Virus record (IMG/VR): IMGVR_UViG_3300028734_000021
Location: 4,094 to 68,093 of that record
DNA from: a virus
DNA length: 64,000 nt
Direction: 5' to 3' (one strand)
Shown here: piece after piece, positions 1 through 64,000 of the stretch
Layout of the letters: every line of letters begins with the position of its first letter
How positions within the stretch are numbered: the stretch's first letter is position 1
Translations under genes and position numbers: made by a program
The notes under the pieces: model-generated
What the model saw: only the letters and a program-made list of their open reading frames with translations
Databases searched by the model: none
Told to the model about the DNA's origin: nothing

Positions 1-2
1 CT

Positions 3-1265
3 GAATTAGATGCAAGTATTGATATGGCCATACAATTCGGATCATTTATTGGATTTGATACTCAACTTGAAAAAAATGCTATTTATAATCTTGAAGTAAT
101 TGCAAAAGAATTTCCTGAACAATATGCAAGAATGTTGGAATTTGGAAGAAGAAATGTTTCTTGGTCAACAGGAGCTCCAGTTGGAACAGGAAGTATGATG
201 GTTCAAACAACTTCCGGAGTTGAACCTTTATTTTTACCATTTATGGAAAGAAAATTAAAGTGTATTTTACCAACTGATCGAGTTGATTATATTGATCCTG
301 CTGATAAACAAGCATATTCATTAAATTATTTAATGCATCCAAAATTCATTACTTGGTATATTGAATATATTAGAATATCGATACCTAATATGGATTTAGA
401 TTTTATTAAGATAAAAACATATTTGGAACAATTATCAAATGATGAATTAAATAAAATATTTGAACAAAGTCCTTGGTATAAATCATGTGCAAATGATTTA
501 AATTATCATCAAAGAGTTGAAATTCAATCAATTGTTCAAAAATATACAACACATGCAATTTCTTCAACAATAAATTTACCAAATGATATTGATGTTTCTG
601 TTATTGGTAATATTTATATGGAATCTTGGTTATCAGGATTAAAAGGAAATACTGTATATCGTGAAGGTTCAAGAAGTGGAATAATTACTGCAATTAGTGA
701 TAAAAAAATTGATGAAAATAATTCAATATTAACTGAAGATGATTTTGAACCAATTTATGCTCCAAAAAGACCAAAAATTCTTACAGCTCATTATCATACT
801 TTAAGATATAAAAAGAAAACTTATTCAGTTATTCTTGGATTTTATAAAAATAGACTTTTTGAAATATTCATAATATCTGGAGTGGAAAATATACCTGAAG
901 TTTTTGATGAATTTGAAGATTTTATTTTAGGTGAAACTGTAAAAGATAATGAAAATTGGTATAATTTTGAATCTGAAACTTTTACTGTTCGTGAAATTTC
1001 TGATGTTGAAGGTGAAGAAAAAATGTTATCTTTAATGTTGAGTGGATTACTTCGAGGTAGAACACCAATTGAAAAAGTAATAAAAATATTGAATAAATTA
1101 CAACCAATTGCAGGAAATTTTACACATCGTTTAATTAAAATTTTATCTCATTATGTTGGTGAAGTAGAAAATATTAATAATGATGAATTATGTCCTGAAT
1201 GTAATGAAAAATTACGTCATGAAAATGGTTGTGTTATTTGTGTTAATGGACATTCAAAATGTTAA
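3..1265 (+). CDS. nrdJ: Class II (B12-dependent) ribonucleotide reductase, C-terminal part (5' truncated), with TSCPD-like domain and Zn ribbon
   Basis: RRNVSWSTGAPVGTGS..TTSGVEPLF, HAISSTINLP, GLKGNTVYREGSR motifs; C-terminal CPEC..GCVIC; frame open to the window edge. Confidence 0.85.
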   Translation, partial: ELDASIDMAIQFGSFIGFDTQLEKNAIYNLEVIAKEFPEQYARMLEFGRRNVSWSTGAPVGTGSMMVQTTSGVEPLFLPFMERKLKCILPTDRVDYIDPADKQAYSLNYLMHPKFITWYIEYIRISIPNMDLDFIKIKTYLEQLSNDELNKIFEQSPWYKSCANDLNYHQRVEIQSIVQKYTTHAISSTINLPNDIDVSVIGNIYMESWLSGLKGNTVYREGSRSGIITAISDKKIDENNSILTEDDFEPIYAPKRPKILTAHYHTLRYKKKTYSVILGFYKNRLFEIFIISGVENIPEVFDEFEDFILGETVKDNENWYNFESETFTVREISDVEGEEKMLSLMLSGLLRGRTPIEKVIKILNKLQPIAGNFTHRLIKILSHYVGEVENINNDELCPECNEKLRHENGCVICVNGHSKC

Positions 1266-1286
1266 AATAATAATTTAAATCCAAAA

Positions 1287-1319
1287 GAAAAGTCTTCGAA
1301 TCAATTTCGAAGACTTTTC
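1287..1319 (+). terminator. Intrinsic terminator hairpin
   Basis: GAAAAGTCTTCGAA-TCAAT-TTCGAAGACTTTTC after the nrdJ stop. Confidence 0.7.
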
Positions 1320-1332
1320 CAATTAATATATT

Positions 1333-1686
1333 ATGAAAAATAAGGATATAAACAATATTATAATAAAAACAAAATTTATGGTTGAATCAATTAAAATATC
1401 TGAAGAAAAATTTAAACAAACAGATGAAGAAATTTTAGAATCAATAAAAGAACTTTATCTTTATACCAAAAAACATTGTTTTTATAAAAAATTTAGATTA
1501 AATTATTCATATGAAGATGAAGAAAAAGTTTTAATATTAAATGAAAAACATATTGATATTGATTTACATCAATCAGAAGAAGATAATATTAAAATAATAT
1601 TCAAATTTCAGAAAGAAAAAGTTGGTTTTAAGTTTTGGGAATATTCAGAAGAATATTTCGATTTTATTAATTCATTTGAAATTTAA
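1333..1686 (+). CDS. Hypothetical protein
   Basis: ORF in + strand operon with ATTATG start context. Confidence 0.7.
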   Translation: MKNKDINNIIIKTKFMVESIKISEEKFKQTDEEILESIKELYLYTKKHCFYKKFRLNYSYEDEEKVLILNEKHIDIDLHQSEEDNIKIIFKFQKEKVGFKFWEYSEEYFDFINSFEI

Positions 1687-1690
1687 AATT

Positions 1691-2074
1691 ATGAAAAACA
1701 TACAGATTAATGGTATTCGTGATAAACAAGATTTATCTAAAACTGGTGTTACTTTTTCAACTTTTAATTTATCACGTTCACAAGAAGTTGTTAAAGAATC
1801 ATTAAAATATTTTTTAGACAATAATTGTATTGAAATATGTGATATTCCTACTTGTACAGATAAAGAACAATTAAAATTAAATTTCAATATTTTTTCAAAT
1901 AATGAAGTTGGTTTAATGAAAATGTTAATTCTTTCAATCAAAAATGATTTAGTTGGAAAATTACCAAATACTGATTACAATAAAATATTAGAAAAAATGT
2001 TTAAAGTAACACAAATTTTATTTGAACATGAAGATAAAAACACTAAAGAAATAAATCATGAAATTATCAATTGA
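1691..2074 (+). CDS. Hypothetical protein
   Basis: Start moved to ATG 1691, just after the upstream stop. Confidence 0.65.
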   Translation: MKNIQINGIRDKQDLSKTGVTFSTFNLSRSQEVVKESLKYFLDNNCIEICDIPTCTDKEQLKLNFNIFSNNEVGLMKMLILSIKNDLVGKLPNTDYNKILEKMFKVTQILFEHEDKNTKEINHEIIN

Positions 2075-2408
2075 AGTAAATATAACAAAAAATTTTGAGA
2101 AAGATTTTGAAAATTATGAAAATTATAAATTAATTGATTATATTAAATCAAAAGCAATTCAAGAAATTAGTAAAAATATTTTTAAAAATGATTTAATTGA
2201 AGTTGAAAATGTAATTCCAGATGAAATTAATCAATTAACTGAAAAAAATGAATCAAAATATATTTTTGAAACAAATCTTTTCACAAATGATGAAATAAAA
2301 GAAATAAAAGTTCTTATACATAATTTACGTTTGAATTATGATGATGTTAATGAAAATTCAATGAATCTTGAAAAAATAAAAACAATTTTAAATAAAACAG
2401 AAAAATAA
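2058..2408 (+). CDS. Hypothetical protein
   Basis: Coupled ORF; TAATG overlap with the next gene. Confidence 0.65.
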   Translation: MKLSIEVNITKNFEKDFENYENYKLIDYIKSKAIQEISKNIFKNDLIEVENVIPDEINQLTEKNESKYIFETNLFTNDEIKEIKVLIHNLRLNYDDVNENSMNLEKIKTILNKTEK

Positions 2409-2929
2409 TGAAAAAATTTTATATGTTAGAAAATACAATAGATATTTATATTTTTCTTTTAATTATACTATTATTGATTATATTCAGTTTATTTATGATT
2501 GTTAATCATTTCATAAAACAACAAACATCTTATTTGAATCAACTTTCAGACGTTACACCATCACAACTAAAATCACCTTTAGGAAGATTACAAAGATATT
2601 CATTAATAAATAATTTAAAAATCATGAAAAAATACATTGGAATTTCTATTTTATTACTTGTTATTGTTATGTTGACATTGTCAACTATTGTTGTATTAGA
2701 TTCAAGAACTTATTTCAAACAATATTTTGAAACTCAAAGATTAAAATTAAATCTTCGAAGTGAAGCATCAGTTGATTCATTACAAAATATCGTTATTTAT
2801 AAAAACAATAAAATTGATAGTTTAGTAGTTGAAAATGCAAAAATGCAATATGAAATTATTTCATTAAAAAATAACGAATTTGAAACAAAGAAAATGATCA
2901 AATCTTTTCAGAAACTTGTAAAAAAATAA
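2408..2929 (+). CDS. Membrane-anchored coiled-coil protein
   Basis: Two hydrophobic segments then coiled coil; internal ATG 2624 (MKKYIGISILL) may be the true start. Confidence 0.55.
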   Translation: MKKFYMLENTIDIYIFLLIILLLIIFSLFMIVNHFIKQQTSYLNQLSDVTPSQLKSPLGRLQRYSLINNLKIMKKYIGISILLLVIVMLTLSTIVVLDSRTYFKQYFETQRLKLNLRSEASVDSLQNIVIYKNNKIDSLVVENAKMQYEIISLKNNEFETKKMIKSFQKLVKK

Positions 2930-2933
2930 TATC

Positions 2934-3359
2934 ATGATAAAGAAAATAATATTGTTTTTATTTATGATTTGTTTAACAATTAATTGTAATTCGCAAGAAA
3001 ACAAATACAATATACTTTGTCAATCTGCTGATAGTGCTTTTAGAACAACAAATAGACAATTTGATAATAAATTAAAAAAATATCATAGTGAAAATAATCA
3101 ATTAATGAATGAATTAAAAACATTCAATGAAATTGATTCAATAATAGATAGTACTAAAACTTATCAAAAATATATAACAACAAAATTTATGTTAAGATTA
3201 TATTGGAATGGTTATTTAAACGGTTCAATAAATAGTTTAACAAAAAATAAAGTTGATTTAATAAATTTGAAAAAAGAAATAATTGAAAATAAAAAATCAA
3301 TTGAAAGTATGCAAAGAATAATCAATAGATTAATAAAACAACAAAATAAATATGAATAA
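2934..3359 (+). CDS. Secreted or membrane-anchored hypothetical protein
   Basis: Signal-peptide-like N-terminus MIKKIILFLFMICLTINCNSQ. Confidence 0.6.
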   Translation: MIKKIILFLFMICLTINCNSQENKYNILCQSADSAFRTTNRQFDNKLKKYHSENNQLMNELKTFNEIDSIIDSTKTYQKYITTKFMLRLYWNGYLNGSINSLTKNKVDLINLKKEIIENKKSIESMQRIINRLIKQQNKYE

Positions 3360-3843
3360 TCCTTGTTTTTTGATTATATCAATAATTATTTTTTATGGAG
3401 GAACTTTGTTCTTTCAGTTAACTTGTAAAAGTTTAAATTCTTTGTCAGTAAGTGCATATAATCTTCCAGAAAAATATTGGATATTTTCTAAAAGATGGAA
3501 TTGGACATTTTTAATATTTACATGGGGTTATGCTTTTCCAATAATTATCTATTGTCATACTGAATTAATGTTGTTTAGTGGTTTGTTCATAATGTTTGTA
3601 GGCTTAGCTTCTCAATTTAGAAGTAATGAAGAAACAAATATTATTCATCAATTATGTGCTGCTATTGGAATAGTTTTAAGTCAAATATCAATAATAGTTG
3701 ATTATCATAATTATTGGATTTGTATAATAATGATTTTAATATCATTATATTTTGTATTGAATATAAAAAAATATCCTGAATGGATGAAAATTATTGAAAT
3801 CATTGCAGGTTCATTAATTTACTTAACATTAATTTTAAAATAA
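3352..3843 (+). CDS. Multi-pass membrane protein
   Basis: About 5-6 hydrophobic helices. Confidence 0.7.
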   Translation: MNNPCFLIISIIIFYGGTLFFQLTCKSLNSLSVSAYNLPEKYWIFSKRWNWTFLIFTWGYAFPIIIYCHTELMLFSGLFIMFVGLASQFRSNEETNIIHQLCAAIGIVLSQISIIVDYHNYWICIIMILISLYFVLNIKKYPEWMKIIEIIAGSLIYLTLILK

Positions 3844-3854
3844 AATAAATTACT

Positions 3855-3968
3855 ATGAAAAAATTACTTATCTTACTTATTATAATTATTGGATTATCTT
3901 CTTGTTTTTCAAATGGTTTATATAAACATCAACAAAAACAACAAAAAACACATTATAATCGCAAATAA
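3855..3968 (+). CDS. Small putative lipoprotein (37 aa, not in ORF track)
   Basis: MKKLLILLIIIIGLSSCFSNG...; lipobox-like LSSC. Confidence 0.55.
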   Translation: MKKLLILLIIIIGLSSCFSNGLYKHQQKQQKTHYNRK

Positions 3969-3993
3969 CACAAATAATTTATTAATCATTATT

Positions 3994-4035
3994 AGAACGG
4001 ACAATAAAAATCATTTTATTTTTATTGTCCGTTCT
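3994..4035 (+). terminator. Hairpin/terminator
   Basis: AGAACGGACAATAAAAAT / ATTTTTATTGTCCGTTCT perfect stem. Confidence 0.65.
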
Positions 4036-4065
4036 CTCATAATATTTAATAAATGAGGATATATA
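4036..4065 (+). promoter_or_regulatory. Phage promoter motif
   Basis: CTCATA-N15-GGATATATA. Confidence 0.6.
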
Positions 4066-4102
4066 AAATATAATATTTAACATAAAAACAAAAATCAAGT
4101 TT

Positions 4103-4528
4103 ATGAAAAACCATAAAGTTTATAAAATTTATAAATCAAACAATATTATAAATGGAAAATTCTTACATACTTCAGAAATTATTTCAGATTGGTTTTATAT
4201 ACTGTTTTTAAAAATTACATTTCAATTTGATAAAATCAATTTTCAATTATTATTAGTTAAAAATAATATTAAAGAAAATGATAATGATTTTTATTTTATT
4301 GAAATTCCAAAAGAAAATACTTATTGGGAAAATGAACATCAATATCGTCAATTAGTTCGTGCATTTTATCAAAATAAAATATATTGGTGTGATGTTAATT
4401 CCGGTGGAGTAACTGATAATTATATATTGACAAAAAATATTAATTTTCCACATAAAGAAAATTGTTGGAAAATTTACTTAAGTTATCCAACAATAAATGA
4501 ATTTAAAATTTTCATAAATAAAGATTAA
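4103..4528 (+). CDS. Hypothetical protein
   Basis: First ORF after promoter motif. Confidence 0.65.
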   Translation: MKNHKVYKIYKSNNIINGKFLHTSEIISDWFYILFLKITFQFDKINFQLLLVKNNIKENDNDFYFIEIPKENTYWENEHQYRQLVRAFYQNKIYWCDVNSGGVTDNYILTKNINFPHKENCWKIYLSYPTINEFKIFINKD

Positions 4529-4532
4529 TAAT

Positions 4533-4754
4533 ATGTCAAAAAAATCTGGAACAATAATAAAATTATCTGATGGTCGTCGTTGTATTGTAAATAATGTACA
4601 ACCTCTATTAGAAGAAAAGAAAAAAATAATATTACATCTTGTTGATGAAGATAATAATCCATTAAAAGATGAAAATGGAAAATCAAAAATTTTAGTTAAA
4701 AATTTTGATGATTACAATAATGATTTAAAAATAATAATTGGATATATTGATTAA
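4533..4754 (+). CDS. Hypothetical protein
   Basis: Operon ORF. Confidence 0.65.
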   Translation: MSKKSGTIIKLSDGRRCIVNNVQPLLEEKKKIILHLVDEDNNPLKDENGKSKILVKNFDDYNNDLKIIIGYID

Positions 4755-4773
4755 AAAATAAAAAACATAAAAA

Positions 4774-6369
4774 ATGGAGGATCAAATTGGAGGTTCATTG
4801 ACTCAAACTGAAAAAGATTTAATCGAGTTTGATAAGAAAATGTTAGCAAGAGCTTATAAAGAAGCTGAAAAATCAACTGCAAATAAACGAAAAGTTGGTG
4901 CAATTATTGTCAATATGGAAATTGGACAAGAATTAGAAATTAGTTCAGGTCATAATATGATGTTTCCAGAATTACATAAAAGAAATATTGGATGTGAAAA
5001 TTCAGAAGGAAAAACATATGAATGTGTTGTTCATGCTGAAGAATCAGCAATTATGAAAATGTTGATACATTATGGAGAAAAATATAATAATTTTAATAAA
5101 ACAATTTATGTAACTTATTCACCTTGCATGAATTGTGCTAAATTAATTGCTGGTACAGGAATTAAACGTATTGTTTATTGTGAAGAACATGAAAAAAACT
5201 TTCAAAATACAAACATACTAAATGGCTTTAGTCCTAAAGGATTTTTATTAGCTATGGGAGTTGAATTAGTTCAATATCCAAGTATTGGTGAAATTTGTAG
5301 ACAAAAACCATATACATTTGAATTATCAGTTGTAACTGATTTGAAAGATAAAATTTCAATTGAATCTAAACCACAAAAAATTGCTTTGGTTTATCATTCA
5401 GCTGATTCAGATGGTCTTATGTCTGGTTATTTATTGTCAAAAATATTTCGAGATGAAATTGAATTAGAAAATGCTGATTTAATTCCATATAATTATGGAA
5501 TAGATGATGATTTTTTAAGAAACAGAGAATATATAAGATATATTTTTGTTGATGTTACACCTCCAATTGAATGGTTAGAAGCAAATATTGATAAAATTGG
5601 AAAAGATTTTGATATTGAAATTTTTGACCATCATGCTCCTAAATTTGATGAAATTTTTGGAAAGTTTTCAAATTTATTTGGAAAAGGTTTAAACTATACT
5701 TTTAGTGATTGTATGTCAGGTTGTAAAATTCTTTTTATTCATTTATATATAGAATTTATTGATTCTGAATTTAATGATTACTTAGAATTAATGGTAAATT
5801 TCATATCCGATTATGATACTTGGAAATTTTCTGAAAAAGATTATCATTTTGATTATAAAATTAAAAACATATTTAAGGATTTATTAAGAACATATGTAAA
5901 AAATGATGTTCTTGCTTTCAATATGTATTTACAACAATTACATAAACTTGATGATTTTTGCATAATGATTGATAAAACATTATCATCAAAATCTTTTGAA
6001 AGTGAAATTAAAAATATTATTTATAACGGAAATACAATTATTAATAAGATTGAATCTGATAATGAACAAATAATTGAAAAATCACAATATCTTGAAGAAT
6101 TTCCGATAGTAATTTATCAAGGTTATCCTAATTATTTTTTACAAATTCAATTATTGGAAAGATATCCTGAATTAAAATATTGGATAGGTTTTCAAATTGA
6201 TCTTGAAAAACAACAAATTAAATTTTCCATAAGATCACAATCTCAAAATGATTGTAATTTAATGGCTAAAAAGTTTAATGGTGGTGGACATAAAAAAGCT
6301 GCTGGATTTATAACTGAATTAAATACAGGATTCAGTTTTTTATCACATCCTGAAAAAATAATTCTTTAA
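4774..6369 (+). CDS. dCMP deaminase fused to a DHH/DHHA1 phosphoesterase
   Basis: N-terminal KVGA, HAEE, PCMNC (deaminase); C-terminal YHSADSDG, FVD, DHH, DYDTW, FSIRS, GGGHKKAAG (DHH/DHHA1). Confidence 0.85.
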   Translation: MEDQIGGSLTQTEKDLIEFDKKMLARAYKEAEKSTANKRKVGAIIVNMEIGQELEISSGHNMMFPELHKRNIGCENSEGKTYECVVHAEESAIMKMLIHYGEKYNNFNKTIYVTYSPCMNCAKLIAGTGIKRIVYCEEHEKNFQNTNILNGFSPKGFLLAMGVELVQYPSIGEICRQKPYTFELSVVTDLKDKISIESKPQKIALVYHSADSDGLMSGYLLSKIFRDEIELENADLIPYNYGIDDDFLRNREYIRYIFVDVTPPIEWLEANIDKIGKDFDIEIFDHHAPKFDEIFGKFSNLFGKGLNYTFSDCMSGCKILFIHLYIEFIDSEFNDYLELMVNFISDYDTWKFSEKDYHFDYKIKNIFKDLLRTYVKNDVLAFNMYLQQLHKLDDFCIMIDKTLSSKSFESEIKNIIYNGNTIINKIESDNEQIIEKSQYLEEFPIVIYQGYPNYFLQIQLLERYPELKYWIGFQIDLEKQQIKFSIRSQSQNDCNLMAKKFNGGGHKKAAGFITELNTGFSFLSHPEKIIL

Positions 6370-6408
6370 TATTAATATTAAAATATTTTAAAAGTTTTAG
6401 TCTGAATG

Positions 6409-6438
6409 CTTATATTTTTCCAAATAATTGGATATATA
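6409..6438 (+). promoter_or_regulatory. Phage promoter motif
   Basis: CTTATA-N15-GGATATATA, preceded by GTCTGAATG. Confidence 0.65.
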
Positions 6439-6503
6439 TTTAGTATTCAGACTAATTTTATTTACACAAAAACATACAAATAAACAATTTTAAACAATTT
6501 CAA

Positions 6504-7445
6504 ATGGAAACTAAAATGATTCTCAAGAAAAAATCTCAGATCTCAGAAGAAATTAAATTAGAAGTTAAATTAAACTTTGTAAAAAAATCAGATTTAAATT
6601 CTGATTGTATTTTACATAAAAAAGCAGTATTGGAAGACTTAAAAGAATTGAATAAAGATCCAAACTTTGAAATAATGTCATTGATTCATTTTAAAGTTGA
6701 TTTTTTAAATGAGATGAAACCTCGTGAAGCTATTTGGGATCCAAATCCACAAGATGTTCAAAATGCTTTTGATAAGTTAAAAGTAATGTGGAATAAAGAT
6801 CAAAAATCAAGAAATTTCACAAAACATCTTATTTCAGCATTTTTACCATATAATTCTTGGAACAGATTGATGAATGTTCCTGAAAAAGTTGAAACTCCTC
6901 TAATTAAAATTGATGATAATGATTTAAAAAAACCATTTAAATGTGCAATTTTGAATCATAATGTTACAGGAATTGAAAATATTTCCAAACATGCAACAGA
7001 ATACAATATGAAAAAAATGTTTATTGATGCACATATTGTTTGTGAAGAAGTTGTTGAAGGTCAAGAAAAAAGAACACATTATACTCCTGAAGAATGTGAA
7101 GAACTTAATTCAATAAAAAGAAAACAACCAATTGAAATTCAAAATTATCGTATTGGTGTTGCATCAGATACTTCTGACAAATATTTACAAGTTGAATCAA
7201 TCATTGCATTATTACATTTTGCAACTGAAATTATGTTTATGTCTGATGAATTGAATTTCACTGTAAAGAAAAACATGATTAATCATGCACAAAGTGAAGT
7301 TTCAAAAGAAAAACAATTAAATAAAAAACAAATCAATCAAGTTGCAGGACAACAACTTTATGGAATGGAACATAAAGTTGATAAATCAACATATTCGGCT
7401 TTAGCAAATTTGAAACAAGAACTTGAAAAAGCAGGAGAAAATTGA
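6504..7445 (+). CDS. Hypothetical protein
   Basis: 313-aa ORF after promoter. Confidence 0.8.
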   Translation: METKMILKKKSQISEEIKLEVKLNFVKKSDLNSDCILHKKAVLEDLKELNKDPNFEIMSLIHFKVDFLNEMKPREAIWDPNPQDVQNAFDKLKVMWNKDQKSRNFTKHLISAFLPYNSWNRLMNVPEKVETPLIKIDDNDLKKPFKCAILNHNVTGIENISKHATEYNMKKMFIDAHIVCEEVVEGQEKRTHYTPEECEELNSIKRKQPIEIQNYRIGVASDTSDKYLQVESIIALLHFATEIMFMSDELNFTVKKNMINHAQSEVSKEKQLNKKQINQVAGQQLYGMEHKVDKSTYSALANLKQELEKAGEN

Positions 7446-7446
7446 T

Positions 7447-7770
7447 ATGGAAAATATTGATAAAAATTTAATTAACACAGATATTGATTGGCAAAAAGTT
7501 ATTGAAAAACAAGGTTTTAAAGTAATTCAAATAAAAACAATAAGACAAGGTTATGCACAATTAAAAATACATGAACCATCAGTTGATGATCAAACAATTA
7601 TTGAAGATTTTCATTACATAATGAATGATGAAGAAATATCAAAAATTGATAAATTAAAACAACCAATTGATTATGAAATTGTTATGAAAAATCGTATTGA
7701 TATATGGTGGAGAAATTTTATTGCTAAACAAATGGAATTAATTTTATGTAAATATCCTTTTAATTATTGA
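7447..7770 (+). CDS. Hypothetical protein
   Basis: Start moved to ATG 7447. Confidence 0.65.
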   Translation: MENIDKNLINTDIDWQKVIEKQGFKVIQIKTIRQGYAQLKIHEPSVDDQTIIEDFHYIMNDEEISKIDKLKQPIDYEIVMKNRIDIWWRNFIAKQMELILCKYPFNY

Positions 7771-7773
7771 AAT

Positions 7774-8271
7774 ATGGAAAATTTAAATTCAACACAGGTT
7801 GCAAATTTCTGTTATTGGTTAACAGAAAAAAATAATAATCGTGGACTTTTAGATAATAATGGAAAAAATCTTTTCAATGGAAAAGAAAGAATTAAACATA
7901 TTGACAATGTTTTACTTCCAGAATTTTTAAAGAAATATCCTGATGGAATTTTAACTGGTTGGAATGTTACTTTAAAAGATTCACTTCTTGAAAAAATTCA
8001 TTCAATAACTTTAAAAGATTGGAAATTAATTGCCAATTTTGCTGAAAATCGTAGAAATGAACCATTTCATGGATTAGCTAATTATGAACATGGAACAAGA
8101 TATGACTTTTCATCAGGTTATGCTTGTGTTTGTATTTCAGTATCTACTGAAAATAAAATATGTGTGTCAACAAGACGTAATGGTGCAAATGATGTTAAAG
8201 GACAATCAGAAATATTGAAAATTCTTAAAAAATATGAACTTGAAAATATATATTTTGTTAAAGGAGATTGA
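7774..8271 (+). CDS. Hypothetical protein
   Basis: Operon ORF. Confidence 0.7.
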   Translation: MENLNSTQVANFCYWLTEKNNNRGLLDNNGKNLFNGKERIKHIDNVLLPEFLKKYPDGILTGWNVTLKDSLLEKIHSITLKDWKLIANFAENRRNEPFHGLANYEHGTRYDFSSGYACVCISVSTENKICVSTRRNGANDVKGQSEILKILKKYELENIYFVKGD

Positions 8272-8273
8272 TT

Positions 8274-8444
8274 ATGGAACAAAATGAAAGAAAAAAATTC
8301 ATTGACAAAATAAGAAAAATCATATTATTATTAATAATCATAACAGCTTTTATAATAGAATTACACCTTTTGTGTGTAATTCTATTTGTTATTTTTGTAA
8401 TATTATGGTTTTTTGATAATGATTCAGGACATTTACATTTTTAA
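8274..8444 (+). CDS. Small membrane protein (56 aa, not in ORF track)
   Basis: MEQNERKKFIDKIRKIILLLIII...; fills the operon gap. Confidence 0.55.
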   Translation: MEQNERKKFIDKIRKIILLLIIITAFIIELHLLCVILFVIFVILWFFDNDSGHLHF

Positions 8445-8454
8445 TTAAAAACTT

Positions 8455-9279
8455 ATGAAAGAAGAAGAAAATAAAGAAATGATCAAATTAATTCAAGATA
8501 TTTGTGAGAATTTGGAAACAAAAAATAATAATAAAAAATATCCTAAAATTATAATGTGCTCAGATGAACAAACCGAAGAAGAAAAACAATTATTGGATAA
8601 AGAATTATCTGAAAAAATAACAGAAACAGGACATAATGAATTAAAAAAATTAATTCAAAAATGTAATAATAATTTGGATATAAAAAATTCAGATATTGAA
8701 ATTCCAAATATTATTTTATGGTCTAAAGAAAAAACTGAAGAAGAACAAAAAGAATTTATTCCGGTTGATCTTAGTTTTCAACATCTTTATCCTTTTGAAC
8801 AAATTAATTGGGCTGATCTTAGACCTGATAGTAATCAATTTCATGAAGGTGAAGATATTAAAATTACTGAAGAAAGACTTCAAAAATGTAATGATTCAAT
8901 TATCAAAATGAGGAAAATTATTAAACAAAATCCACAAAAACAAGTTTTAATTCATGAAAACTTAATTGATAATTTTTCTGAAGGAGCTGAAGAAAGATTA
9001 AAAAGATCAGCAATTTTCAACACGATTTTTAATTCATTGTTAACAGGACAAAGTCCATTTCAAGTAATTGAAGATCTTTGTAATATTCATGACAATATGT
9101 GTGCGGAACATTCTAAACTAATAATGGAAAATTATAGACCACCTTCAATAAAAGTAGATATTAAAGATTTGAATGGTCCAATGAAATTAGAATTAATGTC
9201 ATCATATGGTAAACTTAAAAAACCAGAATATAAAAGAAAAAACCTAAATAATTTACAAAATCCAGATAATAATGATTGA
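8455..9279 (+). CDS. Hypothetical protein
   Basis: 274-aa ORF; short internal repeat PKIIMCSDEQTEEE / PNIILWSKEKTEEE. Confidence 0.7.
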   Translation: MKEEENKEMIKLIQDICENLETKNNNKKYPKIIMCSDEQTEEEKQLLDKELSEKITETGHNELKKLIQKCNNNLDIKNSDIEIPNIILWSKEKTEEEQKEFIPVDLSFQHLYPFEQINWADLRPDSNQFHEGEDIKITEERLQKCNDSIIKMRKIIKQNPQKQVLIHENLIDNFSEGAEERLKRSAIFNTIFNSLLTGQSPFQVIEDLCNIHDNMCAEHSKLIMENYRPPSIKVDIKDLNGPMKLELMSSYGKLKKPEYKRKNLNNLQNPDNND

Positions 9280-11137
9280 TCAATTAAAACAATTTTCAGG
9301 AATTTTAGATTTAGATCAATATTTTGATTTACAAAAATTTGTTGAAGCTTCAGAATTATATTATGGTAGAAAAGATGGTGATGTTATTATGTCAGATACT
9401 GAATTTGATCAATTAACAGAAGATATTGTTTCTTGGAATATTCCTGAAATAACAAAATTCATACAATCAAGAATTTGGGTAGATGATGAAGGGATGGTTG
9501 AAGTTGATGAACAATTCAATCAAAGACAAGAAATGATTTCATTATTTAAAATTAAATTCAAAGATATGTCATCAATTTCAGAAATACGTAAATTTTTCAT
9601 TTCAAATAAAAAACCTTTATTTTATGGTCCAAAATTTGATGGAGGAGCTTTAAAACTCAATATTCAACATAAAATATTTCCAAAAATTGAAAGAATTATT
9701 TCTCGTGGTGGTGTTGATTGTACAACAAATTTTGAAAATTTACCATCGATTATTGATGCAATAAAATATGGTAAAGAAATTATTGCTGGAGAATTAGTAA
9801 TTAAGAAAACAATTTTTAATGAAAAATATTCAAGTGAAGGTGATAATGATTACGAATATGAAAATGCTCGTAATTTTGTTGGTTCATTAATTAAAAAAGG
9901 AAATATTCCGCAAGAAATTCTTGATGACTTAGTTTTCATTCCTTGTACAGATGGAACTAATCCATTAGAAAAAACATTTTGGAAACCTTTCAGTAATGAA
10001 GATATGCACAGAATGCAGGAAATTGTCAAATTTTATAAATCTGATGAATTTCCTTATTTATGTGATGGAATAGTGATTGCATATCATGAAGATGGCGAAC
10101 GCCAAGTTAAGGATAACTATCCTCTCAATATGGTTGCAATCAAGTTTCCAGCTCCAAGAATTAAATCAAAAGTAACTGGATTTTTATGGACTCAGAAAAA
10201 ATCAGGTAAATTAACACCAAAAATTTTAATTGAACATGTTAAACTTGAAGGTTCAACTTTAACTTGTGCAAATGGTTATAATTATCAAAACGTTCTTGAC
10301 AAAGGGATTGGAATTGGTTCAGAAGTTGAAGTTGAAAAATCAGGTGATATTATTCCAATTGTTGCAAAAGTTTTAACTCGTTCATCAAATGTAACATTAC
10401 CTGAATGTGATTATAGACAAGAAGGTAAACATTTGATTGCAATGAATTTGGAAGAATCAAGAAAATATAAATTTATTCTTGGATTACAATTATTTCAATT
10501 AGATGGAGTTGGACCAGTAATTGCTGATCAAATTGGACAAATTTGCGATTATGATATTGTTCAATTATTTGATTCTAAATTTAAACCAGATATTTGTGCT
10601 AAACTTGGTGGAGGATCAAATTGGAGAAATTTTTCAGAATTTTACAATATTAAAAATGTCAGTTTAGATAAATTAATTCATGTTCTTCAATTTAATGATG
10701 TTGGACCAAAAATAGCATTAAAAGCTGCTTTACTTATTACTAAAAAATCAAATGATACTTCAAATATGTCATCATTTGTTATTTCTCATGTTTGTCGAGG
10801 TGAAGGTTTCATTAAAATAATTGAATCAGTAAATATATTGAAATCTTTTGGAATTGTCGTAAGTAATCCAACAGAAATAAATGAAGATACTATCATATAT
10901 GAAATGACTGTAGAACCAGGAACACAAATAGTATGTGATGGAAAAACAATCAGTAAATCTGATTTTATGCGTGAATTTAAAAAACTTTATCCAAATGCTA
11001 TTCATTCAACATTAACAAGAGAAACAACTTATTTATTTACAAATGATTTAAGTTCAACAACAGGAAAAAGTAATAAAGCCAGAAAATATAATGTAAAAAT
11101 AGTTTTGTATTCACAAGCATTAAAAAAATTATTATAA
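9272..11137 (+). CDS. ligA: NAD+-dependent DNA ligase
   Basis: YY..MSDTEFD (domain Ia), KFDG motif I, SRG, GE, NARN, DGIV, AIKF, SGDIIP OB fold, HhH, BRCT-like tail. Confidence 0.9.
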   Translation: MIDQLKQFSGILDLDQYFDLQKFVEASELYYGRKDGDVIMSDTEFDQLTEDIVSWNIPEITKFIQSRIWVDDEGMVEVDEQFNQRQEMISLFKIKFKDMSSISEIRKFFISNKKPLFYGPKFDGGALKLNIQHKIFPKIERIISRGGVDCTTNFENLPSIIDAIKYGKEIIAGELVIKKTIFNEKYSSEGDNDYEYENARNFVGSLIKKGNIPQEILDDLVFIPCTDGTNPLEKTFWKPFSNEDMHRMQEIVKFYKSDEFPYLCDGIVIAYHEDGERQVKDNYPLNMVAIKFPAPRIKSKVTGFLWTQKKSGKLTPKILIEHVKLEGSTLTCANGYNYQNVLDKGIGIGSEVEVEKSGDIIPIVAKVLTRSSNVTLPECDYRQEGKHLIAMNLEESRKYKFILGLQLFQLDGVGPVIADQIGQICDYDIVQLFDSKFKPDICAKLGGGSNWRNFSEFYNIKNVSLDKLIHVLQFNDVGPKIALKAALLITKKSNDTSNMSSFVISHVCRGEGFIKIIESVNILKSFGIVVSNPTEINEDTIIYEMTVEPGTQIVCDGKTISKSDFMREFKKLYPNAIHSTLTRETTYLFTNDLSSTTGKSNKARKYNVKIVLYSQALKKLL

Positions 11138-11138
11138 A

Positions 11139-11462
11139 ATGAAAAAATCAAATTTAAATTTTAGTTTAAATAATAATCAAATGATTATTAATCATGGATG
11201 TTTTAATCAAATTTTTGCTCAATTTTATGTAAAAACTTTTAATGATGGAAAAATTGAAACTCAATTAATAATTGAACATATTGATTATAGAGTAAAAGAT
11301 TTATTAATTATTTGTGAAAAACTTGGATTAAAAGTTGAAACTGAAAAATCAGAATTAAGTTGTAAATGTATTACAAAAGTTTTAGGTTTACCTTATGATG
11401 GACTTGGTGAAAGTGTGAGAAATGCTTTTCAAATTGTTTGGGATTATTATCAATGTTTTTAA
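11139..11462 (+). CDS. Hypothetical protein
   Basis: Operon ORF. Confidence 0.65.
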   Translation: MKKSNLNFSLNNNQMIINHGCFNQIFAQFYVKTFNDGKIETQLIIEHIDYRVKDLLIICEKLGLKVETEKSELSCKCITKVLGLPYDGLGESVRNAFQIVWDYYQCF

Positions 11463-11474
11463 ATTGAAGTTAAA

Positions 11475-11795
11475 ATGAAAAAAATTGAATATCAAAAAAT
11501 TGCTTTAGATAAATTTAAAAAAGAATTTTTACAAACGGAAAATACTTTTGAATTACGAGCATTTATTTCTGGTTGGCAAAGTTGTGAAGAAAGTTATTTG
11601 AAAGAAGATAATAAAAGGTTTGTTATTAAAAATCTTGATGCTGAAGATTCATTCATTTCATTAAATAATAATTATGTTTCTATTGATAATGCAATATTTT
11701 TCAATAAAATAGAAATTGCTGAAAAATATAAAAATATATATACAGACAAAAATTGGGAAATTAAAGAACTTTATTTCAAAACATTTTCAATTTAA
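11475..11795 (+). CDS. Hypothetical protein
   Basis: Operon ORF. Confidence 0.65.
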   Translation: MKKIEYQKIALDKFKKEFLQTENTFELRAFISGWQSCEESYLKEDNKRFVIKNLDAEDSFISLNNNYVSIDNAIFFNKIEIAEKYKNIYTDKNWEIKELYFKTFSI

Positions 11796-11800
11796 ATATT

Positions 11801-12079
11801 ATGGCAAAAAATAAATTTAAATTTACTGATAAAACTTGGATAAGTTTTTTCTTAGATAATAAAAAATGCTTAGGTAGAACATGTATTTTAAATAATCAGG
11901 AAGTTGTAGCAACTATTGATGAAACTGGACAAGTTGGACATCTTCCATTTATTGAAGTTGAAAATCCAACAATTTTAAATATTATTAAATCAATATCTAA
12001 AGAAGAAAAACAAAAAAATTTTGGAATAATTGATGACGATATTATTAAAACAATGTGCTTCGTTTGTGGTGAAGCTTAA
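11801..12079 (+). CDS. Hypothetical protein
   Basis: Operon ORF. Confidence 0.65.
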   Translation: MAKNKFKFTDKTWISFFLDNKKCLGRTCILNNQEVVATIDETGQVGHLPFIEVENPTILNIIKSISKEEKQKNFGIIDDDIIKTMCFVCGEA

Positions 12080-12108
12080 ATAATATTTTTAATATTTTGG
12101 TCTGAATG

Positions 12109-12138
12109 ACCATATTTTTTAAATTTTTTGGATATATA
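12109..12138 (+). promoter_or_regulatory. Phage promoter motif
   Basis: ACCATA-N15-GGATATATA, preceded by GTCTGAATG. Confidence 0.65.
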
Positions 12139-12178
12139 ATTTAATACAAACATAAAACATATAACATATATTTCAATT

Positions 12179-13126
12179 ATGGATATTATTAATTTTTCTA
12201 ATTTGGAAAGTCAAGTTTTAAACCTATTTAATCAAGGTAACAAAACATTTGATTTAATAAATGAATCTTCTTCAATTGCTGAAAAAACTTTAACTTCAGT
12301 TTTAGAAGGTTTAATTTCTAAAAACATTTTTAAATTAAATATAAATACAGGTGAATATGAATATCAAACAAAAGTAAATGGTGAAATATATATTTGTGAT
12401 GGAAATCTATTACTTCCAACAACTGTAATAAAATTAAAAGATAAGATTTTAGTTACAAGAGGTGAATGGTACGAATTTCCAGTTGATTTTGATATAAGAA
12501 GAATTATTTGGAATGTAAAACTTGAATCTAAAACAAATTCAACACTTGTTGATTTAATTCGCACATCTGTTTTGAAAGAGAAAAAATCAAAAATTGTTCA
12601 GCTTACAGAATATCAAAATCTTTGTAATAAAATAGTTCCATATTCATCAACAATTGGTTTATTAATTCATTGTGTTGGTGAATCAGTAACAGATATTTCA
12701 ATTATTTTTAAAATAAAAATTAATAAAACTGCTGATATGACTTCAGAACATCGTGGTTTTACAGTACGTTCAGAAATAAGTACTGAAGAATTACTTAGTT
12801 CATTAAAAAAACCAATTGCTGAAAGAAATTATGTTGAAGATATTAAAATAAATCAAATACATAATTTTTCTGATTTTATTTTTTCAAAAAATGAAATACC
12901 TATTTCAATTTCAAATAATGAATTAAATTTCGTCAAAATAACTGGAATTAAAAAATTATTTGAAATAACATATTTTAAAATGGATATTTTAGGTAATGTT
13001 AAAAAATTAGATGTTGAATCATTTGATGATTCAAATGAAGCTATTGAAAAACTTCGCGATATTTTTAAAGGTTTACCAACTTTGATTTTATCAGAAAATA
13101 ATTTTATGTCTGAAATGACTGAATAA
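12179..13126 (+). CDS. Hypothetical protein with possible N-terminal winged helix
   Basis: ESQVLNLF..TFDLINESSSIAEKTLTSVLEGLISKNIF resembles a wHTH pattern. Confidence 0.6.
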   Translation: MDIINFSNLESQVLNLFNQGNKTFDLINESSSIAEKTLTSVLEGLISKNIFKLNINTGEYEYQTKVNGEIYICDGNLLLPTTVIKLKDKILVTRGEWYEFPVDFDIRRIIWNVKLESKTNSTLVDLIRTSVLKEKKSKIVQLTEYQNLCNKIVPYSSTIGLLIHCVGESVTDISIIFKIKINKTADMTSEHRGFTVRSEISTEELLSSLKKPIAERNYVEDIKINQIHNFSDFIFSKNEIPISISNNELNFVKITGIKKLFEITYFKMDILGNVKKLDVESFDDSNEAIEKLRDIFKGLPTLILSENNFMSEMTE

Positions 13127-13171
13127 AAATAGTTTTATAATATTAATAAAACATAGAAAATATCTGGAATT

Positions 13172-13870
13172 ATGTCTAAAGGGAAATTAATAGAATCACC
13201 ATTATCAGCGTTTAATAATTTACTATTACAAATTTCTAAAAAAATCGAACATATTTATTTTCCACATAAAAGTAAAGTTGAAAATATCGTATTTATTAAT
13301 CAATTATTATTTGAAGAAAAATCAATAACAATTTTAAATGTAATTAAATTAGTTTATCATAAAAATGAAGTAGGAATTCAATTTATTGGTTTCTTTTCAA
13401 AAGATACTAATTTGATTAGAATAACTTTAGATAATCAAAAAGAATTATTGGAAATTTTTCAAAATTATTTATTTATTATTAATTCAATAACAAATAATTT
13501 TGATGCAGATGTTTCTCAAAAACAAGTACAATCAATATTTAATCAAGTAAATTCAAGAAAAATTTGTCCAGACACAATGTTTATTGTTCCTTACAAAAAT
13601 AAAATAAGTCATTTATATGATGAAAAAAGTAATGATAAAACATTAGAAAAAATATTTAACAGATTTACATATGTTATCAAATTTAATACAAATGATAAAC
13701 AAACTTTTAAATATAAATTATGTAGAGTTACTTCAACAATTTTAAATGAATCAAAATCTTTAGATAATATTCGTTTTGAAGATATTGAAACATTAAAAGA
13801 AGGGAGTTTAACTTTCGATAAATTAGAAAAATTTTTAATTGATTTGTTTTATTATGGAGATATTAAATAA
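13172..13870 (+). CDS. Hypothetical protein
   Basis: 232-aa ORF. Confidence 0.7.
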   Translation: MSKGKLIESPLSAFNNLLLQISKKIEHIYFPHKSKVENIVFINQLLFEEKSITILNVIKLVYHKNEVGIQFIGFFSKDTNLIRITLDNQKELLEIFQNYLFIINSITNNFDADVSQKQVQSIFNQVNSRKICPDTMFIVPYKNKISHLYDEKSNDKTLEKIFNRFTYVIKFNTNDKQTFKYKLCRVTSTILNESKSLDNIRFEDIETLKEGSLTFDKLEKFLIDLFYYGDIK

Positions 13871-13874
13871 AATT

Positions 13875-14138
13875 ATGTGTGAAAATAAAAAAAGTGTAAA
13901 AGAATTAAAAATTGAATTTGTAAATAAATCAGAAGAATTATTACTTAAATCTTCCAAAATTTCATTTATTAAATTATTAGTTGAATATCGATGCGATAAA
14001 TATTCTGATCCAAATACTGAACAATATTTAGGTTTGAAAGAAATGTTTGATTGGTCACAAGCTAATTTTTCAAAAGATAGAATTTTAGCGAGTTGGATGT
14101 TCATCAGAGGTTTAAAAAAATGTAAAACAAATAAATAA
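13875..14138 (+). CDS. Hypothetical protein
   Basis: Start moved to ATG 13875. Confidence 0.6.
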   Translation: MCENKKSVKELKIEFVNKSEELLLKSSKISFIKLLVEYRCDKYSDPNTEQYLGLKEMFDWSQANFSKDRILASWMFIRGLKKCKTNK

Positions 14139-14141
14139 ATA

Positions 14142-16052
14142 ATGGAAGATATAAATATTGAAGAATTAAGTTCAGAACCAAAAAAAGAATTTGTAAAAAT
14201 TACTATTGATGATGTTACACAAGCAGATATTGTTGAATCAATAAAATCGTGTTTAAAAATATCAACATTAATTAGTCCTTCTCAATCATTAGTTAATAGT
14301 GTGTATTCTATTTTAAAATCATTATTTCTTGATAATAAAAAATATATTATTTTAGAAGCTCCTACTGGTTCAGGTAAAACAATCATAGGATTTATGACTT
14401 ATTTTTGCATACAATATTTGTTTCGTAAAAAAATGTTGAAAAATACTGATATTGATGTGAGACATGAACCTGTTAAACAATTAGCTTATTCTTTAACATC
14501 AGCAAAAATGTTGCAAGAACAAATTGATAAGGATTTAGATAGATTTGATTTTCGTGATTATATTGTAATGTTGAAAGGAGTTGCAAATTATGATTGTTTA
14601 TATGAAACTTGGAAATTAAAAGAACCATATGAAATTGGTAAAGATAGAAAACCAATTACACATGTGAGTTATTCAGATCGTCCTTGTAAAGGAATGCCAA
14701 AAAAGGACAGAATGGAAAAATTTTCTGAATGTGATTCAATTTGTCCATATCAACTTGCTCGTTATGAAGCATCAGAAAAAGCTTGTTCTGTTTTAAATTA
14801 TGCTTATTTTTTAAACATAATGAGAGCTGAATTTAAACCATTTTTTAATGAAAGAATGGTTACTTTTGCAGATGAAGCTCATTTAATACCTGATATTGTT
14901 TGTCAAATTTTTAATTTTGAATTTAATCAATATTTTTTAAATCAATTGATTAAAATTGTAAATGAAATTGAAATGAATTTAGGTTCATCTGATGTTAAAG
15001 AGTTAAAAGAAATAATAATGGGTAGTTTTAAATATTTTAAACAACCTTTAAATCGTCCTTCAACAATTATCGAATATTTTGAAAATATTAAATTAATGCG
15101 ACCATTAATTGTAATGTTAATTAAAAATGAAGGATATATGAGTTATTGGATTCAATTAAATAAAAATCTTGAAAGACTTGATGAATTAATGATGAATCAA
15201 GATGATTTTAAAAATCTTATTGAAAATAGACAAGATGATATTTATTTTGAATCACAATTGGTTGCTGAAGATAAAGTATCAAATTCAAAAATATATAAAC
15301 ATATTGTAAGAGATTTAGCTGAAGCAGAACTTGTTAAAAGACATTTTTTATCAAAATTAAATAAATGTGTTTTTATGTCAGCAACTCTTGGGGATATGGA
15401 TGAATATGCTTCAATGATGGGAATGCAAAAAGATGAATATGTTGCATTACGATTACCATCTTTATTTGATTTTGAAAAATCACCAATTTATGTTTGTAAA
15501 AGTGTATGGTTAAATTATGCTAATTTTGAGAAAAATATTGACAAAGCAATAATGGATACATTAAAGATTTGTAATGTTGAACATCCAAAAGAAAAAGGTA
15601 TTATTCACACATCAACTTTTAAAATTTGTAATTTAATTAAAGAAAAAATAAATTTGGGATTAGTTCCAGATAGGAACAGATTTTTATTTTATCAAACAGC
15701 AGAAGAAAAACAAAAAATGGTTGAATTGATGAAACAATCAACAAAACCTTATATTATTGTTGGTCCAAGTTTGTATGAAGGTCTTGATTTAAAAGATGAA
15801 CAAGGAAGATTCAATATTTTATTAAAAGTACCATATTCTGGTATTGATGATTATGCAAAACAAAAGATGAAACGTTTTCCATTTTGGTATGAAAGAAATA
15901 CTAAAGAAAAAATTGTACAGGCAATAGGCCGTACCAATAGACATACAAATGATTATTCAAAAGTATATTTAATTGATGGATGTTTTGATAAAATAATTCA
16001 TTCTTGTAATGATTCAATAACTTCAAGAATCCAATATAAAACAATTTATTAA
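14142..16052 (+). CDS. DinG/Rad3(XPD)-family SF2 helicase
   Basis: EAPTGSGKT, LQEQ, KGVANYDC with Fe-S-type Cys residues, NYAYF, DEAH, MSATL, EGLD, KVPY, QAIGRTNR. Confidence 0.85.
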   Translation: MEDINIEELSSEPKKEFVKITIDDVTQADIVESIKSCLKISTLISPSQSLVNSVYSILKSLFLDNKKYIILEAPTGSGKTIIGFMTYFCIQYLFRKKMLKNTDIDVRHEPVKQLAYSLTSAKMLQEQIDKDLDRFDFRDYIVMLKGVANYDCLYETWKLKEPYEIGKDRKPITHVSYSDRPCKGMPKKDRMEKFSECDSICPYQLARYEASEKACSVLNYAYFLNIMRAEFKPFFNERMVTFADEAHLIPDIVCQIFNFEFNQYFLNQLIKIVNEIEMNLGSSDVKELKEIIMGSFKYFKQPLNRPSTIIEYFENIKLMRPLIVMLIKNEGYMSYWIQLNKNLERLDELMMNQDDFKNLIENRQDDIYFESQLVAEDKVSNSKIYKHIVRDLAEAELVKRHFLSKLNKCVFMSATLGDMDEYASMMGMQKDEYVALRLPSLFDFEKSPIYVCKSVWLNYANFEKNIDKAIMDTLKICNVEHPKEKGIIHTSTFKICNLIKEKINLGLVPDRNRFLFYQTAEEKQKMVELMKQSTKPYIIVGPSLYEGLDLKDEQGRFNILLKVPYSGIDDYAKQKMKRFPFWYERNTKEKIVQAIGRTNRHTNDYSKVYLIDGCFDKIIHSCNDSITSRIQYKTIY

Positions 16053-16053
16053 T

Positions 16054-16090
16054 GAAAAATCCTGTCGAATTTTGTTCGACAGGATTTTTC
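16054..16090 (+). terminator. Intrinsic terminator
   Basis: GAAAAATCCTGTCGAA-TTTTG-TTCGACAGGATTTTTC followed by T-rich tail. Confidence 0.75.
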
Positions 16091-16130
16091 TTTTGTAATA
16101 TTTTATCATCAAAATTTTTTAATATGATTA

Positions 16131-16160
16131 ACCATATTGTATAAAATACAAGGATATATA
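16131..16160 (+). promoter_or_regulatory. Phage promoter motif
   Basis: ACCATA-N15-GGATATATA. Confidence 0.65.
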
Positions 16161-16199
16161 ATATATAAAGAAAATAAATAAGATATTTAAATTAATTTT

Positions 16200-16670
16200 A
16201 TGAAAGAAAAAAATACAACAAATATATGTGTAACGTGTATCAAAGAATTATTGAAATTAAATTTTCCTTCATTAAAATATCAAATAAAATCATCAAACAC
16301 AATTGATGGTTCTTCAATAAATTTGATTTGGTCTGATGGCCCAACAAATATTGAAATTGAAAAAATTATTGAAAAACATAAGTTAGGTGAATTTGATAGA
16401 TTGAAAAATATTTATGTTAATTCAAATTTCCATAAAAATATTCCTCAAGTTAATTACATAACTTGTAAACGAATTATGTCTGATATTGCTTACAATACTA
16501 TGATTAAAAAATATCCAATAAATACATTATCTGGAATAATTTATAATGAATTTAAAAACACAACTTTTTCATGTGGACAAACATTAAAAATTAAAATCGA
16601 TAAATCAAAAGTATTGGATATTAATGATTATTTCGAAAAAATAAAAAAGAAATCTGTTATAAAAACCTAA
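16200..16670 (+). CDS. LPD29-like domain protein
   Basis: IKELLK..FPSLKY.IKS..SINLIWSDGPT..G.FD pattern recalled from large-polyvalent-protein domain 29. Confidence 0.55.
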   Translation: MKEKNTTNICVTCIKELLKLNFPSLKYQIKSSNTIDGSSINLIWSDGPTNIEIEKIIEKHKLGEFDRLKNIYVNSNFHKNIPQVNYITCKRIMSDIAYNTMIKKYPINTLSGIIYNEFKNTTFSCGQTLKIKIDKSKVLDINDYFEKIKKKSVIKT

Positions 16671-16697
16671 ACATTAATTAAATTAAAAAAAATTTTT

Positions 16698-17294
16698 ATG
16701 AATAAATCTGAATTGAGCCGAAAATTCATTGAAGCAATGTTACGGCTAAAACGTGATACAATTAAACAAGGTGAATTAAAAATTCAACCTTTAGAAGGTT
16801 TAAATTTTAAGATTGGACAAACAAATGAAACAGAAATTCAATATGTTTCAAAAAATGGAACTTGGAGTGTAAATTCCCCAAAATTGAAAGATAATAATTG
16901 GAATCCAACACTTGTTGAAATTATTGATTTTCTTCTCAATTATACTGAAAAAGAAATTATTGATAGTATTGAAAATTTATATACTATTATTAATTCAGTA
17001 TATTCAAAAATTTCAGCTGTATCTTTATTTACTAAAGTTAAATCAATATTACATTTATTGGAATTTGAAGAAAATCAAGTTGAAAAAAATGGATTATCAA
17101 TTGAAACAGAAATTGGCAAATATTATATTTATTATGATAATGATTTAAAATCATTATTGTTCACAAATATTAATCGAGAAGGAAGTATTCATTTGACTGA
17201 TAAAGAATTAATGTTGTTATTGGAAAATACAACTTACTTAAATGTAATGGATGAATTGAATTCTTTTTATTTGAATTTAAAAAGAAAAAAATAA
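16698..17294 (+). CDS. Hypothetical protein
   Basis: Operon ORF. Confidence 0.7.
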   Translation: MNKSELSRKFIEAMLRLKRDTIKQGELKIQPLEGLNFKIGQTNETEIQYVSKNGTWSVNSPKLKDNNWNPTLVEIIDFLLNYTEKEIIDSIENLYTIINSVYSKISAVSLFTKVKSILHLLEFEENQVEKNGLSIETEIGKYYIYYDNDLKSLLFTNINREGSIHLTDKELMLLLENTTYLNVMDELNSFYLNLKRKK

Positions 17295-17296
17295 TT

Positions 17297-17485
17297 ATGA
17301 AAAAATTCATTAATAATTTATCAATAAATTTAGGTATATTTTTTATCATATTACTTATAATTTCAATGTTTGTTGATTTTTTTAATTTAAATTTCTTTTC
17401 GAAAGTAACAATATTTTTTATTACAATAAATCTTGTAATATATGTTTTTTACTTTTTTACTAAGGATATTAAAAAACAACAATAA
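17297..17485 (+). CDS. Small membrane protein
   Basis: Two hydrophobic segments. Confidence 0.55.
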   Translation: MKKFINNLSINLGIFFIILLIISMFVDFFNLNFFSKVTIFFITINLVIYVFYFFTKDIKKQQ

Positions 17486-17486
17486 T

Positions 17487-17897
17487 ATGAATAAAATTAA
17501 ATTTAAGGCAGTAATAAAAGATCATGATTTATATGAAGGTTTTGTTAAAGATGGTTTATTAATTTCACTTGAAAAAGGAAATAAAAATAAATCATTTTTA
17601 TACATAATTGGACTTGAAATATCTTATGATACTATTGATTTTCATGATTATAATAAATTTATTGTATTTCCATTTTCAGATCAATTAGTTCATGATATAT
17701 ATAATTTATTATTTGATAATAAATCAACAAAATTTACTGGAAATAATTTAGATATTTTATGTTTAAAAATTCAGAAAATATTTGAATTCAGAAATTTAGA
17801 TAGATATGAAATATTTAAATTAATTGGTATTGATTTATCAACAAAAAAGAATTTAATAACTACTCGTGAATATATTGATAATTTAATTGAAAGATAA
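17487..17897 (+). CDS. Hypothetical protein
   Basis: Start moved to ATG 17487. Confidence 0.65.
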   Translation: MNKIKFKAVIKDHDLYEGFVKDGLLISLEKGNKNKSFLYIIGLEISYDTIDFHDYNKFIVFPFSDQLVHDIYNLLFDNKSTKFTGNNLDILCLKIQKIFEFRNLDRYEIFKLIGIDLSTKKNLITTREYIDNLIER

Positions 17898-17901
17898 AAA
17901 T

Positions 17902-18129
17902 ATGAAAAAAGGAAAATTGTATAGTTGTAATGATTTTGGATTAATTGTTCTTTGTACTAATGGTATACCAACTGACGTTGATTGTTTTTGCGGTGTTATA
18001 TTGAAAAATACTAAAACATCTAATTCATTAATTTTTTCTGTTGGTAATTATATGGAAAGTTTTAAAAAATCATATTTTATTGAACATCAAGGACAAGTTG
18101 ATTTAAATAATTGTTCATTTAAAGGATAA
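17902..18129 (+). CDS. Hypothetical protein
   Basis: Start moved to ATG 17902. Confidence 0.6.
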   Translation: MKKGKLYSCNDFGLIVLCTNGIPTDVDCFCGVILKNTKTSNSLIFSVGNYMESFKKSYFIEHQGQVDLNNCSFKG

Positions 18130-18905
18130 TGGAAGAAGTAGTAGTAGTCAAACAAAAACCAATAGTTAGTTATTATAAATCAGGTGATCCTTGTTTGAAT
18201 ATTAATGAATGGTTAAATAAACTAACAGAAATAAATATTATAAATACTAAACATTTATCGGATGATTTTCTTGAAATTTGTATTCAAGAAAAACATCGGA
18301 TATTTATTCATCTCAATATTACTGGAATGGGTCGAACAATATTTGAACCAAATATTCCAACTGTTAAAGAAACATTTCATCAGTTAAAAAAACTTATTGA
18401 TAAAGGTTTCCCACAAAAACAAATATTGGTTGTTGTTAATCCTATTATTTCAAATGAAAATGGTTTAAAAGCATTGAAATTATTATTGAGAGTTTTCAGT
18501 GAATATAGACCATTAAGATTAAGAAATGTTAGGTTTAATGTTATTCAATATAAGAAAGTTGAAAATATTTATGTTCTTGGTAATAGTAATATAACATCAA
18601 GACCGAGTTTAAAACATGTTTTACCTTTTTTGAATAGAAATGAAATGTTTTATACAGATTATTATAAATTAATAAATGATTATCAATCAATAATAACTGT
18701 TGATAAAGGTGATGAAGCATTAATTGGAATAAAAGAATTAATTGTATTTGGATATAGAAATGAATGGATTTATGCAGATGGAACTCGTGATAAAATTATT
18801 TTTTATGAAAAAAATAATAAACATAAACCTATAGTTAATATTATATCTAAATCATTTCCAATCCGTTGTGAAAATAGATGTCTTCTTTGTCCTTGGAAAT
18901 ATTGA
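18129..18905 (+). CDS. DUF1848/radical-SAM-like protein with C-terminal CX3CX2C
   Basis: GDP, NTK, HLNITGMGRTIFEPNIP, VVVNPII, terminal CENRCLLCPW. Confidence 0.55.
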   Translation: MEEVVVVKQKPIVSYYKSGDPCLNINEWLNKLTEINIINTKHLSDDFLEICIQEKHRIFIHLNITGMGRTIFEPNIPTVKETFHQLKKLIDKGFPQKQILVVVNPIISNENGLKALKLLLRVFSEYRPLRLRNVRFNVIQYKKVENIYVLGNSNITSRPSLKHVLPFLNRNEMFYTDYYKLINDYQSIITVDKGDEALIGIKELIVFGYRNEWIYADGTRDKIIFYEKNNKHKPIVNIISKSFPIRCENRCLLCPWKY

Positions 18906-18961
18906 GCCTAAATTGATATTCCATTCAGATTAAAACTTTTTTAAAAATATTTTATAATTTG

Positions 18962-18991
18962 CCTATATAGAACATATTTTTCGGATATATA
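18962..18991 (+). promoter_or_regulatory. Phage promoter motif
   Basis: CCTATA-N15-GGATATATA. Confidence 0.65.
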
Positions 18992-19042
18992 TATAGTAAG
19001 CAAACTATATAATATGTACTATAAATAATTTAATTTAATATT

Positions 19043-19369
19043 ATGTTAAATGATAAAATAATTCCAAACATAGATGAAATTGATTTAACAAAAATCGATT
19101 GGAATGTTTTAACAATTAAACAATTCCACGATATTGAAATTAAATTATTAGCAAAACATAATGATAATAAAAAAATTGCTAAGAAAGCGAAAATTAAGGA
19201 AAAAAAATTAACAAGAAGTTCAGGAATGGTTATTGTTAAAATACATGATAAAAATTATTCAATAAAAGATATTATTTATCAAAGATTGAAAAATTTAAAA
19301 TCACAAAAATCAAAAGAAAAATTAATTGATGAAATAATATCAAATCATAATCCTATTGTGGATTTATGA
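19043..19369 (+). CDS. Basic hypothetical protein, possible member of the shared C-terminal-domain family
   Basis: VIVKIHDKNYSIK..KEKLIDEIISNH aligns loosely with the C-termini of 19423 and 33638. Confidence 0.65.
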   Translation: MLNDKIIPNIDEIDLTKIDWNVLTIKQFHDIEIKLLAKHNDNKKIAKKAKIKEKKLTRSSGMVIVKIHDKNYSIKDIIYQRLKNLKSQKSKEKLIDEIISNHNPIVDL

Positions 19370-19422
19370 AAACAATAATTATAAATAATTTTATTTACCA
19401 AAAACAATTAAAAATTACAATT

Positions 19423-19980
19423 ATGTCAAAAGAAGAAGTATTGCCAGTTGAAGGTTTAGAAGAAGGTGTTGTTACTGCAACTGATGTAACAACTGAAGAA
19501 GTTAAGAAAGAAAAGAAAGTTCAAACTCCTGAAGAAGAAGCTATTCTTGTTGCTGGTGTTGCTAAATTACGCGAAATTGGTATCGATGAAAAACTTTCAG
19601 TTGTTCTTGATCTTGTTAGTGGTTGGAACGGTGATAAAACCGAATTGACTGCAAAAAAGGATGCTGTTATCAAAGCATTTGAAGGTTCAGATAATTTGAA
19701 AAATTATATTGATGGTGATTTCCAAACAGCTATGGTTCCTTTTCAGGGGATTTCAAAAGTTATGCCGGTATTGAATAACATCAAATCTTTTTATGCTCGT
19801 CGCGAAAACGCTGTTTCTACGAAGAAAGCTAAATTGGTTCAAATATCAATCAGTGGTGTTATCTACAATGTTGATCCAATTTATATGGATTCAGTTGCAG
19901 CTGAACCAAAAGATGTTCGTAAAGCACTTATTCTTGCTCACGCTTCTACCGTTAAAGTTGAAGTTGCTGAATTGTTCTAA
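19423..19980 (+). CDS. Hypothetical protein, paralog of 33638..34315
   Basis: Start moved to ATG 19423; collinear similarity by eye; less AT-biased codons suggest high expression. Confidence 0.75.
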   Translation: MSKEEVLPVEGLEEGVVTATDVTTEEVKKEKKVQTPEEEAILVAGVAKLREIGIDEKLSVVLDLVSGWNGDKTELTAKKDAVIKAFEGSDNLKNYIDGDFQTAMVPFQGISKVMPVLNNIKSFYARRENAVSTKKAKLVQISISGVIYNVDPIYMDSVAAEPKDVRKALILAHASTVKVEVAELF

Positions 19981-20012
19981 ACCAACAAAACAATAAGTTT
20001 ACAAAGTAAGTA

Positions 20013-20048
20013 AAAAACATTTGGAACAATTTTGTTCCAAATGTTTTT
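20013..20048 (+). terminator. Intrinsic terminator
   Basis: AAAAACATTTGGAACAA / TTGTTCCAAATGTTTTT. Confidence 0.7.
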
Positions 20049-20077
20049 CTTTAAAATTTTTATTTCAAATTAAAAAC

Positions 20078-20523
20078 GGGGGTGTTTGGTTTTGACAGCA
20101 ATTTCAATAGGATTTAATGCAGCCGATGTTGAGTAAGTCATCGTTAAAAAGATTCACAATTATTAATCGACAAAAAACAAAACATTCAGAAGGATAACAA
20201 GGTTATTGCTTTTGTAAGTAACGTAGTTAAAAGTGCAATGTCTAAATGGAATGAAGTTGATGAAACTCCGGTTTATTCAATTAATCGTTCACAATTAGCA
20301 ATGGCTGTTTAATCTTAGATTTTTATTTTGTATTAAAAGGTTATGTGTTTGAGTAAAAACACTTTGGTGTGATTTGGAGGATAACTCACGTTTTCATTCA
20401 GTCCCAATATTTTGTTTGTTTTTAATTAATTGAAATGTTTAATCAATTAATATAAAATAAAATAAGCTGTAGATTTAAATTTGTTTGGTTGTTTGGACGG
20501 CGGTTCGACTCCGCCCACTTCCA
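20078..20523 (+). ncRNA. ssrA: tmRNA
   Basis: 5' GGGGGTG-TTTGGTTTTGAC; 3' TGGAC-GGCGG-TTCGACT-CCGCC-CACTTCC-A; G3:U70 Ala identity; tag frame 20169-20312 ending LAMAV*; CCA not encoded. Confidence 0.92.
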
Positions 20524-20699
20524 GGATTACAATGTAATATACCTTCACGTGGTGTAGTCTGTTTAAACTAAAATATTACAAATGAAAGAAGAAAGATTTA
20601 GATATTTTGAAAAAGACGCTTTTCAAAAAGTACAATACATCACATATTGAATACTCAATATCTTGATGAACGAATTGAAAAAGATTTAATTTAAAAAAT

Positions 20700-20759
20700 A
20701 CCGATTACGGACCGGTCATCTACCGAAGTTTATCTTCGCTTATTGACATTCCGATCGGT
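20700..20759 (+). ncRNA. Unnamed structured RNA hairpin
   Basis: Nested pairings ACCGAT/ATCGGT, CGGA/TCCG, GTCA/TGAC, CGAAG/CTTCG; GC-rich relative to background. Confidence 0.45.
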
Positions 20760-20794
20760 TTTATAAAATCCACAAAAACTGGGATTGTCCGGTA

Positions 20795-20995
20795 AGATAT
20801 ATAGTGGTTGAGTTTTCGAGAAAGTTTGGTTCTCTTTGACAAAATATAAATCCACGCACATTAATGAAACTTAATGTACTCTTGCAAATGTTGTAACCTA
20901 TATGGATCAGTTAAATGTACCATAGGTAAATGCAAAATGAACTATCTACGAAGAACACGTGTAAATCCGGTCTGATCAACCGTTAAGAAACTCGT
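20795..20995 (+). ncRNA. Unnamed multi-stem, pseudoknotted RNA candidate
   Basis: Several nested stems plus long-range complementarities GATCAG/CTGATC and GAGTTT/AAACTC; no ORF; followed by a terminator. Confidence 0.55.
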
Positions 20996-21015
20996 ATTTG
21001 TTATTGGTTTTAATT

Positions 21016-21059
21016 TCAGTGTTGTTTCCAGTTTAACTGAACACTGATTTTTTTTTTTT
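21016..21059 (+). terminator. Intrinsic terminator
   Basis: TCAGTGTT...AACACTGA followed by T12. Confidence 0.7.
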
Positions 21060-21266
21060 GATTGTGTTATGAATTTTATGATTTAATTTTTTAGAATCTA
21101 TATGATTCACAAAATAAACCTTTACAGTCAAATTTTGGTAATATTAATAATTTAATTCATTTTATGATAGGTGAAGTCTAAAACCTGCCCTGGTGGCACA
21201 GCTTCAGAAAATTAATAAATTAATTTTCAAAGGGGAAAACCGCAAATGGAAAACTTTCCCCGAAAT

Positions 21267-21338
21267 GGTCTTATCGAATATCGGTTAGTTCGTCAGGTTT
21301 TCATCCTGGAAAGTGGGGTTCGATTCCCCGTGAGACTA
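21267..21338 (+). tRNA. tRNA-Glu(TTC)
   Basis: GGTCTTA/TGAGACT acceptor; TCAGG-TTTTCAT-CCTGG anticodon arm; GGTTCGATTCC T arm. Confidence 0.88.
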
Positions 21339-21586
21339 CAAAAATTCTCACCGTATTATCAATTGAAGAACATAAAACAAGGATAAAACAATTTAGATAC
21401 CTTATTAAAGTTTCACAAAATTGACTATATAAATATCGTGAGAATTGTTTATTAAAATTGAGAGCTGTTACATTCACTCAATGAAAAAGTGTTTACCGTG
21501 CTTTGTTCAAACTTTTGTTTGGCACCCGTAACGGTTAACTGTTAATCTAACAGAAAATAAACATAAGTTTATTGAAATTGATTGGA

Positions 21587-21676
21587 GAAGAATAGGTGTG
21601 AGTGGTACTATGCACAGGAAAATAATTTTCAATAAAATAATTTTTCAGGGAATCGGTTCGAATCCGATATTCTTCA
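21587..21676 (+). tRNA. tRNA-like RNA with elongated anticodon arm (identity undetermined)
   Basis: Perfect GAAGAAT/ATTCTTC acceptor; ATCGG-TTCGAAT-CCGAT T arm; D loop AGTGGTA; anticodon arm replaced by a 13-bp AT stem with CAAT loop. Confidence 0.6.
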
Positions 21677-21993
21677 CAAGGAATTTTAGAAATAAAATTT
21701 CGTTTTTAAGTATATTAAATTAAGTTATAAGATGTTTTTAATGATAAATCATTAAAAATTTGATTTTCTATTTCTTTAATTATTTGGAAGTTGTTTGATC
21801 TGAATTAACAGGGATTTTGAGGAAATTACGGTATTTCCAAGCAACTTCTATTTATTGTTCTTGGGTTGGTTATTCACTTATCTATAAGAGAACTTTCTTT
21901 CAAGCAAGTAATAATGAATTTTTGGTCAATGTTGTAATTTTTGAACAAACCTAAAATTCATTTATTGAAAATTATTAAAAACAATATATTTTT

Positions 21994-22067
21994 GGGAATG
22001 TAGCTCAGTTGGTTAGAGCATCGCACTGTTAATGCGAAAGTCATTGGTTCGAGTCCAGTCTTGCCCG
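21994..22067 (+). tRNA. tRNA-Asn(GTT)
   Basis: TAGCTCAGTTGGTTAGAGC D arm; TCGCA-CTGTTAA-TGCGA; T arm; G73; two acceptor-stem mismatches. Confidence 0.85.
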
Positions 22068-22175
22068 CTAAACAATAATTTCAACGAAGCATGAAATATT
22101 TGTTGTAAGTTTAAAAACAACCGAGTTTTAAACTGAGAATATTAATTGTGGAGAAATTATTGTTTTTTAAAAATT

Positions 22176-22246
22176 TGTCCGATGGTGTAATGGTAGCACA
22201 CAAGTCTTTGGTTCTTGGTGTCCAGGTTCGAACCCTGGTTGGACAA
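22176..22246 (+). tRNA. tRNA-Gln(TTG)
   Basis: TGTCCGA/TTGGACA acceptor; CAAGT-CTTTGGT-TCTTG; CCAGG-TTCGAAC-CCTGG. Confidence 0.88.
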
Positions 22247-22328
22247 CAAATTTAAATAAATAAGTTCGTGAGAATGTCAGTATTTAAGTAATTCGTTTAT
22301 AGGTTTTGTGTTATATGTGTATTAAATT

Positions 22329-22365
22329 AAGGGAAATTTTTATTCGTAAAAATTTCCTTTTTTTT
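22329..22365 (+). terminator. Intrinsic terminator ending the RNA island
   Basis: AAGGGAAATTTTT / AAAAATTTCCTTT followed by T-run. Confidence 0.6.
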
Positions 22366-22406
22366 AAATCATTTTTTAAAAAGTTAAAATATTTTTAATT
22401 TGAATA

Positions 22407-22436
22407 CCTATATTATCTAAAAAATAAGGATATAAA
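22407..22436 (+). promoter_or_regulatory. Phage promoter motif
   Basis: CCTATA-N15-GGATATAAA. Confidence 0.6.
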
Positions 22437-22477
22437 TATAAAGAATAATTTAGATAATCATTTAAAAATAAATATAA

Positions 22478-22936
22478 ATGACGAGAATTAATTCAGCTAT
22501 AAATCCAAAAAATTTAACTGATGAACATTTGTTAGCAGAACATCGTGAAATAAAACGATTATGTAATGTTTTTTATAAAAGAAATTTAATTCATGATTTT
22601 TCTGGAATTAAAAATCAATTTACTCTTGGAAGTGGACATGTTTTATTTTTCATAAATAAACCAGTTTTCACAAAGAAAAGATATATTGCAATTTATGATG
22701 AATGTTTAAAAAGAAATTTTAAAATTGAAAATTATTTAAATAATTGGGATGTTTATAATGGTTCTAAATTTGAAAATGTTTATTATAAAACAACATATAA
22801 AGAACAATTATTATTATCAATAAGAATTGAAGAAAGAATAAATGATTCTTCAAAAAGTTTTTTTCATTATTATGGTGAAAAAATATCTAAAGAAAAAGCA
22901 ATTGAAATTCTGTTAAAAGATAATTTTTATGAATAA
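22478..22936 (+). CDS. denV: Pyrimidine dimer DNA glycosylase / endonuclease V
   Basis: MTRIN..LTDEHLLAEHREIKR, FTLGSGHVLFF: T4 DenV signature. Confidence 0.9.
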   Translation: MTRINSAINPKNLTDEHLLAEHREIKRLCNVFYKRNLIHDFSGIKNQFTLGSGHVLFFINKPVFTKKRYIAIYDECLKRNFKIENYLNNWDVYNGSKFENVYYKTTYKEQLLLSIRIEERINDSSKSFFHYYGEKISKEKAIEILLKDNFYE

Positions 22937-23198
22937 TAAAATGTTAGGAATACTTGGATTATATGGAGCTGCACTTAGTATGATGTCAGATAATAGAAGT
23001 ATGTATACTGATGGAAATAAAAGAAGAGTTTCAGTTGAAAATTTATCAGATGAAACAAAAATTCTTTTAAAACAAAGAAATGATAGAAATAAAATTGATG
23101 CAAAGAATAAACATTTGAAAAAATTTGAAATATCAGGTGAAATTTATTATGGTTGTAATTATGAATCAGCTTATAAAAAATATAAAAAACATATTTAA
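22929..23198 (+). CDS. Hypothetical protein
   Basis: Coupled ORF. Confidence 0.65.
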   Translation: MNNKMLGILGLYGAALSMMSDNRSMYTDGNKRRVSVENLSDETKILLKQRNDRNKIDAKNKHLKKFEISGEIYYGCNYESAYKKYKKHI

Positions 23199-23408
23199 AT
23201 GAAAAATAAAAAATTTCAACTTCATGATACTGATAAATCAATGGAAGATTATGTTGAAGAAATAATATTAAAAATTTCAGAAAAATTAATAAAATTAAAA
23301 AATAATGAAATCACAACAGAAATGATTTTACTTAATTTAAATATTGATTTGCCTGTCGACATAACTTTATGTATTAAAGCAATTATGAATCCAGCAATAC
23401 TTAATTAA
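23199..23408 (+). CDS. Hypothetical protein
   Basis: Operon ORF. Confidence 0.6.
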   Translation: MKNKKFQLHDTDKSMEDYVEEIILKISEKLIKLKNNEITTEMILLNLNIDLPVDITLCIKAIMNPAILN

Positions 23409-23410
23409 AA

Positions 23411-23785
23411 ATGAAAAAAATAATTTTATCTTTATTGTTATTATCATTTTCTTTTTGTTTAACTTTTTCTCAAACAAAAGAAAATATTGTTTATAAATTT
23501 GATAGTTGTTCTATTAGTCTATTGAATAAAAATAGAATAACTTATGATGTTTGTTTTACTTTGGAAAAACATCAAATAACATTTAATAAAAAATTCGTAT
23601 TTATTGATAAAATTAAATATGTTGTTTATTCAATAAATAATGTTGAAGATTGTATTGAAATTTTAGTAAATAAAAATTTACCATCTGAAAGAACAATAGA
23701 AATTTGTACTGATAGTATTGGAACATTTGCATCATTATCTGCAACAAAAAAATCAAAAACAATTTATTGGAAAAATTTTTATTAA
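23411..23785 (+). CDS. Secreted hypothetical protein
   Basis: Signal peptide MKKIILSLLLLSFSFCLTFSQ. Confidence 0.65.
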   Translation: MKKIILSLLLLSFSFCLTFSQTKENIVYKFDSCSISLLNKNRITYDVCFTLEKHQITFNKKFVFIDKIKYVVYSINNVEDCIEILVNKNLPSERTIEICTDSIGTFASLSATKKSKTIYWKNFY

Positions 23786-23787
23786 TT

Positions 23788-24198
23788 ATGAAGAAAATTA
23801 AAATACAATTGATTTTTGATATAAATGAAATTGAGAGATATTCAGAAAATTTTTTAAATTTAAAAAATGAAATTTATTCAGGAGAATTTCAAAGAGAATT
23901 TTCAAAAAACATAATATCTAATCAATATTTTAAACCTGAAAGAGATTATATTCCTGAAAAAGTAAAAGCATCAATATTGATAAATAATTTAAACAAAGGT
24001 TTTTATCAAATAATATATACGATAAATTTCAATATTTCTGAAATTGGTTTTAAATCATCAGAATTTATTGAATTTAAAAATCATATTGAAAATGGTGAAA
24101 TGAAAAAAGAATTTGAAACAATAACAGATTCAAAAAATAAAACACCTGAAAAGTGTTTCAAACCAAAAAACTTAACAATAATATTAATAATAAAATAA
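23788..24198 (+). CDS. Hypothetical protein with a duplicated domain
   Basis: Start 23788; FDINEI..FLNLKNEIYSGEFQREF / FNISEI..FIEFKNHIENGEMKKEF. Confidence 0.65.
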   Translation: MKKIKIQLIFDINEIERYSENFLNLKNEIYSGEFQREFSKNIISNQYFKPERDYIPEKVKASILINNLNKGFYQIIYTINFNISEIGFKSSEFIEFKNHIENGEMKKEFETITDSKNKTPEKCFKPKNLTIILIIK

Positions 24199-24206
24199 AA
24201 ATATTT

Positions 24207-24512
24207 ATGGTTGTAACTTTCGGAGTAATACTGAATGTTATGTTTTGTTTGAATTTATATAATATTCCAAATAATTCCAAATATAATTTGTTACAAAAAG
24301 AAAATTATGTAACTATTGTTGAAGAATATGGTATATCATCGATAAGTATTAATTCAAACATAAATATAATAACAACCGATTTACCTGTCATTTATTTGAC
24401 AAATAATAAAATCCTTAAAAGTTATGATTATGTATTTTCGCGGAAAATAATTATATGGGATTGGGGTAGTTCGGCACGATACGAAAAATTACTAATTGAT
24501 TTTGATTTGTAA
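24207..24512 (+). CDS. Hypothetical protein
   Basis: Start moved to ATG 24207. Confidence 0.5.
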   Translation: MVVTFGVILNVMFCLNLYNIPNNSKYNLLQKENYVTIVEEYGISSISINSNINIITTDLPVIYLTNNKILKSYDYVFSRKIIIWDWGSSARYEKLLIDFDL

Positions 24513-24657
24513 TAAAGGTCTAATTAAAATCAATTGCTTTACAGGAAATTAAGCTATATGTAATTCTTTTTAGGTGTGTGTTTCTTAACAGTTCACACAT
24601 TTTCAAATAAAAAGTCTTCAAGAGTGAAGCAATTAAAAAATAATTAAAAATAATATT

Positions 24658-24867
24658 ATGAAAGATTTTTATTTTTCACAAAAATTGAAAACTTCTATTA
24701 TTAAAATAAAGAAAAACAAAAAATTACATTTTGTTTCAGCTTACATTAAAGGAAAAGAATTTACTGAATGTGTTGAATCAGGTAAAAAACCATTATTGGA
24801 ATATGATGATAATGTTTTTATTTGTTCAGGTTTTGAAGAAGAAATAAAATATAAAATAATGAAATAA
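24658..24867 (+). CDS. Hypothetical protein
   Basis: Operon ORF. Confidence 0.6.
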   Translation: MKDFYFSQKLKTSIIKIKKNKKLHFVSAYIKGKEFTECVESGKKPLLEYDDNVFICSGFEEEIKYKIMK

Positions 24868-24872
24868 TAATT

Positions 24873-25454
24873 ATGTTTGAAATACAATTAAATAATTTAC
24901 TGCCTTATATTGGAAACAATATTGTTATTAAACATTTATATTATCTTTCCAATTATAATGGAAATGAATTTGGTATTTTAAATGGTGTTTATCCTCTTTA
25001 TGATAAAGATAAGAATTTATTTTGGCAATATACAACAGATAATAATTCAACAGGACAATCACTAAAATATTGTTTACCATTATTGAAACCATTATCTGAT
25101 ATTATTAATATGCAAACTGATAATAAAGTTCCAATTATTGAATGTTCAAGATTAGCTGGATTAGATATGAAATTTGAAAATGAATATATATTCAGAATAG
25201 AAAATAATACAGTTATTTGTGAAAGACAAAAATCAACAAAAACTTTCATAGGATTTGAAATTGATTTAGATGATTTTGGATTTGATTCATATAAAGTAAC
25301 GAAAACAAAAAATGGAGATATAATTAATTTTCTTCCAGTTCAAAATCCTGATTTAATTATAACATATCTTTATTCAAAAGGATTTGATGTTCAAAACTTA
25401 ATTGAAAATAAAATGGCTTTAAATATAAATGATTTTCCACAATTCCAATATTAA
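24873..25454 (+). CDS. Hypothetical protein
   Basis: PLLKPLSD..YLYSKGFDVQNLIE pattern recalled from Bacteroidetes phages. Confidence 0.7.
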   Translation: MFEIQLNNLLPYIGNNIVIKHLYYLSNYNGNEFGILNGVYPLYDKDKNLFWQYTTDNNSTGQSLKYCLPLLKPLSDIINMQTDNKVPIIECSRLAGLDMKFENEYIFRIENNTVICERQKSTKTFIGFEIDLDDFGFDSYKVTKTKNGDIINFLPVQNPDLIITYLYSKGFDVQNLIENKMALNINDFPQFQY

Positions 25455-25455
25455 T

Positions 25456-25776
25456 ATGACAAAAGATTATTTATATTATAAATTAACAGGAACTGAAATT
25501 CCAAAATTTATTAATGAAAGAGAAAATATTATTATTGATAAATGTCTTGAAATTATTAATGATCGTGAATTAGAACTTTTTGAAAGAAATTCAGATTATA
25601 ATAAACTTGATGAAAAATATCAAGCTCTTTTATTGGTAAATAAAATTAGTAATAAAATGAATGGAAATCCAATTTTTACAAAAAAGAAAAAATTCATTAA
25701 AACAATAATTTTTGATGATATTGAAGATGAAAATTTTTCAGGAACTTTTGCAAACCATTTAAATTCAGAAGATTAA
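25456..25776 (+). CDS. Hypothetical protein
   Basis: Start moved to ATG 25456. Confidence 0.6.
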   Translation: MTKDYLYYKLTGTEIPKFINERENIIIDKCLEIINDRELELFERNSDYNKLDEKYQALLLVNKISNKMNGNPIFTKKKKFIKTIIFDDIEDENFSGTFANHLNSED

Positions 25777-25779
25777 ATT

Positions 25780-26382
25780 ATGTACCCATTTAAATTAGAA
25801 GATAATTATTTCATTCAAGGTTTTGAACGTTATTCTGAAGTGTTTGATAAAGTACTCCAATTAGGAGGTGAACAAAATGTTCTTTTCAAAGGTAAAATAT
25901 TGAATGTTAAAGAAGATATTGCTTGTTTATGTGTTGAACATAATATTCAACGTTGTAAATATAAAAATTATAATCCCGATACTTTTCAACCTGATGGAAT
26001 AAAAGTTCAAGGTTTTAATTGGGCTGTTTTTTCAATTCAAAGTATTTGCGAAGAAAAATTAAAATATTGTGTGATTTATAAAGGTCAACAAAGGAAAGTT
26101 GAATATACTCCAAATAAAGTTGATAAAGGAATAATTATTATTGGTACAGGACCAGTTGGACGATTAGTTACAAATATTCCTGAATTTGAAAAAGTTAATG
26201 AAGATTTAGATTTAAATTTATCGAGTTTTGCTGAAAACATAAATAATGATTTATTTAAAAAAGTAAATACCTTATATTCTGAAAATAAAAAAGCTTTCAA
26301 ACCTCAAAAGAAAGAAAGAAATTCAAATATGTTTGATTCTCGTTCAGAATGTGGTAAATCTAAAATAAGAAAAATGAAATAA
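25780..26382 (+). CDS. Hypothetical protein
   Basis: Operon ORF. Confidence 0.7.
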   Translation: MYPFKLEDNYFIQGFERYSEVFDKVLQLGGEQNVLFKGKILNVKEDIACLCVEHNIQRCKYKNYNPDTFQPDGIKVQGFNWAVFSIQSICEEKLKYCVIYKGQQRKVEYTPNKVDKGIIIIGTGPVGRLVTNIPEFEKVNEDLDLNLSSFAENINNDLFKKVNTLYSENKKAFKPQKKERNSNMFDSRSECGKSKIRKMK

Positions 26383-26410
26383 AAATCAATGTTTATTTGA
26401 TTTATATTTA

Positions 26411-26486
26411 ATAGGTATTCGAACCAAAAAATTATTTAAATTTTTTGGTTCGAATACCTATTTTATTTGAAATTAATGGATATATA
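26411..26486 (+). promoter_or_regulatory. Stem-loop fused to phage promoter motif
   Basis: ATAGGTATTCGAACCAAAAAATT / AATTTTTTGGTTCGAATACCTAT stem overlapping CCTATT-N15-GGATATATA (26457-26486). Confidence 0.7.
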
Positions 26487-26533
26487 AATTATATTAAATA
26501 TTTCCAACTTATTAATTTAAACAATATTATATT

Positions 26534-26863
26534 ATGTTTAATGATGCAAAGATTTTTCAGAAGGGTGAAAAAGTAAGAATAAAACATACTTTAATTGAAT
26601 GTATTATTTTTGATAAATTTGATTGTTCAAAACCAAAATATTGGGTATTATTTGATGGAAAAATAATTGAAAAAACTGAAAATGATTTATCTTATAATGT
26701 TTTAAAAACATGGAAAATCAATATTTTTGAAATTTACAAATTAATAAAAATACAATATTTTTATTTTTTTGGAACAAATTCAAAACAAATAAAAAATTCC
26801 AATATTAAAATATTGTTTGGAATTTGTGTTGGGATATTAATAACAATAATTTTTAAACATTAA
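26534..26863 (+). CDS. Hypothetical protein with C-terminal TM segment
   Basis: ORF after promoter. Confidence 0.6.
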   Translation: MFNDAKIFQKGEKVRIKHTLIECIIFDKFDCSKPKYWVLFDGKIIEKTENDLSYNVLKTWKINIFEIYKLIKIQYFYFFGTNSKQIKNSNIKILFGICVGILITIIFKH

Positions 26864-26867
26864 TATT

Positions 26868-27182
26868 ATGAAAAAATTAATAATAATTGATGGTAAAAAA
26901 ACTAATATATCTGATTTAAAACATTTTACTAAATCTGATTTAGTTATTGAAACATATAAGAAAATCAATATATTCCATTATGGAGATTTAGTTGAAAATC
27001 CACTTTGGTGGCATAAACAAAATCTTAGTCAAACAGCAACTGGTTATGGTTCAAAATTAACCACATCAAAAATGATTTATTTTGAAAATAAATTAAGACG
27101 AATTTATTGCACAATATATTCAAATTCAGGAACAACTTGGTTCACTTATAAAGGTGAAGAAATTATTGTCAATAATTATTGA
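26868..27182 (+). CDS. Conserved phage hypothetical protein
   Basis: WW..TATGYGSKLTT..RRIYC..YSNSGT motif recalled from diverse phages. Confidence 0.7.
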   Translation: MKKLIIIDGKKTNISDLKHFTKSDLVIETYKKINIFHYGDLVENPLWWHKQNLSQTATGYGSKLTTSKMIYFENKLRRIYCTIYSNSGTTWFTYKGEEIIVNNY

Positions 27183-27225
27183 AATTAAAAACACACAAAC
27201 TCAAATATTTATAAAACACACAAAA

Positions 27226-27843
27226 ATGCAATACACATCAAAACAAGAAAGAAGAGTACAAGTTAAAAAGGCAATAAATAATATTATTGCAGCTTCGAAT
27301 GGAATTTGGACATCAGTAAAAGATCCTGAAAAATCATTATCAGCTATATGTAAAGATGCTGGTTTAGATACAAACTGGACAGCTGCAACAGTAAAAACTT
27401 TACGAGAAGAAACAAATTTCGGTATGGTTCAAGGAATTGCAAGTGGTATAAGATACATATTTCCAACAGATTTGTATTCCGATATTGATAAATTAGTTGA
27501 AAAAGTTGTTATTAATCATGGAAATCAAAAACAATCAAAATCAACTGATACTCAAGCTTTTGTAACAAAAGAAGAAAAAATCAAACCAGGTAAAATTTCA
27601 AAAATTGAAAGAAGAACACATTTTAATATTGATGATAAAGTTTTCATTTTAAATTTGAAAAATGGTTTGATTTGTGAAGTTGAAATTATTGGTGTTTTTA
27701 AAGAAAAAGACGGAACATATCTTCATGATTTAAATTTTGGTAATGAAGAATTTGAAAAAAACATACCAAATAATGCTTTATTCGAATCTGTTGAACAATT
27801 GGTAACTTGTCTTTCTAAACGTGTACAAAAATTTCAAAAATAA
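27226..27843 (+). CDS. Hypothetical protein, possibly DNA-binding
   Basis: Start 27226; LSAICKDAGLD HTH-like segment; SH3-like C-terminus. Confidence 0.6.
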   Translation: MQYTSKQERRVQVKKAINNIIAASNGIWTSVKDPEKSLSAICKDAGLDTNWTAATVKTLREETNFGMVQGIASGIRYIFPTDLYSDIDKLVEKVVINHGNQKQSKSTDTQAFVTKEEKIKPGKISKIERRTHFNIDDKVFILNLKNGLICEVEIIGVFKEKDGTYLHDLNFGNEEFEKNIPNNALFESVEQLVTCLSKRVQKFQK

Positions 27844-27848
27844 ATAAA

Positions 27849-28634
27849 ATGAAAACTGAAAATAAAACTCATAAAGTTATTGGAAAATCTGACGATCATG
27901 GAACATTTAATGTTTTTGTTGGAACTGAAGAACAATGTAAAATCAGATTAGATAAAGAAAATGAAATGAATCTTGAATTTGAATTTTCTATTATTCCATT
28001 ATCAAAAAAATTACATACACACAAAGTAATTGATACTTTTTCAGAAGCTTCTTATTTTTCTGGAAGTGAATATGATTGTTATGAATTTATTGATGAAGAA
28101 AAAATTTCAGGAGATGCTAAAGTTGTTCTTTTAAATGATGAAGAAAAATTATTTTTTGAAAGATTATCTAAAAAATCAATTATTAAAACTGAAAATAAAA
28201 CACATAAAGTTATTGATGAAACTCTTCATGAAGATGAAGGTCAAGATTGTATTGTTGGAACATTACAAGAATGCAATGATTTTATTTCAGAACAAAATAC
28301 TATTGGTTTGAATGTTGTTCCTTTAATTGGTATTGAACTTCAATTTCATAATAGAGTTCCTATCAAAGAAAAATCAGATAAAGTTAAATCAGAAGAAAAA
28401 TTTGATTATTTCAAACATGAATTACTTGCAATTCTTCATTGTTTTGAAGATAATATTTTATTTGATTATTCTATTATTGATATTATTATTATTAAAATAC
28501 CAGAATATTCAAGTCCATTTTATTTGGAACATGAAAAAATTGTTAAAATTAAAAAATTGTTGAATGATTATTTTATTCAAAGTTCAACAAATATTATTGA
28601 AAATATGATTGTAATTAATTCAAAACTAAATTGA
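27849..28634 (+). CDS. Hypothetical protein with three internal repeats
   Basis: THKVI..G(T/S)..C repeated three times. Confidence 0.7.
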   Translation: MKTENKTHKVIGKSDDHGTFNVFVGTEEQCKIRLDKENEMNLEFEFSIIPLSKKLHTHKVIDTFSEASYFSGSEYDCYEFIDEEKISGDAKVVLLNDEEKLFFERLSKKSIIKTENKTHKVIDETLHEDEGQDCIVGTLQECNDFISEQNTIGLNVVPLIGIELQFHNRVPIKEKSDKVKSEEKFDYFKHELLAILHCFEDNILFDYSIIDIIIIKIPEYSSPFYLEHEKIVKIKKLLNDYFIQSSTNIIENMIVINSKLN

Positions 28635-28635
28635 A

Positions 28636-29100
28636 ATGAATACTATAGTCTCACATGCATTAAAATTGTTTTTGATTGAAAATGATTTTAATTTTATTCC
28701 TGTATTTGAAACATTTGGAACATTAGGTGATTTAATTAAAGAAAATCCTGATCTTTCAAATACAAAAACATTTATTGTTATATTTATCTGGAAAAGAAAA
28801 AATGATGATAAAGAAACACTTATTAGATTACCAATGATTATAAATGAAAAATGTAGTAATCGTTTGAAATATGAATTTGATAAAGATGAAAATAAATTTA
28901 TTTTCACTATTGATGTTAATGGACAAAGTAATGATAATTGTTTTTCAAAAGGTAAGAATTTTTATGCTCCATTTGCTTCTGATGGTTCTTTATTTTCAAA
29001 AACAATATTGGATTTAAAAACATTTTTACGTTATAAAGATGATTGGATGAAAATGTTTCCAACTGATCAATGTTGGCAATTTGTTGAAGAATTAAAATAA
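28636..29100 (+). CDS. Hypothetical protein
   Basis: Operon ORF. Confidence 0.7.
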   Translation: MNTIVSHALKLFLIENDFNFIPVFETFGTLGDLIKENPDLSNTKTFIVIFIWKRKNDDKETLIRLPMIINEKCSNRLKYEFDKDENKFIFTIDVNGQSNDNCFSKGKNFYAPFASDGSLFSKTILDLKTFLRYKDDWMKMFPTDQCWQFVEELK

Positions 29101-29121
29101 CATAAATTCAAAATATATTCA

Positions 29122-29201
29122 AATCATTAAGGGTTCAGATGAAAAATAATAAAATATTTTTCGTCTGAACCCTTATATTTTTTAAATTTCTTGGATATAT
29201 A
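29122..29201 (+). promoter_or_regulatory. Stem-loop/promoter cassette, copy 1 of a 65-bp direct repeat
   Basis: TAAGGGTTCAGATGAAAAATA / TATTTTTCGTCTGAACCCTTA plus CTTATA-N15-GGATATATA; 29122-29186 identical to 30510-30574. Confidence 0.75.
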
Positions 29202-29243
29202 ATTAAGAATGAAAATATTAATAATCAATAAAAATATAATATT

Positions 29244-29579
29244 ATGTCAATATTCATTAATAATAAAACAGTAAATGCACTAAATGTTGGAATGTTAGCA
29301 TATCCAATTGGTCGCGAAAAAGATTCATATTACATTAATTCTTGGTTTACTCAAGATATTGAAACTAAAGTAATAATAGTTGAACATGAATTGGTAAAAA
29401 ATTTTTTAGGTCCTGAAAAGAAAAAAGGAGTTAAATATAAGGAAGGTGTTAAATTCAGAGAATTATTGCTTAAAGGAACTTATAAACAATGTCTTTATTA
29501 CTTTCAGTATAATGTAATGAATACTGAAAAAGAATGGATTAAAGATGAAAAAGGATATGAAATTTATCCTGAAGATTAA
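29244..29579 (+). CDS. Hypothetical protein
   Basis: ORF after promoter. Confidence 0.65.
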   Translation: MSIFINNKTVNALNVGMLAYPIGREKDSYYINSWFTQDIETKVIIVEHELVKNFLGPEKKKGVKYKEGVKFRELLLKGTYKQCLYYFQYNVMNTEKEWIKDEKGYEIYPED

Positions 29580-29602
29580 TTAAATTTAAATAAATCAATT
29601 TT

Positions 29603-29806
29603 ATGTCGAAAACATTAGTTCAGTTATTAACTGAAATGCAATCATTTGTTCCAGGAATTACTTCAGAAGAAATTGAAAAAGCTGAAAAATTAATATTACC
29701 TGTTTCTCAAGCTAATGCTGTAAATGAACTTAGAAGAGATTGGATTAATTGTAAGTATGATGAATGTCCTGAAGAATTAGTAAAAGAACTTAGATACTTT
29801 ATTTAA
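29603..29806 (+). CDS. Hypothetical protein
   Basis: Operon ORF. Confidence 0.65.
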   Translation: MSKTLVQLLTEMQSFVPGITSEEIEKAEKLILPVSQANAVNELRRDWINCKYDECPEELVKELRYFI

Positions 29807-29807
29807 T

Positions 29808-30071
29808 ATGGAAGTAAAAATAACAGTTCAAAATGACTTTAATGGATTTTTCGAAGCTTTTACAAAAGACTTATTTTCTAAAATTGAAAATCCAGACATT
29901 AAAGAAGTAATAATATCAGCTGAACCTTATAAAGATTCTGATGTTGCTTTTGCTTTTAATCAAAAAACAGGACTTTTAAAACTTGAATATTATTCAGCTG
30001 TAAGAGTATTTGGTTGGAGTTTTAATACACTTGAATTAATTGAAGAATTTAGAAAATTTAAACTTATTTAA
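29808..30071 (+). CDS. Hypothetical protein
   Basis: Operon ORF. Confidence 0.65.
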   Translation: MEVKITVQNDFNGFFEAFTKDLFSKIENPDIKEVIISAEPYKDSDVAFAFNQKTGLLKLEYYSAVRVFGWSFNTLELIEEFRKFKLI

Positions 30072-30083
30072 AAACAACATATT

Positions 30084-30488
30084 ATGATAATTACAACATT
30101 TAACACAAACAGTATTGAACTGGTTAGAGCTGAAGTGAATAAAAGACTTCAAAATATGTCCATAGAATTTGGAATTGATTTACATTGTGGTCATTGTACA
30201 TATTCAAGTGATGAAATGAATTTCAAACTTGATGTGAAATTTGCAGGAGCTGATCTTGAAAAAACAAAGTTTCAAAGAAATTGTTTTTATTATGATTTGA
30301 AATCAACTGATTATCATAGAAATTTCATTTATGAAAATGATAGATATGTGATAGTTGGTATTAGTACAAGTTCAAAAAAATATCCAATTAAGGTAAAAAG
30401 AGCTGATGGAAAGGCATTTAAATTCACTTCAAGTTTGGTCAAAAAATGTTTAGATGTAAAAGTAATTGATATTGATTCAATGATTTAA
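30084..30488 (+). CDS. Hypothetical protein
   Basis: Operon ORF; KYPI..RADGKAFKF motif. Confidence 0.7.
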   Translation: MIITTFNTNSIELVRAEVNKRLQNMSIEFGIDLHCGHCTYSSDEMNFKLDVKFAGADLEKTKFQRNCFYYDLKSTDYHRNFIYENDRYVIVGISTSSKKYPIKVKRADGKAFKFTSSLVKKCLDVKVIDIDSMI

Positions 30489-30509
30489 TCAAACATAGTT
30501 TGAAATAAT

Positions 30510-30589
30510 AATCATTAAGGGTTCAGATGAAAAATAATAAAATATTTTTCGTCTGAACCCTTATATTTTTTAAAATATTTGGAAATATA
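30510..30589 (+). promoter_or_regulatory. Stem-loop/promoter cassette, copy 2 of the 65-bp direct repeat
   Basis: Same hairpin plus CTTATA-N15-GGAAATATA. Confidence 0.75.
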
Positions 30590-30632
30590 TAATATATGAA
30601 AATATAATATGTAATTCAAAATAAAATATATA

Positions 30633-31055
30633 ATGGAAAACAAATATATCATTGATAATCCGAAAGATTTTATACTTGCTGGAAAATCGAATTTCACACT
30701 TGAAAATATTAAAACAAATGTTCATTTAACATTTAGTGTTACAAAAGTTGCTGAAAAACAAATGTATTATATTGGTGTTTGTACGAAATATGAAGGTTAT
30801 ATGTTTATTGGTTGTTTATATACCAATAAGGATTTGACAGAATTTTCATTCATTAAAGGAAAGAAATTAAATCCAGATGAAGAACAACTTTCAATCAAAG
30901 CATTTAATTATATAAAAGCAGATTATCTTGAAAGAAATATTCCCAATGAAAGTATGAAATTTTATCATCATGGTCATTGTTGTAGATGCGGACGAGTATT
31001 GACAACTCCTGAAAGCATAAAAGCAGGTATTGGACCATTTTGTGCTGGATTATAA
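30633..31055 (+). CDS. DUF6011-like zinc-binding protein
   Basis: C-terminal GHCCRCGRVLTTPESIKAGIGPFC. Confidence 0.7.
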   Translation: MENKYIIDNPKDFILAGKSNFTLENIKTNVHLTFSVTKVAEKQMYYIGVCTKYEGYMFIGCLYTNKDLTEFSFIKGKKLNPDEEQLSIKAFNYIKADYLERNIPNESMKFYHHGHCCRCGRVLTTPESIKAGIGPFCAGL

Positions 31056-31067
31056 ATCAATAATATT

Positions 31068-31295
31068 ATGGAAACATTAGTATATGAAATAAGAACAATT
31101 AATTCAAATTGTTATTGGAAACATTCACTTTATTCTAATGGAACATTATTCAGTGAATATTTGAAAGAAAAAATTACAAGAGGAAATTGTTCAATTGAAA
31201 CTATCAGAGAAAAAGAAAAAAGTCTAACTCAAGATCAAATTGAAAAATTCAAATTAAAAAATAAACAATATTTTTCATATTCTCAAACAATTTAA
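31068..31295 (+). CDS. Hypothetical protein
   Basis: Operon ORF. Confidence 0.6.
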   Translation: METLVYEIRTINSNCYWKHSLYSNGTLFSEYLKEKITRGNCSIETIREKEKSLTQDQIEKFKLKNKQYFSYSQTI

Positions 31296-31305
31296 AACCA
31301 ATATT

Positions 31306-31728
31306 ATGATAGTGCAAATGTCAATTTTAAGAAAAGAAAATAATGATATTAATCAATTGAATTTTATGTCAATTCAATTAGATGATGATGAAAAATATTT
31401 TTGGACTAATCAAATAACATTCACACCTGAAGGATTTATTGATTTTTGCAAAAGACAACTAAAAGAATTATTACAAAATGAAACTGAAAATTCAAAATTA
31501 CAATTATTTTTTGTTGAAGATTTAGAATCAGAAGCAAAATGCATTTATGATTTAAAAGAAGATTATGTTGTTATTTTTGAAAGCGAAATAAAAATCTATC
31601 ATGAAATTTGCGAACGTGAATTGAATTTTATTCATTGGCATAATTATGCAAAAGAGTTGAAATGTGATTACAAACACAGACAAGTGTCAATTCCAGATTT
31701 AAATAATTTCACAGGTTTTGACGTTTAA
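31306..31728 (+). CDS. Hypothetical protein
   Basis: Last + strand ORF before the repeat array. Confidence 0.65.
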   Translation: MIVQMSILRKENNDINQLNFMSIQLDDDEKYFWTNQITFTPEGFIDFCKRQLKELLQNETENSKLQLFFVEDLESEAKCIYDLKEDYVVIFESEIKIYHEICERELNFIHWHNYAKELKCDYKHRQVSIPDLNNFTGFDV

Positions 31729-31745
31729 AAACGAAATAAAAGCGA

Positions 31746-31801
31746 AATAAAAATCAGATTAAAACAAATTAGTTTATATTTGTTTTGATCTGATTTTATT
31801 T
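31746..31801. terminator. Long hairpin, likely terminator
   Basis: AATAAAATCAGATTAAAACAAAT / ATTTGTTTTGATCTGATTTTATT. Confidence 0.65.
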
Positions 31802-32112
31802 GAAAAACATGTTTACGTACCAGTAAATAATGAAAATAATGAACATATCAAGACATATATCAAGGAATTTAATTATATTACACATATGGTGTTTATTTAC
31901 AGGTGCGTTTTGTCTTCATATGTTTACTTACAGGTGCGTTCAAATGAATATTAAATTATTTTTGATACTCTCCGAAACTTGTTTGAAACTAATTTCCACA
32001 TAAATACGCACCAGTAAATTAGTCTTATATGTTATATTTCAAGACATATATCTTGTAATTAAATTCTATTCGATTATTATGCTTTTTTACTGGTGCGCTA
32101 TTTTGATTTGTA

Positions 32113-32155
32113 TACAAAAAATCCTGTCAGAACAAATCTGACAGGATTTTTTGTA
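32113..32155 (-). terminator. Intrinsic terminator (symmetric)
   Basis: TACAAAAAATCCTGTCAGA-ACAAA-TCTGACAGGATTTTTTGTA. Confidence 0.75.
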
Positions 32156-32208
32156 CAATAAATTACCTTGAATTAAGCAACTATTTTTCATTTGCTGTTG
32201 CACTTATA
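32113..32208 (-). ncRNA. Putative ~95-nt small RNA
   Basis: Bracketed by promoter motif and terminator; internal GCAAC/GTTGC hairpin; no ORF ends before the terminator. Confidence 0.4.
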
Positions 32209-32216
32209 TTGTATTA

Positions 32217-32246
32217 TATATATCCGAATAATCATTGAAATATAGG
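32217..32246 (-). promoter_or_regulatory. Phage promoter motif
   Basis: CCTATA-N15-GGATATATA on - strand. Confidence 0.65.
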
Positions 32247-32391
32247 CAAATTGGAAACTATTTTCAAGCTATTTTAAAACGCACCTGTAAAATATCAATA
32301 TATGTTGTAATTCAAGGCATATATCTTGTAATTAAATTCTGTTTGAATATGATAATAATTTACTGGTGCGTTTTTTTGTTTTGAAGTAAAA

Positions 32392-32465
32392 AAAATTACC
32401 GAATTTATATAATACTTAACTCCTTACTACAGTCGTCGATAAGTATTTTTAAATTCGGTAATTTT
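32392..32465 (-). terminator. Long hairpin after the 32936 gene
   Basis: AAAATTACCGAATTTA..AATACTTA / TAAGTATT..TAAATTCGGTAATTTT; A-run on + gives a U-tail on -. Confidence 0.6.
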
Positions 32466-32468
32466 ATT

Positions 32469-32936
32469 TTAGAACTTTTCCGAAAATTTTACTTCTTTTG
32501 AATTTTCCAAAATGCTTGCTTGTAAAGCAACTTCTTCATTTTTGAAAACTAATTTCGCAGCAGATAATTTTCTGTTTGAAATTTTCAACAAAGTATTTTC
32601 AACCAGGAATAAATTTTTGGTGAAATTTACTTTTTGAGAATTTGCAACAATGAATGCTTTCAAAGCAACTTCGTTATTTTTGAAAATCAATTTTGCAGCG
32701 GACAATTTTTTGGTTGAAACATTGTACAAAAGACCTTCAATCAAAAATAATTTTCGTTTTTCTGATTTTCTTTTCTTTTTTGTTTCGACAACAACTTCGG
32801 CAACAACTTGAGCAACAACTTGAGCAACAACTTCAGGAACAACTTCGATAACAACTTTTGGAGTACGTACTTTTTTAGTTTTTACAACTTCAGCAGGAAC
32901 GATAGAATTTTCGATTGAATTTTTAACTTTAGTCAT
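32469..32936 (-). CDS. Basic protein with two tandem ~46-aa domains
   Basis: LFLIEGLLYNVSTKKLSAAKLIFKNNEVALKAFIVANS / LFLVENTLLKISNRKLSAAKLVFKNEEVALQASILENS; VVAQ/VVAE repeats; own promoter and terminator. Confidence 0.8.
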   Translation of the reverse strand: MTKVKNSIENSIVPAEVVKTKKVRTPKVVIEVVPEVVAQVVAQVVAEVVVETKKKRKSEKRKLFLIEGLLYNVSTKKLSAAKLIFKNNEVALKAFIVANSQKVNFTKNLFLVENTLLKISNRKLSAAKLVFKNEEVALQASILENSKEVKFSEKF

Positions 32937-32985
32937 GATGTTTAATTTTTTTAGTGTTTATAATGTGTGTGTTATTATTGTATTA

Positions 32986-33015
32986 TATATATCCGTATAT
33001 TCTCGATTATATGGG
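32986..33015 (-). promoter_or_regulatory. Phage promoter motif
   Basis: CCCATA-N15-GGATATATA on - strand. Confidence 0.7.
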
Positions 33016-33211
33016 TAAAACGAAATTTATTTTCAAACTATTTTTGTTAAAACGCACCAGTATAATAACATATTTAAAACGCACCAGTAAAATACATTAC
33101 TTATGTACAAATCAAGCACAATATGTTACCATATTGTTTATATCGAATTTTGAATGATTTTTACTGGTGCGTTTTTATCTATTTGTTTCAAATCAGTTCC
33201 TTAATATACGA

Positions 33212-33242
33212 ACACGTATGTGTACATGTGTGCACACGTATG
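33212..33242. other. 31-bp alternating purine-pyrimidine tract at the array's symmetry centre
   Basis: ACACGTATGTGTACATGTGTGCACACGTATG. Confidence 0.8.
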
Positions 33243-33443
33243 GAGTTTCATTGAAGCGTACCTGTACTATAAATAAACAAGACAAAACGCACCTGTAAAT
33301 AAAGTCAAAATTTCAAGTATTTACAACTATCAAGACATATAACAAGTATATTGATATTGCAATATTATTTACAGGTGCGTTTTAACTTGAATCTGATACA
33401 GGTACGTATTTATGAAAATAGTTTGAAAATAAATTTCGTTTTG

Positions 33444-33473
33444 CCCATAATATCATGATTAATCGGATATATA
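33444..33473 (+). promoter_or_regulatory. Phage promoter motif
   Basis: CCCATA-N15-GGATATATA. Confidence 0.7.
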
Positions 33474-33555
33474 TAATATAAGAATACTACATTATAAATT
33501 CTTTAAATGTTATTTCAAACACTTAAATTTTTTAACAAAAGTTTTTCTTGTTTTC

Positions 33556-33585
33556 CCCATAATTATTAAAATATCGGGATATATA
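33556..33585 (+). promoter_or_regulatory. Phage promoter motif (second, tandem)
   Basis: CCCATA-N15-GGATATATA. Confidence 0.7.
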
Positions 33586-33637
33586 TAATACAAATAATTT
33601 ACACAACTTAATTTATAAACTTTTAAAACTTACAATC

Positions 33638-34315
33638 ATGTCAAAAAAAGAAAATGTTACCGTTCCTGAAGTTACCGTTCCTGAAGTTACCGTTCCTGAA
33701 ACTTCTGCTCCTGTTGAAATGACCATGACAGATGGTCTTGAATCAACTGATGATGTTCCCCTTCTTCCAACTGACGAAAATGGAAAAATTGATTTTTCGT
33801 CCCGTGCATATCTTGAATCACACAAACCCGTTGTTACTGTTGAATTTGCAAGTTCAAAGTTTGACCCAATTCGTGAAGCAAAAGTTCAGGATGGTTTGGA
33901 TGCTGTTTCTGAATTACTTGGTGACAAAATAAATCCACTGGTTATCCTTTTGGCTCGTTATTGGGAAATTAAACCTGCACGTTCTGCGATCAAGAAAATG
34001 ATCGACGCTGAAGCAAAAGCAAAAAATATACCTGAAGACAGGTATTTGCAAATTGATCTTCGCAAAAATGTTGATACCCTTGCTTCTTTGTCTCAGGCCA
34101 TTGACCGCATGAAATATGCAATTACATACTTCAAACCTCGTGCCGGTATCGATTCCAAACCTGTTTTCCAAATGATGTCAATCGATGGCGTTATGTTTAA
34201 CGTTGACTTGAATGTTTTGGCTATGGCTAAAGAAACTTACAAAGAAGACAGAGTTGCTCTGAAAGCTTTTTTAGCTGAAAATTCTGTAAAAGTTGTTATC
34301 GACGAATTACTTTAA
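33638..34315 (+). CDS. Hypothetical protein, paralog of 19423, sharing a C-terminal domain with 32936
   Basis: VTVPE x3 N-terminus; C-terminal MMSIDGVMFNVD..LAMAK..RVALKAFLAENS; two promoters. Confidence 0.85.
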   Translation: MSKKENVTVPEVTVPEVTVPETSAPVEMTMTDGLESTDDVPLLPTDENGKIDFSSRAYLESHKPVVTVEFASSKFDPIREAKVQDGLDAVSELLGDKINPLVILLARYWEIKPARSAIKKMIDAEAKAKNIPEDRYLQIDLRKNVDTLASLSQAIDRMKYAITYFKPRAGIDSKPVFQMMSIDGVMFNVDLNVLAMAKETYKEDRVALKAFLAENSVKVVIDELL

Positions 34316-34336
34316 TCAACTTACAAATACTAAAAT

Positions 34337-34366
34337 AAATGACCCGTTTTTAACGGGTCATTTTTT
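34337..34366 (+). terminator. Intrinsic terminator
   Basis: AAATGACCCGTT-TTT-AACGGGTCATTTTTT. Confidence 0.8.
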
Positions 34367-34698
34367 GTTTGAAACATGTTTACGTACCAGTAAAATTTTA
34401 TCATAATCACATTAAATTAAATTACTTGCAATATGTCTTGAAATACAAAACATAAGGTTATTTTACTGGTGCGTTTGAATACAAAATCATAGTATATATG
34501 TATATTATTCAAATCAATACATATATGATATTTCATTTAAACACACCTGTAGTATAATGAAACAAGACAAAACGCACCTGTAAAAAATTGATTAAAATGA
34601 CGTATTTGAAACAAACCTTGGTATTTGTCTTGAAAAATGATAAAACAAATAGTTTTACTGGTGCGTTTGAAAATAAATCGAAAATAACTCGAATTTTA

Positions 34699-34728
34699 CC
34701 CATACTTTTAGGATTAATCGGATATATA
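34699..34728 (+). promoter_or_regulatory. Phage promoter motif
   Basis: CCCATA-N15-GGATATATA. Confidence 0.7.
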
Positions 34729-34763
34729 TAATATTAGAATATACACTTTTAAAATATACTATT

Positions 34764-35009
34764 ATGATAGTCTGGAATGAATTTAATGAAAAAACTGACC
34801 TTCAAAAAATAATTGATTTGGTTGGAATGCAAACTGAACGTGAATCAAATCCAATTTTAGTAATGGTAAAATTTGCACTTTTTGATAATGTTTTTAGACC
34901 TTGTATGGCACATGTTAATTTATTCACAAATGTACCAAAAATTAATGTTGAAGGTATGTCTGGAAATGTTAAAATATCACATTGGACTGAAATTAATTTA
35001 CCTAAATAA
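34764..35009 (+). CDS. DUF551-like small protein
   Basis: N-terminal W and C-terminal ISHWTEINLP pattern. Confidence 0.55.
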   Translation: MIVWNEFNEKTDLQKIIDLVGMQTERESNPILVMVKFALFDNVFRPCMAHVNLFTNVPKINVEGMSGNVKISHWTEINLPK

Positions 35010-35017
35010 TATTTAAA

Positions 35018-35176
35018 ATGGAATATACTATTATCAAAAGTACTATTTGTAACGATGTTATTGCAAATATAAATGTACATTTAACTGAAGGTTGGAAAAT
35101 ATCTGGATCTTTACAAACAACAATTCTAAAAGGTTTCAATAACATAGAATATGCTCAGGCACTTATTCGTGAATAA
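35018..35176 (+). CDS. DUF1737-like small protein (52 aa, not in ORF track)
   Basis: MEYTII..INVHLTEGWKISGSL..YAQALIRE. Confidence 0.6.
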   Translation: MEYTIIKSTICNDVIANINVHLTEGWKISGSLQTTILKGFNNIEYAQALIRE

Positions 35177-35185
35177 TATTAATCG

Positions 35186-35219
35186 AATTTAGCTCGGAAT
35201 TAGTTCCGAGCTAAATTTT
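35186..35219 (+). terminator. Intrinsic terminator
   Basis: AATTTAGCTCGGAA-TTAG-TTCCGAGCTAAATT. Confidence 0.7.
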
Positions 35220-35552
35220 ACTCAAACCATATTTACGCACCAGCAAATTTTGATCATAATAACATACAATCATTTTCCTTATAATTCCACTTGAAAAATC
35301 AATTTACAAACTTATTTACTGGTGCGCTAATTTATATTCGATTGAATATATGTAATTTTTGCTCAAATACAATATAATATATATTTCATTCAAACGTACC
35401 TGTATTTTAGTGTATCAAGACAAAACGCACCAGTAAAAAACTAACTATATTTGAATATTTGAAATTTACTGGACATTTGTCTTGATAACTAAATTTAAAT
35501 TCATTTTTACTGGTGCGTTTAACTCAAATTTTTAAATATTTATCTATTTCTA

Positions 35553-35582
35553 CCCATATTTGTTGAATTAATCGGATATATA
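35553..35582 (+). promoter_or_regulatory. Phage promoter motif
   Basis: CCCATA-N15-GGATATATA. Confidence 0.7.
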
Positions 35583-35617
35583 TAATATAATAATATACAA
35601 TTTTAAAAAATACTAAA

Positions 35618-35743
35618 ATGGCACCACTTTACATCTTTATTTCGGTTATCACAATTATTTGTATTTTTTCTTTAGCAAACAAATTAGCTAAATTGAATAG
35701 CTCAAATTTTATTGTTAAAATTCTGAAAAATCTTTATTTTTAA
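35618..35743 (+). CDS. Small membrane peptide (41 aa)
   Basis: MAPLYIFISVITIICIFSLANK...; directly after promoter. Confidence 0.5.
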   Translation: MAPLYIFISVITIICIFSLANKLAKLNSSNFIVKILKNLYF

Positions 35744-35753
35744 ATTGAAATTT

Positions 35754-35876
35754 ATGGAATCAGTTTTTATATATTTAATAATATTTTTTGTTTGTTACTT
35801 GATTAAACATCATATACTAATAAAAAATAAAATATCAAATTTCATAAAATCATTTATTAATGCAAACAAAAAATAG
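35754..35876 (+). CDS. Small membrane peptide (40 aa)
   Basis: MESVFIYLIIFFVCYLIKHH... Confidence 0.45.
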   Translation: MESVFIYLIIFFVCYLIKHHILIKNKISNFIKSFINANKK

Positions 35877-35903
35877 TTCGGTAAACAAACCGAACTATTT
35901 TTT
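35868..35903 (+). terminator. Intrinsic terminator
   Basis: AAAAAATAGTTCGGT / ACCGAACTATTTTTT. Confidence 0.7.
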
Positions 35904-36037
35904 ACTCAATTTCAAATTAACGTACCAGTGAATTTTCATTATAATCACATAAAATTAATTTCCTTGTCAAATGTCTTGAAAACTAAATTTAAATCATATT
36001 TTACTGGTGTGTTTACTTGAAAATAAACTATGTTCTA

Positions 36038-36067
36038 CCCATTATTTAATGATTAATCGGATATATA
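36038..36067 (+). promoter_or_regulatory. Phage promoter motif
   Basis: CCCATT-N15-GGATATATA. Confidence 0.65.
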
Positions 36068-36100
36068 TTAATAAAAATACTAATTTAAAACAAATATATT

Positions 36101-36334
36101 ATGTCAGAAGAAAACTAAATTAAAATTCCATTAACATTTGAAGAGAAAAAACAATTGTTAAATGAAATTGTTAAAGATTATGGAATGGGATTTATGACTA
36201 TTCACGGATTTATTGCACAAATATTTACAATATCTTGGAATTAGTTTGAATTTAGTTTGATTGAACAAACATTAGATAAATGTTTTGAATTTAAACTTGA
36301 TTCTTTTCAAATATTTTTGGGATTAAAAAAATAA
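36101..36334 (+). pseudogene. Probable decayed small gene with two in-frame stops
   Basis: MSEEN*IKIPLTFEEKKQLLNEIVKDYGMGF...SWN*FEFSLIEQ...GLKK*, between promoter and terminator. Confidence 0.4.
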
Positions 36335-36459
36335 AATTAAGTAAAAATTAGCTCGAATCTTTAACGATTCGAGTTAATTTTTACTTAATTTTAAGATTTT
36401 CTGGTGCGTCAAATTGAAAAATAAAAAAAAAATAGTTCAGATTAACTCTGAACTATTTT
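36333..36459. terminator. Two hairpins at the convergence of + and - transcription
   Basis: Stem of about 27 bp at 36333-36392, and AAAATAGTTCAGA / TCTGAACTATTTT at about 36429-36459. Confidence 0.65.
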
Positions 36460-36497
36460 CACACAATAAAACACACTTATAAAACACAATATATTTT

Positions 36498-36986
36498 TTA
36501 TTTATCTACATTTGGACAAAAGTAACTTGGATGTGAATGTTCACCAAGAGTATGATTACAAACAATACAAACTTCATCATAATTTCGTACTCTTTCACCA
36601 ATGAAATTATCTGCATATGTTGATAATAACCATGGAATATCTATGTTGATATTTTTTGCTCGTATTATTATTGCAGCTTCTTTCGATTCTTGTTTGATAC
36701 AATTTTGAACCATATCATGAATATTTTTCTGACCTTCTTCATCTAACAATTGATCAAATTTTTTATCCAGCATTTCATCAATTTCATCAAGTTCATTAAT
36801 CATTTCATTTTCATCAGAATAAATAGATAAAGCTGCGATCAAACCATCAAAATCTTCTGACTCATCATAAGCATCAGCAAGTTCAGTTACAAATACTATT
36901 GAAAATTTAAAACGTTCAGCAAGAGATTGTAAATATTCACTACGAGTTTGAAACCCTTTTTTTATTGAAACTTCGTTTGTACTCAT
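36498..36986 (-). CDS. Acidic hypothetical protein with C-terminal Cys/His motif
   Basis: RSEYLQSLAE..EDFDGLI motif recalled from phage proteins; CIVCNH..H..C tail. Confidence 0.7.
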   Translation of the reverse strand: MSTNEVSIKKGFQTRSEYLQSLAERFKFSIVFVTELADAYDESEDFDGLIAALSIYSDENEMINELDEIDEMLDKKFDQLLDEEGQKNIHDMVQNCIKQESKEAAIIIRAKNINIDIPWLLSTYADNFIGERVRNYDEVCIVCNHTLGEHSHPSYFCPNVDK

Positions 36987-36987
36987 T

Positions 36988-37245
36988 TTATTTTGTTTTT
37001 AACATGTTATTCAATTCAAGTTTGATTCTTTTAGCATCTTCACCTCTCCAAGTTGAAGCATTTGAAAGAAAATAACGAACAATATCTGAAGCTGAGTCTT
37101 CACCAAATTTATCATTAACTGTTCGAAGTTGACTCATAGCATTTAAATATGGTACAGCTCCAAAATAAATATTTTTCCATGTTTTTCTTATGTCTTCTGA
37201 AATAAGAAATAATGAACGAACCGTAGTTGAATTAATATTTTTCAT
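36988..37245 (-). CDS. Conserved phage hypothetical protein
   Basis: WKNIYFGAVPYLNAM..VRYFLSNASTWRGEDAKRIK motif recalled from diverse phages. Confidence 0.75.
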   Translation of the reverse strand: MKNINSTTVRSLFLISEDIRKTWKNIYFGAVPYLNAMSQLRTVNDKFGEDSASDIVRYFLSNASTWRGEDAKRIKLELNNMLKTK

Positions 37246-37268
37246 AACTATTATATTTTATTATAATT

Positions 37269-37298
37269 TATATATCCTTAATTTTTAAACAATATAAG
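37269..37298 (-). promoter_or_regulatory. Phage promoter motif
   Basis: CTTATA-N15-GGATATATA on - strand, preceded by TCTGAA. Confidence 0.65.
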
Positions 37299-37321
37299 CT
37301 TTCAGATAAAAACTTTTAAAA

Positions 37322-37361
37322 ATAAAAATACTCGATTCAATAAAGAATCGAGTATTTTTAT
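37322..37361 (-). terminator. Intrinsic terminator
   Basis: ATAAAAATACTCGATTC / GAATCGAGTATTTTTAT. Confidence 0.7.
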
Positions 37362-37571
37362 TTAATCTTTTGGATTAATTACATCGGAAATTAATCTAAA
37401 TCTTATTGTTCTATATAAAATTTTTGTTCTTATTTTTTCTTTATTTCCAATTGATGGAATATCAAGTAATTTACAAATCTTTAAAAGATCATTTTTACTA
37501 AGATTTATTAATAATTTTTCACCTGATTCAGTTGAATTTTCAAGATATAACTTTTCAATAATTTCTTTCAT
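37362..37571 (-). CDS. Small protein, possible SAP-like DNA-binding motif
   Basis: LSKNDLLKICKLLDIPSIGNKEKI. Confidence 0.5.
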   Translation of the reverse strand: MKEIIEKLYLENSTESGEKLLINLSKNDLLKICKLLDIPSIGNKEKIRTKILYRTIRFRLISDVINPKD

Positions 37572-37580
37572 ATGTGATTA

Positions 37581-37814
37581 TTAAATTTCAGTTGAATTTA
37601 AACTGTTTATTAATTCAAGTTCCAATATTGAACCTCCAGTTATTTTAGATAAAGCTTCATCATAATCTTCTGTTTTTTCATCAAACTTTCCATTAGTGAA
37701 ACCTTTTTTTGGAAATTCAGTATCTATCCAAAATCTTGAACATGGTCCTAAATTATCATGTTCAATTATCTTTAAACTATTGTTTTCAATAAAAATCGTA
37801 AAATATTTTTTCAT
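37581..37814 (-). CDS. Hypothetical protein
   Basis: Operon ORF. Confidence 0.6.
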   Translation of the reverse strand: MKKYFTIFIENNSLKIIEHDNLGPCSRFWIDTEFPKKGFTNGKFDEKTEDYDEALSKITGGSILELELINSLNSTEI

Positions 37815-37825
37815 CTTTAATTTGT

Positions 37826-38248
37826 TTAATAAATTTTATGAACAATGAATTGTTTATCAATTTCTTCCCAATTAACCATATTACCCCAACCCATACAACA
37901 CTTTTTTAATGGTATATCGTTTGAATAATCATCAATAAATATTGTTTTATTTTTAATCATTTCATCCCAATCCCATGAATCAGGTTGAATTTTTAATTTA
38001 ACAACATCCAATATTGGTTTGATTTCTAAATCTTCTGTATGTCTATTTTTAAAGAACATCCATGATTCTTCATTAATAAGACGTAATGCATTTTCTAAAT
38101 CTTTACCTGTATAACTTGTATTTAGAATAAATGAATGACCAGCATCTTGAAGTTTTTTTATTATTTCAAAACATCCAAAATTAACACGACCAATTTTTTC
38201 ATCAGATTGTTCAACAATCGTTCCAACAAAATCCAAATATATTTTCAT
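37826..38248 (-). CDS. HAD-superfamily-like protein
   Basis: IYLDFVGTIVE (variant of DxDGT), ILNTS, IFIDD. Confidence 0.6.
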   Translation of the reverse strand: MKIYLDFVGTIVEQSDEKIGRVNFGCFEIIKKLQDAGHSFILNTSYTGKDLENALRLINEESWMFFKNRHTEDLEIKPILDVVKLKIQPDSWDWDEMIKNKTIFIDDYSNDIPLKKCCMGWGNMVNWEEIDKQFIVHKIY

Positions 38249-38251
38249 GTT

Positions 38252-38995
38252 TTAAATGTTTTGATTAATCCATTGTTCCATATTAAATTCAATTGTTTTT
38301 GTTTTATTTGCATGATAAGCAATTAAAGCTTCATCATAATCACATTTCATTTTAAGCATTTTATTAATCAAATCAATACGAGAAAATTGTTGTTTTAGTT
38401 TAATTATTGAACATTCATTTTGTGAATTTGTTTTTGGTTTATTAACAACATGTCCTTTACAAATTCCATTATAATTACAAATATTGTAAGATAATAATTG
38501 TTCAGCTCCACAATCTTCACAAATACCAATGTTTGAATCAATTTCAATTAAAACTTCTGTAATTGAACATTTTGATTCAATAAATGAATTCATAAAAGCA
38601 TCAGAAGGATGTGGAAAATACAAATTAACATGTATTTTATCAGATCTGTTTTTATCTGTTGTTGAAATAACTCTCAAATAACGATCTTTTCTTTTATTAT
38701 AATATTCTAATTCATCAAAAACTTCAACAGGTCCTTCATTTGTATTCATACAATTACAAACAATATCACCATCTTTAAAATTTTCATCTTTAGATAATCT
38801 TTCACAAATAAAAATATTCCAAAATCTGTCATTTCCAATTTGAAAATGTCCTAATTCAGTTTTACGATAAATTTGTGTATAAGGTTTATTAAACATCATA
38901 ATTGGACCAACTTCTCCACTTCTTGTTTGACATATTACAATTTCAGCTTTTTGATAAAATTTACCTTCAATTTCAATAAGATTTTTCTTTAACAT
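38252..38995 (-). CDS. Hypothetical protein with Cys clusters
   Basis: 247-aa ORF after promoter; CEDC..C..C. Confidence 0.7.
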   Translation of the reverse strand: MLKKNLIEIEGKFYQKAEIVICQTRSGEVGPIMMFNKPYTQIYRKTELGHFQIGNDRFWNIFICERLSKDENFKDGDIVCNCMNTNEGPVEVFDELEYYNKRKDRYLRVISTTDKNRSDKIHVNLYFPHPSDAFMNSFIESKCSITEVLIEIDSNIGICEDCGAEQLLSYNICNYNGICKGHVVNKPKTNSQNECSIIKLKQQFSRIDLINKMLKMKCDYDEALIAYHANKTKTIEFNMEQWINQNI

Positions 38996-39026
38996 AACTT
39001 TTAGTTTTTAGTTTTAGAATCTAAAT

Positions 39027-39056
39027 AATATATCCTGTTAATCAAATAAATATGGG
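39027..39056 (-). promoter_or_regulatory. Phage promoter motif
   Basis: CCCATA-N15-GGATATATT on - strand, preceded by GTCTGAATA. Confidence 0.65.
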
Positions 39057-39082
39057 TATTCAGACTAAACATATGTATAAAA

Positions 39083-39112
39083 AATAGGTCTGATTTCACA
39101 ATCAGACCTATT
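39083..39112 (-). terminator. Intrinsic terminator
   Basis: AATAGGTCTGATT-TCAC-AATCAGACCTATT. Confidence 0.7.
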
Positions 39113-39139
39113 CAAAAATTCAAATAAATACTCACTTAA

Positions 39140-39586
39140 TCACATAATATAAACAGTATGTTTCATATTCAAATCATTACTGAAAATTATTGAAATTTTC
39201 ATATCAATAGTTGTTATTGTAAAATATTGTATAACACCTAAATCATTTTTAATTTGAACTATTAAATTATCTGTAATCCAATCATTTGTTAAATTTGTTA
39301 TTTCAATATTGAATTCATTAATACGAAAAATATTATATGTTATACCATTAATAATTTGAACATAATTATCACCAATATTTAATGTATTTGGAATAATAAT
39401 TGCTAATTTTTCTCTAATCAATAATGCTTTTATTTTTAATAGATAAATTATTAATGAAGAAAAATTACGACTTAAAATAAATATGTTTGATTTTATTGCT
39501 GATGTACTATTAGTATCAGTAAATTCAAAATCTGATTGTGTTTTAAATTCTTCTAATTCAATATCAGTAAAATTTGTATTTGACAT
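39140..39586 (-). CDS. Hypothetical protein, possibly virion-associated
   Basis: Beta-rich ORF. Confidence 0.6.
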   Translation of the reverse strand: MSNTNFTDIELEEFKTQSDFEFTDTNSTSAIKSNIFILSRNFSSLIIYLLKIKALLIREKLAIIIPNTLNIGDNYVQIINGITYNIFRINEFNIEITNLTNDWITDNLIVQIKNDLGVIQYFTITTIDMKISIIFSNDLNMKHTVYIM

Positions 39587-39590
39587 AATT

Positions 39591-39935
39591 TTAATTTTTT
39601 ACTTGCTTAGCATTATATTTACCATATTGTTTTGTTAAATTTTCCTTATCTTTTTCAGATAAAATATTATCTGTTGTTCCAACAAAATTAGATACACTTG
39701 ATAAAAATTCATCAATATTTTTTGTATTGTTATAATGCCATTGTAATCCAAACCTACTTGTCAGATTAACTTTAATACTTCCCATTATTACACCACAATC
39801 AAATTTAAATTGTTTTGATTTTGTTTTCAAAACAACTGTCAATAAATCAACATTAAATTCAACTTTTGGTTCTGAACTTTCATTCAAATTAACATTGATT
39901 GAATTATCATTAATTATTTTTTTTTCAATATTCAT
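39591..39935 (-). CDS. Hypothetical protein
   Basis: N-terminal LNES motif. Confidence 0.65.
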   Translation of the reverse strand: MNIEKKIINDNSINVNLNESSEPKVEFNVDLLTVVLKTKSKQFKFDCGVIMGSIKVNLTSRFGLQWHYNNTKNIDEFLSSVSNFVGTTDNILSEKDKENLTKQYGKYNAKQVKN

Positions 39936-39946
39936 AATTTTATATT

Positions 39947-42064
39947 TTATACGTTAAAAGAATTATTTAATTCATTATCTAATGGATTTTGACTTACTTC
40001 ATCATAAACATCATTAAGTCTTTTACCACTGATAAGATTTTGTTCAATTTCTTCAACATCAGTTTCATCAAATTTTATTAATTCACTACAATTTGTTTGA
40101 ATATAATTATATAAAAATTCTAAACCTGCTTTTATTCCAGGATATTCGAGAAAAGCTGCTTTTAATTTTTCCTGTAATGTTTTTATTTTGGTTGACATTG
40201 CTGATTGAGTGAATGTTTTATTTGTTGCTCCAAAACTTGCATAATAATCGGATAAAACAACACCCATTTCTTCTTGTTTATACATATTATTGGCATTCAA
40301 TTTTCCTCCACCAATAACATCATTTTTAACTTCTAAACCATATAACATTTTAAACAGTTTATAATCATATTTGTTAAATATTTTCTTCTTGGTAAATTCT
40401 TTTTTACCTGTATCTGAATCTATTTTTGTTTCAAATAAATTAAATAATTGTTTAACAGATTTATATAATTCTTCAAATTCAAATCCAATTTCAGCACTCA
40501 TACTTGAAGAAGCAACATTAGCCCAAATATCTGCATTTTGTCCACCTTCAGAACCTCCAATTATATCTGAATATTTACTTTCAGTAACAACATTTGCTGG
40601 TTTTTCAATACTTGACATTCCATCGAGTAATGTGTCAAGCATTTCTTTTGGAAGATCTTTTAATTCAGGATTATTTTTAAGAAAAGATTTTAATTGTCCA
40701 TCATAAAAATGTACAATTGTTGCCATTGAACTACCAGAAATAGTACCACCTGAACTAAGTTCATACATTCCTCTTTTAATTGCTCCAGTAACATATCTGT
40801 GTGCAAAACCATTAAAACTTATTGCTGAATTGGATATTTTTTGTGTTTTATACCATTTATCAATAGCTACTGATAAACCAACAAGACCATAAGCAACACA
40901 ATCATCATAAAGATGCATCATATTTAATTTTGAACAGGAATTATAAGCAATTCCTTTAACATATTCAATATTGGCTGAAGCCAACATTTCTTTTGGTTTT
41001 TGTTCTTCAACTGTTTCAAAATCAAAAATTTCAAACATAACATTTGTTATATCTTGATTACCTTTTAATTTTGATATTTCATTTGCCGATTCAATTTTAA
41101 TAGTATCAAGTTTATTAACTAAATCAGTAATTTTATTTTCAGGTGTTGCAAGTATTAAAAGTTTTTTTAATTGATTCAAATTATAATTAGATACTTCTTT
41201 TGGTAATAAATCAACTATTTCAGATATGTAACCACAAAGATTAGCATATTCTTGTTTTAACGTTAATGGTGCTATTTCAGTTTCAGTTTCATTATCCAAA
41301 TATTCATCAATATCAATTTCTTCTTCAACATCATTATAACTATCAATTTCTTCAAAATAATCTATTTTATTGTCAATTTCCATGTCTGGAAAATTAAGAA
41401 TCAATAATTTACGTAAAAGTTTCATTTTAGATACCAATGAGTTTGGATTAACTAAATTGAATTCATTTTCAAGAGCTTTTCGTTGTTCTTTTAATGATTT
41501 AAGTAACTCTGAATTTTTAATTTTTTCATCACTAACAACTTTTTCTTCTTTCCAATTTTTATCCTTATAAAGTTTAACAAATTTATTTTTAGTTAATTCA
41601 AGATTATCTATCATTTCTTGAGTTTTAATAACTAAATCCTTTTCGTTTGAAAATTTATAATTAGCAAGTTCTGATTTTAAAATATCCAATTGATTTTGAA
41701 GAACTTTAAATTGTGGTGATTTTTTCAAATAACTTTCAAGTTTTTCTTTTGCATGTCTTGAAAGAGCATTAGTTGTTGTTCCAACTTCTCCATATTTTTG
41801 CATTTTATTAAGAGTGACACTTTTACCTCTTTCCATAATATTATTATATTCTGAAGAAGAAACTTTATCTGTATAATGAATATCAGATTCTTCAGTAGAT
41901 AATTTGGATTTTTTTGTTTTATTAACAATAACTTTTTTACCTTCTTTTGTTGTTCCAATAACAACATCTTCATCATTACTTACTGGAATTTCACTTGCAA
42001 AAATTTGTTCATTATCCAAATAGGAATCAATATCAGGAATTTCGCTTTCAAAATCTTGTGTCAT
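39947..42064 (-). CDS. Large sigma70-family (group 3-like) RNA polymerase sigma factor
   Basis: ANIEYVKGIA..DDCVAYGLVGLSVAIDK..FNGFAHRYVTGAIKR (region 2); KLFKMLYGL..KQEEMG..TQSAMSTKIKTLQEKLK (region 4); ~360-aa N-terminal extension. Confidence 0.7.
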   Translation of the reverse strand: MTQDFESEIPDIDSYLDNEQIFASEIPVSNDEDVVIGTTKEGKKVIVNKTKKSKLSTEESDIHYTDKVSSSEYNNIMERGKSVTLNKMQKYGEVGTTTNALSRHAKEKLESYLKKSPQFKVLQNQLDILKSELANYKFSNEKDLVIKTQEMIDNLELTKNKFVKLYKDKNWKEEKVVSDEKIKNSELLKSLKEQRKALENEFNLVNPNSLVSKMKLLRKLLILNFPDMEIDNKIDYFEEIDSYNDVEEEIDIDEYLDNETETEIAPLTLKQEYANLCGYISEIVDLLPKEVSNYNLNQLKKLLILATPENKITDLVNKLDTIKIESANEISKLKGNQDITNVMFEIFDFETVEEQKPKEMLASANIEYVKGIAYNSCSKLNMMHLYDDCVAYGLVGLSVAIDKWYKTQKISNSAISFNGFAHRYVTGAIKRGMYELSSGGTISGSSMATIVHFYDGQLKSFLKNNPELKDLPKEMLDTLLDGMSSIEKPANVVTESKYSDIIGGSEGGQNADIWANVASSSMSAEIGFEFEELYKSVKQLFNLFETKIDSDTGKKEFTKKKIFNKYDYKLFKMLYGLEVKNDVIGGGKLNANNMYKQEEMGVVLSDYYASFGATNKTFTQSAMSTKIKTLQEKLKAAFLEYPGIKAGLEFLYNYIQTNCSELIKFDETDVEEIEQNLISGKRLNDVYDEVSQNPLDNELNNSFNV

Positions 42065-42213
42065 AATTTTGTTTTTTAATTGTGTGATTTAATTGTGAAT
42101 TATTTGTTGTTTGTTTATTTATTTCTTTATTAATGTAATGATGTTCAATTCAATTCAAATAATTTATTCCAAGCATTCTTGGATTAAAAAATAATAAATA
42201 AAGTTTCTCAATA

Positions 42214-42221
42214 CAAATATA
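42214..42221 (-). promoter_or_regulatory. Possible Bacteroidetes primary-sigma -7 box
   Basis: TATATTTG (TAnnTTTG) 150 nt upstream of the sigma gene; upstream TTTG spacing is non-optimal (12 or 24). Confidence 0.35.
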
Positions 42222-42319
42222 CTAATTATTATTCAAATATGAAAACAAAAAGTATATAATAAAAACTAAAATACAATATTTATGTCATAATTGAATTGAA
42301 TACGATTCAATATTGAAAT

Positions 42320-43936
42320 TTATTTTAAAAGTTCTTTCATTTTTTGATTGATATTATTTTCAATAGTTATTCCATTTTTATCATTTAATAATTCATTATT
42401 ATTTTCAAGACCATCTCCATATTTAGATATTGAATTATTTTCAGTTTTTATTATTGTTTGTGATACGGATTTAACACCGTCAGCAATAAAATCAAAAGAT
42501 TGTCCTAAAGTGTTATCAATTTCTTTTTTTTCATAACCGAAAAAACTTCTTGTTTGTTTTGAAATATCTATTTGATTATTATGATGCACAATTTTTGGAG
42601 CATAATATATTCTTTTACCCATATTGAACATCATTTCAATACCGGCTTTATCTTTGGCCATTCCTGGTTTTAACTTAATCTTAACTTGAAGTTTTGTTGG
42701 AAAATCACCATAACTTAATGAATCAGTTGGAAATGAAAAATCTGTTCCAGTACAAATAAGATTACCAATTGTCATTATTGGATTAACAGGATTACCAATA
42801 GTTATATGCCATTGTCCTGTTGGTTCATTAGATAATAAACTATTCATTGTTAAAATTCCAGGACGTCCAATTTTATCAAGAATTTTTCCAAAAGCTAAAG
42901 CCATTCCACCTTTCATAGCTTGTTTTAAAGCATCAATATGTGAACCACCTTTTGCTGTACCAAAACCAGCAATTGCTGATTTTAATTCATTTAAACTTCC
43001 TTTAGCTCCTTCCATAATAGTAGCCATATTATCGCTATTCATATATTGAATACGTTTATAAAACATTGATGGTCTTTCACCAATCCAATATCTTGCTCCA
43101 GGCCAAAATTTACCATTATTATAAGTACAAGCTAAAATATTACTTATAATATCCCTCATAGCATATTCGGGAGTTCTTCCATTTATGCTCCGTAATTCAT
43201 AATCAAATACTAATTCAAATTCTTTTCCAAATTCAAAACCAATATCACGTATATTTGTTGTTGTAAGTGAATCAACAGGACCATAAACTTTATTTTGATC
43301 AGCTTTTGGGTCAAGTTGATTTGCATTTTCACCTCTTAATGAATTTTTTATTAATTCTGGATCAAAAGCTGACATTGCTTTTTTCATAAAACCGGAAACT
43401 CCACTTTGTTCACCTTGCATTGTTGCTTGTTCCATTTCAGCAGTTAATTCTTTCCATTTCATATTGTAACTAAATGACAATATTTCATCAAGTTTATTAA
43501 CATCTTGACTATAATAAGTAATTAATCTTGCAATATCTGGTTCTCCTTGAGTTTCTTTATCCCAAATATTGTCAGTACATGGATATGGAAAACGTCGAAG
43601 AGTAATTAAATGATTTATTGGAAATCCAAGATTTTTACAATATAAAAAATCATCAGCATCATATTGCATTGCTCTTGAATCCATTTTACATAAATCAGTA
43701 AAAGAACGAACTTGAAATAAATCCTTGTGATTTGGAATATCACTATCTTTTGATGGAAAATCGTTTGTTAATTTAATTAAATGTAATCGGTTTATTACTG
43801 AACGAGTAATATCTTTTCCATCAGACATTTTTGCTTTATTTGCACCTTTTGGAATAGCTAATTCATTAAAATCAACTTTTTCATATTCTGGAGCAACAAC
43901 GTTTGAATTTACATCATTATTATCAATAACAGCCAT
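42320..43936 (-). CDS. Putative baseplate/tail-tube-associated protein
   Basis: FELVFDYEL and WHITIGNPVNP..GNLIC..FPTKLQVKIKL resemble a tube/gp48-like fold; structural context. Confidence 0.45.
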   Translation of the reverse strand: MAVIDNNDVNSNVVAPEYEKVDFNELAIPKGANKAKMSDGKDITRSVINRLHLIKLTNDFPSKDSDIPNHKDLFQVRSFTDLCKMDSRAMQYDADDFLYCKNLGFPINHLITLRRFPYPCTDNIWDKETQGEPDIARLITYYSQDVNKLDEILSFSYNMKWKELTAEMEQATMQGEQSGVSGFMKKAMSAFDPELIKNSLRGENANQLDPKADQNKVYGPVDSLTTTNIRDIGFEFGKEFELVFDYELRSINGRTPEYAMRDIISNILACTYNNGKFWPGARYWIGERPSMFYKRIQYMNSDNMATIMEGAKGSLNELKSAIAGFGTAKGGSHIDALKQAMKGGMALAFGKILDKIGRPGILTMNSLLSNEPTGQWHITIGNPVNPIMTIGNLICTGTDFSFPTDSLSYGDFPTKLQVKIKLKPGMAKDKAGIEMMFNMGKRIYYAPKIVHHNNQIDISKQTRSFFGYEKKEIDNTLGQSFDFIADGVKSVSQTIIKTENNSISKYGDGLENNNELLNDKNGITIENNINQKMKELLK

Positions 43937-43946
43937 AATTTATTTT

Positions 43947-44411
43947 TTAAATATTATCAATATCTTGTATTTGTTTAAGAATATCATTCCTAACCATTGA
44001 CGTATATTCTTTACGAAGTTTAATAAGAACTTCAAGAGTATTTCTAACAAAAAATCCTTCAATACAGAATAAATTTAATGAAAAATCAAAATTAGGTAAA
44101 ATTTTTGTTGATTTTTTATTAAAAATAACTTTTGTTTCAATATCATATGGGGCAGTATAAAGAAAATTATTTGTGACAAAATCAGCTATTATTTTTGGTG
44201 TTTCAATAATTTCCAATAATTTTATATAATAAATTTTATTCATACCATCATCAAATTTATCATCAATTATTATACCTCTTCCAACCATAGGTCTATGATA
44301 ATCTAATGTATTTGCAAATAAAAAATAACAATTATCATTTATATTTAAAATTGGATTTTCCTCTGAATAAAAATTAATTAATTCAGTACCAACAATTCCA
44401 TATGTTTCCAT
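43947..44411 (-). CDS. Hypothetical protein
   Basis: Operon ORF. Confidence 0.7.
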   Translation of the reverse strand: METYGIVGTELINFYSEENPILNINDNCYFLFANTLDYHRPMVGRGIIIDDKFDDGMNKIYYIKLLEIIETPKIIADFVTNNFLYTAPYDIETKVIFNKKSTKILPNFDFSLNLFCIEGFFVRNTLEVLIKLRKEYTSMVRNDILKQIQDIDNI

Positions 44412-44413
44412 AA

Positions 44414-45205
44414 TTATATTATTGTATTTAAATATTTTTGAATTTCTGAAATACCTTCTTCAATTTCATTATTAACTATTGATTTTTTATCAACTATTAT
44501 TTCTGGTTCAGGAGAAACATATATTTCCTTTATAATAGGTTCAGTTTTAATATTGTTAATATTGTCAACTGTTTTAATTATATTTTCAAAAAGTTTTTGT
44601 CTTAATTTTTCTTTAAGCAATAATTTTATATCAATAATTGATATTTCATTAATTAAATATTCAAGTATTATGTTTTCGTTTAGACTCAATAATTCAATTG
44701 TTTGTCTTAATTTTTCAATATCATAATTAAATTCAATTGGTAATTCAATATCAATTATTGGTTTTTTTATTTTATTATCAATACCTAAATCATCGAAAGT
44801 TTTTTTATTTAAATTATCAATATTTATTTTTTTAATTATTGATATTTCAAATGGTATTATTTTTTCTTCAATTATTTTTATTTGTACAATATCTTGTTTT
44901 TTTATTTTTTCTTCAAATTCAACCATTTGTGAATCATAATCAGATAATTTTTCTTCAATATCTGAACTTTCACCTATCCCTTCTAAAAGATTTTTTGGAA
45001 ATGGTTTAGTCTCAATTTTTGATGCAGAAGTATATAATTTTATCCAATTATTTTCTAATTCATAGGTTGGAATACTCTTTGCATCTTGTGTGATCCAATA
45101 TCCTTCTTTTTTTGAATCGGGGCCTAAAATTCTAATTATATCAGGCTTATCGGAATTTAACGAATCTATTGATTGATAATGTCCTGTTGTTATTATTTTT
45201 TCCAT
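44414..45205 (-). CDS. Hypothetical protein
   Basis: Start moved to ATG 45205 to avoid overlap. Confidence 0.7.
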   Translation of the reverse strand: MEKIITTGHYQSIDSLNSDKPDIIRILGPDSKKEGYWITQDAKSIPTYELENNWIKLYTSASKIETKPFPKNLLEGIGESSDIEEKLSDYDSQMVEFEEKIKKQDIVQIKIIEEKIIPFEISIIKKINIDNLNKKTFDDLGIDNKIKKPIIDIELPIEFNYDIEKLRQTIELLSLNENIILEYLINEISIIDIKLLLKEKLRQKLFENIIKTVDNINNIKTEPIIKEIYVSPEPEIIVDKKSIVNNEIEEGISEIQKYLNTII

Positions 45206-45240
45206 ATTATTGTTAATTATTTTGTTATTATTTGGATATT

Positions 45241-45675
45241 TTAAACTTTTTGTTTTAAAATATCGTTTAAATAATGTAGACAATGTTTTATTGAATCTTT
45301 TGATACATAATCGCATAATTCTTTATTTTCATTATTGTTACTAATTATTTCGAAATTATTTATAAAATTAATAACAATAAATCGTAACAATTTAATATTA
45401 TCAAATTCAATATTATAAAAAATTTCTGTTATTGTTGGAGTAAGAATATTTGTTTTTATTTGATTATAAGAAACATAAATATTACGAATTACTCTTTTAT
45501 TAAAATCTGTTATAAAAAAATTATTTTTCTTTTGAAAACAAAAATTCAATAATGCAATAAATTCATTTATATCATTACATTTTATTTCTGAATCTTCAGG
45601 TATTTTATTTTTAATTTTTTCTCCATAATCTTTGTAAATAATTTTACAAGTTTCAACTAATAATTTTTCCATCAC
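45241..45675 (-). CDS. Hypothetical protein
   Basis: Operon ORF. Confidence 0.65.
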   Translation of the reverse strand: MMEKLLVETCKIIYKDYGEKIKNKIPEDSEIKCNDINEFIALLNFCFQKKNNFFITDFNKRVIRNIYVSYNQIKTNILTPTITEIFYNIEFDNIKLLRFIVINFINNFEIISNNNENKELCDYVSKDSIKHCLHYLNDILKQKV

Positions 45676-45690
45676 ATTATTTTTATATTA

Positions 45691-46035
45691 TTATATTTTT
45701 ATTCTTATATTCTTATTTAGTATATTATTGTTTTTATGATTTTCATCTATATTTTCATCTAAAGATAATAATTTATCAACAATACCAATTTGAATGTTTT
45801 TTAATCTCATAACATATTGCACTTGTGCTATTGTCGGAGTTGCTTTTGCATTTATCTGACACTTTTTACAAAAAATAGAATTAACACCATATTGTTTATA
45901 ACTAACATAAATTTCTTTTAAACAATGTAAACACCACCATTTTGTTTTTGTTGTCAATCTATATTTATATTGATTTGTTCTTCTTTGTCTATTATTTATG
46001 CAAATTCTCAAAGTTTGTTCTTTTGTAAATTCCAT
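45691..46035 (-). CDS. Zinc-finger protein
   Basis: CLHC..CKKC; basic N-terminus. Confidence 0.6.
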   Translation of the reverse strand: MEFTKEQTLRICINNRQRRTNQYKYRLTTKTKWWCLHCLKEIYVSYKQYGVNSIFCKKCQINAKATPTIAQVQYVMRLKNIQIGIVDKLLSLDENIDENHKNNNILNKNIRIKI

Positions 46036-46062
46036 ATAATTATTGATTTAAAATGATTTTTA

Positions 46063-46099
46063 TTAAAAAAGGTTGGTTGAAATTCAACCAACCTTTTAA
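46063..46099 (-). terminator. Intrinsic terminator after MCP
   Basis: AAAAGGTTGGTTGAA / TTCAACCAACCTTTT. Confidence 0.75.
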
Positions 46100-46120
46100 T
46101 TATTTAATAACTTAATTTAA

Positions 46121-47953
46121 TTAAGCCCAACCATATTTATTAATAAATACTGCTGTATAATAATTCAATTCAGGATAAAAACCAATATCTGCAATCTGGA
46201 AACGTGACCAAACACGAATCTTTTCAGCCATATTCTGTTCAGCAACCATTTGACGACTTGCAGCCAAATCATAAGCTAAGAATTTTGCTCCTGGATCAGT
46301 ATCATTACCACGACGACCAAATAAAATACGAGGATCATCAAAGCTAATTTTTGGATTTTTATAAACATTTACTGTTTCAAAAATAGTACCAGCATAATGC
46401 AATTCAGGATTAGCACTGAAAGAAGTAGTAACAGGACAAGCACTAAAAGTAGATTGTTTTTTCAAACAAGCAGCAAGAGTACCACCAAGAACTACGAAAT
46501 CAGGAGGTGCAATACGATTTTGTTGAGCAACAAATTCAAGAATCAACAAAATACGAGCATATAAACGTTCTCCATGAGTCATTTGATTTTCATAAGCAGC
46601 AGATACTAATGAATTTGTCAAATTTTCCATTTTAGTACGACAATCATCACCAATAATATCATCAAATGTAACATCAACATCACTCATTGGTAAAGTTACA
46701 TTAGTTGGAGTATCAATGTAAAGTGAATAATTTGCACCTTGTGACTGAAAAGCATTAACTGCATGAGTTACACCTAATTTATATAAGTGAGTTAAAATTA
46801 CTTCATCCAAAGATTGAACCAATTGATTCTGAACTCCTGTGTAAAGATGAGAAATAACATTCACACCCATTGCAGCCATATCCTTAATCTGAATGTTACT
46901 GGTATCAGCTTCAATTTCTAAACCAACCATTTCAAGTTGTTTGTCCATTGCAATTACATTCAATTTATGTTTAGGTCCTTTTTCGTGTTGTGCACGAGCC
47001 ATTCCACCAAGAGAATTATTGTTTGAAGCAGCTTCAGCAATATTTTGACGTACAGCAGATGCATATCCAACACCAATAAGACTAATTACAGTACCACCAG
47101 CAATAACAGTTGGAGCAGCAACATAAACTTTACCAGGAGCTGCATTAATAGCATCAACAACTTCTTTAACAGTTACTGAATTATCATAAACATAAGCAAT
47201 TTCAGTAGTTGTTGTTGCTTTACCTGTTGCGATAACTTCAACTGTAATTGCAGCTTTTACAGTTGAACCAAGCATAAAGCGAACTTTTAATACTTTTCCA
47301 TTAGCAGCAACAATAATAACTTCTGTAGTTGCACGTTTCAAAGCTTGTGCTTTAATCCATGAACGAGTAAAAATTGGAGAACTCAATTCAATAAATGTTG
47401 GCAAATTAGCAACATCATCAAAAGTACCACCACCATAAACAGTATCAATATAAGTTACTAATACTTTAGGGGTATCAACAGCAATTGTTGGCATAAGGTC
47501 AAAACCAATACAATTCAAAGCAATATGATTTTGAAGACCAAATACATAACTTGGAACATCACCTGAACCTGCTTTATATCCTGGATTCCAAATACCTCCA
47601 GCTAAAGCTGAAGAAGAAGCTGGATTAGCAACAGCCCCCATTCCAATAACATTACCTGGAGTTGAAACACTTTCAAATAAGTTTTTAAGTTGTGGCATTG
47701 CACTTCCGAAAATACTTGCATCTTCATTCAAAGGACTTGCACCCATTAAATTAGCAATACGTGTACGGTTACCATATTGGTCAGCAACAAACTGCAGACG
47801 TTCTTTTTTAATAGCATCTCTACCTGAACCATGTTCAAATTTTGCAAATTCAGAAGCAAATGCTGATTCCAATAATGGTTTCATAGCATCAGAAGTTCTC
47901 TGATCGAGTTCTGTGTGCTTGTAAATAGATTTCTTAATAATTTCTAAAGCCAT
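46121..47953 (-). CDS. Major capsid protein (T4 gp23-like)
   Basis: LMPTIAVDTPKVLVTYIDTVY and KQLEMVGLEIEADTS..QIKDMAAMGVN..QLVQSLDEVIL parallel gp23; follows portal-protease-scaffold; high-expression codons. Confidence 0.85.
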   Translation of the reverse strand: MALEIIKKSIYKHTELDQRTSDAMKPLLESAFASEFAKFEHGSGRDAIKKERLQFVADQYGNRTRIANLMGASPLNEDASIFGSAMPQLKNLFESVSTPGNVIGMGAVANPASSSALAGGIWNPGYKAGSGDVPSYVFGLQNHIALNCIGFDLMPTIAVDTPKVLVTYIDTVYGGGTFDDVANLPTFIELSSPIFTRSWIKAQALKRATTEVIIVAANGKVLKVRFMLGSTVKAAITVEVIATGKATTTTEIAYVYDNSVTVKEVVDAINAAPGKVYVAAPTVIAGGTVISLIGVGYASAVRQNIAEAASNNNSLGGMARAQHEKGPKHKLNVIAMDKQLEMVGLEIEADTSNIQIKDMAAMGVNVISHLYTGVQNQLVQSLDEVILTHLYKLGVTHAVNAFQSQGANYSLYIDTPTNVTLPMSDVDVTFDDIIGDDCRTKMENLTNSLVSAAYENQMTHGERLYARILLILEFVAQQNRIAPPDFVVLGGTLAACLKKQSTFSACPVTTSFSANPELHYAGTIFETVNVYKNPKISFDDPRILFGRRGNDTDPGAKFLAYDLAASRQMVAEQNMAEKIRVWSRFQIADIGFYPELNYYTAVFINKYGWA

Positions 47954-48020
47954 AATAATTTTGTTTTTTTAATTTAACAATATTTTTTAATAAAATTTTA
48001 ATTCGAAATAAGAATGAATT

Positions 48021-48935
48021 TTAGATTCCTAAATAAAATGAACGAACTGATTCATTTAAATTTTGATCTTTTTCTTTCTTTTGTTGTTCAGCATCTTGTT
48101 TTTGTTTCAACTGTTTTTGTTCATCCTGTTGTTTTTGTTTCAACTCCTGTTGTTGTTGTTGTTGAATTTTTTGCAACTTCTGTTGTTTTTCCTGTTGAGC
48201 TTGTTTCAATTGTTGCTTTTCCTGTTGTTTTTTAACCGGAGTTTTTTGCTGAACTTGTTGTTGTTGTTCAAGTTTCTGTTGTTCATTTTCCTGTAACTTT
48301 TGAACTTGTTGTTTTTGTACTTGTTGTTTTTGTTTCAACTCAACTTGTTCTTTCTGTTGTTTTTCCTTCAACTGTTGTTGATCTTTCTGTTGTTTCTGAT
48401 CTTGTTGATCTTTCTGTTGTTTCTGATCTTGTTGATCTTTCTGTTGTTTCTGATCTTGTTGATCTTTATCATCATCTTCATTAAGATCTTTTTGTTTTCC
48501 ACAAGATTCTTTCAACTGTTGTTGCTCTTTCTGTTGTTTTTCTTTCAACTGTTGTTGCTCTTTCTGTTGTTTTTCTTTCAACTGTTGTTGAGCTTTTTGT
48601 TGTTGAACTTTTTCATCTTTTTCAGATTCAAAAAGTTGTTCATCATCAAGGAAATCTTGATCATTTTGATCTAACTCATTACCGTCAACATCAGCGAAAA
48701 TATCATTTTCGTCAAGAAGCATTTGATCTTCAAAATCTTCGTCAGAAAATTGATCATCATCTTGATAGAGTTGATCAGGATTTTCTTCAGATTCTTGCAA
48801 ATCTAAATCATCTTGATTTTGAAATAAATCTTCATCATCAAGAAAATCTTGTTGTGATTCATTCAAATTTTCTAATGCCATTTCGGTTTCAACTTCGGAA
48901 ATATTCCCAAGTATCATTTCAATAAAACCTTTCAT
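48021..48935 (-). CDS. Prohead core/scaffolding protein, acidic and Q/K-rich
   Basis: Between protease and MCP; many LxE sites; coiled-coil repeats. Confidence 0.7.
   Translation of the reverse strand: MKGFIEMILGNISEVETEMALENLNESQQDFLDDEDLFQNQDDLDLQESEENPDQLYQDDDQFSDEDFEDQMLLDENDIFADVDGNELDQNDQDFLDDEQLFESEKDEKVQQQKAQQQLKEKQQKEQQQLKEKQQKEQQQLKESCGKQKDLNEDDDKDQQDQKQQKDQQDQKQQKDQQDQKQQKDQQQLKEKQQKEQVELKQKQQVQKQQVQKLQENEQQKLEQQQQVQQKTPVKKQQEKQQLKQAQQEKQQKLQKIQQQQQQELKQKQQDEQKQLKQKQDAEQQKKEKDQNLNESVRSFYLGI
48340..48590. repeat. Coding tandem repeats (27-bp KDQQDQKQQ and 33-bp QQQLKEKQQKE units)
   Basis: TCTTTCTGTTGTTTCTGATCTTGTTGA x3; TCTTTCAACTGTTGTTGCTCTTTCTGTTGTTTT x2+. Confidence 0.8.
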
Positions 48936-49017
48936 ACATTTTTTGTTTTAATTATTAATAATAAATTAATTTATTTTAAAAAAGTTTCCTTTTTAATATC
49001 TTTTGTTATTTTATATA

Positions 49018-50052
49018 TTATTCAATACTTATGGAATAATCATCTTTTATAAATCCTGCAGCTCCTTGATAATAACTTTTGCCTTGATTTTTTACTTTTA
49101 ATTTGTTTTGTGAATTTTGAACCTGTTGAAAAAATTTATTTTGTGATTCTTTCAATTGTTTTTGTTCTTTTTCTTGTGATTCACCTAAATCTTTTTTTGC
49201 TGTTGCTTTTAATTTATCTTCTAATTCTTGTTCATCATTTGATTCACCTTTATCAAGAATTTCAATATCTTCTTTTTTTTCTTGTTTTGAATCATCTTGT
49301 TGATCTTCAGATTCATATAAATCTGTTAAAAGCCATTCATAAAAACAATTTTGCTTTTCATTTAAAGATATATAGTGATTAAATTTATCTGAAATATTTT
49401 TTAAATCTTCTTCATAAATAATACCAGAAAAGCCTTTTTTATTTTTTGATTCAGTTTGAATAAATTTTTGACTTTCATTTAATTCTTTAAAATTTAAAAC
49501 AGCAGCACTAAATCCTGGATGATAAACTAAATCATATGTTGTCATTAATTTGACTTTACAAATTTTAGTTCCATTTGCTTGTTCTTTTTCTTCACCTGCA
49601 GCTCTTGCACTAATTGCAAGTTGTCCACCAGAATGAACTATTTCTTGAGCAATTTTTCCATTAGGAGTATTTAATATAATAAGACGAATATATACTTTCT
49701 TTTCTGATTCAACATACCAAATATCCAATAATTTATGTGAAATATTTTTTGAATTAATAGCATATGAACTTTCAGGATGTTCTAATTCACCGTAAACTCC
49801 TTTTGGTGAAAAAATTTGTTTTCTTAAAACTTGAACAAGTTGTAAATATGTTGGAATATCATAAAATCTTTTGTTATTATTTGGAGAATCAGCAGATAAA
49901 TCAGCACAACAACCTTCCATCACAATTCCCTTATAAAGATGACCTGTTGTTGGGTCAATCATATTTTCTTTTATTTCAGAATAAGGTATTTCTGTTAAAG
50001 GAATCTGATTAGATTCAACATAAAGAAATTTTTTCGTTGTAAGTTCAGCCAT
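49018..50052 (-). CDS. Prohead protease (T4 gp21-like)
   Basis: NNNKRFY, YGELEHP, ISH, ILNTPNGKI, ISARAAG, TYDLVYHPGF. Confidence 0.9.
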   Translation of the reverse strand: MAELTTKKFLYVESNQIPLTEIPYSEIKENMIDPTTGHLYKGIVMEGCCADLSADSPNNNKRFYDIPTYLQLVQVLRKQIFSPKGVYGELEHPESSYAINSKNISHKLLDIWYVESEKKVYIRLIILNTPNGKIAQEIVHSGGQLAISARAAGEEKEQANGTKICKVKLMTTYDLVYHPGFSAAVLNFKELNESQKFIQTESKNKKGFSGIIYEEDLKNISDKFNHYISLNEKQNCFYEWLLTDLYESEDQQDDSKQEKKEDIEILDKGESNDEQELEDKLKATAKKDLGESQEKEQKQLKESQNKFFQQVQNSQNKLKVKNQGKSYYQGAAGFIKDDYSISIE

Positions 50053-50063
50053 AATATGTTGTG

Positions 50064-50945
50064 TTATTTTATTGATTTTAACATTTTATCATTCAAATAT
50101 GTTTCTCTATGATATTTTACAAATTCTTTGAAAAATGAATTTTTATTAATTTGTAATTCAACAATAATAAATGGTTTTATATATTTATCCAATATTATAT
50201 CGTTATTTCTATGCTTTGATGGTCTTATTTCATTAAATAAATTCTTATAACATTTATTAATTGTTGTATCAATTATATTACATAAAGTTCTTAAATCTTC
50301 TTTTGAATTTATTTCAATTTCTGAAAAATCATTATTTTTCTTTAAAGTTTCACAAATATCATTACAAATATCGTTAATATTATCTTCTGTAAATTCAGTA
50401 TCATAAACTTCTGTTAAAGTTAACATTGCTTCTAAACCTTTTGGTTCATCTTTTATTTTATTTTCAATAAGTTTTTTTAATTTATTCTTATCATAATTTT
50501 CAATAAAATCTGAACCTTTTTGAATTTTAATAGAAGTTTCTTCTGATTCTTTTTTAACAACTTTCTTCGCAGGTTTTTTCTTTGCTTCAAATAAATTTGA
50601 AAAACTTTCATTTAAATTTAAATATCCATCAGATTCATTTAAATTATTAATATAAGCTAAAATACCTTGAACAACAACATCTTTTTTATCGTGCTTGTCA
50701 GCAATATCGTCAACAAAACCATCATAATTATCATTATCTATGTTTTCATTATCATATTTAGTTTCAGCTTCATCACAATATTTTTTGAATTTTTTAAAAT
50801 CAATTTTCTTTGCAATATCATCTGTAAAAAAATCCTTTAAAACTTTTTTCTTTTTTCCTTCATTCAAATTAGTTAAATTGTTTTCTCCGAAAACTTCTTG
50901 AAATGATTCATTCAAGTTTAAAAAACCACCTTGTATATTTTCCAT
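50064..50945 (-). CDS. Putative internal head protein
   Basis: Between portal and protease; repeated LNLNESF, LNEG, LFEA. Confidence 0.55.
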   Translation of the reverse strand: MENIQGGFLNLNESFQEVFGENNLTNLNEGKKKKVLKDFFTDDIAKKIDFKKFKKYCDEAETKYDNENIDNDNYDGFVDDIADKHDKKDVVVQGILAYINNLNESDGYLNLNESFSNLFEAKKKPAKKVVKKESEETSIKIQKGSDFIENYDKNKLKKLIENKIKDEPKGLEAMLTLTEVYDTEFTEDNINDICNDICETLKKNNDFSEIEINSKEDLRTLCNIIDTTINKCYKNLFNEIRPSKHRNNDIILDKYIKPFIIVELQINKNSFFKEFVKYHRETYLNDKMLKSIK

Positions 50946-50988
50946 TTTATAATTTTATAATTTATTTATACTAATAACAATTTGAATT

Positions 50989-52647
50989 TTATTTATAATT
51001 TTCATCATCAATATTACTAATATCTTCAGCTGTTTCTTCCGTTTCTTCTGGAACTTCTTCAGTTATTTCTTCTTCCTTATCTTCAATTAAAACTGTTTCA
51101 TCTGGAAAACCTAACATTTTATTTTCAGCTTTTCTTTCAACTTCCATTGATTTAAGTTGTTCTTGTGTGAAACTTAAATATGTTTTAGAAATCCAACCAA
51201 TTGGAATAGCTTTTCTTGCAACACCGTTAACATCTTCAAGTTCACCAAATCCAGCAATACTTGTTGCTAAATCTACTTTTTTCTGCATTACTTCAAGTTC
51301 AGCAAGTTTTTCATATTCATTAAATGCAATCCAATCCATTTTTATTGCATCAATTAATGATAAATCAACACCAATTTCAGCTTCTTTTAATGTTAATTGA
51401 ATAATAATTGGTTTAATAAATAAAGGATTCATCATTTTCCTTATTGAATTAATGAATTTTCCAAAATTTACTTCAATTTTTCTTAATGAAGTAACATCTG
51501 TAAATCCCCAAGAATCACTTGAATTAGGGTCAATTCTATCATAAGGTATATCAGTATCTTTCCAGAATAATTTTTCCCAATATTGTAAACTATCAACTTC
51601 TGTTAAATCTGGTCCTTGTGTATTTATTTCTTCAATTTCAGGAGAACCACTTGCTGCTGTTTCAGCTGTAAAAAATTCTCTATAACCACTATTATTTGGT
51701 TGATTATTAAATTTAACTATTCCATCATCTCCAAAAGTAAAATGATTTATATATTGGTTTTTTGATTCAGTTAGTTTTTGAATTGCTTCTGTTCTTGCAA
51801 CATCACCCATTGCGAGTTTTATGTGCATTCTAACTTGTGATTTTGCTGCAAACCAAAGAATTTTTGAAGTTTGCATTGATCTCATTATATTGAATGACAT
51901 TCTTAATCTATCAACATAACTCAAATATCCAAAATCAAATTTATTCCATTCAATTAATAAAACTTGATTTTCATTTAAAATTCTTTGTTTTCCATTATTA
52001 TCAGATAATGATTTTTGAACATAATAAATATAATCTCCTTCCTTAAATTTTTGTAAAGATGATGGATCAATTTCTATTAATCCAATAATATCATGAGGAT
52101 TTTTTAAATTATCATATACAATTTCATAAGCTAATTTACCTGTGATAATAAATTCCTTAACTTTATCAATTAAACCATCTTCTTTAAAATTAAAATACTG
52201 ATACATTTTTGGGTAAAAAATAGTATTCAAATATTCATCAATAGCTTTTGCAACATCTTGTTTTGATTCATCAATTAAAGTTAAATTTATTTTTGGATAT
52301 ACTGGATATTTGTTTGTTTCAGTATCCATAATAACTGTTTCATTAGCTATTACATTAACGGCTTTTTTTATTTCATTATTTTCTGAAAATATTAATAAAT
52401 CATTTCTATAATTTATGCTTGTTAATGGTGAAAAAGCATATGTTGTTCTATAACGTATGTCAGGATTAAAAATCATTCCCTGACTATCATTTGTAAAATA
52501 TACAGGATCAGAAGAAGACCCCATTGCTTTTTGTTGAGCTTTTTTATTTATTACTTTATCAGTAGTATTTGCAAGTAAAATCTTTTTCGATAATGTTTTT
52601 TCAACATTACGACCACCAATTATATTAATCCCTGTTGTTAATTTCAT
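50989..52647 (-). CDS. Portal protein (T4 gp20-like)
   Basis: EIKKAVNVIANE, GKLAYE, IDP, SYVDRL..FN, EIEEINTQGPDL, IPYDRI, EVNFGKFI. Confidence 0.88.
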   Translation of the reverse strand: MKLTTGINIIGGRNVEKTLSKKILLANTTDKVINKKAQQKAMGSSSDPVYFTNDSQGMIFNPDIRYRTTYAFSPLTSINYRNDLLIFSENNEIKKAVNVIANETVIMDTETNKYPVYPKINLTLIDESKQDVAKAIDEYLNTIFYPKMYQYFNFKEDGLIDKVKEFIITGKLAYEIVYDNLKNPHDIIGLIEIDPSSLQKFKEGDYIYYVQKSLSDNNGKQRILNENQVLLIEWNKFDFGYLSYVDRLRMSFNIMRSMQTSKILWFAAKSQVRMHIKLAMGDVARTEAIQKLTESKNQYINHFTFGDDGIVKFNNQPNNSGYREFFTAETAASGSPEIEEINTQGPDLTEVDSLQYWEKLFWKDTDIPYDRIDPNSSDSWGFTDVTSLRKIEVNFGKFINSIRKMMNPLFIKPIIIQLTLKEAEIGVDLSLIDAIKMDWIAFNEYEKLAELEVMQKKVDLATSIAGFGELEDVNGVARKAIPIGWISKTYLSFTQEQLKSMEVERKAENKMLGFPDETVLIEDKEEEITEEVPEETEETAEDISNIDDENYK

Positions 52648-52654
52648 TTGATTA

Positions 52655-53533
52655 TTATTTAATTAGTGATTTTTGCTTTTGAATAGTTTCAGAATAAGTC
52701 TTACGAGAAATATCACTATATAAATTATCTGAATATTTTAAATCAAGTAAATCAATATTAAAATATAATTCAATAATATTATTATGTATTAATTCTTTAA
52801 TTTGAAATAAATATGTTTTTATATTTAATTTTTCTTGTTTTATTTTATCTTCAATATTTATATTATTATATAAATCAAGAATATCTTCATTTAAATCATA
52901 ACAAATAATATTTGTTGAAACATCTGTTATAAATAATAATTGTTTTTTTGATTTATCAAAACATATTGATATTAATTTATTTATGGATAAATTAAATTTT
53001 TCAATTAATTCTTTTTGTAAAGCAATATTATTACAAATATCAAATCCATGAATAAATATTGGTCTTTTTGCAAATGTTTTTATTTTAATAATTTCATTTG
53101 AAACTGAATTTAAATCGTTTTGTTTTTCTAAGTCATTAATGATATTTTTTAAATCAATTTTAAAAGTATCAATATTCATTTGGATAGGATTTTTTACTTT
53201 AATATCATCAACAATTAAACTTTCATTTAAACTTTGTTGTATATTTGGTTCATATCCTTCAAGAAATTCATTAACTTTTTGAAAATATGAATAATAATTT
53301 CCACGAGTATTTTTAACAAAAATTGAATCTTCTGGAATTTTATTTATTTGAAAATCGTTTTCAAATAATGGATTAATATCACCAAATAATTGAACCATAT
53401 TAAAATGATACATATTGAATTTGGTTGATTCTTTTAAACCAGTTAATTTAGAAAATTTCTTTATTTCATTGTTACAAGATAAAATTGTACCAATAATTAA
53501 TTGTTCTTTAGATTGTACGGACAAATTTGCCAT
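52655..53533 (-). CDS. Hypothetical protein
   Basis: Structural-cluster ORF with LKES and LNES. Confidence 0.7.
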   Translation of the reverse strand: MANLSVQSKEQLIIGTILSCNNEIKKFSKLTGLKESTKFNMYHFNMVQLFGDINPLFENDFQINKIPEDSIFVKNTRGNYYSYFQKVNEFLEGYEPNIQQSLNESLIVDDIKVKNPIQMNIDTFKIDLKNIINDLEKQNDLNSVSNEIIKIKTFAKRPIFIHGFDICNNIALQKELIEKFNLSINKLISICFDKSKKQLLFITDVSTNIICYDLNEDILDLYNNINIEDKIKQEKLNIKTYLFQIKELIHNNIIELYFNIDLLDLKYSDNLYSDISRKTYSETIQKQKSLIK

Positions 53534-53688
53534 TATATATCAGTATTTAAAATGTTATCCATTTTTGTTTTAAACTTTTCTAATTCTTTTGATACAACAA
53601 ATAATGTTGTTGCAACAGTTTCATTTTCCAGTATTTTATTGGAAAATAATTTCATAAAAAATATTGAAATTCTTGAATTTGTTGCCAT
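53533..53688 (-). CDS. Small hypothetical protein (51 aa, not in ORF track)
   Basis: MATNSRISIFFMK...NILNTDI*; TAATG-coupled to the next gene. Confidence 0.55.
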   Translation of the reverse strand: MATNSRISIFFMKLFSNKILENETVATTLFVVSKELEKFKTKMDNILNTDI

Positions 53689-53692
53689 TGTA

Positions 53693-54025
53693 TTATAAAC
53701 CTATTTTTACTGATGAATTTATTGTTGTTTGTATTGTTCTTATTTGATTATTTAGTTTATCTTCTAATTCCTTTATTTTTGAATTTATTATTTTTTCAAC
53801 TCCGATAGTAAATACTTTTAAATTTATGAAAGCATAATTTTCAGCATATCTTATACATTCAACATCATATGAATTATTTGTTAATGGCATAATTTCAAGC
53901 ATACTGTCTCTTAATATTTCAAAAATTATTTGTTCATCAATAGATAATTTTGAAAATTTTGTTTCATCAATTATTATTAGTTTAATTGATAATTTATCAG
54001 TTATTGTTGTATCTTTATTATCCAT
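53693..54025 (-). CDS. Hypothetical protein
   Basis: Operon ORF. Confidence 0.65.
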   Translation of the reverse strand: MDNKDTTITDKLSIKLIIIDETKFSKLSIDEQIIFEILRDSMLEIMPLTNNSYDVECIRYAENYAFINLKVFTIGVEKIINSKIKELEDKLNNQIRTIQTTINSSVKIGL

Positions 54026-54026
54026 A

Positions 54027-54842
54027 TTATTTACCCATTATTGTTGATTTCCAGTCTATATTTTCTCTTGTTGAAAATTTATTTTTACGACAGAATTTTC
54101 TCCAAGCTATGATTAATTTATCTGCCTTAATACTATCATATCCACGACTTGGAATAAAAACAGCTTTATGCCAATCTCTCAAAGGAAAACGAACAATTTG
54201 ATTCATTCTTTGAGGAATATACATTCTAACACAAAATTTTATTCCATAACGTTCTAAAGCTTTTATAATTACTTTATAATGTATTTGAACTGGTTTTTCT
54301 TGTTTGAAAAATATTTGATAACGATATAATTTCTTAAATAATTCAAAAATAACACAAACAACAATTATTCTTATTTTTGGTGGAAGTAAATGTAAATTAA
54401 ATCCAATATTTCTTGGACCATTTTTAGTAACAACTGGACCTAAACTAATAACTAAAGGAAATTTATCAAACCATGGTAAAACTGAAATAACACCTTTATA
54501 TTTGGGATTTTTATATTCAAATTGAAAAAGGCCACCTTGATATATCATTCTTTTAGAATATTTGTAAACAGAAGCATTTTTAAATACTTCTCCAAATAAC
54601 CATTTAGTTGCTTTTGAAGCAGGTCTATCATTTATCCAAGGATTTTTCATAATCCTTGTTTTCATTGAATAATAACCTGTTTTTATATTTAGTTTATTTA
54701 TTAATTCTGAATCATTATTTGTTGCTCTCGCTTGAGCAAGTGATTGTTTATATTTTATGCCATGAATATCTTTCATGGTTATTTTATCTTTTTTTATATT
54801 CAGAACATCATCAATATTGATAACATTTTTCTTTTGTTTCAT
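54027..54842 (-). CDS. DNA end protector protein (T4 gp2-like)
   Basis: GGLFQFEYKNPKYK..LPWFDKFPLVI..IGFNLHLLPPKIR..CVRMY. Confidence 0.8.
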   Translation of the reverse strand: MKQKKNVINIDDVLNIKKDKITMKDIHGIKYKQSLAQARATNNDSELINKLNIKTGYYSMKTRIMKNPWINDRPASKATKWLFGEVFKNASVYKYSKRMIYQGGLFQFEYKNPKYKGVISVLPWFDKFPLVISLGPVVTKNGPRNIGFNLHLLPPKIRIIVVCVIFELFKKLYRYQIFFKQEKPVQIHYKVIIKALERYGIKFCVRMYIPQRMNQIVRFPLRDWHKAVFIPSRGYDSIKADKLIIAWRKFCRKNKFSTRENIDWKSTIMGK

Positions 54843-54851
54843 ATTCAAATA

Positions 54852-55391
54852 TTAAACACAAATTAAATCTTCAACTGATTGAGTTTTACCATAAATTAAT
54901 GATGGTCCATTATCATCAAAAGCAAGAATACTATCATTATCTTCAAAATAATAAATCTTTGAACTTAATCCTTTACTTGATTTTTTATTAATAATTGAAT
55001 AAATATGTTTTTTTGGATCATAATCCAAATAAACACATGAATTAATTATTTCTGGTTTTAAATCAGATAACATTAATAATAATGATTCTTTTTCTTGAAA
55101 AATATTGTTTTCAATTTGTACTGTTAAAATACCTAATTTTAAATCTTCTGTAATCAATCCAAATAATTCATCATAACCAACAATATTATTTCCTTCAAGT
55201 AAGGTTGAAATTTCAATATAATTTTTATCTGATTTACTTAATCTTCTTTTTAAATCAATAGATGATATAATTTGTCCGGATTTTTCAAATGTCAGAGTAC
55301 AAGGAATATTTATTTTCAATATTGCAATAAGTTCATTATCATTTAATCCTGAAATTTCAATATTGTTTTGTTTTTTATTAAACTTTGCCAT
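54852..55391 (-). CDS. Hypothetical protein
   Basis: Operon ORF. Confidence 0.7.
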   Translation of the reverse strand: MAKFNKKQNNIEISGLNDNELIAILKINIPCTLTFEKSGQIISSIDLKRRLSKSDKNYIEISTLLEGNNIVGYDELFGLITEDLKLGILTVQIENNIFQEKESLLLMLSDLKPEIINSCVYLDYDPKKHIYSIINKKSSKGLSSKIYYFEDNDSILAFDDNGPSLIYGKTQSVEDLICV

Positions 55392-55401
55392 ATTTGTATT
55401 T

Positions 55402-55863
55402 TTAAAATATTTTTGTTTTTAAATGAGTTTCATTAATTACTTTAAAAATATATCCATTAGCTTTACAATATTCAATTGCTGCTCTCCATTTACAAGCATT
55501 TTTATAAATAACTGGATTTAAATGAATTTGTGACTCATTTAATGGACTTTGATTTAAAGGTTTTATTTCAACTATTATTGTTTTTCCATCTCTCATTACA
55601 ACACTAAAATCCGTATGATAATTATGTCTAACCAATACGAATTTACCATTTTTCTTTTCCTTCATTGTATAAGGAATAATTAAATCTTCTGACGTCCAAC
55701 GTTCAACTAAACTATTTGCTTCCATTTTAAACATAAAAGCTAATTCCCAACTTGAACGATAAATTATCGGAGTTTTTCCAAAGTATTTTTTAGGGTTATA
55801 ATGGTCAAAATAACCCTGTTTGAACTTGGATTTGAAATTAGGTTTTAAATTCTTAATGTCCAT
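55402..55863 (-). CDS. Head completion nuclease (T4 gp4-like, TnsA-like fold)
   Basis: NPKKY.G..IIYRSSWE..W.SE..IPY..YHTDF..VEIKP..NACKWRAA..F..INE. Confidence 0.88.
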   Translation of the reverse strand: MDIKNLKPNFKSKFKQGYFDHYNPKKYFGKTPIIYRSSWELAFMFKMEANSLVERWTSEDLIIPYTMKEKKNGKFVLVRHNYHTDFSVVMRDGKTIIVEIKPLNQSPLNESQIHLNPVIYKNACKWRAAIEYCKANGYIFKVINETHLKTKIF

Positions 55864-56145
55864 TTATTCCTCTATTAATGGTAAAAATTCAACTTCAATT
55901 TCTTTATTTTCTATTGTATATTTTTTCCAATTATTAATTGATTCTTCTATTTTTAAATTTATTTCAACAAATATTTTATTTATTGTTGATATTTCATTTA
56001 CTCTGAAAAAAGCATCTTCTTTAGATACTTTATTATCAATAAATAAATCCATATGATTATCAATATTTTCAATCAATATTTCTTTTTGTTTATAAAAAAT
56101 ATCCATTTGTAAATCATATGCTCTTGAAGCTTTTTCTGATGGCAT
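55864..56145 (-). CDS. Hypothetical protein
   Basis: Start moved to ATG 56145. Confidence 0.6.
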   Translation of the reverse strand: MPSEKASRAYDLQMDIFYKQKEILIENIDNHMDLFIDNKVSKEDAFFRVNEISTINKIFVEINLKIEESINNWKKYTIENKEIEVEFLPLIEE

Positions 56146-56155
56146 AAAGTATAAT

Positions 56156-57292
56156 TTAATTAGAACATTTAATATATATTGTATTAGTTTTCTTTGAAAT
56201 TCCTTCAACACTATCTCCAAGTAATTTACCACTATTGTAAATATCTTTTGTTACATCAACATTTAATTTAATACCATAAGGTATACAAATTGAAACTAAT
56301 TCTTCTATAAAAGAAATATCAATTCCTTGAAGATTTTCAAATTCAATTACAACAAAAGTTTTATTTTTTTGTGATTCTGTATTAAGTGAATCTTTATTTA
56401 TTCCAAAATAATTACAATTTTGTTCTAAACTATCAGATAATATTATATATTGTTGAAGAATACAATCATTTTTAATAAAATTTTCAACCCAACCAATTGC
56501 ACCATCTTTTGTATTAAATTCCATTACATAAAAATTATTTTTCTTTGTAACAAAATTTAAATTTTCAAATAATTTATTTATTTTTTCAAGATATTTGTAA
56601 TCAAATTTATTAATATTACCTAATACTAATTTATTATTGATTACATTTATTTTATCTAAAAAGAAATCAGCAATTATTGTTCTTTCGTTGTCTGTTATTG
56701 TTGTAATATCATGTAAATTATTTTCTATTTGAATAGATGCAATAACTTTATTTGCAATAACTGTTTGAACTGGTAAATAACTTAACGTATTTGATTCAAA
56801 ATCTGTTAAAGTATGTTTACATGTTGCAGAACGAAATGTTTTTTCCCAAGTTTTAAAATCCCAAATATCTTTATCATTATAAGCATTACCAAATTGTTTA
56901 CATGTTATATCAATAACAAATTGATAATTATCCATTTTATCATAAACAAGAATACTTGTATGCCATTTATTCTGATGTCCTGAATAAGTATTTCCATAAT
57001 ATTGTTCTTTAATATCAATACTTATTAGTTTAGCTAAAGCTCCTCTATCTTGTAATAATATTTGAAAAATTGGGTCAAGTAATAATGCTTGACTTGCTGA
57101 AACACACCAACCAGTAGTTGCTAATCCATCACCAATTCCTTTTGGTTTATTTTCAATTAAAAGTTCTCCATTTGGATTTTGATTTTTATGATAACCTAAA
57201 GCAGTTCCATTTTGAACATCAAAACGTTTTTTAAAAGCTGAAATTACTTTTTTATAAGGTATAACTGTTAAAGTTGGATTTTTTGTTTCCAT
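56156..57292 (-). CDS. Protein with putative transglutaminase/papain-like Cys-His-Asp domain
   Basis: GWCVSASQAL..WHTSILV..VIDITCKQF. Confidence 0.5.
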   Translation of the reverse strand: METKNPTLTVIPYKKVISAFKKRFDVQNGTALGYHKNQNPNGELLIENKPKGIGDGLATTGWCVSASQALLLDPIFQILLQDRGALAKLISIDIKEQYYGNTYSGHQNKWHTSILVYDKMDNYQFVIDITCKQFGNAYNDKDIWDFKTWEKTFRSATCKHTLTDFESNTLSYLPVQTVIANKVIASIQIENNLHDITTITDNERTIIADFFLDKINVINNKLVLGNINKFDYKYLEKINKLFENLNFVTKKNNFYVMEFNTKDGAIGWVENFIKNDCILQQYIILSDSLEQNCNYFGINKDSLNTESQKNKTFVVIEFENLQGIDISFIEELVSICIPYGIKLNVDVTKDIYNSGKLLGDSVEGISKKTNTIYIKCSN

Positions 57293-57310
57293 AATTTTAT
57301 ATTATTTTAT

Positions 57311-58501
57311 TTATATCAATTCAATTGTTTGTGATAACATATTTAATGTTTTAGATATTTTCTTATAATCTATTGAATATCCTAAAACTATTTTTTTTCC
57401 ACTATGTTCTTCTAAATCGAAATCTTTTCCATTTTTGTTAGCTAAGTATAATTCAAGATAAACAACAGAAAATGGATTTAATTCAAATAGAATATTATTA
57501 GTAGTTATTTTTATTATATTTCCACCTATTGATTTATTTATCTTATCATTATAATAAGGAAATTTATGTTTTTTAAAACCAATAAAAGTATTTGTTTTAT
57601 TTGAACCAATACCAATTGTATTTGTTGATTTAATTTCTTCTTCACCATTTCCTCCAAAACCTATTGCATATGAATTATAGGTTTCTTTATGAACTTGACT
57701 AAAATTTGTGTTTATAGTATAATATTTTATTGGTATTTTATAATCAATAGCATCTGGATTATTTATATCATTTACACTTCTATTTGTTGATTTAAATATT
57801 ATTGGTTGTTCATCAATTTTTTTACCTGTTCCCCAGTCTAATGAATATTTATCTAATTCTTGTTTTCTTAATGTTTCAATGTCACCAACATGAATATATG
57901 AATGACAATCTATTGAATAAATATTTGATGTGTATGTTTTTATTAAAAAATCAAAATAATCGATATATCTTGTTCCTGTCATTAATGAATAATCTAATTC
58001 TTTACTTAAATCAGAATTATTATATGTAAATAAACCCATTTTTGTTTTACCACATATATTTTCCATAATATCAACAATACTCATATTTTTAAATGAATAT
58101 TGTTGCCCATTATATAAATTCTGATTATAATATTGTCCTGTCAATATTATGATTGATTCACCAACAGATGAATATGTTGTATCTAATATGCCATTAAATC
58201 TAATATACCAATTTTGATAACCAATAAAAATTATGCATTTATCAATATCGTTTTTTAATGCTTCTCTAATTTTATATGTTGTATCATCAACAGTTATTGT
58301 GAATGAAGGCAACGAATTTAGGGTGATTTGAAGAGAAAATTCCCTCAAATCACCCGTATTAAGAACATAATCACCAATTTTTATAATTGGTATATTTCTT
58401 CCCCAATCATCCATTATTGTTTTGGCTGAATCAGAAGAATTGCTATCCATTTGGATTTCAATTTGTTCTACTTTAATATTTGGTTCAATTATTAATCCCA
58501 T
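57311..58501 (-). CDS. Putative baseplate hub / tail protein (gp27-like)
   Basis: Beta-rich; SFKNMSIVDIMENIC; HSGKKIVLGYSI; adjacent to gp53-like gene. Confidence 0.5.
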   Translation of the reverse strand: MGLIIEPNIKVEQIEIQMDSNSSDSAKTIMDDWGRNIPIIKIGDYVLNTGDLREFSLQITLNSLPSFTITVDDTTYKIREALKNDIDKCIIFIGYQNWYIRFNGILDTTYSSVGESIIILTGQYYNQNLYNGQQYSFKNMSIVDIMENICGKTKMGLFTYNNSDLSKELDYSLMTGTRYIDYFDFLIKTYTSNIYSIDCHSYIHVGDIETLRKQELDKYSLDWGTGKKIDEQPIIFKSTNRSVNDINNPDAIDYKIPIKYYTINTNFSQVHKETYNSYAIGFGGNGEEEIKSTNTIGIGSNKTNTFIGFKKHKFPYYNDKINKSIGGNIIKITTNNILFELNPFSVVYLELYLANKNGKDFDLEEHSGKKIVLGYSIDYKKISKTLNMLSQTIELI

Positions 58502-58953
58502 TAAAATTTTAATAATCCTGAAACTGAATCATAACTTATTTTTTCCAAAGTTATTTTTAATTTAGGAGAAGCTGTTGTTTTTGATGTGTTTATTTTAACA
58601 ATAGACATATTATTTAATTTACTATTTGTGGAATTATTTATTCCTGGTATATCTGAATTATTTTCATCATCATTTATTTGAGAAATAAAAATTTGTTTCA
58701 ATAAACTATCAATATCTGGTAATTCAATTATTGTTCCTAATTTAATTTCAACAGGATCAGTAATTTTATTAAAAGCCATTATTAATGGTAAATATTTCAT
58801 TTCACCATTATAATATTTATTTATTATAATATCAAATCTACCAAATAAAATATTTGTTATTACTATGACATCTATTAACGGAATATCTACTATTGATATT
58901 GAATTTAAAAATTTATCAATTCCATTATTTTCAAATATTGAATCATCTATCAT
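58501..58953 (-). CDS. Putative baseplate wedge protein (gp53/LysM-like)
   Basis: RFDIIINKYYNG..IMAFNKITDP..GTIIELP. Confidence 0.65.
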   Translation of the reverse strand: MIDDSIFENNGIDKFLNSISIVDIPLIDVIVITNILFGRFDIIINKYYNGEMKYLPLIMAFNKITDPVEIKLGTIIELPDIDSLLKQIFISQINDDENNSDIPGINNSTNSKLNNMSIVKINTSKTTASPKLKITLEKISYDSVSGLLKF

Positions 58954-58965
58954 TTCAAAATATTT

Positions 58966-59574
58966 TTAAAAATTAATGTTTAATAAATCAAAATCAGGTA
59001 ATAAAAAATTAATATCAAATTTATTAAATGTGAAACCAACATCAAAAGTTTTTGATTCATTAAATGCTTGATTATAACTAAAACTTAATCCTGGCATTTG
59101 ACTAATAAAACAATCACCTAATGCGAAATTAATCATTGGAATTTCAGCACTATCTTTCATAACTAATGACAAACTAAAATCCTTTATCGTAGTTTTTCTT
59201 GCATAATGTTTATATAAAATTTCGTAACAATACATCCAATTTAAGATAGTATTTCTAAAAGTCACATTAACACTAATACCATCAATAATATCATTTTGAT
59301 TTGCTGTTCCCTGATAATGTCTATTTATTGACGTACCTCCTTTTAAATTACCTGTTGGATTTAAACCTAAATTAGGTAAACCATTAGCAACTATTGTACT
59401 TAAATTAATTCCAGGCATATCAATATTCTGTATTGTTTCATAAAAATATGATTCCAATGATTTGAAAGGATAATTTTTCGTAAACAAAAATTTATCATAT
59501 TTTTCTGTAACTTCTTTTGGAAAAAAAGAACTACCAAAAACAACTTGAAAATTTGATAATACTGGATTAATCAT
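58966..59574 (-). CDS. Tail tube-like protein (gp19/gp54/gp3 fold)
   Basis: IQNIDMPG, NVTFR, CFISQMPGLSFSY..TFDVGFTF. Confidence 0.6.
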   Translation of the reverse strand: MINPVLSNFQVVFGSSFFPKEVTEKYDKFLFTKNYPFKSLESYFYETIQNIDMPGINLSTIVANGLPNLGLNPTGNLKGGTSINRHYQGTANQNDIIDGISVNVTFRNTILNWMYCYEILYKHYARKTTIKDFSLSLVMKDSAEIPMINFALGDCFISQMPGLSFSYNQAFNESKTFDVGFTFNKFDINFLLPDFDLLNINF

Positions 59575-59580
59575 TATTTT

Positions 59581-59955
59581 TTATTCTTTTGAGTTTGAAA
59601 ATAAAGCATCTAAAGATATTTGTTTTCCTTTTCCTCTTGTTATTTGTTTAAAATGTAATTTCATATCATTTGAAATTATCGTAGTATAAAAAGAAAAAAG
59701 ATTATCTGATTTTTCTGGATTAAATTTATTCCATTTTTGCCAAGCTTCAGATACTCCAAAATTAATACAGGCATTTAAATCACATTTATTATTTGAATTA
59801 AATGTTGTTGCAAAATTTTTAGCTATTTTTTGAAATAAAACAACTAATTTTTCTGTAGGAACTCCAAGTCCTATTGACTTATCATATTCAGTCAATAGGA
59901 TTTTTGGATCAAGATAAATATTTTGTTTCTTTTTATCAATATAATTTTCAACCAT
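59581..59955 (-). CDS. Late-transcription sigma factor (T4 gp55-like)
   Basis: YLDPKILL..LFQKIA..WNKFNPEKSDNLFSFYTTII. Confidence 0.65.
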   Translation of the reverse strand: MVENYIDKKKQNIYLDPKILLTEYDKSIGLGVPTEKLVVLFQKIAKNFATTFNSNNKCDLNACINFGVSEAWQKWNKFNPEKSDNLFSFYTTIISNDMKLHFKQITRGKGKQISLDALFSNSKE

Positions 59956-59959
59956 AATA

Positions 59960-61357
59960 TTATCTTATTTTAAATTCATTTTTAAAATGATTTAAATTAA
60001 AAATATTTGTTTTTAAATTATCATCCAATATTTTTTCTTGTTCATTTAATTTATCCATTGCTGGCGAATTTTCTTCAGCAATTCTTTTTAAATTTCTTAC
60101 TTTACCAATATTTTCATTTAAAAGTTTTTGTTCTTCATTTAATGAAATAATTTTTTCATTTCTTTCAGCAATTATATTTTTTTCTGAAATTAATTGTGAT
60201 TCAAATAAGTTAGAAATATTATCAGTAAAAACATTTTCATTTATATGTTGTAACATATTTCCATATGATTCAAACATTTGTGTTTGTTTATTTTCACTTG
60301 AAGAAATTATTCTTGGAGTATTTTCGTAAATTTGTTTTTTATCGAAAATAATATATTTATTTTCATTTAAATTTTTAATTACTTCTAATGTATCTAATAT
60401 AACAAGTTGTTTGAAATTTTCCATTAAAGCAATAAAATTATCAGCAGCATTAAGATAATTTATTTTATTGAAATTTTTAACTTTTAATGGATCCATAACA
60501 TATGCTTGTACAGATTCTAAAAGTAATGTTTTTATTTTTTCTTTTGGAATATTTTTATCATTTATTGTAACATTTCCATCAGCTTTTAATAATAAACTAA
60601 AATCCCAATTTTCATTTAGTTTAAATGTCTTATTTTCTGGTGAATATATACATGAATTTAAAGCATTCATTAATTTAGAATGATTAACAGGAATATTTAT
60701 TGATGATTCATCAACTTTAGAAAAATCTTTTGTAATTCTATCAAATGATAAAACTTCTGATTCAGTTAAAATAACCATTCTATTATTTTCTAAATCTTCT
60801 AAACGAATTCCTATTGGTGAATATTTAACTAAATTTCCTGAAAATAATGCATTTTCATTCAATTTTTTATCAGGAGTTACATCCAAATCATTTTTTATTT
60901 TATTCAATAAATTTGATTTAAGATTATCAAAAATTCCTGATTTTATTCCTTCTTCAATTACTGATGAAGGTTGATTAAATTCATCTTCAATATCTTTTAT
61001 TGTTGCTTGTGGAGAAGGATGATTTAAACGAGTCATTTCAGCAAAATGTTCTTCTTTACATAAATTTATTAAATAATTTAAATCAGCATTACCTGTGATT
61101 GATTTTTTAAGAAATTTTAATAAATCTCCAAGTTTAACATCATCACCAGCTATTTTTTCAGCTCCTGTTATGAAAGGTTTTAATGTCAATAATGGTGTTA
61201 TTGATTCATTCAATTTTGAATAAACTTCCTTTAAAAGTTCACTACCAACTAAAGTATCTGCTTCAGCTTTTTGAATCTTTTCAATTATTTCTTTAACAAC
61301 AGTAGAATAACTATTTTTACCTAATAACATTGATTGTTCATCTTTAGTAAGTGTCAT
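59960..61357 (-). CDS. Hypothetical protein, likely a processed head protein
   Basis: LNES, LNEN x3, LLES, LFES, LNEE, LNEQ motifs. Confidence 0.65.
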   Translation of the reverse strand: MTLTKDEQSMLLGKNSYSTVVKEIIEKIQKAEADTLVGSELLKEVYSKLNESITPLLTLKPFITGAEKIAGDDVKLGDLLKFLKKSITGNADLNYLINLCKEEHFAEMTRLNHPSPQATIKDIEDEFNQPSSVIEEGIKSGIFDNLKSNLLNKIKNDLDVTPDKKLNENALFSGNLVKYSPIGIRLEDLENNRMVILTESEVLSFDRITKDFSKVDESSINIPVNHSKLMNALNSCIYSPENKTFKLNENWDFSLLLKADGNVTINDKNIPKEKIKTLLLESVQAYVMDPLKVKNFNKINYLNAADNFIALMENFKQLVILDTLEVIKNLNENKYIIFDKKQIYENTPRIISSSENKQTQMFESYGNMLQHINENVFTDNISNLFESQLISEKNIIAERNEKIISLNEEQKLLNENIGKVRNLKRIAEENSPAMDKLNEQEKILDDNLKTNIFNLNHFKNEFKIR

Positions 61358-61396
61358 AATATTTTATTTTTTAATTTATTTATTTTCAATTTGATT

Positions 61397-62653
61397 TTAA
61401 AAATTCCATTGTTTAACTCCTAATAAAAAATGTTCAATATCTATATCTAAAATTTCTTCTTTATCATATATATATTTTAGAAGAGGTTTTAATAAATTCG
61501 TATTTAACATTTTATTCCAATCTGGTTCAGGTAATCCTATTACTTTATTAATATTTACATCATCTGGAACACCAATAACTTTATATTTTGAATCTTGAGT
61601 ATAATAATAATTCATTTTTTGTCCTTCAAATGGATGTTTATATTGGTCTTGTAATTTATTTTCTTCAATAAAATTCATCCAAGATATACAAATTTGCATT
61701 TGAATATGGTTCTTATCACTATCATATATATTATTTGAATTTTTTTCAATATTTTTTAATCCACTTACACTTGTTATTGAATAAATAAAATCTTTTTCAT
61801 TTCGAGTTTTAATATATTTGATAAGTTTTATACATTCAATTCTTAACATATGTATATCATAACTATCCAGCAAATATTTGTGTACTAATTTAGATAATAT
61901 TTTTTTAATTCTTGGAGAACTTCCACCTTTTTTAAGTTCAACCCCTTGAAATTTTAATTTAGGACTTTCAAATAATTTACCATCTTCCCATATTTTTGTT
62001 AAAATATATTTTTTCTTCTTTTGAAAAACACATTTTCTTGTTGTTACTTCATGTGTCATTCGCAAATATCCTTTTCTTGCATTACGATAATCACAATCAG
62101 CTTCAATAGTTTCTTTTATTATTTTATTGAAAAAATTATTTGCAACAAAACAACCAAAATCTGCTAATTCTTTATCTGTTTCAGGTAATATCATTTTACC
62201 TTCAGATGTTTCTAAAAAAGAATAAATTTTTTCTAAATCAATATATCTTGAATCTGTATCACCATATACACATAAATCATTAATTGTATCTGGTTTATAC
62301 TCTGTGAATTGTCTAAGTCTAATAACTTGTGGATAAAATTCTTGAATCTTTTTTAATTCAGTTAATCCCCAAGTAACGAAAAAATTATTAATTGATCTAT
62401 CAACAATTATTGCAAAATGTTTACCTGTCATACAAATATCTTCAGCAATATCTGTATCATGTAATGAGAAATAAATAGATGCTGATACACCATAGAGTGA
62501 ATTAGCATCAGCTTTAACAACTAATTGTAAATTTTTATATTGTTTTTGAATACTTTCTGCTTCATTTATAAGTTCTTTTAATTCATCAATTGAATATTGT
62601 GATAAATCATTTGTTTTTTCAACAATATTATTAAAATTATCTGAAAAATTCAT
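61397..62653 (-). CDS. Family B DNA polymerase, C-terminal subunit (split gene)
   Basis: KADANSLYG (motif B), YGDTDS (motif C), KKKY, GVELKK; no exonuclease domain or motif A. Confidence 0.85.
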   Translation of the reverse strand: MNFSDNFNNIVEKTNDLSQYSIDELKELINEAESIQKQYKNLQLVVKADANSLYGVSASIYFSLHDTDIAEDICMTGKHFAIIVDRSINNFFVTWGLTELKKIQEFYPQVIRLRQFTEYKPDTINDLCVYGDTDSRYIDLEKIYSFLETSEGKMILPETDKELADFGCFVANNFFNKIIKETIEADCDYRNARKGYLRMTHEVTTRKCVFQKKKKYILTKIWEDGKLFESPKLKFQGVELKKGGSSPRIKKILSKLVHKYLLDSYDIHMLRIECIKLIKYIKTRNEKDFIYSITSVSGLKNIEKNSNNIYDSDKNHIQMQICISWMNFIEENKLQDQYKHPFEGQKMNYYYTQDSKYKVIGVPDDVNINKVIGLPEPDWNKMLNTNLLKPLLKYIYDKEEILDIDIEHFLLGVKQWNF

Positions 62654-62717
62654 ATTATTTTAAATTATTTGGGAAAATCAAATATATTATTATATATTTG
62701 ATTTTCCATTATTGTTA

Positions 62718-63677
62718 TTATTCAATTTCATATTCTGACAAATTTAAAGAATCAAGATTTGCTTCCATATTTGCATCCATAATTGAATTATCAAAATGCA
62801 TTGAATTTTCATTTATTTTACCCAATAGACACCAAATAATACAAGTTGCATAATTTGCACCTAAAATAACTTTTTCTTCAATTTCATTTGTATATATACT
62901 AAAACTATGGTTTCCTGTAATAATAAAATCAGATTTTAATATATTGAATTTAAAATTTTTATTGTCAATATTATTTTCTTTTGAAAGTAAAAAATCAATT
63001 GTAAATACTTTATCATTAACAGTTATTTTATTATTATCTGAATCAACTGTGAAAGTTAAAAAAGCAGTATTGTCTGAACTTGATTTATGTAGTTTTTTAA
63101 TTAATCTTTTAATTTCCTGTATTTGAATATCTGTTAAAATAAATTCAAACATATCTTTTGTTGGTGTACATTCATTAATAATATCTACATAATCATTAAT
63201 TTTATTAGAAATTAATTCTTCTGTTGTTAATGTGAAATTAGTTATTAATGGTGAATTATTTTCGGATTTACCAGATATTGTTATATTTGCTGCTTGATAT
63301 TTATTTGTATCTTTATCATAATGTAATACAAATTCTAAATCAACAGTATCTGTATTATGAACAGATAAATATTTTCTGAATAAATCTCCTTTTAAAATAT
63401 AAAAATTAAATGTTGGAAAATCCAATACTTCTTTTTTCGTTGATATAACATCTAATTCAATAGAATCTTTTTCATCATTTATTATCAAATTCATTAATGG
63501 AATTGTCCATAATTTCATAAAACTTTTTGTATTTGAAAAACAACAAGATTTAATCATTTCAGAACTAAATTCAAGCATAAGTTGATTATCAACTATTAAT
63601 GATTGTTCTAATAGTTTACGAAAAATATTTAAATTAAAATTAGATATTTTTATTGTTTTTATTATTTGATCTTCCAT
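62718..63677 (-). CDS. Putative sliding clamp (gp45/PCNA-like)
   Basis: Two alpha/beta repeats; next to the polymerase gene; acidic tail. Confidence 0.45.
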   Translation of the reverse strand: MEDQIIKTIKISNFNLNIFRKLLEQSLIVDNQLMLEFSSEMIKSCCFSNTKSFMKLWTIPLMNLIINDEKDSIELDVISTKKEVLDFPTFNFYILKGDLFRKYLSVHNTDTVDLEFVLHYDKDTNKYQAANITISGKSENNSPLITNFTLTTEELISNKINDYVDIINECTPTKDMFEFILTDIQIQEIKRLIKKLHKSSSDNTAFLTFTVDSDNNKITVNDKVFTIDFLLSKENNIDNKNFKFNILKSDFIITGNHSFSIYTNEIEEKVILGANYATCIIWCLLGKINENSMHFDNSIMDANMEANLDSLNLSEYEIE

Positions 63678-63708
63678 TATTATTATTATTGATTATTGTT
63701 ATTGATTA

Positions 63709-63999
63709 TTATTTTTTCAATAAAAGTTCGATATTTTTAATCACATCGGCATCATTTTTTGATGATATACCATAACTTATGAATTCATTGTAAAATAATT
63801 CTAAATTTTTCTTATCAATATTTTCTTTCAAATAACGACCACAACTTAAATGTGAATAATTATGTTCTAATTTTAATAACTTAATTATTTCATTAATAAC
63901 ATCAACTTCTTCAGTAGTCTCTTCTTTTGCTTTTGCTTCAAGTTCAGCTTTTGCTTTTGCTTCAAGTTCAGCTTTTGCTTTTGCTTCAAGTTCAGCTTT
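63709..63999 (-). CDS. Partial hypothetical protein with KAELEAKA repeats
   Basis: Open frame to the window edge; 24-bp tandem repeat 63925-64000. Confidence 0.65.
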   Translation of the reverse strand, partial: KAELEAKAKAELEAKAKAELEAKAKEETTEEVDVINEIIKLLKLEHNYSHLSCGRYLKENIDKKNLELFYNEFISYGISSKNDADVIKNIELLLKK

Positions 64000-64000
64000 T

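Follow-up and report, generated by a model that had tools for sequence, protein, structure and literature searches.

What is the function of a compact array of repeated DNA elements set between two long gene blocks of a large phage? The window analyzed here is a 64,000-nt stretch of a 68,093-bp viral record, and the array carrier is an uncultured PAU/PTm1-like jumbo myovirus. An earlier note had described the elements in this window and had offered four kinds of function: a replication origin or terminus, a centromere-like or packaging site, recombination sites, or enhancer-like activator sites. Of these, the last fits best, given the terminators before the units, the promoter-like motifs after them and their orientation. 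We consider the chances about even that the units are upstream nucleoprotein regulatory modules of an array of early/middle cassettes. What is new here is the predicted position of the units, which have intrinsic terminators on one side and a two-box promoter-like motif on the other.

The array consists of ten units of 93–95 bp spanning 31815–36012, each bounded by inverted 13-bp arms with a spacer of 67–69 bp. Allowing up to two mismatches, the arm ACGYACCWGTAAA was matched 25 times against 1.85 expected (sd 1.48; none of 100 shuffles reached 25), and all 25 matches lie inside 31815–36409. When the entire 68,093-bp record was scanned at up to one mismatch, 23 matches were detected, every one within the same interval and none outside the array, and a reversed-pattern control gave no matches. 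Each unit carries two to four copies of the arm and one 16-bp palindromic core in fixed register; arms and core are the only palindromic parts of the unit. With the gap to the promoter-side arm set at 21 nt, the core terminates in CTTG in nine units and in CAAG in unit 5; the gap to the opposite arm is 30–32 nt, and the core centre lies 38–41 bp from one arm and 48–51 bp from the other. The short side is on the left in units 1–4 and on the right in units 5–10, with the polarity flip at about 33.2 kb. Extra arms were found 31 bp from units 1, 5, 7, and 9, with (C/G)AAGACAAA between (two of the four carry three mismatches), and on the outward side of the innermost units 4 and 5, 27 bp away (33052 and 33395). 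The units with their arms, spacing and core, the polarity flip and the extra arms had been reported in the earlier note and were recovered in our analysis.

The same design was observed in related phages. A total of 86 units was identified in 23 sources of the window's clade of uncultured phages (GC 22–41%), and the CACC..GGTG spacing is 87–89 bp in 72 of them. The arm sequence varies between lineages while the design is kept. The palindrome YAAGnnATATnnCTTR is conserved about 5 bp off the dyad (3.5–6.5 bp in 40 of the 45 units with good cores). Adjacent convergent arms are 84–88 bp apart in 110 of 128 pairs; a further 126 adjacent pairs have the same orientation, with a distance of exactly 31 bp in 31 of them and of 27 bp in 13. 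Phages from peat, lakes and the gut share the geometry. Four records were scanned over their full length, and in each the arms are confined to a single region. This region covers 4.6 kb of the window's own 68,093-bp record; in two relatives it takes up 2.5 kb (record length, 68,298 bp) and 2.3 kb (88,302 bp), and in a record of 160,875 bp, which carries a terminal repeat of 55 bp, it extends over positions 84083–89233. The confinement expected in the earlier note and the arrays of equal spacing that it proposed to seek in relatives were thus both found, with neither scattered copies nor loss of spacing. Its proposal that fixed geometry implies a multi-subunit protein-DNA complex is strongly supported by these 86 units, and its failure to match the array to any named element fits a comparison in which spacing and off-centre core are kept and arm sequence changes.

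Could the inverted arms belong to a structured RNA, or to MITE-like relics that no longer have a function? Pairing of the arms would give a 13-bp stem, RNA fold z-scores range from −1.6 to −7.6, and the terminal inverted repeats, with 13-bp arms and an inverted match reaching about 16 bp, resemble those of miniature transposable elements. However, the predicted folds have only the arm stem in common, and an Rfam search returned nine matches at E ≤1, all under the gathering score and none on a unit. Of 47 A/T units, 38 have arms that agree at the variable position, and independent variation would give 37.3; because this shows no compensatory pattern, the arms are judged not to be an RNA-type stem. 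The position of the units past terminators and upstream of promoters, and a geometry kept across lineages of 22–41% GC, argue against both versions, which we regard as extremely improbable. A MITE or Correia-like element was rejected: the inverted repeats are present, but they lack a target-site duplication and run on into the flanks, and the units are not dispersed, being found in one region in each of the four records.

The units are closely associated with transcription signals. The two-box motif CYYATW-N15-GGAWATA is present in 16 copies in the 64-kb window versus 0.26 expected, all on the local gene strand; seven of the copies are in the array and none lies past 39.1 kb. A generic sigma-70 scan showed no enrichment (42 found, 41 expected). 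Terminator-like sites are also frequent in the array region (8 versus 1.3 expected); the promoters and most of the terminators are motif calls and not mapped transcript ends. The module lies directly past the terminator of the preceding cassette and 24–38 bp upstream of the next promoter-like motif. An arm lies within 200 bp of 27 promoter motifs. The nearest upstream arm is at 24–27 bp in eight of these and at 32–38 bp in another eight, the two distance clusters being about one helical turn apart, and it has the orientation of the unit's right arm in 24 of the 27. A promoter-like motif comes directly after six of the ten units; units 1, 2, 6, and 8 lack one directly downstream, and units 1 and 2 lack one altogether. 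Since nine copies of the same promoter class occur outside the array without units, the units are predicted to be dispensable for promoter recognition. In the 41%-GC lineage the units precede another promoter type, TTTG-N17-22-TAnnTTTG (11 copies versus 0.9 expected; five of the 11 are 32–47 bp past a unit), which we take to be the housekeeping promoter consensus of Bacteroidota.

The left half of the array is oriented leftward. Unit 4 (94 bp; 33079–33172, minus strand), the innermost leftward unit, has its extra arm 27 bp off on the promoter side (33052–33064, plus strand) and precedes the two-box motif (32988–33015, minus) of a 155-aa ORF (P0001; 32469–32936, minus). Unit 3 (93 bp; 32279–32371, minus) lies upstream of the motif CCTATA-N15-GGATATA (32219–32246, minus), and a bidirectional hairpin at 32114–32155 is located about 90 nt beyond. 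No ORF lies between this motif and the hairpin, and the segment is therefore a possible small RNA. In the minus direction the hairpin precedes unit 2 (93 bp; 32006–32098, minus). Unit 1 (94 bp; 31815–31908, minus), of the promoter-proximal type with an extra arm 31 bp off (31927–31939, minus; GAAGACAAA between), points leftward and faces the terminator of the plus block with no promoter after it.

In the right half, the innermost unit 5 (94 bp; 33287–33380, plus) has a degenerate extra arm with three mismatches 31 bp off (33256–33268, plus; CAAGACAAA between) and another 27 bp off on the promoter side (33395–33407, minus). Two tandem promoter-like motifs (33444–33471 and 33556–33583, both plus) precede the conserved 225-aa gene (P0002; 33638–34315, plus), which is followed by an intrinsic terminator (34337–34363, plus). 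The next junction holds the terminator-proximal unit 6 (93 bp; 34382–34474, plus) and the promoter-proximal unit 7 (95 bp; 34572–34666, plus), the latter with a degenerate extra arm (34541–34553, plus; three mismatches, 31 bp off, CAAGACAAA between). The promoter-like motif 32 bp past unit 7 (34699–34726, plus) would serve ORFs at 34764–35009 and 35018–35176, beyond which a terminator-like hairpin with a T-run (35186–35219, plus) was recognized by eye, being under the GC threshold of the scan. The pattern is repeated with the terminator-proximal unit 8 (93 bp; 35235–35327, plus), which has the most degenerate core, the extra arm of unit 9 (35394–35406, plus; 31 bp off, CAAGACAAA between), the promoter-proximal unit 9 itself (94 bp; 35425–35518, plus), and, 34 bp past it, a promoter-like motif (35553–35580, plus) for ORFs at 35618–35743 and 35745–35876. 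Another terminator-like hairpin with a T-run, also identified by eye (35870–35903, plus), precedes unit 10 (93 bp; 35920–36012, plus). No ORF of at least 40 aa was detected between the promoter-like motif 25 bp past unit 10 (36038–36065, plus) and the next terminator; an intrinsic terminator closes this last cassette (36340–36385, plus), and a lone arm (36397–36409, minus) marks the right edge of the array.

As judged from gene and motif calls, unit polarity follows the local direction of transcription. It matches gene direction at 11 of 13 tandem gene junctions and is reversed at two; at divergent junctions only five of eight units point toward the nearer gene. The long plus block stops at 31728 and the long minus block at 36498, so the flanking blocks do converge on the array, as had been claimed; the array itself, however, is predicted to be transcribed outward from about 33.2 kb. 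The mirror symmetry described earlier was likewise seen, but it is not an independent property, because it follows from the divergent transcription of the cassettes.

At the divergence point lies a 31-bp strictly alternating purine-pyrimidine tract (33212–33242), the only one in the 64-kb window with at least 16 nt and at least five G/C; similar tracts were found upstream of the 225-aa gene in seven of 17 sources, the window included. An origin of replication could be built in this way, with the arms as initiator-binding sites flanking the tract, the 225-aa protein as a possible initiator, and initiation activated by divergent transcription from the strong promoters (motif calls) on either side. 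A single array locus per genome and protein-site arrays on both sides of a structure-prone tract would agree with it. Nevertheless, in 13 of 14 sources the measured spread of the units is 2.1–8.5 kb (a truncated source gives 0.9 kb); cassettes predicted to be expressed lie between the units, whose placement follows the individual junctions of terminator and promoter. The unit interiors differ in sequence and share no conserved unwinding element, and searches of the array revealed neither a recognizable initiator nor a helicase-loader family. Cumulative GC skew, a check suggested in the earlier note, does peak at the array but simply follows the gene strand. An origin is thus considered unlikely.

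The 225-aa gene always accompanies the array, together with lineage-specific ORFans, and is the only gene common to the arrays of different lineages; the 225-aa/155-aa family, the sole one so shared, is present in 13 of 14 arrays. The remaining ORFs of this variable, ORFan-rich region are unique to one source or shared within close pairs only (15 small shared-ORF clusters, 13 of them between loci L018 and L048). The 225-aa family has 74 cluster representatives among 1.84 billion proteins, and the protein was assigned to neither a Pfam nor a PHROG family and had no convincing match to a fold. The 155-aa protein, for which no family or convincing fold match was found, contains the basic stretch KKKRKSEKRK and, after it, two copies of a domain of about 45 aa, which is the C-terminal domain of the 225-aa protein.

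Such limited sharing of genes would also be expected if the units were recombination sites or substrates that shuffle cassettes. The repeats bracket each cassette, and the core resembles two inverted half-sites around a short spacer, as in a site-specific system with attP/attC-like arms and a crossover core; alternatively, shuffling could be homologous, and such a model is proposed for the promoter-early stem-loop (PeSL) cassettes of T4-type phages (PMC4122927). Against both versions, the cassettes have their own promoters (motif calls), and the one indel dissected (768 bp, L018 versus L050) removed two ORFs inside a cassette, with microhomology at its ends, away from the units. As the earlier note had observed for the window, no recombinase was visible: profiles of tyrosine (PF00589) and serine (PF00239) recombinases matched none of the four records, three of which are fragments; the respective controls scored in 14 of 14 and 12 of 14 genomes. 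None of 45 near-identical orthologous pairs of unit interiors was inverted between loci. The site-specific option is weakened by these results, and recombination of either kind is highly unlikely. An inverton was rejected on the same two findings. An integron attC array was rejected too, with no integron integrase (PF00589) in the four records, three of them fragments, a site that is not palindromic as a whole, and six of ten units preceding a promoter-like motif.

The arm-bend-arm design of about 90 bp with its one-turn asymmetry, the quantised arm lattice, and the single clustered locus per genome would also suit an architectural site unlinked to transcription, at which a protein wraps about 90 bp for a centromere-like, condensation, packaging or injection-pause function; the array-edge units without promoters could be taken the same way. 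The tight association with terminators and promoters is not expected of such a site, though, and neither ParB_N nor an HU/IHF gene was found in the four records, three of them fragments (controls positive in 11 of 14 and 10 of 14 genomes, respectively). The portal protein is T4-like, and T4-type phages package by headful and are not known to use a fixed site. This function is quite unlikely. A parS/ParB centromere was rejected on the search for PF02195 (none of four records, three fragments; control 11 of 14 genomes).

The recurrence of this geometry in related phages points to an undescribed protein-DNA complex that probably controls transcription of the cassettes, and the units are a variant of phage intergenic regulatory repeats. 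A sequence-specific protein complex would dock on each unit and control a cluster of short, independently transcribed cassettes, which comprise one conserved 225-aa gene and lineage-specific ORFans. The arm-binding component would be encoded by the phage and would change in step with the arms. The core may be bound and bent either by another domain of this protein or by a separate, better conserved factor, and the two arms would be drawn together in this way. The complex could then act on RNA polymerase at the adjacent promoter or insulate neighboring cassettes, so that array promoters would differ in level or timing from the nine promoters of the same class that occur elsewhere in the window without units, by activation or else by shut-off or insulation. 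A rather unlikely alternative is that the units are assembly sites of a DNA-organising system, in which the 225-aa protein would bind arms and core at once, perhaps joined by its 155-aa tandem-domain paralogue. About 90 bp would be folded into a defined loop, each cassette would become an insulated, separately timed transcription domain, and the central Z-DNA-prone tract would absorb supercoiling from divergent transcription.

To our knowledge, almost nothing is known about early-gene scheduling in uncultured jumbo phages of low-GC or Bacteroidota-type hosts, and the regulatory module, as a sharply defined DNA target with conserved geometry, offers a handle on it. Linkage of the units to the 225-aa gene suggests a specific protein-DNA partnership that can be tested in vitro without phage culture. 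Should the 225-aa proteins prove to be what binds the units, the family would establish a new fold for DNA binding and supply a portable part for regulating promoters of the Bacteroidota type.

Several known systems share parts of this design. In the phi29 p4/p6 switch region and the mycobacteriophage stoperators, phage proteins act on repeated, oriented intergenic sites, bending or blocking DNA and setting the timing of transcription. Phi29 has a single such locus, containing short inverted repeats, and stoperators are single 13-bp sites dispersed through the genomes of temperate phages; neither resembles the units in sequence or size. The P1 parS site with IHF and the lambda attP intasome are arm-bend-arm nucleoprotein sites, and in P1 parS ParB and IHF wrap the DNA around a bent core. 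Like the units, these sites flank a central element at helical-phase distances within about 90 bp, with built-in asymmetry; here, however, no ParB, HU/IHF or integrase gene was found in the phage records, and ten copies occur per genome, each tied to a transcription unit. The intergenic repeats of halovirus HF2 (58 and 29 bp) likewise mark transcription-unit starts but are reported to be promoters themselves (PMC8707807), whereas our units precede a distinct promoter motif, which also occurs in their absence. A close parallel is found in the PeSL cassettes of T4-type phages (PMC4122927; PMC2839356), which are repeated, intergenic, composite terminator/promoter elements in a variable, ORFan-rich region of large myoviruses, each bracketing one or a few small genes. 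In the array described here the promoter motif, CYYATW-N15-GGAWATA, differs from the sigma-70 consensus, each genome has only one such locus, and the one indel examined lay off the repeats. While PeSL elements consist of a stem-loop and a sigma-70-like promoter only, here a 94-bp arm-core-arm module intervenes, and terminators and promoter-like motifs are kept apart by one or two such units.

The arm ACGYACCWGTAAA gave 25 matches at up to two mismatches, against 1.85 expected, all of them within 31815-36409. A scan of the whole record at up to one mismatch returned 23 matches, again all in 31815-36409, and none for a control pattern; the arms are thus confined to this region, as the earlier note had expected. 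Ten arm pairs define units of 93-95 bp (31815-36012). In the oriented units the 16-bp core was located exactly 21 nt from one arm and 30-32 nt from the other; its 3' end is CTTG in nine of the ten units and CAAG in unit 5. Additional arm copies (extra arms) were present 31 bp from units 1, 5, 7, and 9, with (C/G)AAGACAAA in between, and 27 bp from units 4 and 5. The geometry of the array had been described correctly from the sequence alone.

Loci encoding homologues of the 225-aa product of an array gene (33638-34315, plus strand) were taken from six viral contigs and 24 metagenome contigs. Units were detected in each of the 31 sources, counting the window, and a search for arrays with the same spacing in relatives, which the earlier note had proposed, recovered 86 units in 23 non-redundant sources with a general finder. 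The outer CACC..GGTG distance was 85-91 bp overall and 87-89 bp in 72 of the 86 units. Arm sequences vary by lineage (ACGCACCWGTAAA; ACACACCWGTAAA; ACGCACCGGTAAA; TTCACACCRTAAA; TTGTCCACCGGTA; ACGCACCAGAA), the arm types within the clade include CGCACCWGT, CACACCATA, and TCCACCGGT, and the GC content of the loci spans 22-41%; the central palindrome YAAGnnATATnnCTTR is retained across lineages. Good cores, defined by a score of at least 8 of 10, were found in 45 of the 86 units, and in 40 of these the core centre lies 3.5-6.5 bp off the dyad. The half-distances are 38-41 bp vs 48-51 bp, a difference of about one helical turn. Neighbouring arms are quantised: 110 of 128 convergent pairs are 84-88 bp apart, and the spacing of pairs with the same orientation (126) is exactly 31 bp in 31 cases and 27 bp in 13 (19 loci, leaving out the related loci L018 and L048; the two-mismatch arm patterns are loose and bring some noise outside the arrays). 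Arms were limited to one region in all four records scanned whole, including a record of 160,875 bp with a terminal repeat, in which the array is located at a strand switch. The array is a real feature that is kept across its clade.

The units could be structured RNA, but no Rfam family was matched at threshold, the predicted folds have just the arm stem in common, and the two arms agree at the variable arm position in 38 of 47 cases, against 37.3 expected if they were independent. A mobile element is opposed by the lack of target duplication and of dispersal. As to recombination or inversion, the earlier note had seen no recombinase in the window, and tyrosine or serine recombinases were likewise found in none of the four records searched. 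Similar interiors were reversed between loci in 0 of 45 cases, and the single indel that was dissected falls inside a cassette.

The units are part of a series of short transcription units. A two-box promoter-like motif, CYYATW-N15-GGAWATA, has 16 copies in the window against 0.26 expected, always on the local gene strand. Seven copies are in the array, where they are near-identical (ATTAATCGGATATATATAATA), and nine precede genes in the 4-39 kb region; the structural block, beyond 39.1 kb, has none. The motif is thus distributed like an early or middle class of phage promoters. The spacer is exactly 15 nt in all 16 copies (window 4036-39056), and a conserved box upstream of the motif differs, being ..GTCTGAAT.. 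outside the array and TTGAAAATA.. inside. Terminator-like hairpins are enriched (8 vs 1.3 expected), and additional hairpins with T-runs were seen by inspection of the sequence. The order that repeats is a terminator, a unit, often a second unit with an extra arm, 25-36 bp, the promoter motif, and one or two small ORFs. Units 2, 6, 8, and 10 directly follow a terminator, and units 1, 5, 7, and 9 are the second units bearing an extra arm. If this cassette map holds, transcription starts would fall about 7-10 nt after GGATATATAATA. Among 23 sequencing runs listed for the region, none was of RNA. The mirror symmetry claimed for the array was observed, but its source is divergent transcription, since the cassettes lie on the minus strand to the left of about 33.2 kb and on the plus strand to the right. 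At its two edges, near 31.75 and 36.45 kb, the array converges with the long gene blocks that flank it.

Two stretches of the array have promoter-like motifs and no sizeable ORF. A candidate small RNA gene (32114-32246, minus strand) has a promoter-like motif after unit 3 and a strong bidirectional hairpin within about 90 nt, with no ORF; at this position Rfam gave only weak matches, far below threshold. In the last cassette (36038-36385), a promoter motif and a terminator enclose no ORF of at least 40 aa, and the ATG at 36101 opens a frame of just five codons. This cassette appears either to have decayed or to yield a further non-coding transcript.

Promoters of at least two types accompany the units. 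In the lineage group of the window, 27 promoter motifs were compared with the closest arm on their upstream side: the gap between arm and motif is 24-27 bp in eight cases and 32-38 bp in another eight, and the arm has the same orientation in 24. In the lineage of 41% GC, the units precede TTTG-N17-22-TAnnTTTG, which we take to be the Bacteroidota housekeeping promoter consensus; it has 11 copies against 0.9 expected, and five of the 11 are 32-47 bp after a unit. Of 13 units at tandem junctions, 11 have the polarity of the genes, and nine copies of the two-box motif in the window have no units. Because the units are tied to more than one promoter type, the pattern argues for a site for a factor that would act on RNA polymerase or DNA topology, and not for a component of the promoter itself. 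The leading reading, to which we give an even chance, is that the units are upstream nucleoprotein regulatory modules of an early or middle cassette array. Such a factor could come from the host, but the window-type unit had no match in 185,579 species genomes. The 41%-GC-type unit had 16 single matches there (13 in Actinomycetota or related high-GC taxa, three in other phyla), none of them in Bacteroidota; by a rough estimate this is about the number expected by chance.

A strictly alternating purine-pyrimidine tract of 31 bp, the sole such tract in the window, was identified at the divergence point (33212-33242). In 7 of 17 sources, the window included, a G/C-containing alternating tract precedes the 225-aa gene by about 400-750 bp, and none of these sources has a second such tract; in the related loci the tracts are at L016 5577-5601, L018 5236-5258, L031 5580-5606, L033 2085-2105, L046 5406-5431, and L051 5418-5433. 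From its sequence, the tract would be prone to form Z-DNA or cruciforms. The recurrence of a structure-prone central tract and the single locus per genome would suit a replication origin; against this, 13 of 14 measured arrays extend over 2.1-8.5 kb with units that track single cassettes, and GC skew, when checked, merely mirrors gene strand. A tandem pair of promoter-like motifs, spaced by about 100 bp, precedes the 225-aa gene in three distant lineages (L018 5608-5740, window 33444-33583, and L012 8576-8680), and the promoter type differs among them.

In the arrays of the 14 larger sources, the only ORFs that recur across lineages are the 225-aa family and its 155-aa paralogue (13 of 14); all others are unique or common to a close pair at most. 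The 225-aa ORF had 35 homologues in a search of 5.8 billion proteins, and the family has 74 cluster representatives among 1.84 billion proteins. None of the homologues is named, no Pfam or PHROG family was matched, and Pfam gave nothing above cut-off for ten distant or longer members. An AF2 model of the protein (pLDDT 75.1) predicts a disordered N-terminus, acidic in composition, then a helical domain, and at the C-terminus a small domain of a hairpin and two helices. Foldseek against PDB and BFVD gave no match at E <= 0.001, and the ESM Atlas gave no usable match; helical-bundle matches (best VIA Z 5.2 in a wide search) were judged non-specific. The 155-aa protein, encoded across the divergence point (32469-32936, minus strand), contains the basic stretch KKKRKSEKRK and, twice over, the small C-terminal domain (about 45 aa) of the 225-aa protein. 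Its model has a pLDDT of 69.1, Foldseek gave no match, and the best VIA Z was 2.3; a ribbon-helix-helix-like domain is a guess. An HMM of the 45-aa domain matched only these two among the window ORFs. In L012, the ORF divergent from the 225-aa gene (7488-7907, minus strand) encodes a DUF6011 protein (E 8.9e-15) instead of the tandem-domain protein, and the position is therefore exchangeable. The 225-aa and 155-aa proteins are the foremost candidate binders of the units by virtue of their position, their conservation, and the basic stretch, and the Foldseek and VIA searches gave no sign of DNA binding for either. For a centromere or architectural site, a ParB_N or HU/IHF gene was sought and found in none of four records, three of which are fragments.

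The window record (68,093 bp, GC 23.6%) has a CheckV completeness of 30%; the full genome would thus be about 220 kb. A T4-type portal, family B polymerase, dCMP deaminase, ligase OB domain, and DEAD_2 helicase are encoded in the window, and the assignment of the ORF at 59581-59955 as a gp55-like late sigma factor is supported. A 705-aa ORF (39947-42064) was considered as a sigma factor, but no Pfam, PHROG, or PDB sequence match supported this. ARAGORN identified a tmRNA and three tRNAs (tRNA-Glu, tRNA-Asn, and tRNA-Gln) at 20078-20523 and 21267-22247, with a tmRNA tag of 25 residues (AMSKWNEVDETPVYSINRSQLAMAV). The isolates closest by portal are Sphingomonas phage PAU (29% identity) and Tenacibaculum phage PTm1 (27%). 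Against 50,697 phage records, megablast of 12 kb gave no DNA-level match and tblastn of the 225-aa protein no match; the portal alone reaches distant isolates.

The terminator-promoter setting of the units resembles the PeSL cassettes of T4-type phages (PMC4122927) and the promoter-bearing intergenic repeats of halovirus HF2. No title or abstract on such repeats was found for the nearest isolates, and the literature searched contained no counterpart of the 94-bp arm-core-arm module, its one-turn asymmetry, or its restriction to one locus. P1 parS and lambda attP are arm-bend-arm sites, and by analogy the design of the module may be likened to theirs.

Follow-up and report, generated by a model that had tools for sequence, protein, structure and literature searches.

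A repeated paired-arm unit between terminators and promoters in a probable accessory-gene island of an uncultured T4-like jumbo phage

Integron cassette arrays are built from attC sites (core GTTRRRY), IntI and a Pc promoter; their cassettes are promoterless, share one orientation and the common Pc promoter, and carry one attC each. Host-takeover or early multi-promoter regions of large lytic phages include the SPO1 terminal redundancy and the T4 early regions, and orphan genes in other phages often have anti-host or anti-defence functions. Enterobacteria carry REP-IHF-REP elements (BIME-1/RIP), and BIMEs are located after the 3' ends of genes. In T4-type phages, promoter-early stem-loops (PeSLs) have been described as composite terminator and promoter motifs in the intergenic spaces of hyperplastic regions, where they mostly adjoin orphan genes and where recombination between copies deletes, inserts or replaces genes (PMC2839356, PMC4122927). 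Here we describe an island in an uncultured T4-like jumbo phage, identified as T4-type by its portal, prohead protease and DNA end protector families. The 64-kb stretch that was analysed (the window) belongs to a fragment of 68 kb (record of 68,093 bases).

Layout of the island

The island spans 31815-36409, wider than the 32217..36334 interval delimited by an earlier sequence-only reading, and forms a stretch of about 4.7 kb enclosed by two converging gene blocks, the left on the + and the right on the - strand. The gene-strand switch and the switch in cumulative GC skew coincide with it. Its contents are ten units of about 94 bp, seven promoters of almost identical sequence, hairpin terminators and six short sets of cargo, with cassettes running in both directions and a repeated module in the order terminator, one or two units, promoter. 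The succession of unit, promoter, one or two small genes and terminator that the sequence-only reading had described was borne out, and it continues beyond that interval.

Each unit consists of two inverted 13-mers, ACGYACCWGTAAA, with a start-to-start distance of 80-82 bp; besides ten such pairs (U1-U10), five extra arms were detected beyond a unit, at a distance of 27-31 bp, together with a single half arm at the island's end. Allowing two mismatches, ACGYACCWGTAAA has 25 matches in the 64-kb window against 1.85 expected (largest shuffle, 7), all confined to 31815-36409; allowing one mismatch, it has 22 matches in the whole record, every one in the same interval, and a reversed-pattern control gave none across that record. 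The arms themselves are not palindromic. Between them lies a conserved central motif, CTTG...GTCTTGA, and in seven of the ten units a TCAAGACA-type internal motif occupies position 34 of the unit, on its promoter-proximal side; U4 and U8 have a degenerate form of this motif, and in U5 it is displaced. The arm search gave the following elements:

31815..31908, unit U1 (arms 31815-27 / 31896-908), with an extra arm at 31927-31939
32006..32098, unit U2
32279..32371, unit U3
33052..33172, unit U4 (33079-33172) with an extra arm (33052-64)
33287..33407, unit U5 (33287-33380) with an extra arm (33395-33407)
34382..34666, unit U6 (34382-474), extra arm (34541-53) and unit U7 (34572-666)
35235..35518, unit U8 (35235-327), extra arm (35394-406) and unit U9 (35425-518)
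35920..36012, unit U10
36397..36409, - strand, terminal half arm at the right island edge, a feature also present in the related loci L029 (9210) and L030 (8539)

The promoter 19-mer TAATCGGATATATATAATA, searched with up to three mismatches, has 8 matches against 0.28 expected, seven of which lie inside the island (two on the - strand, five on the + strand). These promoters are made up of a CCCATA-type box, a spacer and a TATATA-type box preceded by G; by hand count, the CCCATA box, which is not TTGACA, occupies the -35 position, and 17 bp of spacer separate it from the TATATA-type -10. A composite box-spacer-box search returned 14 distinct sites in 64 kb (0.34 expected), comprising the seven of the island, six in the + block, one at 39028(-) and none in 39.1-64 kb. 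Outside the island, the predicted promoter class also precedes replication and other non-structural genes, there without arms, and the structural gene block contains no site of this class. A sigma-70 scan showed no enrichment (61 sites against 51.6 expected). Both the 19-mer and the composite search detected the island promoters:

32212..32246, - strand, promoter P-L2 (CCTATA box, spacer, GGATATATATAATA)
32981..33015, - strand, promoter P-L1
33444..33590, + strand, tandem promoters P-R1a (33444-78) and P-R1b (33556-90)
34699..34733, + strand, promoter P-R2
35553..35587, + strand, promoter P-R3
36039..36072, + strand, promoter P-R4, with a degenerate -10-like part (three mismatches to the 19-mer)

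Upstream of the -10-like box, each island promoter has an arm of fixed orientation at a distance of 35-69 bp, and each promoter-linked arm has its inverted partner 80-82 bp farther upstream. The arm-to-promoter gap, earlier put at 26-37 bp, measures 26-35 bp from the last arm end to the CCCATA-type box. Distances from arm end to -10-like box form four groups, of 35 (2 cases), 44-47 (10), 53-59 (17) and 69 bp (2). These groups are in part a product of common descent among paralogous modules, and the 53-59 group is broad. In double modules the terminator-proximal unit has no promoter of its own, and the units are therefore not simply promoter elements.

All cassettes terminate in a hairpin with a U-run behind it. 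Folding of eight hairpins gave dG values of -15.8 to -30.4 kcal/mol and z of -5 to -12, and each is followed within about 225-450 bp by a conserved promoter, with one or two units between:

31750..31797, + strand, hairpin closing the left gene block, then a U-run (dG -22.0, z -7.0)
32111-32157, - strand, hairpin of the short-transcript candidate (dG -30.4, z -10)
32388..32465, - strand, hairpin after the 155-aa gene (dG -25.1, z -5.5)
34337..34363, + strand, terminator after the 225-aa gene (dG -15.8, z -5.0)
35185..35218, + strand, terminator after the 81-aa/52-aa cargo (dG -20.0, z -6.4)
35868..35903, + strand, terminator after the 41-aa/40-aa peptides (dG -17.7, z -8.9)
36336..36389, + strand, terminator after the pseudogene (dG -29.1, z -11.8)
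36425..36460, - strand, terminator closing the right gene block (dG -16.1, z -5.5)

Cargo and its turnover among relatives

The cassettes carry the following cargo:

32108..32205, - strand, candidate short non-coding transcript (promoter, about 95 nt, terminator; transcript ends predicted)
32469..32936, - strand, gene for a 155-aa protein with a disordered basic N-terminus and two copies of a domain of about 45 aa
33638..34315, + strand, 225-aa core gene, found in every related island
34764..35176, + strand, ORFs of 81 aa (34764-35009) and 52 aa (35018-35176)
35618..35876, + strand, hydrophobic peptides of 41 and 40 aa
36101..36334, + strand, pseudogene in one frame, interrupted in frame by TAA (codon 6) and, farther on, by TAG

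The domain of the 155-aa protein, predicted as strand-strand-helix-helix, recurs in the 225-aa protein as had been proposed from the sequence (BLASTP 1.25e-7), and homologues of the 155-aa protein with 64-67% identity occur in L029 and L030. Neither this protein nor the 225-aa protein, whose AF2 model has a pLDDT of 74.5, gave a fold match in PDB. The pseudogene assignment also held, since a single frame aligns with the intact 76-aa L030_76 (55% identity, tblastn 5e-24) and contains two in-frame stops. The DUF551-like label of the 81-aa protein was not recovered: no Pfam family matched it or its L030 homologue at E values up to 5. That homologue, L030_83, is 52% identical and occupies a different cassette in L030. 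For the 52-aa protein, a DUF1737 match does exist but is weak (E 0.0045, 17.3 bits) and falls below the cut-off of 24. Hydrophobic N-terminal stretches make the two transmembrane peptides plausible, and L029 and L030 both carry homologues of the 40-aa peptide. The small-RNA candidate likewise retains its promoter-to-terminator stretch of about 95 nt without a credible ORF, but no Rfam family reaches its gathering score there; its cassette is missing from L029 and L030. None of 18 cargo proteins from this and five related islands reached a Pfam cut-off, the set scanned being the cargo without the transmembrane peptides and without the ORFs on the left arm of L009, L010 and L025.

The island layout was found again in at least 20 related metagenomic loci, with arm arrays around the core gene in L009, L010, L025/L053, L027, L029, L030, L031, L035 and L044/45, and tandem promoters of the P-R1a/P-R1b type in L009, L010, L027 and L030. 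Among 60 units in 11 loci the arm spacing is 80-84 bp only, although 76-88 bp was allowed. A de novo search for CACC...GGTG inverted pairs in 22 non-duplicate loci placed 73 of 107 pairs at a span of 86-89 bp, against none in shuffles, and a further 20 at 115-121 bp, the span given by an extra arm. Arm sequence varies by phage lineage while the 86-89-bp span stays constant, and the unit interiors are near random (identity 0.63-0.73 within genomes, 0.63 between genomes, 0.61 when shuffled), with some near-identical copies within one genome (maximum 0.99-1.00 in L009 and L010). Some arms of L043 form direct arrays with 27-bp spacing. Arms searched in bacterial genomes gave 33 single matches, none forming an array and about the number expected by chance on a rough estimate; judged from this comparison, the arm arrays are not a host element.

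Cargo identical across relatives, which the sequence-only reading had named as evidence against its proposal, was not observed: the 225-aa gene alone is universal, the remainder differs in content and position, and several genes are unique to one phage. Since these relatives are distant (core protein identity no higher than 61% among the loci of sufficient length for comparison), the cargo differences could be ordinary divergence. Within genomes, the best match of an intergenic module is a same-genome paralogue in 12 of 16 cases, at 73-91% identity, and the homogenised stretches are whole intergenic modules of 170-420 bp, not units alone, which points to homologous recombination. Genes have also changed inside operons, away from units, and for a crossover of flanked genes between relatives the contig joints are weak. 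Judged by similarity patterns, homologous recombination among the modules probably lets orphan genes be swapped.

Interpretation and alternatives

We propose that the island is, more likely than not, a compact co-regulated accessory region, probably early, whose repeated modules recombine like PeSLs. One promoter type and one upstream repeat across the cassettes fit the co-regulation half of the earlier suggestion of either a shuffling platform or a co-activated, earliest-expressed region; the label 'early' draws on analogy and on the promoter class being missing from the structural block, and a search of RNA runs found the sequence in none. We infer that the units are binding sites of a lineage-specific protein. 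Such a DNA-binding protein would bridge or wrap about 88 bp of DNA, perhaps with the DNA bent at the central CTTG...GTCTTGA motif, and could act through RNA polymerase as a joint switch for all cassettes, turning them either on or off. As the modules are repeated (170-450 bp), homologous recombination between copies would move the flanked orphan genes by duplication, deletion and exchange, as in PeSLs.

The integron-like mechanism offered by the sequence-only reading, in which the units are sites where a site-specific recombinase inserts or excises cassettes, would account for inverted-repeat elements separating small, variable, mostly orphan genes and for cargo that is not the same between relatives. 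It appears highly improbable given that each cassette has its own promoter and terminator, that cassettes run in two directions, that gene replacement also occurs within operons, that homogenisation spans whole modules and that many cassette boundaries hold two units and an extra arm. The tyrosine recombinase domain PF00589 (Phage_integrase) was found in none of four phage fragments, which are 25-36% complete, against 14 of 14 control genomes, and no recombinase was recognised among 45 window ORFs scanned. Equally improbable is a spread of selfish miniature repeats (MITE- or REPIN-like) through the intergenic spaces of a variable region. Short terminal inverted repeats, a uniform length of about 94 bp and many copies in intergenic DNA only, some near-identical within a genome, have that appearance, but near-random interiors leave no shared element body, target duplications were not seen by eye in the flanks, and a single island per genome fragment holds all copies. 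Even between phages with core proteins only 58-61% identical, units moreover keep their place with respect to terminators and promoters, and span and orientation persist across arm variants.

A role of the units as topological or nucleoid-organising elements between strongly transcribed cassettes, with gyrase or bending-protein sites in the manner of REP-IHF-REP, is unlikely. Units do lie directly after terminators and between transcription units, some without an adjacent promoter, and their two inverted arms around a conserved central motif in about 94 bp give them what we take to be a resemblance to BIME/RIP elements. Against this, the arms co-vary with phage lineage, form no arrays in bacterial genomes and are not palindromic, and the promoter-proximal arm has a fixed orientation and stepped promoter distances. 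A replication origin or partition site, whose iterons or centromere boxes the arms would be, is very unlikely. Protein-binding-type repeats are clustered, partly as the direct arrays of L043, the island sits at the gene-strand and cumulative GC skew switch, and arms placed about a central motif have a geometry that may resemble P1 parS. However, gene orientation explains that switch, units alternate one-for-one with promoters and terminators across 4.7 kb and are not concentrated, and the neighbouring genes include no recognised initiator or ParB-type gene.

Returning to the co-regulated accessory region, we tentatively extend it to the possibility, which we hold to be the less probable outcome, that the paired-arm unit is a phage cis-element of a new kind. 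Its role would be that of a docking site for a lineage-co-evolving protein that loops or wraps a fixed length of about 88 bp and touches RNA polymerase from one defined face of the helix, gating the whole orphan-gene island, while the docking modules provide cassette exchange without an integrase. The docking protein may be either of the two conserved island proteins, for which searches against PDB returned no recognisable fold, the neighbouring DUF6011 protein or a virion-delivered factor, and may act with a divergent sigma-like 705-aa protein encoded 3.5 kb away.

The promoter class, fixed-span paired-arm unit and terminators amount to a regulatory grammar for an uncultured giant-phage clade, by which accessory or early genes can be predicted in metagenomic contigs. 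About 100 natural unit variants could be used to find the binding protein and to study co-evolution of its interface at fixed geometry.

Comparison with known systems

With integron arrays the island shares small variable genes separated by imperfect inverted-repeat elements (about 60-140 bp), yet it has seven promoters, eight terminators, two orientations and often two units per boundary; no integrase was found in the fragments, and its arms are without the attC core. As in the SPO1 and T4 early regions, many short operons of small genes without known function, each with a strong promoter and a terminator, are packed into a few kilobases, and we know of no paired-arm upstream unit described for those regions. 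As in REP-IHF-REP and P1 parS, a central motif is enclosed by two inverted, putatively protein-binding arms in some 90-100 bp; unlike there, the arms are not hairpins, belong to one phage clade, and are fixed in orientation and in distance from a promoter.

Like PeSLs, the island combines a terminator stem-loop and a promoter in a repeated intergenic composite, in a variable region of a T4-like phage with orphan cargo and modules homogenised within genomes. It differs from PeSLs as published in having a unit of about 94 bp, or two and an extra arm, between terminator and promoter, in the fixed span and lineage-specific arms of units whose copies all lie in one island, and in promoters with no TTGACA match at -35, where the PeSL type has a sigma-70-like early promoter (TTGACA / TATAAT). 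Whereas PeSLs have mini-circles and crossovers to document exchange, the recombination proposed for the island is read from similarity between sequences. The island would extend the PeSL idea of modules as recombination scaffolds beyond enterobacterial and vibrio T4-like phages.

Phage context and the paired-arm units

The source record, IMGVR_UViG_3300028734_000021, comprises 68,093 bases, with the window at 4094-68093, is classed as linear and is about 30% complete. Based on PHROG matches in the window to ribonucleotide reductase, dCMP deaminase, NAD ligase, helicase and DNA polymerase, on further matches to a T4-type portal (phrog_213), prohead protease (phrog_207) and DNA end protector (phrog_429), and on a portal sharing 27-29% identity with its counterparts in the jumbo phages PAU and PTm1, we assign the record to an uncultured T4-like jumbo phage, of whose genome it is a fragment. 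A block of + strand genes reaching 31728 and a block of - strand genes beyond 36498 converge on a 4.7-kb island. Among the cultured phages of INPHARED, the island has no blastn match and its core 225-aa protein no tblastn match. The phage also encodes, at window 20078-20526 and 21267-22247 (both +), a tmRNA called by ARAGORN with a predicted tag peptide and scoring 62.2 bits against Rfam RF00023 (gathering score 47), together with tRNA-Glu(ttc), tRNA-Asn(gtt) and tRNA-Gln(ttg) downstream of it; long ORFs are absent from that stretch.

The island is punctuated by a 13-mer, here termed the arm (ACGYACCWGTAAA), which occurs 25 times at up to two mismatches against 1.85 expected; all matches fall inside 31815-36409 and none was found elsewhere in the full 68,093-base record. 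They form ten inverted pairs with start-to-start distances of 80-82 bp (units U1-U10, 93-95 bp) and five detected extra arms, located 27-31 bp beyond a unit and oriented like the adjoining arm. The arm search also returned:

36397, terminal half arm

Seven of the ten units carry an internal motif of TCAAGACA type at position 34, on the side nearer the promoter; oriented alignments lengthen it to CCTTG-N7-GTCTTGA.

Searches with the 225-aa protein, the product of a core gene common to related islands, recovered 4 viral and 27 metagenomic loci. Arm pairs with the window's own 13-mer occur in L009, L010, L025/L053, L027, L028/29, L030, L031, L035 and L044/45, and among 60 units in 11 loci, with spacings of 76-88 permitted, the arms are 80 (18 units), 81 (21), 82 (16), 83 (3) or 84 bp (2) apart. 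In the more distant loci, too, the commonest G+C-containing 9-mer resembles an arm and occurs as inverted pairs. A de novo search, which required only a CACC core and complementarity at 10 or more of 12 positions and permitted spans of 50-130 bp, yielded 107 pairs in 22 non-duplicate loci (near-duplicates L038, L041, L046 and L049 not in the total), 73 of them spanning 86-89 bp and 20 spanning 115-121 bp (extra arm to far arm), against 0 pairs in block-shuffled controls. Arm sequences are lineage-specific (ACGCACCAGTAA, ACACACCATAAA, TCACACCATAAA, GTCCACCGGTAT, GCGCACCGGTAA, ACGCACCGGAAT) and the span is constant throughout. In a distant lineage (L043, 5320-5428; L041, 64-145), four or five arms ahead of the core gene are directly repeated at an exact spacing of 27 bp.

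The units were considered as possible structured RNAs or DNA hairpins, but folding of all ten paired only their arms and gave inconsistent interiors, and no Rfam family reached its gathering score across 31500-36700. A host element was also considered: the paired-arm pattern gave 33 single matches in bacterial genomes, about the chance level by our own estimate and never in arrays. Matches in viral contigs comprise 14 loci, of which 10 are without an array and resemble chance matches. Neither arm nor promoter strings were matched in a text search of a literature collection. Likeness among unit interiors is 0.63-0.73, barely above the 0.61 of shuffled sequence. The fixed span, lineage-specific arms, near-random interiors and lack of bacterial arrays point to the units being double-stranded DNA sites for a phage-lineage-specific protein that would need rigid spacing; an RNA, hairpin or host-factor site does not fit them.

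Promoters and candidate regulators

Seven promoter-like elements were identified in the island, two leftward and five rightward. Downstream of each comes a short ORF, a pair of them, or ~95 nt in which no ORF is credible. Cassettes end in a strong hairpin and U-run (8 folded, dG -15.8 to -30.4, z -5 to -12). The arrangement proposed in the sequence-only reading was borne out: moving outward from a centre at 33173-33286, a unit is succeeded by a promoter, then its cargo, a terminator and the next unit or unit pair, and the coordinates place the last arm end 26-35 bp ahead of the CCCATA-type box, close to the distance that reading had given. Counted on the sequence, the promoters have a CCCATA-type box at -35, a 17-bp spacer and a TATATA-type -10 with a G two bases upstream, which does not match the sigma-70 TTGACA consensus and is also unlike the -33/-7 motifs of Bacteroidota. 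The composite motif has 14 distinct sites in the window versus 0.34 expected, seven in the island and the others as follows:

12110 (+), ahead of + block genes
16132 (+), ahead of + block genes
18962 (+), ahead of + block genes
22407 (+), ahead of + block genes
29170 (+), ahead of + block genes
30558 (+), ahead of + block genes
39028 (-), composite motif

Since the motif stands ahead of + block genes and is absent from 39.1-64 kb, where the structural genes stand, the island promoters are the best-matching form of the phage's non-late promoter class. Arms are particular to the island promoters, whereas class members elsewhere are armless. In the latter, the box is often closely preceded by an additional CTGAA element, and they may constitute a second regulatory subclass.

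In nine loci, with L010 8632 and the downstream promoter of every tandem pair set aside, each island promoter has an arm in fixed orientation, whose end lies 35 bp (2 cases), 44-47 bp (10), 53-59 bp (17) or 69 bp (2) ahead of the GGATAT box. Such steps, ~10-12 bp in size, suggest that the arms stay on one face of the helix, as at class I activator sites, a suggestion weakened by shared module ancestry and the broad 53-59 group.

Three genes of the window encode possible sigma or DNA-binding factors:

39947-42064 (-), 705-aa protein
59581-59955 (-), small 124-aa ORF with the window's weak Sigma70_r2 match
30633-31055 (+), DUF6011 protein with a C-terminal Cys/His-rich motif

The 705-aa protein is conserved less than 6 kb from the island in 8 of 16 loci; its neighbours, encoding 148 and 114 aa, are conserved with it. 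A phmmer search of PDB with the protein returned nothing, and a profile search of PDB faintly matched FliA region 2 (E 0.83); Pfam Sigma70_r2 was likewise faint, matching four of the 19 family members at a best E of 0.013. These matches are only suggestive of a sigma factor, and the protein may be a divergent phage sigma factor reading the CCCATA / GGATATATA promoters. Weak Sigma70_r2-like matches occur in all four phage fragments (15-22 bits, under the cut-off of 24), and the 124-aa ORF may encode a gp55-type late sigma factor. Of 16 loci, six have the DUF6011 gene less than 6 kb from the island. In L009 (4627-5046, -) it forms the first leftward cassette of the island, while the window copy is outside the island on the other strand. 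Its product could be a DNA-binding partner of the units.

Cargo and its turnover between relatives

Of the two larger proteins, that of 155 aa is encoded leftward and that of 225 aa rightward. The domain that both had been proposed to share is supported by BLASTP (1.25e-7), as a C-terminal stretch of ~42 residues. AF2 models predict that it folds into two strands and two helices, with two copies in the 155-aa protein. Neither protein matches Pfam or PHROG; their models gave nothing with E <0.9 in Foldseek against PDB and best Z scores of 4.9 (225-aa) and 2.5 (155-aa) in a VIA-wide comparison, and ESM Atlas held no usable match. In-frame tandem repeats of 12-nt and 15-nt units (32777-32869, -; 33656-33713, +) encode low-complexity N-terminal parts of the two proteins. 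Among the smaller products, the 52-aa protein resembles DUF1737 weakly (17.3 bits, cut-off 24), the DUF551-like label of the 81-aa protein is unsupported because no family matched, and the 41-aa and 40-aa products are hydrophobic over an N-terminal stretch. The suspected pseudogene is real: one frame of the last cassette shares 55% identity with an intact homologue of 76 aa and contains two in-frame stops.

The window, L029 and L030 have syntenic flanks (a 140-aa gene upstream, 162-aa and 85-aa genes downstream) and have the 155-aa and 225-aa genes in common.

Cassettes in three related islands (protein lengths in aa; slashes separate cassettes)
Window: 81+52 / 41+40 / pseudogene
L030: 95 / 41+83 / 76
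L029: 97 / 40+79 / 78+178

The 83-aa protein of L030 is a homologue of the window's 81-aa protein, yet stands one cassette further on, behind a TM peptide. The 52-, 95-, 97-, 79- and 178-aa proteins are each confined to one phage in this three-way comparison, and the window's sRNA-like cassette is missing from L029 and L030. Cassette contents and positions differ between relatives whose core protein is, in loci long enough to compare, at most 61% identical to the window's; nearer core proteins, P0002 and P0003, share 80-82% identity and come from contigs as long as 88 kb.

Population variants were sought in contigs from 4 runs aligned on 31000-37500 at a likeness of at least 88; the 23 runs listed for the island sequence are all DNA contigs, with no RNA run among them. 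Run X3 has joints at 34730>34958 (side 49) and 35020>35182 (side 30), and runs X3 and X8 share one at 36500>37247, where the side is only 24 letters with 12 other letters between. The last would mean a variant without the 162-aa and 85-aa genes beside the island (36498-37245, -). These short-sided joints hint at co-occurring variants with different cargo, too weakly to count.

Module recombination and promoter-early stem-loops

Whole intergenic modules (terminator, unit or units, promoter) are repeated within genomes, with identities of 73% over 399 bp in the window, 83% in L009, 88% in L010, 87% in L029, 91% in L030 and 83% in L045. Of 16 modules, 12 match a same-genome paralogue better than the positional counterpart in another phage (exceptions W_m3, L030_m1, L029_m1 and L010_m3), a likeness that we interpret as the signature of recombination or conversion between modules. 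An integron-like site-specific mechanism is unlikely, since the four phage fragments (all phage records compared are fragments) lack a Phage_integrase domain and gene changes are also seen inside operons.

The core observation of repeat-punctuated cassettes holds and extends to relatives. The two readings offered for it, a co-activated region and a shuffling platform, are each partly right, and we prefer to merge them, the best reading being that of a modular, probably early/accessory island resembling the promoter-early stem-loops (PeSLs) of T4-type phages. Recombination between PeSL copies is described as experimentally demonstrated in RB49/phi1 and as inferred for other T4-like phages (PMC2839356, PMC4122927), and the module signature reported here would be of the same mechanism type as described in those papers. 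The paired-arm element looks new, a clade-wide and geometrically rigid addition to a PeSL-like island.
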